From Mobula birostris (lineage: Eukaryota), in NCBI RefSeq assembly GCF_030028105.1, contig NC_092378.1, forward strand, positions 80,674,134 to 80,738,133: 64,000 nt of DNA, given 5' to 3'. The notes under the pieces are model-generated. The model worked only from the letters and a program-made list of their open reading frames with translations. It did no database searches and was not told the DNA's origin. Shown piece after piece: positions 1-64,000 of the stretch (positions are counted from its first letter, which is position 1; the number at the start of each line of letters is the position of its first letter). The translations under genes and the position numbers were made by a program.

Positions 1-765
1 TTCCTCCCTTACCACCATTCAGGGCCCCAAACAGTCCTTCCAGGTGAGGCAACACTTCACCTGTGAGTCGACTGGGGTGATATACCACGTCCGGTGCTCC
101 CGATGTGGCCTTTTATATATTGGCGAGACCCGACGCAGACTGGGAGGCCGCTTTGCTGAACATCTATGCTCTGTCCGCCAGAGAAAGCAGGATCTCCCAG
201 TGGCCACACATTTTAATTCCACATCCCATTCCCATTCTGACATGTCTATCCACGGCCTCCTCTACTGTAAAGATGAAGCCACACTCAGGTTGGAGGAACA
301 ACACCTTATATTCCGTCTGGGTAGCCTCCAACCTGATGGCATGAACATCGACTTCTCTAACTTCCGCTAGGCCCCACCTCCCCCTCGTACCCCATCTGTT
401 ACTTATTTTTATGCACACATTCTTTCTCTCACTCTCCTTTTTCTCCCTCTGTCCCTCTGAATATACCTCTTGCCCATCCTATGGGTCCCCTCCCCTTGTC
501 TTTCTTCCCGGACGTCCTGTCCCATGATCCTCTCATATCCCCTTTTGCCAATCACCTGTCCAGCTCTTGGCTCCATCCCTCCCCCTCCTGTCTTCTCCTA
601 TCATTTTGGATCTCCCCCTCCCCCTCCAATTTTCAAATTCCTTACTCACTCTTCCTTCAGTTAGTCCTGACGAAGGGTCTCGGCCTGAAACGTCGACTGC
701 ACCTCTTCCTACAGATGCTGCCTGGCCTGCTGCGTTCACCAGCAACCTTGATGTGTATTGCTTAA
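1..765 (+). mobile_element. Penelope-like element, 3' part: GIY-YIG endonuclease C-terminus plus pseudo-LTR
   Basis: ORF 44-370 (GVIYHVRCSRCGLLYIGETRRRLGGRFAEH...RLEEQHLIFRLGSLQPDGMN) has the Penelope GIY-YIG/CxxC pattern. It is followed by a pyrimidine-rich tail, and a near-identical copy lies at 17285-18040. Confidence 0.92.
662..699 (+). ncRNA. Minimal type I hammerhead ribozyme motif in Penelope pseudo-LTR (intact core)
   Basis: TAGTC-CTGACGA-AGGGTCTCGGCCT-GAAA-CG-TC-GACTG: stem I TAGTC/GACTG, core CUGANGA and GAAA, short stem II, palindromic ACGU stem III, and a GUC cleavage triplet (cut predicted after 694). Confidence 0.8.
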
Positions 766-1109
766 TATAAAGATGAAATTGTGTTGTGACATCTGTTTTA
801 AATTCCATTAAAAAAGCAATTCAAGAATCTAGAATCACCATATACTGCACGTTTACATGCAGTAGGAATTCACTGTGGCATGTTGGCATGTCATGGATGC
901 AACCAAAAGCAGCAATTTGACATCCCTTGATATTTTTAGAAACCTTGTGTGATCCAACAGGTATTGGTCATTTTAGCCCAATTTGAATCTCATTGGCAAT
1001 CAATGTAACAATATAACCATCTGATTTATAGCTTTGCTTTATTTAATTGTACAAAATAGTACACACCATGCCCTGGCCAAACCAAATCCCCTAGTTGCCA
1101 ATCATTTTA

Positions 1110-1460
1110 AGCAACACATAGGAAATGCTGGAGGAACTCAGAAAGTCAGGCAACATTTGAGGAGGGAAATGATTACTCAGAGTTCTGGGCCAAGACTCTT
1201 CATCAGGACTCATGATGAAGAGTTTCAACTAAAAACATTGATTATTCAACTGATTATTATTGCTGTAATTGTTATATGGTTATATGTGGGACTAGGTGAG
1301 AGTAAACGTTCGGCACAGACTAGAAGGGCCGAGATGGCCTGTTTCCGTGCTGTAATTGTTATATGGTTAGATGGTTATTATTCAAGATGCTGCTTGACCT
1401 GCTCAGTTCATCCAGCATTTTATGTGTGTCACTCAAGACTTCCGGTATCTGCAGTCATTT
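1110..1460. mobile_element. Head-to-head inverted pair of decayed Penelope pseudo-LTR fragments, with a CR1 3' tail inserted at ~1258-1378
   Basis: ACTCTTCATCAGGACTCATGATGAAGAGT at ~1195-1223 is two hammerhead-core remnants in opposite orientation. The flanks match the pLTR (GATGCTGC..GACCTGCT..GTTCATCCAGC). Confidence 0.6.
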
Positions 1461-2350
1461 GAATTCATCTCCCCATTCCCAAACCTGTCCTTGGCCTCAC
1501 CACTGACAAGGTGAGGCTAAACACAAACTAGAGGAATAGCATCTCTTATTCCACCTGTCACCTGGTTCGCATATGGCCCAAGTGCGGAGTGAGAGACACT
1601 GAAGCAGGTCGATAATTCACTGACTTTAATGCGAACAGTGTCAAAGGGAAAATAAAACAATAAGCGCCAGGCCAAACAGGGCCATTAACTTAAACTCTCA
1701 AATGGAAAATGAAGTCTACACTGCGGCTGAAAAGAATATCTAAACATTAAATGAATACCACTAGTCTTCAGAGTTGGTTGACTCGAAAGTCCAATTTCTC
1801 AGGGAAGGCCGAAAGCAAACAGGCAGCGAAGCGTTGCTGTGCTCTGTCCTAGTCTTGGCAAGCACTACGATGACAAGTATGGAGTTAAATAGTATCACAA
1901 TTAAATAGTAATTAGCTGACATGCGCAAATTCACAAGCGCAATTGCCGTATCTACTGCGCTGCCAAATCTGTGGTTGTGACACCACCTGGGTCATCTACA
2001 ATCCGGCAGAAGGAACATTAATTCCCCAATTTCTGGGAAACTGTTCCCCTATTTCTCTCCCATCCTAATTTACCCAGTCCCCATCATCCTTGCTCTTTGA
2101 CCCCCCCCACCACCCTCCCTGATTCTATGCCCCACACATATCTTTTAACAGACTCCATCATCTTAGCCCTTTGTCACTTCCAATTGTCACCTCCAAGCCT
2201 TTGGCACTCTTCCCATTTCCCCAATCTTCACTATCACCCCTCTTCACCTGGATCCAGCTATCACATGCTAGCTATTGCTCCAGCCCTCCCCACCACCCTT
2301 CGATGCTGGCTAAATCCCCTCCATCTTTCAATCCAGATGAAAGGCTTGGA
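1461..2350 (+). mobile_element. Old Penelope fragment (GIY-YIG tail plus pLTR) split by a solo LTR
   Basis: CTAGAGGAATAGCATCTCTTATTCCACC|TGGGTCATCTACAATCC rejoins across 1556-1982 and resembles 290-335. A decayed core (TCCAGATGAAAGG) lies at ~2332. Confidence 0.65.
1556..1982 (-). mobile_element. Solo LTR (427 bp) with 5-bp TSD
   Basis: Termini TGTCAC...GTGACA, with TSD CCACC at 1551-1555 and 1983-1987. TATA-like (CTATTTAA) and ATTAAA-like motifs on the minus strand suggest the orientation. Confidence 0.8.
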
Positions 2351-3125
2351 CCTGCTCTTGGCAGAATCTCAGATGGCGACGAGGAGACATACAGAAGTGA
2401 GATAGATCAGCAAGTTGACTGGTATAATAACAACCTTATACTCAACATCAGTAAGACCAATCATTGACTTCAGGACGGGGAGATCGGGAGAACAGGCACC
2501 AGCTCTCAGCAAGGGTCAGCAGTGGAAAGGGTAAGCAGCACCCAACATCTCTGAAGATCTATCCTGGAACCAACATATTGATGAAATTATGAAGGAGGCA
2601 TGTTAGCAGCTATGCTTCTTTTGAAGATTGAGGAGACTTAGTATGTGACCAAAGACTTGAGCGACTTTCTGCAGATGTACTGTGGAGAGCATTCTGACTG
2701 TATCACCACCTGATATGGAGGTTCCAATACAGGGGATCTCAAGTGGTTGCAGAGTGTTGAAATCTCAGCTAGCTCCATCGTGGGCATTAGTATCCCCACC
2801 ATCAATGACATCTTCAATAGATGATACCTCAAAAAGGCCGCATTCATCACTAAGGACCCTCATCATCCAGGACCTGCCCTCTTCTCATTACTATCATCAG
2901 GGAGGAGGTACAGGAGCCTGAAGACACACATTAACATTTTAAGAACAGCTTCTTCCCCTCCACCATCAGATTTCTGAACTGACCAAGAACCCTTGAAAAC
3001 TGCCTCACTAATTTGCTCTCTTTTTGCATTACTTACTTTTTTTTATATTTCTTAGTGTAACTTACGGCAATTTTAATGCATTACACTGTACCACTGTTGC
3101 AAAGCAACAAATTTCACAACATACC
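2351..3125 (+). mobile_element. Degenerate Rex1/Babar-type LINE, RT C-terminus and 3' UTR
   Basis: Translates as DGDEETYRSEIDQQVDW..NNLILNISKT and, further on, ESILT; this parallels the better-preserved element at 49136-50588. Confidence 0.65.
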
Positions 3126-3390
3126 ATAGAATCTTACAGTAAATGAAAATTAAATAAAACAATTGCACACACTGAAAACCTAAAATAAAGACTTACTGAG
3201 GTCCTCCAGCTTTTTGTGTGTTGCTCGGAATACACTTCATGCAATTAAACATAGTTTTCAAACAAGCGATTTAAAATGCCAGATAACTACAGACTTGACA
3301 GATACTAATCTTGTAACTGCCTTTCCTGTGATTAAGATTGCAAACTGATGAAAAGCTGCTTTTTTTAGGACTGAATCATTATTTCATTAT

Positions 3391-3922
3391 TGTGTTCAGT
3401 TTTGGTCACCAAATTACAGGAAGGATATAAATAAGGTTGAAAGAGTGCAGAGAAGGTTTACAAGGATGTTGCCGGGACTTGAGAAACTCAGTTACAGAGA
3501 AAGGTTGAATAGGTTAGGACTTTATTCCCTGGAGTGTAGAAGAATGAGGGGAGATTTGATAGAGGTATATAAAATTATGATGGGTATTGACAGAGTGAAT
3601 GCAAGCAGGCTTTTTCCACTGAGGCAAGGGGAGAAAAAAAACAGAGGACATGGGTTAAGGGTGAGGGGGGGAAAGTTTAAAGGGAACATTAGGGGGGGCT
3701 TCTTCACACAGAGTGGTGGGAGTATGGAATGAGCTGCCAGACGAGGTGGTAAATGCGGTTTCTTTTTTAACATTTAAGAATAAATTGGACAGATACATGG
3801 ATGGGAGGTGTATGGAGGGATATGGTCCGTGTGCAGGTCAGTGGGACTAGGCAGAAAATGGTTCGGCACAGCCAAGAAGGGCCAAAAGGCCTGTTTCTGT
3901 GCTGTAGTTTCTATGGTTCTAT
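3391..3922 (+). mobile_element. CR1 LINE, 5'-truncated 3' end
   Basis: ORF 3445-3732 QRRFTRMLPGLEKLSYRERL..LYSLE.RRMRGDLIEVYKI; ends TTTCTATGGTTCTATG. Confidence 0.9.
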
Positions 3923-5159
3923 GAAGAACAAACTTAATCATGCCATTATCACACTGTAACTTCTACTGCTTTAAGTTCCATTCTAAATTTACTTTGTTTT
4001 TGCATTATGTTACAATGAAAGCCTCCATGTACTCAAGGGTACAGGGAATCCAACACTCCTTTTATCATTCCCAGAGCTGAATACAAAATGAGACAGATGT
4101 CCTTTGGTGTAGATGTTTAATAGGTCCATAAATTATCACCATTTATCTGAAAAGTTCAAAACCAAGTTGTTTTACTGATTAAGCCACTAATGAGTACTTT
4201 ATAAAAATCTTTCATCTATAAACATAAACCCATTGAGAGGAAAAAACAAGAGTCATTCCAAAATGTGACTGAAGTCAGAGACTAAATATTTTCATTACAA
4301 CAGATCTTTCCAGAGTTACTTGTTTGGATGATATGCCAAGAGATAAAACTGAAGATAAATTAGTTCAATAACATGGATAATGTGTTAAGCAGATGATTTT
4401 GTTTAACATATTGACCCTTTTAAATAGCCAGTCTCTTATAGAAGTCAGTTCAGTAATAGCTTTACTAATAGCATTGGCCTTGGAAATGAATAACTTATCG
4501 AACTGATTCATGCAATAATTTCATTTTATTTAATACGAATTCTGTTATAAGGCAGCAATTTCCGTCTGCTGTAGAGTAATATGTGGTCAATGTCTTTTGC
4601 ACATATGCTATGGAAAAGATGGAAAATTGATAAACATCTGAGGAGAAACAAGAAGGAAATAGCAGGCCAGCCCTGATTCATGTGTTTGATTGATGTTGTT
4701 ATTCACCTCATCAGAAAGCTAAGCCTGAGGCGTTGCCTACAGCAGACAATAGTTCACTGATCAGTCCAGTAGGTACAGCTTGCAAAGAGATGCATCAGTA
4801 TACATTGTTGCTCCTTCATTAATTTTTGTAGGTATTTATTAAGCGCATTTTAACAATCCAAAGAGCATGTATAGTCTGCTTATGCACATTAATGTTTTTT
4901 GTGCAGTGGAATGCACTTTTTAATTATAATTTCTACATGCAAATTGTAACCCTTATAGCAACTGCTGGTGCTGGCATTATAATGTGAAGTGTAAAGCAGA
5001 GAGAAAAGGAAATGACATTTTAAAAATGCCTCTCCATTATTCAGAGGATATCGCACAGTGCAAATTCCTGCGAGCCCCATTCCTAGCATAACTTCCTGGC
5101 AATAAGTACTTCAGAGACACAGTATTCATACTTCAGTTAATTATATCAGACTGTAAAAG

Positions 5160-5390
5160 ACTTTAAGACATAAGAGCAGAATTAGGCCATTCAGCCCATT
5201 GAGTCTGCACCTCCAATCAATCATGGCTGACTTATTATCCCTTTGGACCCCATTCTCTAGCCTTACCCCGGTAGCCTTTGACATTCTTACTAATCAAGAA
5301 CCTATCAACCTCCGATTTAAATATATCCAATGACTTGGTCACCACAGCCATCTGTGGCAATGAAATCCACAGATCCACCACCCTCTGACC
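5160..5390 (-). mobile_element. CR1 3' UTR fragment
   Basis: Reverse complement resembles the CR1 3' ends at 36900-37120 and 46350-46570. Confidence 0.65.
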
Positions 5391-5809
5391 AAAGGGCCTG
5401 TTCCTATGATGTGCTGTTCCATGTTCTAAGTGATTTAAAATAACATTTGAGAGTAGAGTTCTGTGAGCAAAGTAACTCAGAAAAGATGACTAATTAGTTG
5501 AGTTGTTGGCAATGTTCATAGGCAATAATTAATATGGACAAATGTTATTCCCCTACTTGCTGTCTTATTGGGATTAGTGTGCCAAAGTAACCAACAGACA
5601 TCTTTGGAAAACCTGTCATGAAAATGTGAAGCTGGACGCTGTCATCTCCCTGAACTGAATAGTGATTTAACAAATTTATTAAGAGCTGTGGTAACATAAT
5701 GGTTATGTCACCGGAGGTCCTGAAATAATGATTCAGAAATATAAGATCAAAACTCAAAGTATCTGAGGATTTAAGTTCTGTTAATTAATCTGGAATAAAA
5801 AGCTGGTGA

Positions 5810-8225
5810 ATGGTAGTCCACCATACCCAACGATGACAGTAAGATCTGTGCGGGGGAGTATCTAAAGTGGAAAAGCCATTGCTCTTCGACAGTTCCACTC
5901 ACTCACCCTCAGAAGTCTGGGTCCAGTAGTACGAGTAGTCATCATCATTGGGATCTTCCATGGTTGCACTGGATAATCATGACTTCTGTGCCTTGTCATG
6001 CCCTTGTTCCCCAGGAAACATTGCAGAATTTAAGAACTTAAGAAGGAACTTAAGAAGTAAATTAGGAGAGCCAGAACAGGCAATGAGAAGGCCTTGGTGA
6101 GCAGGATTAAGGAAAACCTCAAGGCATTCTACAAGTATATGAAAAGCAAGAGGATAAGAGGTGAAAAAATAGGACCTATCAAGTGTGACAGTGGGAAAGT
6201 GTGTATGGAACCGGAGGAAATAGCAGAGGTACTTAATGAATACTTTACTTCAGTGTTCACTATGGAAAAGGATCTTGGTGATTGTAGTGATGACCTTCAG
6301 CAGACTGAAAAGCTTGAGCATGTATATATTAAGAAAGAGGATGTGCTGGAGTATTTGGAAAGCATCAAATTGGATAAGTCGCTGGGACTGGATGAGATTC
6401 ACCCCAGGCTACTGTGGGAGGTGAGGGAAGAGAGTGCTGAGCCTCTGGCAATGATCTTTGCATCATCAATGGGAACAGGAGAGGCTCCGGAAGATTGGAG
6501 AGTTGCGAATGTTGTTCCTTTATTCAAGAAAAGGAGCAGAGATAGCCCAGAAAATTATAGACCAGTGAGTCTTACCTCAGTGGTTGGTAAGTTGATGGAG
6601 AATATCCCGAGAGGCGAACATTTGGAGAGGCACAATATGATTAGGAATAGTCAGCAAGGCTTTGTCAAGGGCAGATCGTGCCTTTCGAGCCTGATTGAAT
6701 TTTTTGTAGGTTGTAACTAAATACATTGACGAAGGAAGAGCAGTAGATCTGGTGTATATGGATTTCAGCAAGGCATTTGATAAAGTACCCCATGCAAGCC
6801 TTATTGAGAAAGTAAGGAGGCATGGGATCCAAGGGGACGTTGCTTTGTGGATCCAGAACTGGCTTGCCCACAGAAGGCAAAGGATGGTTGTAGACAGGTA
6901 ATATTCTGCATGGAGGTCTGTCACCAGTGGTGTGCCTCAGAGATCTGTTCTGGGAACCCTACTCTTCATGATTTTCATAAATAACCTGGATGAGGAAGTG
7001 GAAGGATAGGTTAGTAAGTTTGCTGATGACACAAAGGTTGGAGGTGTTGTGGATAGTGTGGAGGGCTGTCAGAGGTTACAGCGGGACATTGATAGGATGC
7101 AAAACTGGCCTGAGAAATGGCAGATGGAGTGCAACCCAGAAAAGTGTGAAGTGGTTCATTTTGGTAGATCAGATATGATGGCAGAGTATAGTATTAATGG
7201 TAAGACTCTCGGCAGTGTGGAGGATCAGAGGGATCTTGGGGTTCGAGTCCATAGGACACTCAAATCAGCTGCGCAGCTTGACTCTGTGGTTAAGAAGGCA
7301 GATGGTGTATTGGCCTTCATCAATCGTGGAATTGAGTTTAGGAGCTGAGAGGTAATGTTACAGCTATATAGGACCCTGGTCAGACCCCACTTGGAGTACT
7401 GTGCTCAGTTCTGGTTACCTCACTACAGGCAGGATGTTGAAGCCATAGAAAGGGTGCAGAGGAGATTTACAAGGATGTTGCCTGGATAGGGGAGCATGCC
7501 TTATGAGAGTAGGTTGAGTGAACTTGGCCTTTTCTCCTTGGAGCGACGGAGGATGAGAGGTGACCTGATATAGGTGTATAAGATGATGAAAGGCATTGAT
7601 CATGTGGATAGTCAGAGGCTTTTTCCCAGGGCTGAAATAGTTGCCACAAGAGGATACGGGTTTAAAGTGCTGGGGAGTAGGCACAGAGGAGATGTCAGGG
7701 GTAAGTTTTCTACTCAGAGAGTGGTGAGTGCGTGGAATGGGCTGCAGGCAATGGTGGTGGAGGCGGATACAATAGGGTCTTTTAAGAGACTCCTGGACAG
7801 GTACATGGAGCTTAGAAAAATAGAGGGCTATAGGTAAGCCTAATTATTTCTAAGGTAGGGACATGTTCGGCACAGCTTTGTGGGCCGACGGGCCTGTATT
7901 GTGCTGTAGGTTTTCTATGTTTCTATATAACTGCCGTCAGATCTCACTGTTGATCTCATCCACCCAATCCATCACAGTTGCCTTTGCATGCAAGGAAGGG
8001 CTTGTCCCAATCTCACCAGGGTATGAGATCCATTGGTTTCTCTCACCTGGTACAGCCCATCTGTCAAGGTGGTGTACCAGGTTGTGGTTACTGTCACGTG
8101 CAATTGGCTACTTAGAGCCACAGGTGAGAGCTGTATGTCGGGTGGAGACCAAGGTGAGTGAGCTGTCCCAGAATGGACATGACAAACCCCATCACCAGAG
8201 GTGCTACCCCTCCCTGGACACCCTA
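5810..8225 (-). mobile_element. Unclassified interspersed repeat (probably a non-autonomous retroelement) interrupted by a CR1
   Basis: GC-richer repeat-like segments at ~5810-6030 and ~7928-8225 flank the CR1. Family not identified. Confidence 0.3.
6040..7927 (+). mobile_element. CR1 LINE ORF2 reverse transcriptase region, frameshifted, with 3' UTR
   Basis: ORFs 6094-6720 (PEDWRVANVVPLFKK..NYRPVSLTSVVGK), 7049-7348 and 7574-7837; FADD motif at ~7019-7030; TTCTATG tail. Confidence 0.95.
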
Positions 8226-9446
8226 TACAAAAAAAGGAATAAATAAACCATGGATGGTCATGTAAAAAATCAATTGGGTCATTAATATCATTTAGGAAAG
8301 TAGATTTGTCATGTGTATCCACTATCACCAAAGAGTAAGTCTTGAGTCACAGCAGGAGGCCTAACAATATGTGCTATCTCTCCTAAATCCATGGTGTGGC
8401 ACAGGCACATAGCAGCTGTTCAGGACCTCTCAACACCATCTTTTTAAGAAGAATTCGAGATTGTCACTTACTGCTTCCCAGTACCGCTCTCATCCTAAGA
8501 AGAAATAAATTATTTCTTTTTTTAAATCTTTGGAGAAAAAAATGAGTTGCATTTTTATTGAGTCTTTTATGTACCTAACAAAATTACAGCTAATGTTGTA
8601 TTTTTGAAGTGTTGCCTGTGGTGTAATGCAGGAAACATTCGCAATGCAGCAAAAGAAAATATTCGGGTGATTTCCAGCTACAAACTTATTTGGTCACGGT
8701 CACATGAACTGGTAAATGTTTTCTGAAAACACTTAATTCTGCAGAGATCATTAACATTGAAAGGATCTCTTCCCAAATGGGTAGACATTGATTTTGAGGT
8801 GTTCCATTTGCTGAGTAAATATATTTTATTATTCTGTGAATTCTGATGTAGTCTATTTGTTTAACTTGTGTTTTCAAATATGCTATTCAATAACACCTAC
8901 AACAGATTTAATATTCATGAAATTAAACAGTACACGACTGCCGTGTAAATAATTTAATCTCTACTAATAAAATTTGTTCATTATATTTTTTTCTTAAAAG
9001 CCTCATTTAATTACACCTGCACTATTGATGTTACGGGGAATTCCAAACAGCATTTTCTGGGTAGCTGTATTTAATTGACGTGTTGGGCTGAACTGCACTG
9101 ATCCTCACCTATGCTTTGTTGTCACTATTCACACTAATCTCATGGTACGAATCAATCTCTGCAGCAGTGCAGTTCCCAATGCACCAGTAACATTTTTACC
9201 ATAGCACATGCAAAGGTGCAGCAGATGGTGAGAAGCAGCTAGGCTGCAGAAAGCAAAAAACTATTGGTTCCACCTGATGACCTTTTGACAGTTCCAATTC
9301 TCACTGGCTTTCACTGCTACCAAATGTACGTGAAGATCAGATGTGAGACATATCTCGTTCCTGAACTCAGCAACTTACAGAATGCCCTAGGCACTGTGGT
9401 GGATCTAGAGGGAGAATGAGAGATAAGACAGACCCACCAATATTCC

Positions 9447-9720
9447 AGATTCAAGATTCAAGTTCCAAGTTTAGTTATCATATGTACATCAGAACATACG
9501 TAGAGTGAAAGGCATATTTGTGTTAATCATTAACACAACCTGAGGGTGTGCTGGGGGAAGCCTGCAAGTGTTGTCACACATTCCAGCGCCATAGTCTGCT
9601 GAGCATTCTGGGCATAACACTACAGAGCACAACAAGCAGAATCAACAGCCCCATTCCTCCCTCGTTCCCAGGCACATACATAGTCCACTAACCCCAGGAC
9701 AGGCCTGCAGCGGACATGGA
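9447..9720 (-). repeat. Interspersed LINE 3'-UTR-like repeat (other copies at ~10295-10440, 10925-11160, 42765-42805 plus 44754-44870, 56335-56900)
   Basis: Shared motif GACACTTGC.GGCTGCCCCCAGCACA..CTC...CATTTCACT...TGTGACAAATAAAGCTAATCT, seen in both orientations. Confidence 0.6.
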
Positions 9721-9809
9721 ACTGGGGCTGAGCTCACCAGCAGACTCTCAGAGATTTCCAGACTCAGCTCTGGCCAATAGACTTTGACTACTGTACTTCT
9801 GATTTGACC

Positions 9810-10235
9810 CTTGGGCCTCAATGCTCTACCAGAGATTTTGGTGGTGTATCAAATCTCCTCAAATTTCGAATGAAGTGTAGGCACTGGCATACTTTTGTCA
9901 TGATTCCATCAATATGGTTAGATCCTCTCAAATATTGATTATCATGAACTTAAAACTGTTGAATTACGAGAACTGGTGTGTGTTCTCCCAACTTCTCCTT
10001 CCACAATCAATTCTAGTCTTGCTGATGTTGAGTGCAAGGTTGTTGTTGTGACGCCACTCAAACAGCCAATCCATCTTATTGCTGTATGTCTTCTCATCAC
10101 CAAGTATAATTCTGTGAACAATAGTGGTGGCAACAGCGAATTGATAGATGGTGCTTGAACTGTGCCTAGCCACAAAACCATGAGTGATGAGAGAATAGAG
10201 CAGTGGACTAAACACACATCCTTGTGGTGTACCTG
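9810..10235 (-). mobile_element. Degenerate Rex1/Babar-type LINE RT fragment
   Basis: ORF 9964-10326 contains GTPQGCVFSPLLYSL...NNNLALNISKT. Confidence 0.75.
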
Positions 10236-10604
10236 AATTTGGAAATTCAAACCCCATTCTCAAATTTTCATAAATCTGTAGCATCTTTCCTGAAACTGAA
10301 AGCTGGTGCCAGAAGCACGGCGACACTTACAGACTGCCTCTAGCATATACTCAAACTGTGTTGGTTATGAATGAAAAACAACACATTTCACCACTGGTTT
10401 TGATGTTTCAATATAGATGTGACAAATGAAGCTTTTCTTTTTTTTTTACCTTGTAAGGTAACTGCACTTGTCCAACAGTGTAATGCTAATTTACACTTCT
10501 GCACTTCTCCTTATAAATCTTTATTGTCAATTGCTCCTCAAGGATCTACCTTTATGACCTATGGCCTAATGTGTTTTATATTTCTTTTAGTTTCTGTGCA
10601 TTTC

Positions 10605-10910
10605 AAGGAACAGTACAGCACACGAACAGGCCCTTCTGCCCACAATGCTAAAAAATTGTTTTAAAACAAAACTAATCCCTCCTACCCACACAATGTCCAT
10701 ATCCTTCCATCTTCCTCATATCCATGTGCCTATCTAAATATCTCTTAAAAGCCTCTAATGTATTTGCCTCCACCATCATACCAGGCAGCGCACTCCAGGC
10801 ATCCCTTTGAACCTACCCCCTCTCACCTTCAATGTGTGCCTTGTAGTATTAGAAAGTTCTATCCTGGAAAAGGTACCCCTGTCTACACTATCTATGCCTC
10901 TCATAATGCA
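10605..10910 (-). mobile_element. CR1 3' end, decayed
   Basis: Starts GAACAGTACAGCACACGAACAGGCCCTT (reverse of the CR1 tail) and resembles 47950-48335 in reverse. Confidence 0.7.
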
Positions 10911-11534
10911 TAAAAGGCTCTGATTCAGATTCATTTATTTATCACATATATATTGAAACATGCAGTACAATGCATCTTTTGAGTTAACAACCGAACACAT
11001 CCTAAGGATATGTTGGCAGCAGTTCGCAAGTGTTGCTACACAATTTCGCCTACAATGCCCAGCAGAACAACACAGAATACAACAAAGCAAAGAACAAGCA
11101 AATAAACAACAGCAACATAACAAGCCCTCTTCCTCCCTCCCACTCACACCAACAACAGTCAAGATTACAGTTAAATTGTATAATAAATCCACAGTCAAAT
11201 ACATCAAGATTGTGTCTAGTGAATTTGCAATTGATACATTCTGTTCTCTCATTTATCTTTGAATATTCTAGTTATATCTGTTTGAAACCGTAGATGTTTT
11301 CAGATTCATCCATTATTGAGGACAGTTCCATCTCCAGCTAGGAGGGAAGGAATGGTGTACAGTGTCCACCTAGGAATCTAGAAAAGGTCGTGTAGATGAG
11401 GGTGACCAGTGATGAGTCTTGCCATAGCATAGCTATGACTGGAAGGTGAGCATAATCTGGGAAATACACTTGAATACAGACTGCCATAGTTTTATTTTAC
11501 TGAAACCTTTAAGTTTTATAATTATTTAAAGACA

Positions 11535-11925
11535 AGACATTCTCAGATGCTGGAAGTCCAGAGCAACAAAATGCTAGAGGAACTCAGCAGGTCAGACAGC
11601 ATTTATGGAGAGGAATAAACAGTCAATGTTTCAGGCTGAAACCCTTCATCAGGACTGGAAGGGAAGAGGGAAGAAGCCAGAAGCCAGAGTAAGAAGGTGG
11701 GAGGGGGAATGAGTACAAGCTGGTAAGTGATAGATAAAGGCAGGTGAGGGGGAAGGTAGATGGGTGTGGGTGGGGGGAATGAAGTATGAAGCTAGGAGGT
11801 GATAGGTGGAAAAACTAAAGGTTAAAGAAGGGGAGAAAGAGTGGCAGGAGAGTGGCTCATGGGAGAAAGGGAAGAAGAAGAGGCACCAGAGGTGATAGGC
11901 AGGGAAGAGGTAATAGGGCAGCCAG
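11535..11925 (-). mobile_element. Penelope pseudo-LTR containing a hammerhead motif at 11620-11657
   Basis: Minus strand reads CAGTC-CTGATGA-AGGGTTTCAGCCT-GAAA-CA-TT-GACTG next to a purine-rich tract homologous to the pLTR. Confidence 0.75.
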
Positions 11926-13221
11926 AATAACTCCCTTGTAATTATTAAAGGTCCTTTTGCATTGCAATGGGACCTGAGAACACATTGCAAAGTCATTAAG
12001 AACCAGTTACATAATTAAGGGCACCTATTTAGGATACAAATTTGAACAGAACTTCTCATCACTGACGTTCCTATACAACAAATCCTCTGGCTATCAGGAT
12101 TTTTATAAAATATCATGTTTTACATCTTCTCCCATGGTTTATGCCAGAAGTGAGATCACGACTAAGGAGCTACTGACAGCAAGGATTTCAAAAGACTTTC
12201 CAAATTATATGATCTGCATATTTTTTCTGTAATTATTGCTGAGGAGACCACTTCAGAAGTGAAGAGACAAAAATATCTTACAATTTTGAGAAATACATTC
12301 AAAAGATTTTGATTGACACTAACAAAACCATTATGAGCCCACAGTTAAGAAGGTGGGTGTATAGTTATAGGCAGAGAAAAACAAAGTCATCTGATCAATT
12401 TCCAGAGATATGAGAACCCATGCGATTATTTAATTAGATAGCTATGTGATCTTTTAATCACAATAAGCATAAAAACCCTACAGTGCACTTGGGTTTGTTT
12501 TCAGTAGCAAATAAGCACTAGCATTTATAATTTTGTTTTTCAGTGACATTTGCAGTTCAAAAGTAATTTTTGCAGAACTGTAATTAACTCTGGTACAGGT
12601 TGTAACAAAGATTTGGCATTGAATTACAAATGTGCTAATATTAGTATTTGCTTTAATCTTATTCAGCTACTTAACCATTAATTAAGCTATAATCTATAAT
12701 AAAGGAAGTATTACTGCTGTTATCTTTGAATAGTGTTGAAAATTGATGTTTTATACTGAATCTACCTCTGAGGAAAATCTCTCTGGCATCTCTAGTGGAT
12801 TTAATCACCAGAGAAGCAGGGCTGTGGGAAGAATGGTCATGAAACCTGTTGTCAAGACAACTTAGCTGCAGACTTTGTGCTCAATCCTTCCACTCAGTAC
12901 TTAAGTAATGAGCTTGGTCCAGTTCCTGCAGTGTATTGGAATTTCTTAAAGCTTTATATTGCTTTGAAAATGGACATTCATTCATTAAGCCTGACCATTT
13001 GAAACTTAAGGATTGATTGTAACACCAGTACTAAATTCTTCTTTTGAGCTTAGAAGTATAGTTACTGCAGTACAGAGAGAGGAGATTGCCCATCAAGTCA
13101 TCGTCGGCTTATAAATTTGTGACTATTTGTCATCCACAATCCAGAGCGTCACATTGTATTGCCTAGTCGTTCAACTACTTTTTACATGAGATGAGTGTTT
13201 CTGCTTTCACTAACCTGTAAG

Positions 13222-14564
13222 CAGACATCCCACCCTGCAAAAACTCATTTTCGGGAGGTAGCACCACCCCTGATCCCCGCAACCTCATATCCACCCCTCC
13301 CCCTGGTCGACCTCCAAGGGTGTATATATACAACGTATACAGGACATTTGATTATGAAAGAACACAATTTATTTAATCACAAATATGTAAATAGCTTCTC
13401 TCTCTCTTTCTCTCAATATATATATATATATATATATTTCTTGTTGAGTATTTTGCTGGCAGTCTCAATGCTGATAACTAAATGCTAATGCAAATAGCTT
13501 TTCTATTTCTTTTGCAAACTTTCCTTGTATTGTGATGTGGCTTACTTGGCAGATTTGAGCATTTTACCGGAAGTCTCAACCTCATAGCAGTCTGTGTCAA
13601 TGAATTTGTTAATTTTGCAAGACATCAGATTCACAAGTGTTTTGTGAGACAGATGACTTCTGAATTCTGTCTTAATGTGATGCACCATACTGAATGCACT
13701 TTCTACATCATAATTAGAAATTGGCAGCACCAAAAGCAGCTTCATCAACTGGCAGAGCTCTTTGAATCTCAACTGCCCTGTGCTCACAGATTTTACTTTG
13801 GATAGCTTCCCCCAGAACTCATCAACTTGCAAACTTTTGTAGTTTGGCACCAGTCCTTCAAGGTTAGTTGAGACATACTCCAGGACTTCCAAGTGGAACT
13901 GTTCTCTTGCATCTGCCTTGATCACATTTGAAAATCTCTCTGTCAAAGCCAAAACCTGCTCTGGATTCACCTCATCTTGGCTCTCTGTATTGACCACTGA
14001 CAGATTTTTCAAGATTTGGTCTCTCATTGGGAACTTCTCCAAGATTTTTTGAAAGCACCTCACATAGAATACTCTGGCATCTTTAAAGAACTGCTTTGTC
14101 TTGTAAGGGAGGTGGGGGGAGATCTCTTGTGCTTCCTCACTTAGCAACTGCCTCCTTGCCAGGTACCCAATGCAGCGAGCAACACTGTCATTATTGTTGA
14201 CCCCTATTAGGCAGGGGTACACTTTAGTGTAGTCTGGGGTGAAGTACGTTTTATATTTCCTTTTTTTGGAACACTCTGCCATGGCGCTGCAGGAAACTAA
14301 ACTGAACTGATGGACAATGAAAGAGAGAGAGGTCGACTGTAAAGCCCGCCCACAGAGAAAACTGATAGGTCTACTTAACTCAAAGAGAGACCAATCAGGA
14401 TGCTCTCTCTGCCACTCTCTCACTATGTCTGTCACTCACTCTCTGTCTCTCTTGCTATCAAAATAAATTGATTTCTGGGATATTATATATAATTTTCAGG
14501 TGTCAGGGAGACACTATCAATATGCAGGAGAGTCCCGGAACTTCCAGGAGAGGTGGGATGTCTG
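13222..14564 (-). mobile_element. hAT DNA transposon, internally deleted, 13-bp TIR, 6-bp TSD
   Basis: TIR CAGACATCCCACC / GGTGGGATGTCTG, with TGTAAG on both sides (13216-13221, 14565-14570). ORF 13542-14435 ends in a hAT dimerisation domain (EFW...LLVLPISNYDVESAFSMVHHIKTEFRSHL). Confidence 0.88.
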
Positions 14565-14656
14565 TGTAAGAGTGAATCCTGGACTCCCACATCCGGCAAG
14601 ACAGTGACTCCCGGCCTCTCACACACCCCGTTGGACAGCGGGCCCCAGCCTCTCAT

Positions 14657-15337
14657 TTTCATAAGGGGGCATTGGTGGCGGACCCAAATGCAAGACACTG
14701 GAGACCTGGCTACAGGACTGGACGAGGCTTGGGTCCTTTGAGGCTTCGATGCTTTTGCAGGGCTGGGCCCCTTTCTTGGATGCTGGGCCGAGATGCTTAC
14801 TAGGATGCGGGACTGGGATGATTGCCGAGTTAAACCACCAAGGAAACAGTCAGGGATTCAGATGGAGAGGGGAAGGGACAGATCCAACCACAGGGTAACA
14901 GCAAGGACGGCCTGACTTACCTCATGGAGGCAAGGACAGGAAGGGAGCTCAATCCGGGATAGCTCTGAGTCTCGGAATGGCCAGCAACCTTGGCTGGCTA
15001 CAGAAACAGCTGAATCCATATCCAGCTTGGAGTAGCAGACAGCCACTCATCTGGCCCTGGAGATGGCCGAATCCATAGCACGATGACTGCTCCGACTAGA
15101 GACAACAAGGCTCCATGAAGCAGTGGTCCTCCAACCAGGCCTAGAGATCATGAATGGCTGCTCTAGCCTTCCACCAGTGGGTTGCTCCAAGGGGATACTG
15201 ACGAGACAAACCAGCCCCCACACTTCTTCTTCTTCTCTGTCTTGTTTTATGACGGTTGGCACCCAGTTTAGTGGTGCATTACTGCCACCTTCTGCTCCAG
15301 AGTGTGCAATAGACGTACATTCTAAATCCCTTCACCC

Positions 15338-15372
<35 letters not shown>

Positions 15373-16374
15373 AACCTACACTGTATCCTCCCATTTTTGG
15401 CCATCCTAGTACCCTATTCCTGCTTATCCATCATATCCTATAAAAAAAACCCTGTACCCCTTAAGAAAGCTAAAAATACCCTAACCCGTGCTCACTCACC
15501 CTTGCCCAGCAACCTTTTTAATATGAATTCCTGTACCCCCAATTCCCTTAGATTAATTCTCATCATCTCTCTCTGTATCCCATACTTCCTGCAACTCAGA
15601 ACTACATGTTCTACTGACTCTTCTTCCTGACATTCCTCACACAATCCTGTCTGGTGTTTCCCTATCATTTTCAATGTTTTGTTTACTGCACAGTGCCCCA
15701 GCCTTAACCACATCGTTTCCTCTCTTCTGTGTCCACTACCTACTCTAGTACCTGCAACACTTTTTTGTATTTGATATAAATGCCTCCCTTTCCGCTCCCT
15801 GTCCCATCTTCCTTGCCACATTTGGTTGATTTTTTTTCCCCAGATTACACACTTAACCTTTGCTTTACTGATACAAATGTGCATTTCTATAGTTTCTTTA
15901 ACGCCCTCTTTGCCAGCTCACCCACCTTCTCATTCCCCTTCACTCCTACATGTGCTGGAACCCATAGAAATTTTACCTGACCTCCCTGATTTGCAATTCT
16001 TGTGACTGACTGAAGGACTTCATAAAGTACATCTTGCCGACTGTTTGAGTGAAAAGACATTAAACTTGCTCAAACTAAGGATGAATCTGAGCATATCAAC
16101 ACTTTGACTTGTCTAGCTTTCTCCACCCATCGCAACACAACCAACACCACCAGCATCTCCACTGTATACACCCCTAACTTAGTAAATGCTCTTCTGCTGA
16201 TATACAGCTCCCACACTCGAACCCAGGGCCACTTATATTCCCAGCCCCAAGACTAGCATCAGGTGTCTATGATTAAGCTCAACTGAAACAAGGGACAGCC
16301 GGAAGACCCAGAGTCCAGAGTCAAAGGACTGGACTGTGAACCCGAATGCGGACTTCACGGACAAAACCATGACA
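14657..16374 (-). mobile_element. Solo LTR (same family as 33338-34045), split by a LINE
   Basis: 16210-16374 and 14870-14940 are reverse-complement matches to 33338-33590. Termini T(T)TCAT...ATGACA; probable TSD CTCAT/TTCAT. Confidence 0.75.
15225..16204 (-). mobile_element. I-clade/Nimb-type LINE 3' end (RNase H C-terminus, CCHC knuckle, (GAA)n tail)
   Basis: Minus strand encodes WVPAHVGVKGNE near 15930-15965. ORF 15492-15884 has LRLGH...CEECQEEESVEHVVLSC. TSD CAGC[C/T]CCCACACT at 15212-15224 and 16205-16217. Confidence 0.85.
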
Positions 16375-17188
16375 TTCATATCCTGTAAGATAGTGAGTTT
16401 CAGACTCTTACACTCAGTAAGACAGATGTTGGCCAGAGGAAACTATAGTCTAATCCAGTACAGGGAAAGCAGAACAACCAATTCTCTTCATTTCCCCCCA
16501 TTTTGTGGACTCAACTGATTCTTGCTCTTGGATAATATAATCAGAGCAACTGAATGTGGTCACAGGAAGCTTCAGGTAATGATCTGTTAAACCTGGGACC
16601 ATTTTCAAACAAGTAGCTATTTGTTACATAAAGGACGTAGACTCTGACCTAATTCTTGACTCTGGGACAATGTAATCAGAGCAAAAATTCTAAGACCATT
16701 CTCAGAGGAGTAGCTACCTGTTACGTAAATTACCAGACCTACCAAAGAAGCAATATGTAATCTCGATAGACTCTGTCTGTGTTGCCTCATTTAACTGGCT
16801 TGGATCAGTCAGAGAGTAAAGACACAAACACACAAGACTGGGGTGGGCAGAGTCATGAAACAACGTTGGCAGTAGCCCAGTAGGTTAGGTGACCTTGAGC
16901 CAATGAGATGGAGGTCCAACAGTTCAATTGATGAGGAACACTCTAAGACTCAGGAGCTCCAAAACACAGAGGCGATGACTCTCCAGCAGCCAGAGACCAG
17001 CTCCCTTGGATAAGGAGGATCCCATGGACACGCAGAGATAGGACCAAGAGCAATGCCTGGCCAGCGTAGACTCCTTTCTCTTTATTGACTATTCATGGAG
17101 AATCAGGGAATTCTACTAGGGTGCACACAAGTTCACTCAACCTATTCTCATAAAGCATGCTCCCCAATCCAGGCAACATCCTTGTAAA

Positions 17189-18040
17189 TGCAAACGCGAA
17201 GAATTCTGCAGATGCTGGAAATTCAAGCAACACACATCAAATTTGATGGTCAACGCAGCAGCCAGGCAGCATACACATGCCCTTACACTTCCTCCCTTAC
17301 CACCATTCAGGAACCAGACAGTCCTTCCAGGTGAGGCGACACTTGACCAGTGAGTCACCTGGGGTGATATACTGCGTCCGGCGCTCCCGATGTGACCTTC
17401 TATATATTGGAGAGACCCGACGCAGACTGGGAGATCGTTTTGCTGAACACCTATGCTCTGTCCGCCAGAGAAAGCAGAATCTCCCAGTGGCCACACATTT
17501 TAATTCCACATCCCATTCTCATTCTGATATGTCTATCCACGGCCTCCTCTACTGTAAAGATGAAGCCACACTCAGGTTGGAGGAACAACACCTTATATTC
17601 CGTCTGGGTAGCCTCCAACCTGATGGAATGAACATTGACTTCTCAAACTTCCACTAATGCCCCACCTCCTCCTCGTACCCCATCCGTTATTTATTTATAT
17701 ACACAAATTCTTTCTCTCTCTCTCCGTCCCTCTGACTATACCCCTTGCCCATCCTCTGCATTCTTTCCCCCCCTCCCCCTTTTCCTTCTCCCTGGGCCTC
17801 CTGTCCCATGATCCTCTCATATCCCTTTTGTCAATCACCTGTCCAGCTCTTGGCTCCATTCCTCCACCTCCTGTCTTCTCCTATCATTTTGGATCTCCCC
17901 CTCCCACTTTTAAATCTCTTACTAGCTCTTCCTTCAGTGAGTCCTGACGAAGGGTCTCGGCCCCAAACATCGACTGTACCTCTTCCTAGAGTTGCTGCCT
18001 GGCCTGCTGCGTTCACCAGCAAATTTGATGTCTGTTGCCA
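17189..18040 (+). mobile_element. Penelope-like element with inverted 5' pLTR fragment, GIY-YIG C-terminus and pLTR
   Basis: ORF 17277-17657 is nearly identical to 44-370, and 17189-17272 is inverted pLTR. The hammerhead at 17939-17976 has GAAA changed to CAAA. Confidence 0.92.
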
Positions 18041-18878
18041 TTATTACAAGGACTGATGTTTGCAGTAAGGTGAGTCCCAGACTCTCACATCCTGTAAGAC
18101 AGGGAGTCCCAGACTCCTACACCCCGTAGCACAGTGAGTCCCAGACCCCTACACCCCATACTACAGTGAGTACCAGACTCTTCCACCCGGTGGTACAGTG
18201 AATCCCAGAATCCTACACCCCATAAGACAGTAAGTCCCAGACTCCTATACCCTGTTAGGCAGTGAGTCCCAGACCCCAACACTCCATAAGACAGTGAGCA
18301 CAGACTCCTACACCCCATAGTAAAGTCACTCTTACACCCTATAAGACAGTGAGCCCAGACACCTACACCTCGTAGTACAGTGAGTCCGAGACTCCTACAC
18401 CCCCAGCAGAGTCCCAGACTCCTACACCCCATAGTATAGTGTCCCAGACTCCTACACCCCACAGTACAGTGAGTCCCAAACTCCTACACTCCGTAGTACA
18501 GTGAGTCCGAGACTCCTACACCCCCAGCAGAGTCCCAGACTCCTACACCCCAGAGTACACTGAGTCCCAGACTCCTACACCCCATAGTACAGTGAGTCCC
18601 AAACTCCTACACTCCGTAGTACAGTGAGTCCGAGACTCCTACACCCCCAGCAGAGTCCCAGACTCCTACACCCCATAGTATAGTGTCCCAGACTCCTACA
18701 CCCCACAGTACAGTGAGTCCCAAACTCCTACACTCCGTAGTACAGTGAGTCCGAGACTCCTACACCCCCAGCAGAGTCCCAGACTCCTACACCCCAGAGT
18801 ACACTGAGTCCCAGACTCCTACACCCTATAAGACAGTGAGCCCAGACTGCTACAGCCCTCAGTACAGTAAGACTTACT

Positions 18879-20032
18879 GTCCCCAACCACCGGGCCGCGA
18901 GGAAACAATATGAGTCAGCTGCACCTTTCCTCATTCCCTGTCACGCCCACTGTTGAGCTTGAACGCACACGAGGTCATGACCCGCGCGTCATCAATGTCA
19001 GCGCAGGAAGGAGATCAACTCCTCGAGCTTGCAAAAGACGACGGGCTGAAAAGTATGTTTGACGTAACATCTCTGCCGGCATTCTGGATCAAAGTCAAGG
19101 CTAAATATCCTGAGATAGCCACGGAAGCACTGAAAACGTTGCTTCCATTTCCAACTTATCTCTGCAATGAATGTAACAAAAACTAAATTGCGCAATAAAG
19201 TGGACATAAGGAACCCATTCGAGTATTGCTGTCTCCCATCACCCCTCGATGTCTTGTTGCAGGGAAACAAGACCAGGGCTCCCACTGATTCAGCGATATT
19301 GGTGCGTTGCAATGACTTTATATGTTCATACGGGGAAAATATGCGCTGTGTGTTTAATATCCAAACGTTACTTAAAATGTTATGATGCTATTGACTTACT
19401 TACATAACCATATAACAATTACAGCACGAAAACAGGCCATCTCTGCCCTTCTAGTCCATGCCGAACGCTACTCTCACCAAGTCCCACCGACCTGCACGCA
19501 CCCCATAACCCCGCCCCCATTCCTTTCCTGTCTATATACCTATCCAATTTAACTTTAATGATAATATCGAACCTGCTTCTGCCACTTCTACTGGGAATTC
19601 GTTCAACATGTATTTCAAGCCCCCCTGTCCTCGCCTGATAATTGACTTATCGCTATATTCATGCGAGGAAAATATGCGCTGTGTGTTTAATATTAAATTC
19701 GTTAGATAAACCCTTTTAGAAACGAAATTGAGTGTATTAGCCACTTATCACCGATATTTAGGTCGTGATTAACAGCGCCCCCCTCCCGAACAGAATCGCC
19801 AAAAACAATTTCAGCAAAAAACGGCATGTGCGCGCATACGCAGTTCACGCATGCGCACTGGTGCCCGGGCAAGGTTTCATGGTCATTGTAGTCTTATGTG
19901 AACACAACGTATTTGACTGCTACTGTACTCTCGTCCGTTGGCAACCATACCCCCACCACCCGGTCGGCCGGTCCGCAAGAATATTGTCAATAAGAAACCG
20001 GTCCGCACTGCAAAAAAGGTTGGGGACCCCTG
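18879..20032 (+). mobile_element. Charlie/Buster-type hAT deletion derivative inside the satellite
   Basis: Right TIR GTTGGGGACCCCTG ends at 20032; left TIR is truncated (GTCCCCAACC). ORF 18953-19186 (DQLLELAKD..LPAFWIKVKAKYPEIA..ALKTLLPFPTYLC) is a hAT C-terminal domain. Confidence 0.88.
19405..19615 (-). mobile_element. CR1 3' end nested in the hAT element
   Basis: AACCATATAACAATTACAGCACG..AACAGGCCATCTC is the reverse complement of the tail at 1290-1375; translates NEFPVEVAEAGSILSLK. Confidence 0.8.
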
Positions 20033-23000
20033 TAGTAAGTCACAGACCCCTACACACCGTTAGACAGTGAGCCCAGACTCCTAGACCCCGTAGTACACTG
20101 GGTCCCAGACTCCTGCACACCATAAGACAGTGAGCCCAGTCTCCTACACCCGGTAGTACAGTGAGTCCCAGACTCCTACACCCCATAGAATAGTGAGTCC
20201 CAGAATCCTACTCCCTGAAAGACAGAGTCACAGACTCTAACACCCCATAAGACAGTGAGTCCCAGACTGCTGCACCCCGTAGTAGAGCGAATCCCAGACT
20301 CCTACACCCTAAAAGACATTTAGCCAAGACTCCTACACACCATAGTACAGTGAGTCCCAGACTCCTACACCCTGTAGTACAGTGAGTCCCAGCCTCCTAC
20401 ACCCCATAGGACAGAGAGTCCCAGACTACTACACCCCATATTGCAGTGAGTCCAGGACTCCAACACCCTAGAAACAGTGAGTCCCAGGCGCCTACATCCC
20501 ACAGTACAGTGAGACCCAGGCTCCTACACCCCGTAGTGCTGTGAGTCCCAGACTCCTACACCCTATAAGACTGTAGGTCCCAGATTCCTACACCCTGTTA
20601 GACAGTGAGACCCAGAATCCTACACTCCATAAGACAGGGAGCCCAGACTCCTAAACCCCGTAGTACAGTGAATCCCAGAATCCTACACAACGTAGTACAG
20701 TGAGTCCCAGACTAAGACACCCCATAGTACAGTGAGTCCAGGCCTCCTGCACCCTATAAGACAGTGAGTCCCAGAATCCTACACCCTGTAAGACCGAGTC
20801 CCAGACTCCTGAACCCTGTCGCACCATGAGTCCAAGACTCCTAAACCCTGTAAGACAGTGAGTCCCAGTCTCGAACACTCCGTAGTACAGTGAGTCCCAG
20901 ACTCCTACACCCCGTATTACAATGAATGCCAGACTCATCCACCCCATAAGACAGTGAACCAGACTCCTACACCCCGTAGTACAGTGTGTCTCAAACTACT
21001 ACACTCCGTAGTACGTTGAGTCCGAGACTCCTACACCCCCTAGCACACTGAGTCCCAGACTCCTACACCCCGTATTACAATGAATGCCAGACTCATCCAC
21101 CCCATAAGACAGTGAGCCCAGACTCCTACACTCTGTAGTACAGTGAGTCCCAGACACCTACACCCCGTATTACAGTGAGTCCCAGACTCCTACACCCCGT
21201 ATTACCGTAGGTCCCAGACTCCTACACCCCATAGTACAGTGAGTACTAGACTCCTACAACCCATTTTACAGTGATACCCAGACCCCTACACGCAGTAGTA
21301 CACTGAGTCCCCGAATTCTACACCCCGTAGTTCAGTGAGTCCCAGACTCCTACACCCCATAAGACAGTGAGCCCAGATTGCTATGCCCCGTAGTACAGTG
21401 AGTCCCAGACTCCTACACCCCGTAGTACAGTGCGTCCCAGAATCCTACACCCTGAAAAGCAGTGAGTCACAGACTCCTGCAACCCATAAGACATTGCGTC
21501 CCAGACTCCTACACCCCGTTAGACAGTGAGTCCCAGACACCTACGCCCCTTAGTACAGTGAGTCCCAGACTCCTACACCCCGTAGTACAGTGCGTCCCAG
21601 AATCCTACACCCTAAAAAAAAGTGAGTCACAGACTACTACAACCCATAAGACATTGCGTCCCAGACTGCTACACCCCGTAGTACAGTGTGTCTCAAACTC
21701 CTACATTCCATAGTACGTTGAGTCCGAGACTCCTACACCCCCTAGCACACTGAGTCCCAGACTCCTACACCCCATAAGACAGTGTGCCCAGACTCCTACA
21801 CCCCATAGTACAGTGGGTCCCAGACTCCTACAATCCATCAGACAGTGAGTCCCAGACTCCTACATGCCGTAGTACAGTGAGTCCCAGACTCCTACACCCC
21901 TTAGTACAGTGAGTCCCAGACTCCTACACCCCTTAGTACAGTGAGTCCCAGACTCCTACACCCCTTAGTACAGTGCGTCCCAGAATCCTACACATTAAAA
22001 AACAGTGAGTCCCAGACTCCTACACCCCATAAGACAGTGAAGCCAGACTCCTACACACCATTAGACAGTGAGCCCAGACTCCTACACTCTGTAGTACAGT
22101 AAGTCACAGTCTCCTACGCACCCTTAGACATTGAGTCCCAGAATTCTACACCACATAGTACAGTGAGACACAAACATCTGCAACGCAAGGTACAATGAAT
22201 CCCAGATTCCTTCACCCCATGAAACCATGAGTCCCAGACTCCTACACCCCTTAGTACAGTGCAGCCCAGACTCCTACACCCTGTATGACATTGAGCCCAG
22301 ACGCCTACACCCCGTAGTACTTTGATTCCCAGACTTCAACATTCTGCAATACAGTGAGTCCCAGACTCCTCCACCCCGTTAGACAGTGAGTCCCAGACTC
22401 CTACACAGTGTAGTACAGTAAGTCACAGTCTCCTACACCCCCTTAGACAGTGAGTCCCTGAATTCTACACTCCGTAGTACAGTGAGCCCAGGACTCCTAC
22501 ACCCTGTAACACAGAGAGCCCAGACTTCTAAACCCCGTAGTACAGTGAGTCCCAGATTCCTACACACCACAGTACAGTGAGTCCCAGACTCCAGCACCCT
22601 GTAAAGAGTGAGCCCCGGCCTCATACATCCCAGCGAACAGTGAGATCCAGACTCCTACACCTCGTAGTATTGTGAGTCCCAGACTCCTACACGCCATAAG
22701 AGAGTGAGCCCAGTCTGATGCACCCCATGAGACAGTAAGTTCCAGACTCCTACACCCTGTTAGGCAGTGAGTCCCAGACTCGTACACCGCATAAGACAGT
22801 GACCCAGACTCCTACACCCCGTAGTACAGTGTGTCTCAGACTCCTACATTCCGTAGTACGTTGAGTCCGAGACTCCTACACCCCCTAGAACACTGAGTCC
22901 CAGACTCCTACACCCCCAGCACAGTGAGCCCAGACTCCTACACCCTGTAGTACAGTGAGTCCCAGACGCCTACACCTCGTATTGCAGTGAGTCCCAGACC

Positions 23001-26000
23001 CCTACACCCCATAGTACAGTGAGTACCAGACTCCTACAACCCATTTTACAGTGATACCCAGACCCCTACGCGCCGTAGTACACTGAGTCCCCGAATTCTA
23101 CACCCCGTAGTACACTGAGTCCCTGAATTCTAAACCCCGTAGTACAGTGTGTCCCAAACTCCTACACTCCGTAGACAATTGAGTCCGAGATTCCTACACC
23201 CCCTAGCACACCGAGTCCCAGACTCCTACACCCCATAAGACAGTGAGCCCAGACTCCTACGCCCCGTAGTACGGTGCGTCCCAGAATCCTACACCCTGAA
23301 AAACAGTGAGTCACAGACTACTACAACCCATAAGACATTGTGTCCCAGACTGCTACACCCCGTAGTACAGTGCATCCCAGACTTCTACACCCCATAAGAC
23401 ATTGAGCCCAGACTCCTGCAACCCGTAGTTCAGTAAATCACAGGCTCCTACACCCACTAGCACAGTGAGTCCCAGACTCCTACACCCCAGAGTACACTGA
23501 GTCCCAGACTCCTACACCCCAGAGTACACTGAGTCCCAGAATCCTACACCGCGTAGTACAGAGAGTCGCAGACACTTATACGCCGTGGTACAGTGAGTCC
23601 CAGACTCCTACCCTCCATAAGACAGTGAGTCCAGACTCCTACACCCCATAGTACACTGAGACACGGACTCCAAAACTCTGTAAACAGTGAGTCACGGACT
23701 GCTACATCCCATAGTGAGTCCCAGACTCATACACCGCATAAGACAGTGACCCAGTCTCCTACACCCCGTAGTACTGTGAGTCCTAGACTCCTACACCCCA
23801 TAAGACAGTCGGTTCAGTCTCCTACACCCCGTAAGACAGTGAGCCCAAACTCCTACACCCCGTAGTACAGTGTGTCCGAGATACCAACACCCTGGAGTAC
23901 AGTGAGTCCCAGACGCCTACTCCCCGTAGTACACTGAGTCCCAGACTCCTACACCCCATAAGACGGTGAGCCCAGACTCCTACGCCCCGTAGTTCAGTGA
24001 GTCCCAGGCTAAGACACCCCCTAGTACAGTGAGTCCCCGAATTCTACACGCCGTAATACAGTGAGTCCCAGACTCCAGCACCCTGTAAACGGTGAGTCCC
24101 GGACTCATACATCCCAGTGAACAGTGAGATCCAGACTCCTACACCTCGTAGTACTGTGAGTCCCAGACTCCTACACCCCATAAGAGAGTGAGCACAGTCT
24201 GATACACCCCATGAGACAGTAAGTCCCAGACTCCTACACCCTGTTAGGCAGTGAGTCCCAGACTTGTACACCCCATAAGACAGTGACACAGACTCCTACA
24301 CCCCGTAATACAGTGTGTCTCAAACTCCTACACTCCGTAGTACATTGAGTCCGAGACTCCTACACCCCCTAGCACACTGAGTCCCAGACTCCTACACACC
24401 ATAAGACAGTGAGCCCAGACTCCTACACCCTGTAGTACAGTGAATCCCAGACTCCTACACACAACAGTACAGTGAGTCCCAGACCCCTACACCCCGTAGT
24501 ACACTGAGTCCTCGAATCCTGCACCCTGTAGAACAGTGAGTCCCAGACTCCTAAACAGTGTAAGACAGTTAGTCCCAGACTCCTATACCCCGTAGCATCA
24601 TAAGCCCCAGACTCCTATACCCCCAGTACAGTGAGTCCCAGACTCCTACACCGCATAAGACAGTGAACCCAGACACCTACACACCGTAGTACACTGAGTC
24701 CCCGAATTCTACACCCCGTAGTACACTGAGTCCCCGAATTCTACACCCCGTAGTACACTGAGTCCCAGACTCCTGCACCCCATAAGACAGTGACCCAGTC
24801 ACCTACACTGCATAGTACAGTATGTCCCAAACTCCTACACTCCGTAGACAATTGAGTCTGAGATTCCTACACCCCCTAGCACACTGAGTCCCAGACTCCT
24901 ACACCCCATAAGGTAGTGAGCCCAGACTCCTATGCCCCGTAGTACAGTGAGTCCCAGTCTCCTACACCCTGTAGTACGGTGCGTCCCAGAATCCTACACC
25001 CTGAAAATCAGTGAGTCACAGACTACTACAACCCATAAGACATTGCGTCCCAGACTGCTACACCCCGTAGTACTGTGCGTCCCAGACTCCTACACCCTAT
25101 AAGACATTGAGCCCAGACTCCTGCAACCTGTAGTACAGTAATTCACAGACCCCTACACCCCGGAGTACACGGAGTCCCAGACTCCTACACCCCAGAATAC
25201 ACTGAGTCCCAGAATCCTACACTGTGTAGTACAGAGAGTCGCAGACGCTTACCCCCCGTAGTACAGTGAGTCCCAGACTCCTACACTCCATAAGACAGTG
25301 AGTCCAGACTCCTACACTTCATAGTACACTGAGACACAGACTCCAACACTCTGTAAACAGTGAGTCCCGGACTGCTACATCCCATAGTACAGTGAGATCC
25401 AGACTCCTACACCCCGTAGTACTGTGAGTCCTAGACTCCTACACCCCATAAGACAGTCAGTTCAGTCTCCTACACCCCGTAAGACAGTGAGGCCCAAACT
25501 CCTACACCACATAGTACAGTGTGTCCGAGATACCAACACCCCGGAGTACAGTGAGTCCCAGACGCCTTCTCCCCGTAGTACAGTGAGTCCCAGACTCCTA
25601 CACCACGTAGTACAGTGTGTCCCAGACATCTGCACCCCATAAGACAGTTATCCCAGACTCCTACACCCTGTTAGACAGTTAGACCCAGACTCCTACACCC
25701 CATAAGACATTGAGCACAGATTCCTACACACTGTAATACAGTGAGTCCCAGACTCCGACACCCTATAACACAGTGAGCCCAGACTGCTACACCCCATAGT
25801 ACAGTGAGTCCTAAACTCCTACAGCCCGTAGCACAGTGAGTCCAAGACTCCTACACCCCATAGTACAGAGAGTCCAAGACTCCTACACACTGTTGTACAG
25901 TGACTCCCAGACTCCTACACACAACAGTACAGTGAGACACAGACTCATACATACCGTAGTAAATTGAGACCCAGATCCCTACACCCCGTAGTACACTGGG

Positions 26001-29000
26001 TCCCCGAATCCTGCACCCCGTAGAACAGTGAGTCCCAGACTCCTAAACCGTGTAAGACAGTGAGTCCCAGACTCCTATACCCCGTAGCATCGTAAGTCCC
26101 AAACTCCTATACCCCCTAGTACAGTGAGTCCCAGACTCCTACACCCCATAAGACAGTGAACCCAGACACCTACACACCATTAGACAGTGTGCCCAGACTC
26201 CTACGCCCCATAGTACAGTGGGTCCCAGACTCCTACAATCCATCAGACAGTGAGCCCAGACTCCTACATGCCGTAGTATAGTGAGTCCCAGACTCCTACA
26301 CCCCTTAGTACAGTGAGTCCCAGACTCCTACACCCCTTAGTACAGTGAGTCCCAGACTCCTACACCCCTTAGTACAGTGAGTCCCAGACTCCTACACACC
26401 ATTAGACAGTGAGCCCAGACTCCTACACACTGTAGTACAGTAAGTCACAGTCTCTTAAACATTGAGTCCCAGAATTCTACACCACATAGTACAGTGAGAC
26501 ACAAACTCCTACAATGCAAGGTACAATGAATCCCAGATTCCTTCACCCCATAAGACCTTGAGTCCCAGACTCCTACACCCCTTAGTACAGTGCGGCCCAG
26601 ACTCCTACACCCCGTTACACAGTGAGTCCCAGACTCCAACACAGTGTAGTACAGTAAATCACAGTCTCCTACACCCCCTTAGACAGTGAGTCCCTGAATT
26701 CTACATTCCGTAGTACAGTGAGTCCAGGACTCCTACACCCCAAAACATAGAGAGCCCAGACTTCTAAACCCCGTACTACAGTGAGTCCCAGATTCCTACA
26801 CACCACAGTACAGTGAGTCCCAGACTCCAGCACCCTTTAAACAGTGAGTCCCGGACTCATACATCCCAGCGAACAGTGAGTCCCAGACTCCTACTCCCCG
26901 TAGTACACTGAGTCCCAGACTCCTACATCTCATAAGACAGTGAGTCACAGTCTCCTACGCACCCTTAGACAGTGAGTCCCTGAATTCTACACTCAGTAGT
27001 ACAGTGAGTCCAGGACTCCTACACACCACTGTACAGTGAGTCCCAGACTCCAGCACCCTGTAAACAGTGAGCCCCAGACTCATACATCCCAGCGAACAGT
27101 GAGATCCAGACTCCTACACCTCGTAGTACTGTGAGTCCCAGACTCCTACACCCCATAAGAGAGTGAGCCCAGTCTGATACACCCCATCAGACAGTAAGTC
27201 CCAGACTCCTACACCCTGTTAGGCAGTGAGTCCCAGACTTGTACACCCCATAAGACAGTGACCCAGACTCCTACACCCTGTAGTACAGTGAATCCCAGAC
27301 TCCTACACACAACAGTACAATGAGACACAGACTCACACATACCGTAGTACATTGAGACCCAGACCCCTACACCCCGTAGTACACTGAGTCCCTGAATCCT
27401 GCACCCCGTAGAACAGTGAGTCCCAGACTCCTAAACCGTGTAAGACAGTGAGTCCCAGACTCCTATACCCTGTAGCATCGTAAGTCCCAGACTCCTATAC
27501 CCCCTAGCACAGTGAGTCCCAGACTCCTACACCGCATAAGACAGTGAACCCAGATGCCTACACACCGTTAGATAGTGTGCCCGGACTCCTACACCCCATA
27601 GTACAGTGGATCCCAGACTCCTACAATCCATCAGACAGTGAGCCCAGACTCCTACATGCCGTAGTATAGTGAGTCCCAGACTCCTACACCCCTTAGTACA
27701 GTGAGTCCCAGACTCCTACACACTAAAAAACAGTGAGTCCCAGACTCCTACACCCCATAAGACAGTGAAGCCAGACTCCTACATGCCGTAGTACAGTGTG
27801 TCCCAGACTCCTACACCCCTTAGTACAGTGAGTCCCAGACTCCTACACACAGTAGTACAGTGCGTCCCAGAATCCTACACACTAAAAAACAGTGAGTCCC
27901 AGACTCCTACACCCCATAAGACAGTGAAGCCAGACTCCTACACGCCATTAGACAGTGAGCCCAGACTCCTACATACTGTAGTACAGTAAGTCACAGTCTC
28001 CTACGCACCCTTAGACATTGAGTCCCAGAATTCTACACCACATAGTACAGTGAGACACAAACTCCTACAATGCAAGGTACAATGAATCCCAGATTCCTTC
28101 ACCCCATAAGACCTTGAGTCCCAGACTCCTACACCTCTTAGTACAGTGCGGCCCAGACTCCTACACCCTGTAAGCTATTGAGCCCAGACGCCTACACCCC
28201 GCAGTACATTGATTCCCAGACTTCAACACTGCAGTACAGTGAGTCCCAGACTCCTACACCCCATAAGGCAGTTATCCCAGACTCCTACACCCTGTTAGAC
28301 AGTTAGACCCAGACTCATACACCCCATAAGACAGTGACCCAGACTCCTACACCCCGTAGTACAGTGAGTCCCAGACTCCTACACATCGTAGTACAGTTAG
28401 TCCTAGACTCCTACAGACCATAGTACAGTGAGCTCCAGACTCCGGTACTCCGTAGTACAGTGAGTCCCAGACTCCCACACCCCGCAGTACAGTGAGTACA
28501 AGACTCCTACACTCCGTAGTACAGTGAGTCCCAGACTCCAACACCCCACAGTACAGTGAGTACAAGACTCCTACGCGCCGTAATACAGTGAGTTCTGGAC
28601 TCCTACACCCCAGAGTACAGTGAGTCCCAGACTCCTACCCCCTGTAGTACAGTGAGCAACGACTCCTACACACCGTAGTACAGTAACTCCCACAGTCCTG
28701 CAACCCATAAGACGGTGAGCCCAAACCGCTACACCCCGTGGTACATTGAGACCCAGACTCCTACACCCCATAGTACAGTGAGTCCCAGACCCCTACACCC
28801 CTTAGTACAGTGAGTCCCAGACTCCTACCCCAGAGTACAGTGAGTCCCAGACTCTAACACCCTGCAGTACAATGAGCCCCAGACTCCTACACCCCATTAG
28901 ACAGTGAGTCCCAGACTCCTAGACCCTATAAGACAGTGAGTCCCACACTCCTACACCCGATAGTACCATGAGTCCCAGGCTCATATATCCTGTAGTACTG

Positions 29001-32000
29001 TGAGTCCTAGACTCCTACACCCAATGTACAGTGAGACATAGTCTCTTACAACCTGTATTACATTGAGACCCAGACTCCTAAACCTTGTAAGACAGTGAGT
29101 CCCGACTCCTAAACCCCATAAGACAGTGAGTCCCAGACTCCAACACCCCTTAAGACAGTGAGCCCAGACTCCTACACCCCATACTATAGTGAGTACCAGA
29201 CTGCTACACCGCATAGTACAGTGAGCCCCAGACTCCTACACCCCGTAGTACAGTGAGACCCAGACTCCTACACCCCGTAGTACAGTCAGTCCCAGACTCC
29301 TACACACTGTAGTACAGTGAGTCCCAGACTTCTACACCCCGTAGTACATTGAGTCCCAGACTCCTACATCGTGTAGTACAGTGAGCCCCAGACTCCTACA
29401 CCCTGTATTACAGTGAGTCCCAGACTCCTACACACTACAAGACAGTGAGCCCAGACTCCTACACCCCGTAGTACAGTGAGTCCCATACTGCTGCACACCG
29501 TATTACAATGAGTAATACAATGACAGTGAGCCCAGACTCCTACATGCTATAAGATATTGAGTCCCAGACTCCTACAGACCGTAGTACAGTGAGTCCCAGG
29601 CTACTACACCCTGTATATAGTGAGCCCCAGTCTTCTACACCCTGTAGTACAGTGAGTCCCAGACTCTGACACCCCATAGTATAGTGCATCCCAGACTCCT
29701 ACACCCTGTAAACAGTGAGTCCCAGAGTCCTACATCACATATTACAGTGAGACCCAGACACCTACACCCCGTAGTATCGGGAGTCCCAGACACCTGCACA
29801 CGATAAGATAGTGAGCCCAGACTCCTACACCCCATAAGACAGTGAGTCCCAGACTCTTATACCCCGTAGTACAGTGAGTCCCAGACTCTTACACCCCGTA
29901 GTACAGTCAGTCTCAGACTTTTCCACCCCGTAGTACCATGAGTCCCAGACTCTTACACCCTGTAATACAGTGAGTCACAGACTCCTAAAAAACGTAGTAC
30001 AGGTAGTCCCGGACTCCTACACCCCATGGTATAGTGAGTCCCAGACTCCTACACACTGTAAGATAGTGAGTCCCACACTCCTGCACCCCGTAGTACCGTG
30101 AATCCCAGACTCTTATACCCCGTAGTACAGTGAGTCCCAGACTCCTAAACCTTGTAAGACAGTGAGTCCTTGACTCCTACACCCCATAAGACAGTGAGTC
30201 CCAGACTCCAACACCCCTTAAGACAGTGAACCCAGACTCCTATACCCCGTAGTACAGTGATTCCCGACTTCTACACCCCAAAAGACAGTTAGTCCCAGAC
30301 ACCTACACCCCATAAAACAGTGAGCCCAGACTCCTACAACCCCTTGAACTGTGAGTCCCAGACTCCTACACTACATAGTACAGTGAGACCCAGACTCCTA
30401 CACCCAACGTGTAGTGAGAACCAAACTCCTACACACCGTAGTACAGTGCGACCCAGACTCCTACACACCGTAGTACAGGAGTCCCAGATTGCTACATCCT
30501 ATAGTACAGTTACAGCCAGACTCCTACACCCCGTAGTACAGTGAGACCCAGATTCCTACAACTCATAGTATAGTGAGTCCCAGAAACCTCCACCTCGTAG
30601 TACAGTGAGTCCCAGACTTCTACAGCCCGTAGTACACTGAGTCCCAGTACTACACCCCATGGTACAGTTGAGTCCCAGACTCCTGCACGCTGTAAACAGT
30701 GCGTCCCGGACTCCTACATCCCATAGTACAGTGAGACCCAGACTCCTACACCCCGTACTACTGTGAGTCCCGGACTCCTACACCACTTAAGATGGTGAGC
30801 ACAGACTCCTACACCCCGTAGTACAGTGAGTCCCAGACTCCTACACCCCATTATAGAGTGAGACCAGACTCCTACACCCCGTAGCACAGTGAGTCCCAAA
30901 CTCCTACATGCCATAGTACAGTGAGTTCCAGAGTCCTACACATCTTCGTACTGTGCGCCCCAGACTCCTAGACACAGTAGTACAGTGCGTCCCAGGTTGC
31001 TACATCTCATAGTACAATGACATCCAGACTCCGACACCCCATAGTACAGTGAGACTCAGACTCCTACAACCCATAGTACAGTGAATCCAAGGCTCCTTCT
31101 CCTGAAGTACAGTGAGTCCCAGACTCCTACACCCCATAATACAGTGACCCCAGACTCGTACACCACGTAGCACAGTGGGTCCCAGATTCCTACAACCCAC
31201 AAAACAGTGAGCCCGGACTCCTACACCCCGTGGTACAGAGAGTATCAGATTCCTACACACCATGGTACAGTGTGTCAGACTCCTACACACCATAGTATAT
31301 TAAGACCCAGAATCGTACCCACTGAAAGACAGTGACTCACAGACTCCTACACCCCTAAAGACAGTGAGTCCGAGACTCCTACACCCTATAAGAAATTGAG
31401 CCCAGTCTCCTACATCCCGCTAGACAGTGAGACCCAAACTGCTACAGCCCATACTACAGTGAGACTCAGACTCCTACACCCCGTTGTACAGTGAGACCCA
31501 GACACCTACAACCCATAGTACACAGAGTCCCAGACTCCTACACCGCATCGTACTGTGAGTGCCAGACTCCTACATCCCGTAGTACAGTGAGTCCCAGACT
31601 CCTAAGACCCATAAGACAGTGAGCCGAGACTCCTACACCCCGTTAGACACTGAGTCCAGACTCCTGCACCCCGTAGGACAGTGAGTCCCAGACTCCTACA
31701 CCCCATAGTGCAGTGAGTCCCAAACTCCTACACCCCACAGTATAGTGAGTACCAGACTCCTACACACCGTAGTACAGTGAGTTCCAGACTCCTAAAACCC
31801 ATAAGACAGTGAGCCCAGACTCCTACACCCCGTTAGACAGTGAGCCCAGACTCCTGCACCCCGTAGGACAGTGGGTCCCAGACTCCTACACCCCATAGTG
31901 CAGTGAGTCCCAAACTCCTACACCCCACAGTATAGTGAGTCCCAGACTCCTACATCCCACAGTACAGTGAGTCCCAGACTCCTACATCCCACAGTACAGT

Positions 32001-33337
32001 GAGTCCCAGACTCCTACACACCGTAGTACAGTTAGTCCTAGACTCCTGCAGACCGTAGTACAGTGAGCTCCAGACTCCTGCACCCCGTAGTACAGTGAGT
32101 CCCAAACTCCTACACCCCACAGTACAGTGAGTACCAGACTCCTACACGCCGTAGTACAGTGAGTTCCAGACTCCTACACCCCAGAGTACAGTGAGTCCCA
32201 GACTCCTACCCCCTGTAGTACAGTGAGCAACGACTCCTACACACCGTAGTACGGTAAGTCCCACACTCCTACAACCCATAAGACAGTGAGCCCAGACTCC
32301 TACACCCCATAGTACAGTGAGTCCCAGACTCCTACACCCAGTAAGACATTGAGTCCCAGACTCCTACACCCTGTAGTACAGTGTGCCCAGACTCCTATGC
32401 CCCGTAGTACACTGAGTCCCAGACTCCTACACCCCATTAGACAGTGAGCCCAGACTCCTACACCCCATAGTACAGTGAGTCCCAGTCTCCTGTACCCTGA
32501 ATGACAGTGAGTTCCAGACTCCAACACCCTAAATCACTGAGCCCAGACTCGTACATTCCGTAGTACAGTGATTCCCAGACTCTTACACCCCATAGTACAG
32601 TGAGTCCCAGACACCTACACCCCATTGTACAGTGTGTCCCAGTCTCCTACACCCTGCAGTACAGTGTGTCCCAGTGTCCTACACCTTTTAAGACCGTGAG
32701 TCCCAGACTCCTATAGCCCATAGTACAGTAAGTCCCAGACCCCTACACCCCATAAGACAGTGAGCCCAGTCTCCTACACCCCGGAGTATAGTCAGTCCCA
32801 AACTCCTACAGCCCATAGTACAGTGAGTCCCAGACTCCTACACCCCATAGTACAGTGAGTCCCAGACTCCTACACCCTGTAATACAGTGAGTCCCAGACT
32901 CCTGCACCTTTCAGTACAGTGAGTCCCAGACTCCTACACCCCATAGCACAGTGAGTCCAGTCTCCTACACCCCGGAGTACAGTCAGTCCCATACTCCTAC
33001 ACCCCATAAGACAGTGAGCCCAGTCTCCTACTCCCCGGAGTACAGTCAGTCCCAGACTCCTACACCCTGTAGTGCAGTGAGTCCCAGACTCCTGCAGCTC
33101 GTAATACAGTGAGTCCCAGACTCCTGCACCTTTCAGTACAGTGAGTCCCAGACTCCTACACCCCGTAGCACAGTGAGTCCCAGACTCCTACACTCCATAG
33201 TACAGTGAGTCCCAGACTCCTACACCCCGTAGTACAGTGAGTCCCGGACTCCTACACCCCGTATTACTGTGAGTCTCAGACTGCCACGCCCCGTAGTACA
33301 GTGAGTCCCAGACTCCTGCACTCTGTAAGACCGTGAA

Positions 33338-34045
33338 TGTCATGATCCAGCCCTTGAAGTCCACGTTCCGGTTCACGGTCTGGTCCGTGGACTCCGGACT
33401 CCAGGTCTTCCAGCTGTCCCTTGTTTCAGTTGGGTTTAATCATTGGCACCTATTGCTCGACTTGGGGCCTGGAATATAAGTGGCCCTGGATTCGAGTGTG
33501 GTTGCTGGTTTGTCTCCTCAGTATCCTGCCCTTGCCTCTGTGGGGTAAATCAGGCTGTCTTTGCTGTTACCCTGTGGTTGGATCTGTCCCTTCCTGTCCT
33601 TGCCTCTGTTGGGTAAGCCATGCCATCTTTGCTGTTACCCTAAGGCTGGAATGTTTCCTTCCCTTCCCCTTCCCCTTCCTTTTGGAGCCTTGCCCTGCAA
33701 CCTGTGTCTGGAGCCTTGCCCTGCCTGCGCCTTCACTAGGTAGATCTGGCTGTTTGCTGCTACCTAGTGTTGGGAACCGTCTTGTCGTGTTCAGCATTCT
33801 CTGTAGAACCCTGGACCCATGTCCTGTTCCCAAGGAGGGGAACTGGCTCTGTGTCCCGTGTACGAGTCTCGGCCCTAAGTCCTGTTCCCAAGGAGGGGTC
33901 CTGGCTCTGTGTTCCATGTCCCTGTGTTCCTGTCTCTGAAGTCCAAGGCTCCATGTTCTCATGGTCTAGACCAGGGCTCTGTGTTCCTTTCTGCCCCAAG
34001 ACAAAGGCTCTGTGTTCTGCGTTCCTGTCGTCCTAAGTCCAAGGT
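33338..34045 (+). mobile_element. LTR (3'-truncated) terminating the satellite
   Basis: Starts TGTCATG, has TATA-like AATATAAG at ~33473 and internal short repeats, and is homologous to 14657-16374. Confidence 0.75.
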
Positions 34046-34348
34046 TTCTCCTCCTCAAATGTATATGGTTTCATTGCACAGCCTCAGAATAGCAGATGGA
34101 GGTGATAGACACCATAGGAAACATCCTCTCCACGGCCACTCCATCTAGGCCTTTCTATATCTGATACTACTAAGTGATCGAGGCTGACGTGCTGCCATTC
34201 CATTAACAGCTTTAACTGAATGTTGCAGATCCAGTCAAAGTGACTCCTTACCACCCCATATCCCTTCCACCTGCTTCCCCAACTTCGAAATGCTGGCTAC
34301 CATTGTATTCGGAGAAAACAATTTCAAGTTCAAGTTTAACCAATCATG

Positions 34349-34775
34349 AATTTACCAGGATGCTGCCTAGTTTAGAGAGTATGCATTATGATCAGAGATT
34401 AAGGGAGCTAGGGCTTTACTCTTTGGAGAGAAGGAGGGTGAGAGGAGACATGATAGAGGTGTACAAATAATAAGAGGAATAGATAGAGTGGATAGCCTAC
34501 GCCTCTTCCCCAGGGCACCACTGCTCAATACAAGAGGACATGTCTTTAAGGTAAGGGGTGGGAAGTTCATGGGGGATAATAGAGGAAGGTTTTTTACTCA
34601 GAGAGTGGTTGGTGCGTGGAGTACACTGCCTGAGTCAGTGGTGGAGGCAGATACACTAGTGAAATTTAAGAGACTACAAGACAGGTATATTTAAAGTGGG
34701 GGGTTATATGGGAGGCAGGGTTTGAGGGTCAGCACAACATTGTGGGCCAAAGGGCCTGTACTATTCTATGTTCCA
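34349..34775 (+). mobile_element. CR1 3' end
   Basis: FTRMLPSLESMHYDQRLRELGLYSLERRR; same subfamily as 57709-60655. Confidence 0.9.
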
Positions 34776-35974
34776 TGTAAATGATAGAATGTTCCAGAAA
34801 GAACTTGTGACTCTACTGCCTAGAACTGTCCCTCAATTGTTGCCTGTCAGATACATCACCAGAGTGATATAACAAAATTCTTCTAATATAATTGGTAGAT
34901 GCATATATATTAGGGATTTTTAGGAGACATTTGATAGACACATGAATGTGAATAAAGTGGAAGGATATGGACATTATGTAAGCTGAGGGGATTAGTTTAG
35001 TCAATCATTTGATTACTAATATATTTGAATTTGCATACCATTGTGGGCTGAAGGGCCTGTTCCTGTGTTGTACAGTTCTATATTCTATGTTTTATATGTA
35101 ATTAAAATTGTGTTTCAGGTCTTGAAAGCAGTCAAATAACAGACACAATGGGACTGGTCACAAGACCTTTGAGTGCTGACTATTTCTTTTGATTTGCAAA
35201 TGAAAAAGCTTGGAACCAGGGAAAGCATAATTTATCAGCGCTCCATTTGCTTGTACACTATAAAATACTCTTGCATGCCTGTTGATTTATGTAAGGGTGA
35301 TTAGAAATTGCTAACAAGCACAAAATATGGTATAGAATAACTACAGATAAACAAAATAAAAGATACTGAATGGGAAAACAGAAACTGCAATTATATCTGT
35401 CCTGATACAAGTCAGTATGTAAATTATGACACCTTAATAGTACTGGGACATATCATTAATTTTCCTGCACAGATTAGATTTGTAGAGGTGCTAAATATGA
35501 CAGCTTGGTAATTGTTACCACAATATTCTAATTATAATTGACAAAGCCCTGCAAGATCTTAAACAGAATCCTCTGCAGCTCAATCATCCTTGCATATTGC
35601 AATTCTTTAAGGAAGATTCTATGTAAATAGAGTATATGTTAATATTTGTCAAAATCTGGTTTAATATCACTGGCATAGGGTGTAAAATTTTTTGTCTTTG
35701 CATCAGCAGTGCAATGCAATACATGATAACATAAAGCATGAATTACAGTAAATGTATCCTGTGTGTGTGTATGTATGTGTATATATATATAGTATTACTG
35801 AGTTTGCCCACAAGTAAGTTAATCTCAGGATTGTATAATGTCCCATATATGCACTTCGATAATAAACTTCTTTTAAACGCGCACAACACCAGGTTGAAGA
35901 ACATTGTACTCGTGTATTGTGTTATATAAGATCACAGGAAAGATTCTAGCATGGATGAAGTAGTGGCTGATTGA

Positions 35975-37120
35975 CAGGGAGCTTTTTCTGGTTGGCTGCC
36001 AGTGACTTGTGGTGTTCCACAGGGATCTGTGTTGGGACCAATTCTTTTTATGTTATGTGTCAATGATTTGGATGATGGAATTGATGATTTTATTGCAAAG
36101 TTTGCAGATGACATGAAGATTGGTGGAGGGGCAGGTAGTTTTGAGGAAGTAGAGAGGCTACAGGAAGACATGGACAGTTTACAAGAATGGATAAAGAAAT
36201 GGCATATGGAATATAGTATCAGAAAGTGTATGGCCATGCACTTTGGTAGAAGAAATGAAAGGGTTGGAAATTTTCTAATTGGAGCGAAAATATAAAAAAT
36301 TTGAAATGCAAAGTGCATGGTACATGAAGCTTAGAAAAACAGAGGGCTATGGGTAACCCTAGGTAATCTCTAAAAGCAAGTACATGTTCGGCGCAGCATT
36401 GTGGGCCAAAGGGCATGCATTGTGCTGTAGTTTTCTATGTTTCTATGTTTCAAAGGGACCTGGGAGTCCTTGTGCAGAATTCCCTAAAGATTAATTTGTG
36501 GGTTGAATCCGTGGTGAGGAAGGCAAATACGATGTTGGCATTCATTTCAAGAGGGTGTAAAGTTGCGACTTTATAAAGCATTGGTGAGGCCTCACTTGGA
36601 GTACTGTGAACAGTTTTGTGCCCCTTATTTTAGAAAGGAGAAGGTTCAAAGGAAGTTCACGAAAATGATTTCAACATTGAATGGTTTGTCATATGAAGAG
36701 CACCTGATGACTCGGGACAGGTATTCATTCAAATTGAGAAGAATGAAGGGTGACCTCATTAAAACCTATCGAATGGTGAAAGTCTAGAGTGGGTGTGGAG
36801 AGGATGTTTCCTATGGTGGGAGAGTCTAAGACCAGAGGACACAGCCTCAAAATAGATGGGCGTCCTTTTAGAATAGAGATGAGGAGGAATTTCTTTAGCC
36901 AGAGAGTGGTGAATCTGTGGAATTCTTTGCAGCTGTGGAGGCCAAGTCTTTATGTATATTTAAGGGAGAGGTTGATAGATTCTTGATTGGTCAGGGCATG
37001 AAGGGATATAGGGAGAAGGCAGGAGATTGAAGCTGAAAGGGAAATGGACCAGCCCTGATGAAATAACAGAGCAGACTCAGTGGGCTAAATAGCCTAATTC
37101 TGCTCCTATATCTTATGGTC
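35975..37120 (+). mobile_element. CR1 RT fragment with a second CR1 tail nested at ~36320-36450
   Basis: ORF 36002-36295 GVPQGSVLGPILF...KFADDMKIGG; ORF 36563-36787 LYKALVRPHLEYC. Confidence 0.88.
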
Positions 37121-38165
37121 TTACAAATTTGTACGACTGACAATAAATTCAACTTTGACCTGAACACCTTTGCTCCATCTACATCAAGTCAGGTGTTTAT
37201 TCCAGCCCCCATTTCAATCCCAGCATGTCTGTTTATGGCCTCCTCTACTGCCATGATTGTTTATTCCTCTCCACAGATGCTGCCTGACCTGCTGAATTCA
37301 TGCAGCATTTTGTGTGTGTTACTTGAACTCTGACTTTTATTTGTCTCCTGCAACTGAGCTAGTTTTTGTTCAATTTGCCAATCCCACACAGTTTCCCTGG
37401 GACTTTTCTTTTTTCGATTAGTCTATTATGTTGCCTTGTCAAAGCCTTGCTAACATCTATGTAGACTAAATCAAAGGCACTGTCTTCATTGGTGCTCCTT
37501 GTTACTTTCACAAAAGATTAAATCATTAGTTTGACATGACCTTCCCTGTGCAAATTCAAACTGACTGTCTTTGATTAATTTGAGCCTTTCTAAGTGAACA
37601 GTGTTCTTCAGAATTAATTCCAATACTTGCTCATCATCAGAGTTAAGTTAATTGAATGGTAGTTGTTAGTCTTTGTTTATAGTTTTTTTTATAAATTCTG
37701 TTGTATTTCATTATTTTCCTGTAAATACCTGCTAGAAAATAAATCTCAAGATAGTATTTGGTGATATATACTACTTTAATAATAAATTTAATTTGACATT
37801 GAATAAATTTACTTTGACTTTCAAGGACTCCACAACTCATGTTCCGTTGGGCCATCAGACTTTGATTAATTGGGCCAGTTGCTTATTTGGAACAACCCTT
37901 AAAGAAAATAACTAATTGAGAAAATTGCCTGGATTCCCATTGTTTATTTTGGACACTATGCCATTTAATTGGGATAGGAGACCGTTGCTGAACAGTTTCT
38001 AACTAATGTCATTTGCGTGCACTCTAAAGGCTGTTAAACACTACATCATGCTTAGAATGAACCGTTTTTAAATAGCGTCAGTTGTGTGTGTTTGTATTCA
38101 AAAGGCAGTGATTTTTGTCACTGATCACTGGGAAATTCAGAACTGTTTTGCTTACTCCAGGGTTT

Positions 38166-40814
38166 GGTTACAAGATCTCCCAACCACGTCAGCTTCCGAG
38201 ATTTAGACGCTCTAACTCTCTGGAGTATGGATAGCTGGCAAGGCCTCTTTCAGGGTTCAGGACAGTACTACTTTTATCTTTTGGGTTCAAGAATTGAGTA
38301 TTGAAAGTGCACCTGAATTGAGGTTCGGTGCTTATTCATAAGCCCTACTAGTGTTATTGTCTGGTGTTTGTTTTTTGCTAAGTTCTCGATCCAGTTTGAA
38401 ACCATGTCTTAATCCTTGCTTTGGATACTCCAGCAATTGGGTTCAAACCATCCTCAAGGACTGGCGTCACAGTACAATTGAGTCAGTATGGACCCAGTGG
38501 GATATCAGAGTCAGCTGTGGCCAATCATTACTATGAGATTTGCAGACATACCCTAGAAATGCACTACCTCCGGGCAGCTGTTTGTCAGCTTTCGCAAGGA
38601 AGAAGCTAGAGTCGCTTGGGAGGGTCAATCAGTCATTCTGCAGAGCCTGTACATCTTCCAACCCTGGAGAGATTTGATGGTGATCCTGTCTCTTGCCATG
38701 GCCTCTTCATCCAATGCGCATTAGTGTTTGAACTCCAGCTGCCCTGGTTCACTTTGGAGCGTGGAAAGATGGCCTTCATCATCTCTGTTCTGACTAGAAG
38801 AACCCTGGCCTAGGCTGCCATGCATTGGGAACAAAGATCAGAGGTTTGCTCAGATTCAGAGGAAATCATTGCCACCTTGAGGAAGGTGTTCCATCATCTT
38901 GCCGGAGCCAGCCAAGCCTTGGACTGCCTGATGAAGATTCAACAGGGATATTGGTCGGCATCGAATTTCAGACCTTGGCCCAAGAGATTGGCTGGAACAA
39001 GGAAGCCTTCGCCACTCTATACTGACACAGACTCTGAGATGAACCGAAGGATGTTTTCACCTTGGGAGAGACAACAGAGGACCTAGATGTTCTGATCAGC
39101 TAGTGCATTTCTCTTGAAAATAATCTGGCAGAGTGAAAGTGGGACCACTTCAGGAGATCGAAGAGAGCCAGTATGAGCCAGGTCCTTTTGCATTGCAATT
39201 CTGCTCCCCAACCTCAGACCATGACCAGCTCAACTCCTGCTCAAGATCTAGTTGAACCCATGCAGGTCGGCCGCACTAGACTCTCGGCTGGTGAGAAGTC
39301 AGGGTCAAGGTTGCTGCTTTTATTGCAGGGAAGCAGGTCACCTGCTAGCCGAATGACCTGGATGAGGAAGTGGCGGGATGGGTTAGTAAATTTGCTGATG
39401 ACACAAAGGTTGGAGGTGTTGTGGATAGCGTGGAGGGCTGTCAGAATTTACAGCGGGACATTGATAGGATGCAAAACTGGGCTGAGAAGTGGCAGATGGA
39501 GTTTAACCCAGATAAGTGTGAGATGGTTCATTTTGGTAGGTCAAGTATGATGGTAGAATATAGTATTAATGGTAAGACTCTTGGCAGTGTGGAGGATCAG
39601 AGGGATCTTGGGTTCCGAGTCTATAGGACGCTCAAAGCAGCTGCGCAGGTTGGCTCTGTGGTTAAGAAGGCGTACGGTGTATTGGCCTTCATCAATTGTG
39701 GAATTGAATTTAGGAGCCGAGAGGTAATGTTGCAGCTATATAGGACCCTGGTCAGATCCCACTTGGAGTACTGTGCTCAGTTCTGGTCACCTCACTACAG
39801 GAAGGATGTGGAAGCCATAGAAAGGGTGCAGAGGAGATTTACAAGGATGCTGCCTGGATTGGGGAGCATGCCTTATGAGAATAGGGTGAGTGAACTTGGC
39901 CTTTTCTCCTTGGAGCGACAGAGGATGAGAGGTGACCTGATAGAGGTGTATAAGATGATGAGAGGCATTGATCGTGTGGATAGTCAGAGGCTTTTCCCCA
40001 GGGCTGAAATAGCTAATATGAGAGGGCACAGTTTTAAAGTGCTTGGAACTAGGTACAGAGGAGATATCAGGGGTAAGGTTTTTACTCAGAGAGTGGTGAG
40101 TGCATGGAATGGGCTGCCAGCAATGGTGGTGGAGGCAGATATGATAGGGTCTTTTAAGAGACTTTTGGATAGGTACATGGAGCTTAGTAAAATAGAGGGC
40201 TATAGGTAAACCTAGTAATTCCTAAGGTAGGGACGCTTGGCACAACTTTGTGGGCCGAAGGGCCTGTATTGTGCTGTAGGTTTTCTATGTTTCTATGAAT
40301 GCCCAAGACTGCAGCCATCGGGAAAACTCCAAAGATCATCCAGTAGTGGGAGGTGACTATTCCCAGTCCTACGGATCCTGGTTTTGTGATGAAGGTGGAG
40401 AACTCCTGGGGTAAGAATCAAAGGCAAGTAGGGCTGTTGTGGACTCTGGGGCAGCACTTAGGAATCAACCATCCGCTCAACATACTGCTGCGAGGATTGA
40501 GCCAGTTCCTGCCCACCACTGTCTTGGACAGCCTCCTGCTAGGTTCTGGGCAGATCCAGCATGAAATTACAGATGATAGGGCATCATGTGGAAGACATTA
40601 GTTTCTGCAACGTTGTCTCACTAGTCATACCCTTGATCCTCGCATACCCTTGGCTGTCGCAGCATATCCCCTTCCGTAAATGGGTAATGCTTTTCTTATC
40701 TTCTTGCATTTGTTGTGCTCAGTTCTCGATCCTGTTTGATACTGTGTCTCGATCCTTGCTTTGAATACTCCAGCAGCTGGTTCCAAACCATCCTCCTCAA
40801 GGACTCTCATCACA
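38166..40814 (+). mobile_element. Ty3/Gypsy (sushi-ichi/PEG10-like) LTR retrotransposon fossil: LTR, gag, protease, partial 3' LTR
   Basis: TSD GGTTT at 38161-38165 and 40815-40819; LTR ends at 38380-38471 and 40720-40814 are similar. Gag motifs LERFDGDP..C..F..QC, EPMQVG and CFYCREAGH; protease AVVDSGAA at ~40433-40456. Confidence 0.85.
39353..40297 (+). mobile_element. Young 5'-truncated CR1 inserted in the Gypsy gag zinc knuckle
   Basis: Uninterrupted ORF 39370-40209 (KFADDTKVGG to the ORF2 stop), TTCTATG tail, and GAATG at both junctions. Confidence 0.95.
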
Positions 40815-40984
40815 GGTTTCAGGCATTTCAGCTTAGAACGGTAGGGAGTGAAAATGAAACAATTTCACCGCTTCATGTTAGGAACTACGAAGAAATTGAA
40901 TTGATACACAATCATCATGAATGTCACAATGAAAATGAAGAATTGGAGGGTGTTTTCATTGAAAACATGAAGGCAGTCTATTAG

Positions 40985-41483
40985 CAGCTACTGAGTGCCT
41001 GTTCATGGTCTTCTGCTGCTGTAGCTCATCCACTTCAAGGCTCGACATGTAGTGCATTTACAGATTCTTTTCTGCAAGTACTGTGATTATTTGAGTTACT
41101 GTCACCTTACTGTCAGCTTGAACCAGTCTGGCTATTCTCCTCTGACCTCTCTCATTAACAAGGCATTTTCACCCACAGAACAGCCACTCACTGGATGCTT
41201 TATGGTTTGTTTTTTTTTTGCACCATTCACTGTAAACTCTGGAGAATGTTGTGTGTGGAAATCCCTGGATATCAAACCATCCCATTTTACATTCAGTCTA
41301 TGATGAGAATCACTTAAATCACATTTCTTCCCTGTTCTGATGATTGGTCTAAACAACAACTGAACCTCTTGACTATATTTGCACACTTTTATGCGTTGAG
41401 TTGCTGCCACATGATTGACTAATTAGGTATTTGCACTAACAAGCAGATGAACGGTGTACCTCATAAAGTGCCCATGGAGTGTA
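40985..41483 (-). mobile_element. Tc1-like transposon deletion derivative (second fragment at ~45845-45940, + strand)
   Basis: Minus strand encodes GKKCDLSD, the start of a fish Tc1 transposase. Terminal GGTGTACCT.ATAAAGTG.CCA..GAGTG followed by TA. Confidence 0.75.
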
Positions 41484-41585
41484 CGTACTTGCATAATAAA
41501 TTTACTTTGACTGTAACTTTATTCAGTTTATCTATTCTTCTGTGGGGTAGAATTGGTTACTGATCACAAACTTTACCCTTTTGGC

Positions 41586-41895
41586 CAGAAGTCCCCAACC
41601 TCCGGGCCACGGACCGATACATTGCCGCGAAGCATGCAGCGGTGCAGCGGTGGCCGGAATGCACACAGCACATCTTTAAGAAAAAAGCTGAAATAAACAA
41701 GCTAATTAATTAGGTGCCGCCCAGCACGTAAATGTCGGCCCAGATCAGAGGTGACGCTGGGCGGCACCTAATTAATTAGCTTGTTTATTTCAGCTTTTTT
41801 CTTAAAGATATGCTGGGTGCAGTCCGGCCACCGTGGTACCCCTGAATGCTTCGGTGGAATGTATCAGTCCACGGCCTGGAGGTTAGGGACCACTG
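41586..41895. mobile_element. Charlie-type hAT MITE, fold-back, 310 bp
   Basis: Perfect 8-bp TSD CTTTTGGC (41578-41585, 41896-41903); TIR CAG..GTCCCCAACCTCC; arms are complementary almost to the centre. Confidence 0.92.
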
Positions 41896-41975
41896 CTTTT
41901 GGCAACTTAAACTCAGGAAGTATTTAATCCACTCTCCAGAGAAGCGGAGTTTGCTTCTGCAACAAAGTGGAAACT

Positions 41976-42480
41976 CTGACCCACAAGGACCCAGCAATGA
42001 TGTACCTGTCTCCCGTGTCTGTGACGCACAATGACCCAGCAATGATGTACCTGTCTCCTGTGTCTGTGACCCACAACGATCCAGCAATGAAGTACCTGTC
42101 TCCCGTGTCTGTGACCCACAACGACCCAGCAATGAAGTACCTGTCTCCCGTGTCTGTGACCCACAACGGCCCAGCAATGATGTACCTGTCTCCCATGTCT
42201 GTGACTCACAATGACCCAGCAATGAAGCACCTGTCTCCCGTGCCTGTGACCCACAACGACCCAACAATGATGTACCTGTCTCCCCTGTCTGTGACCCACA
42301 ATGACCCAGCAATGAAGCACCTGTCTCCCGTGCCTGTGACCCACAACGACCCAACAATGATGTACCTGTCTCCCCTGTCTGTGACCCACAATGACCCAGC
42401 AATGAAATACCTGTTTCCTGTGTCCGTGACCCACAAAGACCCAGTAATGAAGTACCTGTCTCCTGTGTCTGTGACCCACT
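41976..42480. repeat. 45-bp minisatellite, about 11 copies
   Basis: Unit TGTGACCCACAACGACCCAGCAATGAAGTACCTGTCTCCCGTGTC, giving a 15-aa periodicity in the overlapping ORFs. Confidence 0.97.
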
Positions 42481-42807
42481 GCTATTTGTAAGCAGTTTGT
42501 GTGTCCTCCCCATGGCCCCATTGAAAGTTTCCTCCCATACTTCAATGACATATGAGTTAGGTGTCATGTTTGTGGGACTGGGAAACCAGGTTACAGTGAA
42601 TAACACACAAGAGCCGGGGAGGGGAGGAACAAACATGCAGCTGTTTGTTTTACTTGTAAGTCATCTACTCAGAATGCCTTATCACATTATGTTCAGTACA
42701 GAACAAACAACAAAGCCTGACGCCAACTGTAGGGGTCAAAATATACATGAATAGATAACATTAGGGTTTGTAAGTTGTGGGCATGCTACATTGATGCCAG
42801 ACGCCAA

Positions 42808-43174
42808 AGTTCAACCCAGATAAGTGTGAGATGGTTCATGTTGGTGGGTCATATATGATGGCAGAATATAGCATTAATGGTAAGACTCTTGGCAGTGTGG
42901 TGGATCAGAGTGATCTTGGGGTCCGAGCCCATAGGACACTCAAACCTGCTGCGCAGGTTGGCTCTGTGGTTATGATGGCATACGATATATTGTCCTTCAT
43001 CAATCGAGGGATTGAGTTTAAGAGCCGAGAGGTAATGTTACAACTATATAGGACCCTGGTCAGACCCCACTTGGAGTACTGTGCTCAATTCTGGTCACCT
43101 CACTACAGGAAGGATGTAGAAACTATAGTTAGGGTGCAGAGGAGATTTACAAGGATGTTGCCTGGATTGGGGAG
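42808..43174 (+). mobile_element. CR1 RT C-terminal fragment (part of a composite insertion)
   Basis: ORF 42831-43262 matches 39500-39866 until it switches into minisatellite-flank sequence. Confidence 0.9.
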
Positions 43175-43318
43175 GACACACAAACTGCTTATAAATAGCA
43201 GCGGATCACAGACACAGGAGACAGGTATTTCATTGCTGGGTCGTTGTGGGTCACAGACATAGGAGACAGGTACTTCATTGCTGGGTCATTGTGGGTCACG
43301 GACACAGGAGACAGGTAC
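43168..43318 (-). repeat. Inverted copy of the minisatellite right edge and its flank (~42362-42512)
   Basis: TGGGGAGGACACACAAACTGCTTA.AAATAGCAG.GG.TCACAGACAC... is the reverse complement of 42512 reading leftwards, plus about three 45-bp units. Confidence 0.9.
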
Positions 43319-44720
43319 AGAAGCAAAAAGTAGTAAGGTGAAAAGTAAATTGGCAGGCTGGCAAATCCAGGGCAAAAATCAAAAAGGGCCACTTTTCAAC
43401 ATAATTTTATAAGGGCTAAGAGTGTTGTAAAAGCAAGCCTGAAGGCTTTGTGTGTCAATGCAAGCAGCATTCGTAACAATGTGGATGAATTGAATGTGCA
43501 GATAGTTATTAATGAATATGATAAAGTTGGGATCACAGAGACATGGCTCCAGGGTGACCAAGGATGGGAGCTCAACATTCAGGGATATTCAATATTCAGG
43601 AGGGATAGACATGAAAGAAAGGAAGGTGGGGTGGCATTGCTGGTTAGAGTGGAGATTAACGCAATAGAAAGGAAGGACATTAGCTGAGAGGATGTGGAAT
43701 CGATATGGGTAGAGCTCATACGACTAAGAGGCAGAAAACACTGGTGGGAGTTGTGTACAGGCCACCTAACAGTAGTAGTGAGGTTGGGGATGGCATTAAA
43801 CAAGAAGTTAGAAATGTGTGCAATAAAGGAACAGCAGTTATAATGGGTGTACTCAATCTACATATAGATTGGGTGAACCAAATTGGTAAGGATGCTGAGG
43901 AAAAGGATTTCTTGGAGTGTATGCAGGATAGATTTCTGAACCAACATGTCGAGGATCCAACTAGGGAGCAGGCCATTCTGGACTGGGTATTGAGCAATGA
44001 GGAAGGGTTAGTTGGCAATCTAGTCGTGCAAGGCCTCTTGGGTAAGAGTGACCATAATATGGTGGAATTCTTCATTAAGATGGAGAGTGATATAGTTAAT
44101 TCAGAAGCAAAGGTTCTGAACTTAAAGAAGGGTAACTTTGAAGGTATGAGATGTGAATTAGCTAAGATAGACTGGCAAATGATACTTAAAGGGTTGATGG
44201 TGGATATGCAATGGCAAGCATTTAAAGATCGCATGGATGAACTACAACAATTGTTCATCCCAGTTTGGCAAAAGAATAAACCAGGGAAGGTAGTGCACCC
44301 GGGGCTGACAAGAGAAATTAGGGATAGTATCAATTCCAAAGAAGAAACATAGAAATTAGCCAGAAAAAGCGGCACAGCTGAGGACTGGGAGAAATTCAGA
44401 ATCCAGCAGAGGAGGACAAAGGGCTTAATTAGGAAAGGGGAAAAAAATTATGACAGAAAGCTGGCAGGGAACATAAAAACTTACTGTAAAAGCTTTTATA
44501 GATATGTGAAAAGAAAAGATAGGTTAAGACAAATGTAGGTCCCTTACAGTCAGGAACAGGTGAATTGATTATGAGGAACAAGGACATGGTAGACCAATTG
44601 AATAACTACTTTGGTTCTGTCTTCGCTAAGGAGGACATAAATAATCTTCCAGAAATAGTATGGGATTGAGGGTCTAGTGAGATGGAGGAACTGAGGGAAA
44701 TACATGTTAGTAAGGAAGTG
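43319..44720 (+). mobile_element. CR1 ORF2 N-terminal APE endonuclease segment
   Basis: CVNASSIRN..GITETWL, GVVYRPPNS, AILDWVL and SDHN motifs (ORFs 43448-43687 and 43705-44352). Confidence 0.92.
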
Positions 44721-45189
44721 CCTGTATTGTGCTGTAGGTTTTCTATGTTTCTAATACCTGCAGCCTGCCCCAGCAGATCCTCGGAATGTATTGATCATTG
44801 ACACAAACACATTTCACTTTATGTTTTGATATTTCGATGCACATGTGACAGATAAAGCTAATCTTATATAATCAGATGGTTGGATGAGAACATATAAACA
44901 TTACGTGTTATCCACAAATCAAAATGTGACACAGTCTAGTTATACCCAGAGGGTTACGGGAAAGAGTAATGGAAGAACTTCACTGTGCAATTAGGACTTG
45001 CTAGTGTGACAGCAATAACATGTGGCTCTGGAAGTGTTACCCAATGAAATCAATGCCTCCAATGTAATAAGATACAATTCCCACACCACCAGGATCAGGA
45101 ACGTTTCTTACCCTACACCCTTCAGGCTCCTGAATCAGTGTGCATAACTTCACTCACCTCAACATTGAACTGACTCCACAATCCATGGA

Positions 45190-45720
45190 ACACACACACA
45201 CACACACAGATGGTGGTGGAATGTGGCAGGCCAGGCAGCATCTATAGGAAGAGGTACAGTCGACATTTTGGGCCGAGCCCCTTCGTCAGGACTAACTGAA
45301 AGAAGAGATGGTAAGAGATTTTAAAGTAGGAGTGGGAAGGGGAGGGGGAGATCCAAAATGATTGGAGAAGACAGGACGGGGAGGAATGGAGCTAACAGCT
45401 GAAAAGTTGATTGGCAAAAGGGATACCAGGCTGGAGAAGGGAGAGGATCATGGGACAGGAAGCCTAGGGAGAAAGAAAGGGGGAGGGGAGCCCAGAGGAA
45501 GGGACAGAGGGAGAAAAGACAGAAAGAAAGGGGGAAAAATAAACAAATGAGATGAGATAAGAAGGGGAGGAGGGGCATTAACAGAAGTCACCCAGACGAA
45601 ATATAAGGTATTGTTCCTCCAACCTGAGTGTGGCTTCATCTTGACAGTAGAGGAGGCGGTGGATGGACATATGGGAATGGGACGTGGAATTGAAATGTGT
45701 GGCCACTGGGAGATCCTGCA
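45190..45720 (-). mobile_element. Penelope fragment (GIY-YIG tail plus pLTR) with decayed hammerhead at 45257-45294
   Basis: Reverse-complement match to 190-750; core reads CTGACGA..AAAATGTC instead of GAAACGTC. Confidence 0.88.
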
Positions 45721-47834
45721 GGATTTCCCAGTGGACTAAGCCTTGTTGTCATAGAAATGTGTCTGTTGGTAAAAATGGGTTTCATTTTTTGGAAGTTGGT
45801 TTTAGCAATGGCAATTCTTCTTTTTATGATCTTATGGCCTTATAACCATGCAATATAACAGTGGTGTGCAGAAAAGCATTTCTGAACACACAACACATGG
45901 AACCTTGAGGTGGATGAGGTACAGCAGCAGAAGACCAAGACATACACCTAGTGTTTCCTCCAATCACCTTAAAATTAGCCCCCTCATATTAGCAAACCAA
46001 TAAACAAAACTTGCCACAAATCTTCATCATGAATAATTGCAAATGCTATAAACAAAAAAGTAATTTCAAGAATGTTAATAAAATGCAAAATGCCACTTCC
46101 ATTGCAGTTTATAACTTTTTAATAACTAAAGAAAATGTTAAGTGTAAAGTTAGCATTATATTGCATAAACTAATGATTAGTCTTGCCCGAATATTAACTC
46201 CTTCCCTGTTATTGAGATTAAATTGACAAAAGTACAGGTGCCCATGCAACTGAAGGCTTCCATGGTCCAAAGGGTTTGCATAAGCAAGTGTTTGGTGTAA
46301 ATTCTAAAGCAGATGCTTTGAACAAGGAGAGTGACTGTTTTGTAATAACCAGACTGTAGTGAATCTGTGGAATACATTGGCGCAGACCAAAGGCCAGGTC
46401 ACTGGGTATATATTTAAAGCAGAGGTTGATAGGCTTTTGTGTGTCAAAGATTACAGGGTGAACATCGGAGAATGGTGTTGAGAGGGGTAATAAATCAGCC
46501 ATGATGGAATGGTGGAACAGACTCAATGGGACGAATGGCCTAATTCTTCTCTTATGTCTTATGGTCTTATGCCCAGAATATTTCTCTGTTTTGGCTTGGC
46601 ATAGAAAATAATGAAACTGAATCTTGAGGGAGGCACAGGGTCTTACAATCAAATTACTTGAATAAAAGCACAAAATTCCTGACCCATCCAACATAAATAA
46701 TTTATTCAAAAAATGCATGTGAGAAAAACATCTCTGTTTCAAAAAGAATCATAGGTTCTGCTCTAGTAACTGTGCAAACTTCATCATTTGTTTCCTCCTT
46801 GATACTGCCTGTGAGTTCCCATTATTTTGCTTTTTTATTGCAAGCATGTGTAGTTCTGAGAGTGATTCTAGTCAATTTCAGGACATTCTGTGATGTTGCT
46901 GGCAGCGGATTGCAGCTCACACCAATAACAAATATGCTTCAGGTCATTTATAATGCTTCGTTATTTCCTGAAAACCGCACCTAGGTTTGCGTGAATTACT
47001 GTGCTGTCTGGCAGCTAAGGGATTTGAACGAATGGTTGTAATGTAGTTGGAATCCTAATATGAGTGCCACTAAGTATTTTAAGTGGTCCCAGCACACTCA
47101 GATTGTCAGCCATATGGTACTGTTAGACACATTCAAGGATTGATTATATGCACAATGCAAATTGATTTAGTGAGGCTGACAATTGATTAAGAAAATAGCA
47201 TGATGTCAGCAAACAGCCCATAAGGGATATTGTGTACTTGCAAGTAAATACAGCCCACACAAAACTACTAATGGTTTCAGGTGATGTCAAAATCCTCATG
47301 TTTGATGTTCAAATCTCTACCACTCCGGCCAGAAAAATATCCTGGCCAGAGATTCCCAATGAAACATCCTCACTTCCTTCCATTCTCTCCCTCTGAATGC
47401 AAGTTCTAACCTTAAGTAAAAACAAAAAAAACGTATCATCTGGTCAAACAGCATCTGTGGAGAAGAGAACTGAGCTCTGAAGAAAGACTTGTGATGTTAG
47501 CTTTGTTAGCTCTCTACCAATGCTGTCTGACATACTGAATGCTTTTTGAGTCATTTCAGCTTTCCAATATAGATAGTGTTTTGTGTTTGAGCTTCTGATC
47601 CTTGACAGACTGCACACAAGTCCTCAACTTACTTTGCCTCTTGCCTTCCTCCCCACCCAATATGCCCTTACCAACTTTCCAGTAGCCATAATCATGGTCA
47701 GCTGCTTAACTTGGTCACGCCACACACACTTGTGGTATCATTTATTGACAACGACACGTGTGATCAATTCCAAGCATCGCCTGAAAACATACATCTATCT
47801 ACCTTCCCCTAGTCAGCTCAATTTACCTCAGCTA

Positions 47835-48335
47835 TATGTTGAGGCTTTCGAGAGGGTGCAGAAGAGGTTTACCAGGATGCTGCCTGCTATCACGAGAGAC
47901 TGGATAGACTTGGGTTGTTTTCTCTGGAGCAGTGGAGGCTGAGGAGAGATCTGATAGAGTTTTAATAGACTATGAGATGCACACATGGAGTAGACAGAGA
48001 ATATCTGCTTCCCTGAGTTGAAATGTTTAATACCAGAGGGCATGCATTGAAGGTGAGAGGGGGTATGTTCAAAGGGGATGTGAGAGGTAAGGTTTTTGCT
48101 CAGAGACTCGTGGATGCCTGGAATGTGCTGCCTGGTATGGCAGTAGAGGCAAATACATTAGAGGATTTTAAGAGATGCTTAGATAGGCACATGAATATCA
48201 GGAAGATGGAAGGATATGGATATTGTGTAGGTAGGAGAGATTAGTGATTGGGGGGTTTTGATTTATTTTTTAGCCAGTTGGCACAACATTGTGGGCCAAA
48301 GGGCCTTTGCTAGTGCTATACTGTTCTATGTTCTA
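47835..48335 (+). mobile_element. CR1 3' end, decayed
   Basis: VEAFERVQKRFTRMLP; ORF 48023-48244 TRGHALKVRGG..AWNVLP; TTCTATGTTCTA tail. Confidence 0.88.
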
Positions 48336-48569
48336 GGATCTATAATAAAAATGGATAATACCAGAAACACTCAGCAAGTCAGGCAGCATCTGTGGAGAAA
48401 AAAATAGACTTTATGTTTCAGAAGACAAGACTCTCAGTCAAACTGAGTTGCTTCTTTGTTCTCATATTCTACTTAGGAATCTTCAACATCTTTTCTTTTC
48501 CACAGATGCTACCTGACCAGATAAGTGCTTCCAGCTGTTTCTGTCTTTATTGTATATTCTGTGGCTGCA

Positions 48570-51110
48570 AGAAGAGACACCAGGATGGTTGTTGCATCCT
48601 GGATGCTAGGGACCGGGATGTATCAGAGTGGCTGTAGGATTTTCTCAATGGGGAGGGTGAGCAGCCAGAGGTCATAGTGCATATTGGCAACAATGACATA
48701 GGTAGAAAAGGGCAAAAGTTCCTGCACAGTGAGTATATAGAGTTAGGTAAGAGGCTGAAAAAAAGGACCTCCAAGGTAGTAATCTCCAGATTTCTTCCTC
48801 TGCCACAGGCTAGTGCAAATGGATGAGTAGCTGAGGAGATGGTGAAGGGGCAAGGTTTCAAGTTCTTGGAGCATTGAAGCCTTTTCTAGTAAAGGGGTGA
48901 CCCGTACAAGAGGGACAGGTTGCACCTGAACTGGAGGGGAACAAATATCCTGGCTGGAAGGTTTACTGATACTGTTCGGGAGAGTTTAAGCTAGTTTTGC
49001 AGGGGGCTGGGAACCGGAGCACCAGGTCACTAAGTTAAGGATCAGACAGGAAGGCAGATGTCAGGGAAAGTATTGAAAGGCAAAATTGAATTAACAGGTA
49101 TGATGGGTTGGATGTTCGAAGTGTGTGTATTTTAATAGTCATAGTCATACCTTACTAATACCAGGGGAAATTGGTTTTTGTTACAGTTGCTCCATAAATA
49201 ATTAGTAACAGAACCATAAATAGTTAAATAGTAATATGTAAATTATGCCAGTAAATTATGAAATAAGCCCAGGACCAGCCTATTGGCTCAGGATGTCTGA
49301 CTCTCCAAGGGAGGAGTTGTAAAGTTTGATGGCCACAGGCAGGAATGACTTCCTATGACGCTCAGTGCTGCATCTCGGTGGAATGAGCCTCTGGCTGAAT
49401 GTACTCCTTTGCCCACCCAGTACATTATGTAGTGGATGGGAGACATTGACCAAGATGGCATGCAACTTAGACGGCGTCCTCTTTTCAGACACCACCATGA
49501 GAGAGTCCAGTTCCATCCCCACAACATCACTGGCCTTACGAATGAGTTTGTTGATTCTGTTGGTGTCTGCTACCCTCAGCCTGCTGCCCCAGCACACAAC
49601 AGCAAACATGATAGCACTGGCCACCACAGACTCGTAGAACATCCTCAGCATTGTCTGGCAGATGTTAAAGCACCTCAGTCTCCTCAGGCAATAGAGATGG
49701 CTCTGACCCTTCTTGTAGACAGCCTCAGTGTTCTTTGACCAGTCCAGTTTATTGTCAATTCGTATCCACAGGTATTTGTAATCCTCCACCATGTCCACAC
49801 TGACCCCCCGCATGGAAACAGTGGTCACCGGTACCTTAGCTCTCCTCAGGTCTACCACCAGCTCCTTAGTCTTTTTCACATTAAGCTGCAGATAATTCTG
49901 CTCACACCATGTGACAAAGTTTCCTGCCGTAGCCCTGTACTCAGCCTCATCTCCCTTGCTGATGCAGTCATCCGAAAACTTCTGAAGATGACAAGACTCT
50001 GTGCAGTTGTTGAAGTCCAAGGTGTAAATGGTGAAGAGAAAGAGAGACAAGACAGTCCCCTGTGGAGCCCCAGTGCTGCTGATCACTCTGTCGGACACAC
50101 AGTGTTGCAAGCAGACATACTACGGTCTGCCAGTCAGGTAATCAAGAATCCATGATACCAGGGAAGCATCCACCTGCATCGCTGTCAGCTTCTCCCCCAG
50201 CAGAGCAGGGCGGATGGTGTTGAACGCACTGGAGAAGTCAAAAAACATGACCCTCACAGTGCTCGCTGGCTTGTCCAGGTGGGCATAGACACGGTTCAGC
50301 AGGAAGACGATGGCATCCTCAACTCCTAGTTGGGGCAGGTAGGTGAACTGGAAGGGATCTAAGTGTGGCCTGACCATAGGCCGGAGCAGCTCCAGAACAA
50401 GTCTCTCCAGGGTCTTCATGATGTGGGAGATCAATGCTACCGGTCTGTAGTCACTGAGGCTGCTGGGGTGTGGCGTCTTCGGCACAGGGACGAGGCAGGA
50501 TATCTTCCGCAATACAGGAACCCTCCGGAGCCTCAGGCTCAGGTTGAATACATGGCGAAGTACTCCACGTAGCTGAGGGGCACAGGCTAGGAGTATTATG
50601 GGTCAAGGTGATGAACTTAGAGCATGGATCAGTGTATGAACCTATCATGTTGTTACCATGATAGTTGGTTGAGAGAGGGGAAGGAATGGATGATTAATGT
50701 ACCAGGTTTTCAAAGTTTTAGAAAAGATAATGAGGGACGTGAAAAAGGTGGGACAGGCAGCTGCACTACTAGTCAGGGACAATATCACTGCTGCACTCAG
50801 GGAAGACATAATGGAGGGTTCAGACATTGAGTCCATTTGGGTAGAACTCAAGAATAAGAAGGGTTGAATCACACTGGTGGGATTGTACTACAGACCCCCC
50901 AATACCCACCGGGACATTGAGAAAAAGATATGTAATCAGATTAAGGAAATGTGCAAAAATAAAAAGGGTTGTTGTCATGGGGGATTTCAACTTCCCTAAT
51001 ATAAACTGGGACCTCTTTAGTGCAAGGGGTTTAGGTGGGTCAGAATTTGTTAACTGTATCCAGGAAGGTTTCTGAAATCAATACGTGGATGGTCCAACGA
51101 GAGGAGGAGA
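48570..51110 (+). mobile_element. CR1 ORF1 (SGNH esterase) into ORF2 APE remnant, interrupted by a Rex1 element
   Basis: Translates PEVIVHIGNNDIGRK and YKRDRLHLNWRGTNILAGRF. GTGTATTTTAAT|..AGGAGTATT rejoins across 49136-50588, followed by YYRPP and MGDFNFP. Confidence 0.8.
49136..50588 (-). mobile_element. Rex1/Babar LINE, RT domain and 3' end
   Basis: ORFs 50120-50512 (PVPKTPHPSSLSDYRPVAL..FFDFSSAFNTI) and 49280-50110 (GAPQGTVLS..KFSDD..LQLNVKKTKELVVD); short (CTATGA)n tail. Confidence 0.93.
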
Positions 51111-51114
51111 AGAG

Positions 51115-51780
51115 GTCTAAAACAGTGAGTATATTGAGTTAGGAAAGAGGCTGAAGAGAAGGACCTCCAAGGTAGTAATCTCCAGATTACTCAATGGGCT
51201 ACTGCAGGTCAGAATAGGGTGATGGCACGGATGAATGAGTGGCTGAGGAGATGGTGCAGAGGGCAGCGTTTCAAGTTCTTGGATCACTGGAAGGGGAAGG
51301 GGTGACCTGTACAAGAGGATGGGTTGCATCTGAACTGGAGGGGAACCAATATCCTAGCCGGGAGGTTTGCTAATGTTCTTTGGGTGGGTTTAAACTTGTT
51401 TTGCAGGGGACTGGGAACTGGAGCCCCAGGTCAGTAAGAGAAGGATCAGACAGGAAGGAAGATGTCAGGAAAAGTACTGAAAAGCAGAATCAAAATAACA
51501 GGCATAATGGATCGGATAGTTTGAAGCATGTGTATTTTAATGGTAGGAGTATTAATGGGTAAGGGCAATGAACTTAGAGCATGAATCCGTGCATGGAACT
51601 ACGATGTTGTAGCCCTTACTGAAACTTGATTGAGAGAGGGTCAGGAATGGGTGATTAATGTATTAGGTTTTTGAAGCTTTAGAAAAGATAGAGGAGGTAA
51701 CGGCAGGGGTGGAGTTGCACTCATGATCAGCATTGCACTCGTGGAAGATATAATGGAGGGGTCAGACACTAAGTCTACTT
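51115..51780 (+). mobile_element. Second tandem copy of the CR1 ORF1-end/ORF2-start segment
   Basis: Parallels 48725-49135 plus 50589-50850, but without the Rex1 insertion. Confidence 0.75.
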
Positions 51781-51996
51781 GTGTGGAAGGCGTTTGACAA
51801 AGTCCCTCATGGGAGCTAATCTAGAAGATTAAGATGCATGGAGTCCAAGCTGAGATGGCTGTTTGGATTCAGAAGGGGTTTGCACGTAGAAGGCAGAGGG
51901 TAGGAAAGGTGGGACCAGTGGTTTTTACAGACCCAGGTGACTTCTCACAGTTCATCCATGAAACAGGTTATTTTTCTTCCCTTACACTTTTGTTTT

Positions 51997-53153
51997 GAAA
52001 CACATTGATGAAGGAAGAGCTTTAGATGTAGTGTATATGGATTTCAGCAAGGCATTTGACAAGGTACCCCATGCCAGGCTGATTGAGAAAGTAAGGAGGC
52101 ATGGGATCCAAGGGGACATTGTTTTGTGGATCCAGAACTGGCTTGTTAACAGAAGGCAAAGAGTGGTTGTAGATGGGTCATATTCTGCATGGAGGTTGGT
52201 CACCAGTGGATTGCCTTGGGGATCTGTTCTGGGACCCTTACTCTTCGTGATTTTTATAAATGACCTGGGTGAGGAAGTGGAGGATGGGTTAGTAAGTTTA
52301 CTGATGACACAAAGGTTGGAGGTGTTGTGTATAGTGTGGAGGACTGTCAGAGGTGACAGCAGGACATTGATAAGATGCAAAACTGGGCTGAGAAGTGGCA
52401 GATGGAATTCAACCCAGATAAGTGTGAAGTGGTTCATTTTGGGAGGTCAAATATGATGGCAGAAAATAGTATTAATGGTAAGAATCCTGGCAGTGTGGAG
52501 GATCAGAGGGATCTTGGAGTCCGAGTCCATAGGACACTCAAAGCAGCTGCGCAGGTTGAATCTGTGGTTAAGAAGGCGTACGGTGTATTGGACTTCATCA
52601 ATTGTAGAATTGAATTTAGGAGCCGAGAGGTAATGTTGCATCTATGTTGCCCTAGTCAGACCCCACTTGGAGTACTGTACTCAGTTCTGGTCACCTCAAT
52701 ACAGGAAGGATGTGGAAGGCATAGAAAGGGTGCAGAGGAGATTTACAAGGATGTTGCTTGGATTGAGGAGCATGCCTTATGAGAATAAGTTGAGTGAACT
52801 TGGCCTTTTCTCCTTGGAGCGACAGAGGATGAGAGGTGACCTGATAGAGGTGTATAAGATGATGAGAGGCATTGATCGTGTGGATAGTCAGAGGCTTTTT
52901 CCCAGGGCTGAAATAGTTGCCACAAGAGGACACAGGTTTAAGGTGCTGGGGAGTAGGTACAAAGGAGATGTCAGGGGTAAGTTTGTTACTCAGAGAGTGG
53001 TGAGCGTGTGGAATTGGCTTGTGGTAACGGATACAGTAGGGTCTTTTAAGAAATTTTTGGATAGGTACATGGAGCTTAGTAAAATAGAGGGCTATAAGTA
53101 AGCCTAGTAATTTCTAAGTTAGGGACATGTTGGGCACAACTTTGTAGGCCGAA
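51997..53153 (+). mobile_element. CR1 RT region and 3' UTR, frameshifted
   Basis: ORFs 51995-52456 ([16 protein letters not shown]), 52375-52782 and 52667-53101. Confidence 0.93.
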
Positions 53154-53844
53154 GTCCATGATCTACAATTCAAATTACGGTTCTTTGTAGACGGTGGGTT
53201 TTCAGACTGGCTGTGCAGCTTAGCACTTTGCTAACTCCAGCAGCAGCCTGGAAGATGTGCAGCTTTAGGGAGTTGCCCCATAGATGTCCCAGTCCCTTGC
53301 CGATTTCATCGATTGAAGAATCATGGGAGATTGATGTCAGAAGAAGGCCTTAGTACTCAAGAGACCCCTCTTCTTCTTTTAATGGAAGGTGAAGCCTGTC
53401 GATCCCTGAGTCAGAGGTGCTTGGAGAAGCAACATGGAAGATTGTAACAGTAGAACAGCAAGTTGCTGGTGTCCACTCTCAACTGTTGCTGGAATGACCT
53501 CTCTCCCTCGATACAGGGAGAGAGAGCCTGTCTGAAATATTGAAGTACTGGGTTGTGCACTGTGGCTTTTGAAGGACTCTAGATCAGGGTTTCTTTGGGG
53601 GCTTTTGTTATTGCTTGTTTGGTCGGGGGGCAGCGGGTCTGGGTTTCTGCTGGTGCAAGTTGGGTGCAGGGGAGGGGTGGGCTTAATGCTTCTGCTACCG
53701 CTAGTGTGATAGGTGAGGGGGGCTTCGGGGTTACTCTATGGTGTTTCTTGTTTGATGGACATCTGTGAAGAGTAAGAAATTCAGGTTTTATACTATGTTT
53801 GTACATACATTCTCTGTTAATTAAATTGAACCATTTGGTACATT

Positions 53845-55560
53845 TGATTTTGGTCAAAGGGACTTATTCAAACTGGAGGTCTGTAATTAGTGGTGTTCCA
53901 CAGGGATCTATGCTGAGACCTCTACTGTTTTTGATGAATACAAATGACCTGGATGAAAACGTAGATGGGTGGGATCAAAGTTCAAAGTATGTATAAATCA
54001 TAAAACTATGAAACAAGGACAAAACAAGAAACTCAAAAGAGCCCATTAAAAAAAAAGGCTAACAAATACCCAATGTGCAGAGAGGGGAAAAAGAATCAAT
54101 TCCTGCAAAGTATAAAAACAAGCAACAGCATTCACAACTAAAGTGAGTCCCTGGATACAAAGCCCAGAGCAGCTGGATCAGGCCTACAGCCTCAGGCTCA
54201 ATGCTGTAGAGAGCGGAGTAAACATCACAGAACAGTGAATAGATCTGGCCTGATCCTCACCACCAGTCCCAACACCCAGCCCTTTCAATCCATCCGGCCT
54301 GGCATTTAACTTGTCCAAACATCAGGTCATTCCTAGCACTGGGACCCGGACCTTGTTGCATCAATACTGTCCGGGCCTCGACCTCGATGCCATATTCCGG
54401 CCCATACCCAACCTTTCCAAATCAGCCCAGCGTTTAGATCGATCCATCCTTGTTCTTGGTTTAGGTGGACAGGCTCCGAAACAACCTTCTCTCTGACATT
54501 TTTCTGCTTCACGCGCCCTGACTCTATCTCGACCTTGTTCCGACTACATCCCCTTGACCATGTCTCGACCTTGCTTCAACTTTGTATTACACTCACATGC
54601 TTCAACCCTCAAGTCAGCTTCTCCTTCGCTCAGCTCTTCATTGTTCGCTGTGATCAAAGTTTACAGATGATACCAAGATAGGTGGAGTTGTGGATCATGT
54701 AGAAGACTGACAAGGAATACAGCACAATATAGACCAGTTGCAGATACGAGCAGAGAAATGGCAGATGGAGATTAAACCAGACAGATGTGAATATTACACC
54801 CTGCTGGGGCAAATGCAAGGAGACAATATACTGTTAAGGGCAAGACACTTAACAGTGTTTCTGAGCAGAGGGATCTGAGGTCCAAGTTCATAGCTCCATG
54901 GAAGTGGCTACACAGGTCAAGAAGGCTTATAGAATGGTTCCTTTTATTAGTTGAGGCATTGAGTTCAAAAGTCAAGAGGTTATATTGAAACTTTATAAAA
55001 CTCTGGTAAGGTCACATCTGGCGTATTGCATACAGTTCTGGTCACCCCCACTATAAGAAAGATGTTGAAGCTTTGGAGAGGGTGCGAGGAGGTTCACCAG
55101 GATGCTGCTTGGTTTAGAGGGCACGTGCTACCACGAGAGGCCGGATAAACTTGGGTCTTTTTCTCTGGAGCAGCAGAGCCTGAGGGGGAGATCTGAAAGA
55201 GGTTTATAAGATTATGAGAGGCATAAATAGAGTGGAGAGAGAGTATCTGTTTTCCAAGTTTGAAATGTGTAATATCAGAGGGCATGCATTGAAGATGAGA
55301 TCAATTAGGTTCAAAGAGGATATGAGGGGTAAGTTTTTTACACGGAGAATGCTGGATACCTGGAATGCATTGCCTGGTATGGAGGTAGTGTCAAATACAT
55401 TAGAGGCTTTTAAGAGACGTTTGGAATGTGAGGAAGTTGAAGGGATATGGACATTGTGTAGGTAGGAGGGATTAGTTTTGTAGGGGGAGATTGATTTACT
55501 TTTTAGCTGTTTTGGCACAACATTCTGTGGCTAAGGGCTTGTTCCTATGTTCTATGTTAT
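53845..55560 (+). mobile_element. Old CR1 RT/3' end split by another repeat at ~53975-54655
   Basis: SGVPQGSML.PLLFL..NDLDENVDGW at 53890-53970 resumes as KFTDDTKIGG at ~54657. Confidence 0.8.
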
Positions 55561-56465
55561 AGTTGGGTGGTCAACACAGTATTCACGGACTTGTTGGCCA
55601 AAGGGCCTGTATTTGTGCCATAAACAAGTATTCATGCTCTAAAACAAGAAAATAAATGTGTGAGAAATATCAACGATGCTGCCAATACAAGCTCGTCCAT
55701 TCCTCATACTGGCACTAGATGAGAATTGCACTGCCTGCTTTTAGAGAACAGTTTGTTTATCATAATTTTCCTACTTGAATTCTCTGCAGTGTAGCACAGC
55801 TCTTTACTTTGATCAGATAATTCAACTTAATGCTCCCTGCCTTAGCCATGCTTTTGACATGATCCCAGTGAAGAGACTTCAAGGGTTCCTAAAATCTTCT
55901 TGATTATTGAAGAACTGCTTCAAGTGGGAAACAGGTTTAGATTGTGATCTGTCAAAACTTGGAAGTAACACTGTGCATGAATGAAGTTGGGAGGAGAGAG
56001 GAGCAAGAGGTTTTGTACAGAAAGAAAGCAGATATATCAGATGAGTCTGATTAATCCAACTATTGTGCTGAGATGATTAAATATCTCAGGCCAACCAGGC
56101 AGTTATGGGGTGATTGCCCGTAGATTCTGATAAATAGCAATTTGAGCAGCATCTACCGTAGAGGAGAAAAGGAATTGTCAATGTTTCGGGTCTAAACTCT
56201 ATATGAGAATGAAATAACAACAATTCCTTTCCCCTTACAGATGCACTGGACCTACTGCTTTCCTGCAGCGGATTGATTGTCAACCAATATACACCTAGAA
56301 ATCTGGTGTTGTGTATATGTAAGCTCTGGACAGGTCATGTTGGTGCCAGAAGCATGATAACACTTGTGGGCTGCCCCCAGCACATCCTTGGATGGTGCTG
56401 ATTGTTGACACGAACAATGCATTTTGCTGTACATTTTGATGTTTCAATGTACATGTGACAAATAA

Positions 56466-56873
56466 CTTACTGCCCATTACACCACTGACCTATAGAGTAG
56501 CAATGAAGGCACTCTTATCTCTACCGATGTTCAGGGCCTCCTTCATCATGTCAGTAGCCTCCTCTCAGTTTTCACTACTGTCAGTCATACAAGTCCCAGT
56601 TGGAGACTCAGGAATACCATCACACTCAGATGTAGAAGGAATCTTCATTGCTGTTACCATACCAGTTTTGTTTTACCATTCATGGTTGTTAGCCCTGAAC
56701 CTGGAGGACTGGTGGACTACTATTAGTCTGGCCTCTACTCTTTGACCTGTTTGGCATGGGTGACCCTACCAAGAGCCAAAGCATAAAGCCAGACTCCAGC
56801 CAACATAGCTTTCCATGTCATAGAGGCACGCAAGCCACCAAACCCTATGGCAAGGTTGTGGTCCTCCTGGAGG
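56466..56873 (-). mobile_element. Short non-autonomous RTE-type retroelement (408 bp) with 12-bp TSD
   Basis: TSD TGTGACAAATAA at 56454-56465 and 56874-56885. The 5' region GGACCACAACCTTG..GGCTTGCGTGCC..AGCTATG..GTAGGGTCACCCATGCC..ACAGGTC resembles RTE/BovB-type 5' ends. Confidence 0.72.
56714..56873 (-). ncRNA. Putative HDV-like ribozyme (decayed copy) at the element 5' end
   Basis: Minus-strand order: P1 CCUCCA, P2 GGACCAC, P3 AACC, loop UUGCCAUAG, P3' GGUU, P1' UGGUGG, long P4 region, J4/2 CUAA, P2' GUAGUCC. P1 and P2 each have one mismatch. Confidence 0.5.
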
Positions 56874-56989
56874 TGTGACAAATAAAGCTAATCTTTAATC
56901 ATTATGGCAAAGGAGTGTACTGCCACAGTATTACAGTATTTCATTTTTGCAGTTCTGTAAAAGCAGAGCGTTCTGTTTTCAGAATGGTT

Positions 56990-59900
56990 TAGGCTCTAGA
57001 TAGGGAGCTATGATGTTCAACTTAGGAATGTGGTGTTGACCAATCAGGATGGTGGAATCAGAAGACAGTTTGAGAGAGTGGGGCGGAGAGAGGTTTCTGA
57101 CAGACAGTGTGGTTCGTGGGGTTTTTTGGCAGGAGCTGCGAAGAGGACAGGAGGGAAGATGGCTGAAAATGCTGTCCCTGTTGCACAGGTTGCTTTCCTT
57201 GGATGCTTGGCTCCAGGGAGAACAGGGCAAAACTCCCAACGAGAGTGCCCATTTGTTCAAGATGGATTTTGAGTGACGTTCGAAATGTGGTGTGTGCTTT
57301 CATGCAGACCGAGGGTCCAGCATATGAGTTCCTGATGACTCCAGTATGAGCTCCAACTGCAGGTGCATATTTGGACTGGGTTAACTGGAATGGGCCCTTT
57401 TTTTCATTTTCTTTTTCCTACTAACTGTTTGATGAAACTGAAATTTGTACATACGTTTTCTTTATAATTTTATGCGGTGTATGATTTTTTTATTTCTGCC
57501 AACCGACAAATGTGTTTGGGCAGTATTTACACAGCATTCCCTCCAATCGAGGTTTCTTTAAATGGGACACCATGACGTTTCTGGGGTCTTCTCACTGCTG
57601 AATCCCTTGGATGTTAATGGGTCCAGCAATGAGCCAAGTTTCCATACGAGCACAGTAAAGGAGCTTCATTGTGGTGGCTCTCATCCGGTGATTCACTGAA
57701 TGCTGTGTAATAGAACATAGAACAGTACAGCACAGTACAGGCCCTTCAGCCCACAATGTTGTGCCGACCCTCAAACCCTGCCTCCCATATAAGCCCCCAC
57801 CTTAAATTCCTCCATATACCTGTCTGGTAGTCTCTTAAATTTCACGAGTGTATCTGCCTCCACCACTGACTCAGGCAGTGCATTCCATGCACTAACCACT
57901 CTCTGAGTAAAAAACCTTCCCCTAATATCCCCCTGGAACTTCCCACCCCTTACCTTAAAGCCATGTCCTCTTGTACTGAGCAGTGGTGCCCTGGGGAAGA
58001 TGGCGCTGGCTATCCACGCTATCTATTCCTCTTATTATCTTGTACACCTCTATCGTGTCTCCTCTCATCCTCTTTCTCTCCAAAGAGTAAAGCCCTAGCT
58101 CCCTTAATCGTTGATCATAATCCATACTCTCTAAACCAGGCAGCATCCTGGTAAATCTGCTCTGTACCCTTTCCAATGCTTCCACATCCTTCCTATAGTG
58201 AGGCGACCAGAACTGGACACAGTACTCCAAGTGTGGCCTAACCAGAGTTTTATAGAGCTGCATCATTACATCGCGACTCTTAAAATCTACCCCTCGACTT
58301 ATGAAAGCTAACACCCCATAAGCTTTCTTAACTACCCTATCCACCTGTGATGCAACTTTCAGGGATCTGTGGACATGTACCCCCAGATCCCTCTGCTCCT
58401 CCACCCTACCAAGTATCCTACCAAGAGTACTTTGTACTCTGCCTTGGAGTTTGTCCTTCCAAAGTGTACCACCTCACACTTCTCCGGGTTGAACTCCATC
58501 TGCCACTTCTCAGCCCACTTCTGCATCCTATCAATATCTCTCTGCAATCTTTGACAATTCTCTACATTATCTACAACACCACCAACCGTTGTGTTGTCTG
58601 CAAACTTGCCAACCCACCCTTTTACCCCCACATCCAGGTCGTTAATAAAAATCACGAAAAGTAGAGGGCCCAGAACAGATTCTTATGGGACACCACTAGT
58701 CACAAACCTCCAATCTGAATGTCCTCCCTCCACCACGACCGTCTGCCTTCTGCAGGCAAGCCAATTCTGAATCCACCTGGCCAAACTTCCCTGGATCCCA
58801 AGCCTTCTGACTTTCTGAATAAGCCGACCGTGTGGAACCTTGTCAAATGCCTTACTAAAATCCATATAAATCACATCCACTGCACTACCCTCATCTATAT
58901 GCCTGGTCACCTCCTCAAATAACTCTATCAGGCTTGTTAGATACAATCTGCCCTTCACAAAGCCATGCTGACTGTCCCTGATCAGACCATGATTCTCTAA
59001 ATGCCCAGAGATCCTATCTCTAAGAATCTTTTCCAACAGCTTTCCCACCACAGATGTAAGGCTCACTGGTCTATAATTACCCGGATTATCCCTACTACCT
59101 TTTTTGAACAAGAGGATAACATTTGCCTTCCTAAAACCCTCCGGTACCATTCCCGTGGACAACAAAGACATAAAGGTCCTAACCAGAGGCTCAGCAATCT
59201 CTTCCCTCGCCTCGTGGAACAGCCTGGGGAATATTCCATCAGGCCTCGGGGACTTATCCATCCTAATGTATTTTAATAACTCGAACACTTTCTGTCCCTT
59301 AATACCAACATGCTCCAGAACATCAACCTCATTCATATTGTCCTCACCGTCATCAAGTTCCCTCTCATTGGTGAATACCGAAGAGAAGTATTCATTGAGG
59401 ACCTCGCTCACTTCCACAGCCTCCAGGCACATCTTTCCACCTTTATCTCTAATCGGTCCTACCTTCACTCCTGTCATCCCTTTTTTCTTCACATAATTGA
59501 AGAATGCTTTGGGGTTTTCCTTTACCCTACTCGCCATGGCCTTCTCATGCCCCCTTCTTGCTCTTCTCAGCCCCTTCTTAAGCTCCTTTCTTGCTTCCCT
59601 ATATTCCTCAATAGACCCATCTAATCCCTGCTTCCTAAACCTCATGTATGCTGCCTTCTTCCACCTGACTAGATTTTCCACCTCACTTGTCACCCATGGT
59701 TCCTTCACCCTACCATCCTTTATCTTCCTCACTGGGACTAATTTATCCCTTAACATCTTGCAAGGGATCTTTGAACATCGACCACATGTCCGTAGTACAT
59801 TTCCCTGCAAAAACATCATCCCAGTTCACACCCGCAAGTTCTAGCCTTATAGCCTTATAATTTGCCCTTCCCCAATTAAAAATTTTCCTGTTCTGTCTGA

Positions 59901-61250
59901 TTCTATCCTTTTCCATGCTAATGCTAAAGGCCAGGGAGCGGTGGTCACTGTCCCCCAGATGCTCTCCCACTGAGAGATCTGTGACCCGACCCAGTTCATT
60001 ACCTAGTACTAGATTTAGTATGGCATTCCCCCTAGTCAGCCGGTCCATATACTGTGACAGGAATCCGTCCTGGACACACTTAACAAACTCTGCCCCATCT
60101 AAACCCTTGGAACTAATCAGGTGCCAATCAATATTAGGGAAGTTAAAGTCACCCATGATAACAACCCTGTTATTTTTGCACCTTTCCAAAATCTGCTTCC
60201 CAATCTGCTCCTTTGTATCTCTGCTGCTACCAGGGGGCCTATAGAATACCCCCAATAAAGTAACTGCTCCCTTCCTGTTCCTGACTTCCACCCATACTGA
60301 CTCAAAAGAGGATCCTGCTACATTACGCACCCTTTCTGTAGCTTTAATAGTATCCCTGACCAGTAGCGCCACCCCTCCTCCCCTTTTTCCGCCCTCTCTA
60401 TCCCTTTTAAAGTACTGAAATCCAGGAATATTGAGAATCCATTCCTGCCCTGGTGCCAGCCAAGTCTCTGTAATGGCCACTGCGTCATAATTCCATGTAT
60501 GTATCCAAGCTCTCAGTTCATCACCTTTGTTCCTGATGCTTCTTGCATTGAGGTACACACATCTCAGCCCTTCTACCTTACTGTCTGTACACCGTTTATT
60601 CTGCTTCTCTTTCCTCAAAGCCTCTCTGTATGTTAGATCTGGCTTTACTCCATGCTGTTAAGAACTGATTAAGCAGTGGTTTGTGTGTTGAAGCTTGAAT
60701 TCAAACTTGTGTCGGGGAAAATGATTAAGATATTTTATTATGTACACCGTAGGGATTAACTTTGGTGTGATTCAAAGAGATTACTCACAAATAATGCTTG
60801 TGTTTGGAGCAGGGTGGAATCTGCAGCCCTGATGAATTGCTAATTCGAGTGCCTAGTTCTGTGAAAGTATGTCGTGTTAGTCCAGACTAGCAGTGATGTG
60901 ACTGAAGTCACACTGCCTGATAAATTGGGAGACCCTGGAGAGGTGAGGCCATGGGTAGTCTATATTTTTAGAGAATAGGGCCATGTATCTAAGGGCAAAG
61001 ACATTAAAAGCAAGTTGTTTTCATTCCTGCAAAATGAGGGGAAAGAGTTGCCTGATTTAAAAGGTCTAATGCGTCCTTCAGCAATTGATTTAAATTCTGA
61101 ACTGGTTTTGGCTATTACATCACTGGTTGATAAATGCAGAAGTATTTCCTTGGAGAGGCAAAGTTATTGTTGGCTGCAATTGTTCTCTGGAGTCAAGCCC
61201 ACAGGAGCAAAATGGGAAAAGTTGATTGCATCCCTGTTTAGTCCTTGATG
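56990..61250 (+). mobile_element. Gypsy-type LTR/leader plus PNMA-like gag remnant, split by a CR1
   Basis: LTR-like sequence at ~56990-57600. 60880-61210 translates LVQTSSDVTEVTLPDKLGDPGEVRPWVV and SFLQNEGK...SYCWLQLFSGVKP, resembling PNMA/Gypsy gag (FL..EG, YxxLxxFSG). Confidence 0.55.
57709..60655 (-). mobile_element. CR1 LINE with essentially complete ORF2 (APE plus RT) broken by a few frameshifts; ORF1 absent
   Basis: ORFs 59743-60618 (APE), 58683-59819, 58359-58655 and 57955-58404; reverse tail TAGAACATAGAAC at ~57710. Confidence 0.96.
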
Positions 61251-61739
61251 TTGTAGCCTGTAACTTTCTTTTAAGAAAAAAACTTATTGAACATATAACA
61301 AAGTAAAATGGCAGGCATTGAGTTGACTTTTCATAATAAAATTGGCATTCCACCTTCATGATGTGATAAACAATGAGAAGATCTTGGGATAACTTGTTAT
61401 TAGTAATTCTACAATATGGCATTCCAGAAAACAGTGTTAAATCAGCACTGTATGGTGGTGTGGGGTAGGGGAGAGGGACAGATTACTTCATCGCTTACTC
61501 ATGCAAGAAAATCAAGGTGCCATGTGTAGAATAAAAAGCCTTGCACATTGTGTATGTATATAAAGATCTTTCATCAGTTAACTTTGTTATTGATGAAGGG
61601 TCTCAACCCAAAACGTCAATTCTTTAGTCCTTTCCATAGATGCTGCCTGACCTCATGTGTTCCTTCAGTATTTTTGTGTGTTTACTCTGGATTTTCTGCA
61701 TCTGCAGAATTTTCCTGTTTATAAGTTGTAGAGTCCTTG

Positions 61740-62150
61740 AAAATGAGCTTGTTAGTTGTGGAATCAGTTCAGTGTGAGATGAGTAAAGATAACCACATTG
61801 GTTCAGAATAATATCTATTACCAGTGGTTTTAGGATAACCATTGATGGTGTGGGACCAAAGGCTCCTGTATCTCCTGCCCAATGCAGCAGTGAGAAGAGA
61901 GCATGCCCTTGGTGATAGATGCTGCTTTCTGGTGGCAGCACTCCTTGTATAGTAGATGTGCACAATGGTGGAGAGGGCTTTGCCTGTGATGGACTGGGCT
62001 GTAGTCACTACTTTCTGCAGACTTGTCCATTCCTGGACATTGGTGTTGCCATACCAGACTGTGATGTAACCAGTTAGGATGCTCTCCACTGTATATCTAC
62101 AGAAATTTGTCAAAGTTTTAATGTGACATTTAGGAATGTACATTATGAAG
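61740..62150 (-). mobile_element. Degenerate Rex1/Babar-type LINE 3' fragment
   Basis: ORF 61769-62164 KTLTNFCRYTVESILTGYITVWYGN...LQKVVTTAQSITG. Confidence 0.78.
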
Positions 62151-63489
62151 GGTATAAAGTACATTCTACAGGAGCTTGCCTGATGGTTGTAGGGTAATCA
62201 TTGTTCCTCGACCTATTTGTATAGCGCAAGATCCTAAAATAATTGCTCCACCCAATATTACATGACATTTTATATACTAAAGATCAAAGGCCAATTCTAT
62301 ATTGACAATGTATCTACAATGTTTCTTTTGAATTACATATAAATTTCACATTTTCTTCTTCGCACCCCAACTCCAGACACCCAAAATGAATGTTAATCAG
62401 CACTCTCTGGTTTTTCGATTACCTGCTGTCAGCATCTCTGGGAACCTATTGTGCCAGAAGACCTTTTAAATTTCATCTTCAATCCACATTCAGGTCTAAA
62501 GTTTGCTGAAGTTAGTTGTTGACATTAATATTTTGCTATGCACCCTAAGTCCAGGATATACCCTAACTGTCCCTCCTTTTCGTCTCCCCGGATAAAAATA
62601 AATATGTTCCAGGAAAAGTTAAACCTTAAGGGGGATCTAATCAAAACGGGCAGCAAAAATGCCCTGTACTTCAGAATCCCTTCCTCAATTACTCTATGTT
62701 GATCGATATCTACATTATCATTCTTAACAGCTACCTACAAAATCTAAACAGAGATTGTTCCAGCAATTTGACTAACAGTCTTTACAATGCAGCTTCGTCA
62801 TTTCTATACCTGTTGCCTCCTTCTCTGCTAGTTGATTGCAGTTTAATCATATTCTTTATCTTCATCTCTTCCTCTTCTGATTGCTAAAACTCTAAAGTGG
62901 CTATGAATGGTTACTATCTTTCCAAGAGCACCAGCAAGGTAAATGTATCAGGCTCACAGGCCCTTTCATTGATGTGCAGGAGGGGTTGGGGTGGTCTGCA
63001 AGGACCTCTCGCTGGTGGCACGCCCTTCTGGACTGTCCATTCGATCACTGGCCCAACAATTGACAAAGTCCAGCTCATTTGTAATGACTCTCTATTCAGG
63101 CTGCGGTGACTGTGTTCAGTTGCTGTATGTCATTTCTTTCTCAGTCTGCTGTGACATAAAAGTTGTGGAACCTGACGTCTCTTGGATCTCTTGCCAACTA
63201 TTTCCCCAATATCTTTTCTGTTCCATGCTTATACAACTAATCATCTACCTTCAGCAACCAGCCTTTATTACAGAGCACTGTTACCATAACAATTTAACAT
63301 GCTATTCATGGCTTTCTCTCGCGCTCTCTCAGTATCCTTTGCCTTCGTGTTTGCTGTGGGTTTGCTTCCATCAACTGCGGTCAGGTCTGGTGTAGCCAAC
63401 TGGTGTTCATCTCTTAGGTTCTCTGTAATTACACAGTCACTGGGCCCACCTGATACACTGGACTGTGTGTGGGGTAACAAGAAGGTGAG

Positions 63490-64000
63490 TTGTACACTTT
63501 AACCTGAGTGCAGGGTTTCCACTGGCTACCTCTCCAAGTCTGCACACAGACATAAATGCCATTTGTCAAAAGTGCCATCTGTGGTCTTAATCATCAGGAA
63601 GCAAACCCCAACTTTTCAGGAAGTTCCCTCACAATGACTTGGTCACCCAGCTCTGGGAGGGCTATCTCCTTTCCCTCTGACTCTCTCTGATCAGGGGATG
63701 TGCCGCTGTTGTTTTGCTCAATCCTTCAACATTTTAAGTTGTTTACAAAGGTCCTTCACAAATTGGCAGTTGTAGTTTCTTTTTGTCTTTCTGCTGCCCT
63801 TGCACTGATGTCAACCCACTCATTCCCTTTCTACTCCTTTCTATCCCCTTTCTAGTGAGCCTTTACTTTAATCTCTACTCCCTCCTTCAGCAACTGCACT
63901 ACTTCTGACAGCTCATGACTGTGACATGATTCCCATACATTGCCCTGTCTTTTCTCCCTGCTTGGGCTGCTCTCTCTTTGTGGGCCATGTTAGCTGCTTT
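63490..64000 (-). mobile_element. Retrovirus-like pol remnant (RNase H end and integrase C-terminus)
   Basis: Minus strand 63872-63792 reads IKVKAH*KGDRKE*KGNEWVDISARAA. Downstream, across frameshifts, GDQVIVRE...ALLTN and WKPCTQVK resemble the retroviral integrase C-terminal domain. Confidence 0.55.

Follow-up and report, generated by a model that had tools for sequence, protein, structure and literature searches.

A 408-bp insert in the window, i.e., the whole 64-kb stretch of DNA analysed here, is best read as a decayed copy of a short RTE element whose 5' end carries an HDV-type fold with C at +1 and a putative kink-turn, a fold that would belong to a broad RTE lineage and cut at +1 in its active relatives; we give this reading a probability of about 0.7. 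The element and its borders are the following:

56466..56873, minus strand: short retroelement of the RTE clade, bipartite (internally deleted) and 408 bp long, recognised by its TSD and, by eye, by 5' homology to Repbase RTE 5' UTRs
56874..56885, unstranded: TSD copy on the 5' side of the element, exact 12-bp repeat
56454..56465, unstranded: TSD copy on the 3' side of the element, which inserted into the end of an older dispersed repeat
56466..56648, minus strand: putative ORF remnant of 61 codons, with stops at 56567-65 and 56492-90, assigned from its reading frame and resemblance by eye

The perfect 12-bp duplication reported in the earlier note holds, and its 12-mer occurs only twice in the whole 64-kb window. 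When the insert and one TSD are removed, the modelled empty site aligns through the junction to 44768-44874 (78%, 110 columns, E 1e-19) and, again across the junction, to a second paralogue at 10304-10440. Since these empty-site paralogues span the junction, the 408 bp truly inserted into a repeat that was already there. The end of this target repeat is present in the window in five diverged copies (9470-9576, 10304-10440, 10934-11034, 44768-44874, and 56341-56465), and it looks like a LINE 3' end.

Inspection by eye shows the first ~165 nt of the element to be homologous to 5' UTRs from many RTE families of Repbase, as printed in the supplement of Kojima 2018 (PMC5786205), and also to AviRTE and RTE-4_AMi as given in Suh 2016 (PMC4844689). 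The putative ORF remnant, in the 3' 183 nt, ends in a D-[RK]-x-x-F stretch like that of the RTE C-termini compared and in a GTAA-type end, a motif-level resemblance seen by eye; the latter recalls the GTAA tail described for Perere-3 (PMC8501958), likewise by eye. Protein database searches with the 61-codon remnant found no relative, the single match in the representatives protein search being to an unrelated repeat protein, and none of six motifs from the 3' half was matched in a search of the PMC5786205 supplement. The element has an RTE 5' UTR at its 5' end, is bounded by a TSD and has lost most of its ORF. A Pol III SINE was rejected, because no tRNA head, no B box and no Rfam match is found at the element; the one A-box-like match lies at the 3' end. 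The earlier suggestion of a SINE-like element that does not use a Pol III promoter is supported as to the missing head, but bipartite, internally deleted RTE appears from the sequence to be a better name than SINE.

The element's 5' end can be drawn as a ribozyme-type core:

56868..56873, minus strand: P1 5' strand, +1 = C, predicted cleavage 5' of 56873 (helix map; covariation with relatives)
56858..56864, minus strand: P2 5' strand (helix map; four double-sided changes relative to the natural relative L001, see below)
56841..56857, minus strand: P3 (4 bp) and L3 (56853-56845, 9 nt) (helix map and comparison with relatives)
56833..56840, minus strand: P1 3' strand (56840-35), then C 56834 and U 56833 (helix map; post-P1 bases invariant in relatives)
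56721..56726, minus strand: J4/2 with the candidate catalytic C at 56726, in a C-N-A-A motif with N free across families (helix map; published relatives as available)
56714..56720, minus strand: P2 3' strand (helix map; comparison with L001)
56700..56715, minus strand: downstream tract out-competing P1' and the P2 5' strand (nested folding)

The helices proposed in the earlier note are present in the nested order P1, P2, P3, P1', P4, J4/2, P2', with P1 starting at the first base after the TSD. The window copy forms 5/6 pairs in P1 (56873-68/56840-35), 6/7 in P2 (56864-58/56720-14) and 4/4 in P3 (56857-54/56844-41), and in J4/2 the candidate C 56726 is followed by a free base and then by A, as in the relatives compared. 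The classical HDV-like form has G.U or G-C at the cleavage site; here a C1-G pair is found instead, in the window copy as well as in the relatives available for comparison. The earlier note had counted the absent +1 G as a defect, a view that does not survive the comparison, given that a C at +1 pairs with G in L001 as well as in seven of the nine AviRTE/RTE-4_AMi 5' ends extending to P1 (one starts with U and one has no +1), and that trypanosomatid L1Tc/SIDER ribozymes cleave before C1, as reported from primer extension (PMC4035085). The same source calls earlier HDV descriptors too restrictive for P1 and P1.1, and a 6-bp P1 is described as a normal length for HDV-like ribozymes (PMC4908430).

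Nor is P1.1, judged unclear in the earlier note, probably missing: G 56851 can form one G-C pair with C 56834, both being invariant in relatives, hence without covariation. This G-C is inverted relative to the HDV geometry. That L3 begins with UUG and CUU comes after P1' suggests a single inverted G-C pair as P1.1. In the window copy L3 measures 9 nt vs 7 nt in relatives and has A at 56848 where most relatives keep a conserved G, so that the 7-nt L3 with its U.G reverse wobble, retained in L001 and in most of these relatives, is absent here. A G-to-A change in L3 abolished a Nasonia R2 ribozyme (PMC3774820). Nested folding of the window copy gives P1 and P4a a probability of 0.0, pairs the candidate C (unpaired 0.00-0.02) and lets the tract 56715-03 displace P1' and P2; this model scores neither pseudoknots nor kink-turns and finds no P1, P4a or NC helix in L001 either. 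Because of the L3 G-to-A change, the two extra L3 bases and the competing helices, the window copy most likely no longer cleaves, as the earlier note had supposed, and the U.U in P1 is likely a further lesion. The element's initial 8 nt are found again at 56707-56700 (minus strand), directly downstream of P2', in the tract able to displace P1' and P2; this repeat could be an attenuator like that downstream of L1TcRz, or a small duplication.

Taken by itself, the window copy is only modest evidence for the fold: among 3000 dinucleotide shuffles, 66 satisfy at +1 a loose HDV descriptor set to the quality of this copy, and 2034 of the 127600 positions in the window fit it as well. The Rfam scan of the window gave no match at gathering score and no HDV-like match, the locus showing six weak snoRNA matches and L001 one weak match, all far below their gathering scores, and neither thermodynamic nor two-sequence consensus folding recovered the ribozyme fold. 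The descriptor counts and the lack of an Rfam match speak for the helices being a chance pattern, an explanation that has become very improbable and is largely refuted by compensatory changes in P1 and P2 of L001 and, by eye, in published families.

L001 was the only locus obtained when bacterial genome contigs were scanned with a degenerate motif covering only 56767-56723, so that P1, P2 and P3 lie outside the motif. Its positions 910-1300 hold a eukaryote-like short RTE element in a contig of a bacterial metagenome-assembled genome, probably host contamination. The CpG ratio is 0.78 in L001 vs 0.27 in the window, and this difference suggests another host lineage. The two sequences are 84% identical over 63 nt (E 8e-16). 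L001 pairs 6/6 in P1, 6/7 in P2 and 2/4 in P3, and has a 7-nt L3 with G, a C1-G pair, G22-C38 and CAAA in J4/2. When the two sequences are aligned, pairing is seen in 92.6% of 68 cells vs 27.5-47.8% in six slid controls. There are five double-sided changes between the two copies, four of them in P2; a shuffle control of the alignment gave 17-25/500, which is weak with two rows. With P1-P3 as given in the earlier note and P4 helices drawn with L001 in view, seven pairs differ on both sides; L001 pairs all seven, two of which are mismatches in the window copy (P 0.002-0.004 with simple nulls and 0.004 with transition bias). Covariation had been named in the earlier note as the check on P1, P2 and P3; P1 and P2 covary against L001 and P3 does so by eye in the published families, whereas P3 of L001 is paired at only two of its four positions.

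The published consensuses were compared by eye as given in the Kojima 2018 supplement (PMC5786205) and in the Suh 2016 Supplementary Data (PMC4844689). The P1 5' strand is visible in 8 of 14 AviRTE records, and all eight start at most 1 nt from the P1 +1; P1 is paired 6/6 in five of them, has one mismatch in two hummingbird forms and is 4/6 in Loa loa, with three double-sided changes between parrot/hornbill and trogon/tinamou forms. RTE-4_AMi forms 5/6 pairs in P1. In afrotherian RTE1 the three helices are wholly different in sequence yet paired, RTE1-N1_LA having 5/5 of the P1 pairs shown and quite different P2 and P3 strands. Together with the window copy and L001, these relatives display more than one Watson-Crick pair type at 5/6 P1 and 4/4 P3 positions. 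J4/2 reads C-N-A-A across families, N taking all four bases. The fold is thus supported through its relatives, by the covariation of L001 and by published RTE/AviRTE ends that begin at P1 and, by eye, show covariation in all three helices, and a nested pseudoknot of HDV type right at the 5' terminus of a short element derived from RTE, as first put forward, stands in these sequence comparisons.

The same records bear on whether the fold cleaves. It could be real and yet mainly structural, an internal or upstream promoter setting the 5' end and the fold serving RNA protection, RTE protein binding or translation with little or no cleavage. This account, which we consider unlikely, gains from BuceSINE, where a ~77-nt head precedes an intact core, from three AviRTE consensuses with U or Y at the catalytic C, from the same L3 G-to-A change in two autonomous consensuses (RTE-4_AMi and RTE-1_OAf), and from L1Tc, whose promoter is described within the same 77 nt as its ribozyme (PMC3185411). 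It is opposed by the 5' ends located at the P1 +1 and by the C of C-N-A-A, kept in every compared Repbase RTE/R4 row that reaches J4/2; moreover, none of the three C-less AviRTE forms shows the P1 5' strand (one is unsequenced there) vs 8 of 10 AviRTE with the C, an anecdotal contrast. The tRNA-headed SINE2-1_EC, damaged in L3, in P1' and at the U that follows P1 but with P4 still paired, is a natural control agreeing with the prediction of Kojima's argument (PMC5786205). The BuceSINE head and the window element share their first 9 nt (56873-56865 in the window), probably by chance. The R4-clade Dong-2_Lch and R4-1B_AC share the RTE 5' domain (compared with window 56834-56723), which suggests, from these sequences, an exchange of the ribozyme module between the RTE and R4 clades.

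Cleavage at +1 in active relatives being the preferred reading, the remaining part of the fold is its P4 domain, of ~105 nt, with these features:

56815..56827, minus strand: bulged strand of the proposed kink-turn, with C helix 56827-23, 3-nt bulge 56822-20, GA 56819-18 and a decayed NC helix 56817-15 (comparison with L001; kink-turn consensus)
56768..56809, minus strand: P4 hairpin arm of variable length, base helix 56809-06/56771-68 (comparison with L001)
56758..56766, minus strand: near-invariant hairpin of 3 bp and a triloop in P4 (L001 and published relatives as available)
56731..56740, minus strand: non-bulged strand of the proposed kink-turn, with NC helix 56740-38, U(2n) 56737, A(1n) 56736 and C helix 56735-31 (L001 also has U at 2n)

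The domain is closed in the window copy by helix 56827-23/56735-31, and, after CUU and a conserved internal loop, a helix leads through a 3-nt N-R-U bulge and GA into a further helix, the opposite strand also carrying GA. This arrangement is described as the standard kink-turn pattern, and U at 2n is reported for Kt-23, which folds (PMC5061560). Of 13 family groups counted by eye, 12 have the N-R-U bulge with GA, 12 have the partner GA, and all 13 have an NC helix with at least three pairs, the identity of the pairs varying in either flanking helix; the groups are two lamprey, four crocodilian and three locust RTEs, Dong-2_Lch, BovB_Plat, afrotherian RTE1 (as one) and AviRTE (as one), and the count took those with both strands visible, one-strand rows being left out. 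Exceptions are RTE1_LA, without the kink-turn A of the bulged strand, and RTE-22_LMi, with a bulge of only 1 nt. L001 shows the pattern; the window copy has it with U at 2n, an NC helix of 2/3 pairs and an alternative straight helix. The unusual length attributed to P4 in the earlier note is confirmed, but its peculiarity to one family is not, as the ~105-nt P4 is, judging from the sequences compared, a conserved RTE domain with a kink-turn consensus inside.

It is possible, although doubtful, that the ribozyme core is right and P4 forms no kink-turn, the conserved UGA pairing instead with the near-invariant GGGUCW or the RNA switching between the two. The minimum-energy fold of L001 indeed pairs 958-965 with 1002-1009 (8 bp, UGA tract with GGGUCA tract), and the window copy can absorb the bulge into an 8-bp straight helix. 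Such pairing, however, is disrupted in AviRTE, in the locust RTEs and in platypus BovB with no compensatory change seen by eye, and both helices around the GA/GA motif covary, also by eye. A kink-turn, if formed, would probably bind a host L7Ae-family protein or shape the domain for stability or translation, and this is the weakest step of the argument. We put forward only tentatively, as a view that is more probably wrong than right, that the broad RTE lineage comprising BovB, AviRTE, afrotherian RTE1, lamprey, crocodilian and locust RTEs, together with some R4/Dong elements, carries an undescribed subclass of HDV-like ribozyme, in which, besides C1-G and an inverted P1.1, the P4 kink-turn would recruit a host L7Ae-family protein (such as SNU13/15.5K or eL30) to the cleaved, uncapped RNA.

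In the mechanism that we favour, an old copy would have been built from an RTE 5' UTR joined to what is left of the ORF and 3' end, and inserted by target-primed reverse transcription, as indicated by the TSD and the empty site, with the RTE machinery presumably acting in trans. Its first 160 nt would be an HDV-type variant with C1-G, a single inverted G-C P1.1, C-N-A-A in J4/2 and a ~105-nt P4 made of a helix, the kink-turn, a second helix and a multi-arm junction. By analogy with L1Tc, R2 and other RTE ribozymes, the fold of active relatives would free the element at +1 from a host read-through or promoter-led transcript; the cut would fix the 5' end and leave a structured uncapped end, the fold protecting the uncapped RNA, which RTE proteins would copy starting at the 3' end, as in known systems. 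Binding of the kink-turn by a host L7Ae-family protein would be the most speculative step.

Short non-LTR elements headed by an HDV-like ribozyme are already known (NARTc, SIDERs, R2 SIDEs and bipartite RTEs). Among the closest parallels is L1TcRz of L1Tc/NARTc with the SIDER ribozymes, HDV-like ribozymes located at +1 both in a non-LTR element and in the short element derived from it, with C at +1 and a single-pair P1.1, L1TcRz being reported to work in the short NARTc (PMC3185411, PMC4035085). These belong, however, to the ingi clade, measure ~77-94 nt, have a short P4 and are of demonstrated activity, whereas the fold described here is RTE-clade, ~160 nt long, has a multi-helix P4 of kink-turn type and is known from sequence. 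R2 SIDEs and R2/R1 SIDEs are also short and internally deleted, with a 5' HDV-like ribozyme and the 3' end retained, but they are rDNA-specific, have a long J1/2 instead of a long P4, and their cleavage has been shown (PMC3414825). For the bipartite non-autonomous RTEs (RTE1-N1_LA, RTE-N2_Lch, and RTESINE1/2) no fold of the 5' UTR is given in the part of PMC5786205 available. Perere-3 twister variants share with the present element the RTE origin, a 5' ribozyme adjoining the TSD and a GTAA 3' end, but their fold is that of twister, with P1 partly formed by the TSD (PMC8501958). A Perere-3-type twister fold was rejected for the present element from the HDV order of its covarying helices. Kt-23 resembles the proposed kink-turn in its 3-nt bulge, the G.A at 1b.1n and U at 2n, and differs in its rRNA context (PMC5061560), the kink-turn described here being proposed from sequence.

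None of the Rfam HDV-like models matches the window copy or L001. RTE-clade HDV-like ribozymes, with HDV-like 5' processing, have reportedly been described by Ruminski and colleagues in 2011. RTE ribozymes are cited in reviews (PMC6765202, PMC7761336). No description of a kink-turn in such ribozymes was found among the papers listed in the literature searched, the study of 2011 lying outside that search and possibly containing this variant already; queries for AviRTE with ribozyme returned only Kojima 2018 (PMC5786205), and a BovB query gave no on-topic title among the matches listed. The possibly new part is the particular fold proposed for the 5' UTR common among vertebrate RTE/BovB/AviRTE elements, together with the conserved kink-turn in P4. 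If right, it would explain the sharp 5' end and the conserved ~150-nt 5' block of RTE elements, suggest how RNA is produced and protected in very different hosts without a dedicated promoter, provide a reason for Pol III SINEs built on the RTE 5' UTR damaging or dropping the core, and offer a structural guide for RTE-based gene-insertion templates, for which the RTE-1_MD UTRs are under empirical optimisation (PMC13708176). If true, the subclass would combine a self-cleaving ribozyme with a docking site for a host protein, in elements known to be transferred horizontally, and would be missed by Rfam and standard descriptors.

Whether the insert represents an amplified short family is a separate question. 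Within the 64-kb window it is the only copy, no further one being detected by BLAST or by motif with 3 mismatches, and a covariance model search yielded two extra matches with E values of 0.7-0.8 only; plasmid and phage collections contained no match to the element. A one-off internally deleted RTE insertion would account for this, but it seems rather improbable given the clean 5' and 3' ends with TSD, the apparently similar short element in L001 (~390 bp by eye) and the fact that amplified bipartite RTEs are common (PMC5786205). The 61-codon remnant has no similarity to an L001 frame, and the best TSD candidate around L001, 8 bp with 1 mismatch, is not convincing. A similar abundant repeat probably occurs in ray genomes.

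The window is repeat-rich eukaryotic DNA that contains fragments of CR1/L2-type reverse transcriptases, one hAT fragment and a satellite of 13 kb. The satellite is a 32-bp tandem repeat (18070-18868 and 20034-33321) present in ~419 copies; it is strongly skewed between strands and has higher-order periods. A 45-bp tandem repeat, open in three frames, occurs in both orientations at 41977-42479 and 43206-43318 and is adjoined by a 300-bp inverted repeat (41591-41890). On the minus strand, an open frame of 297 codons at 13542-14435 encodes a hAT dimerisation domain and is probably what remains of a DNA transposon.
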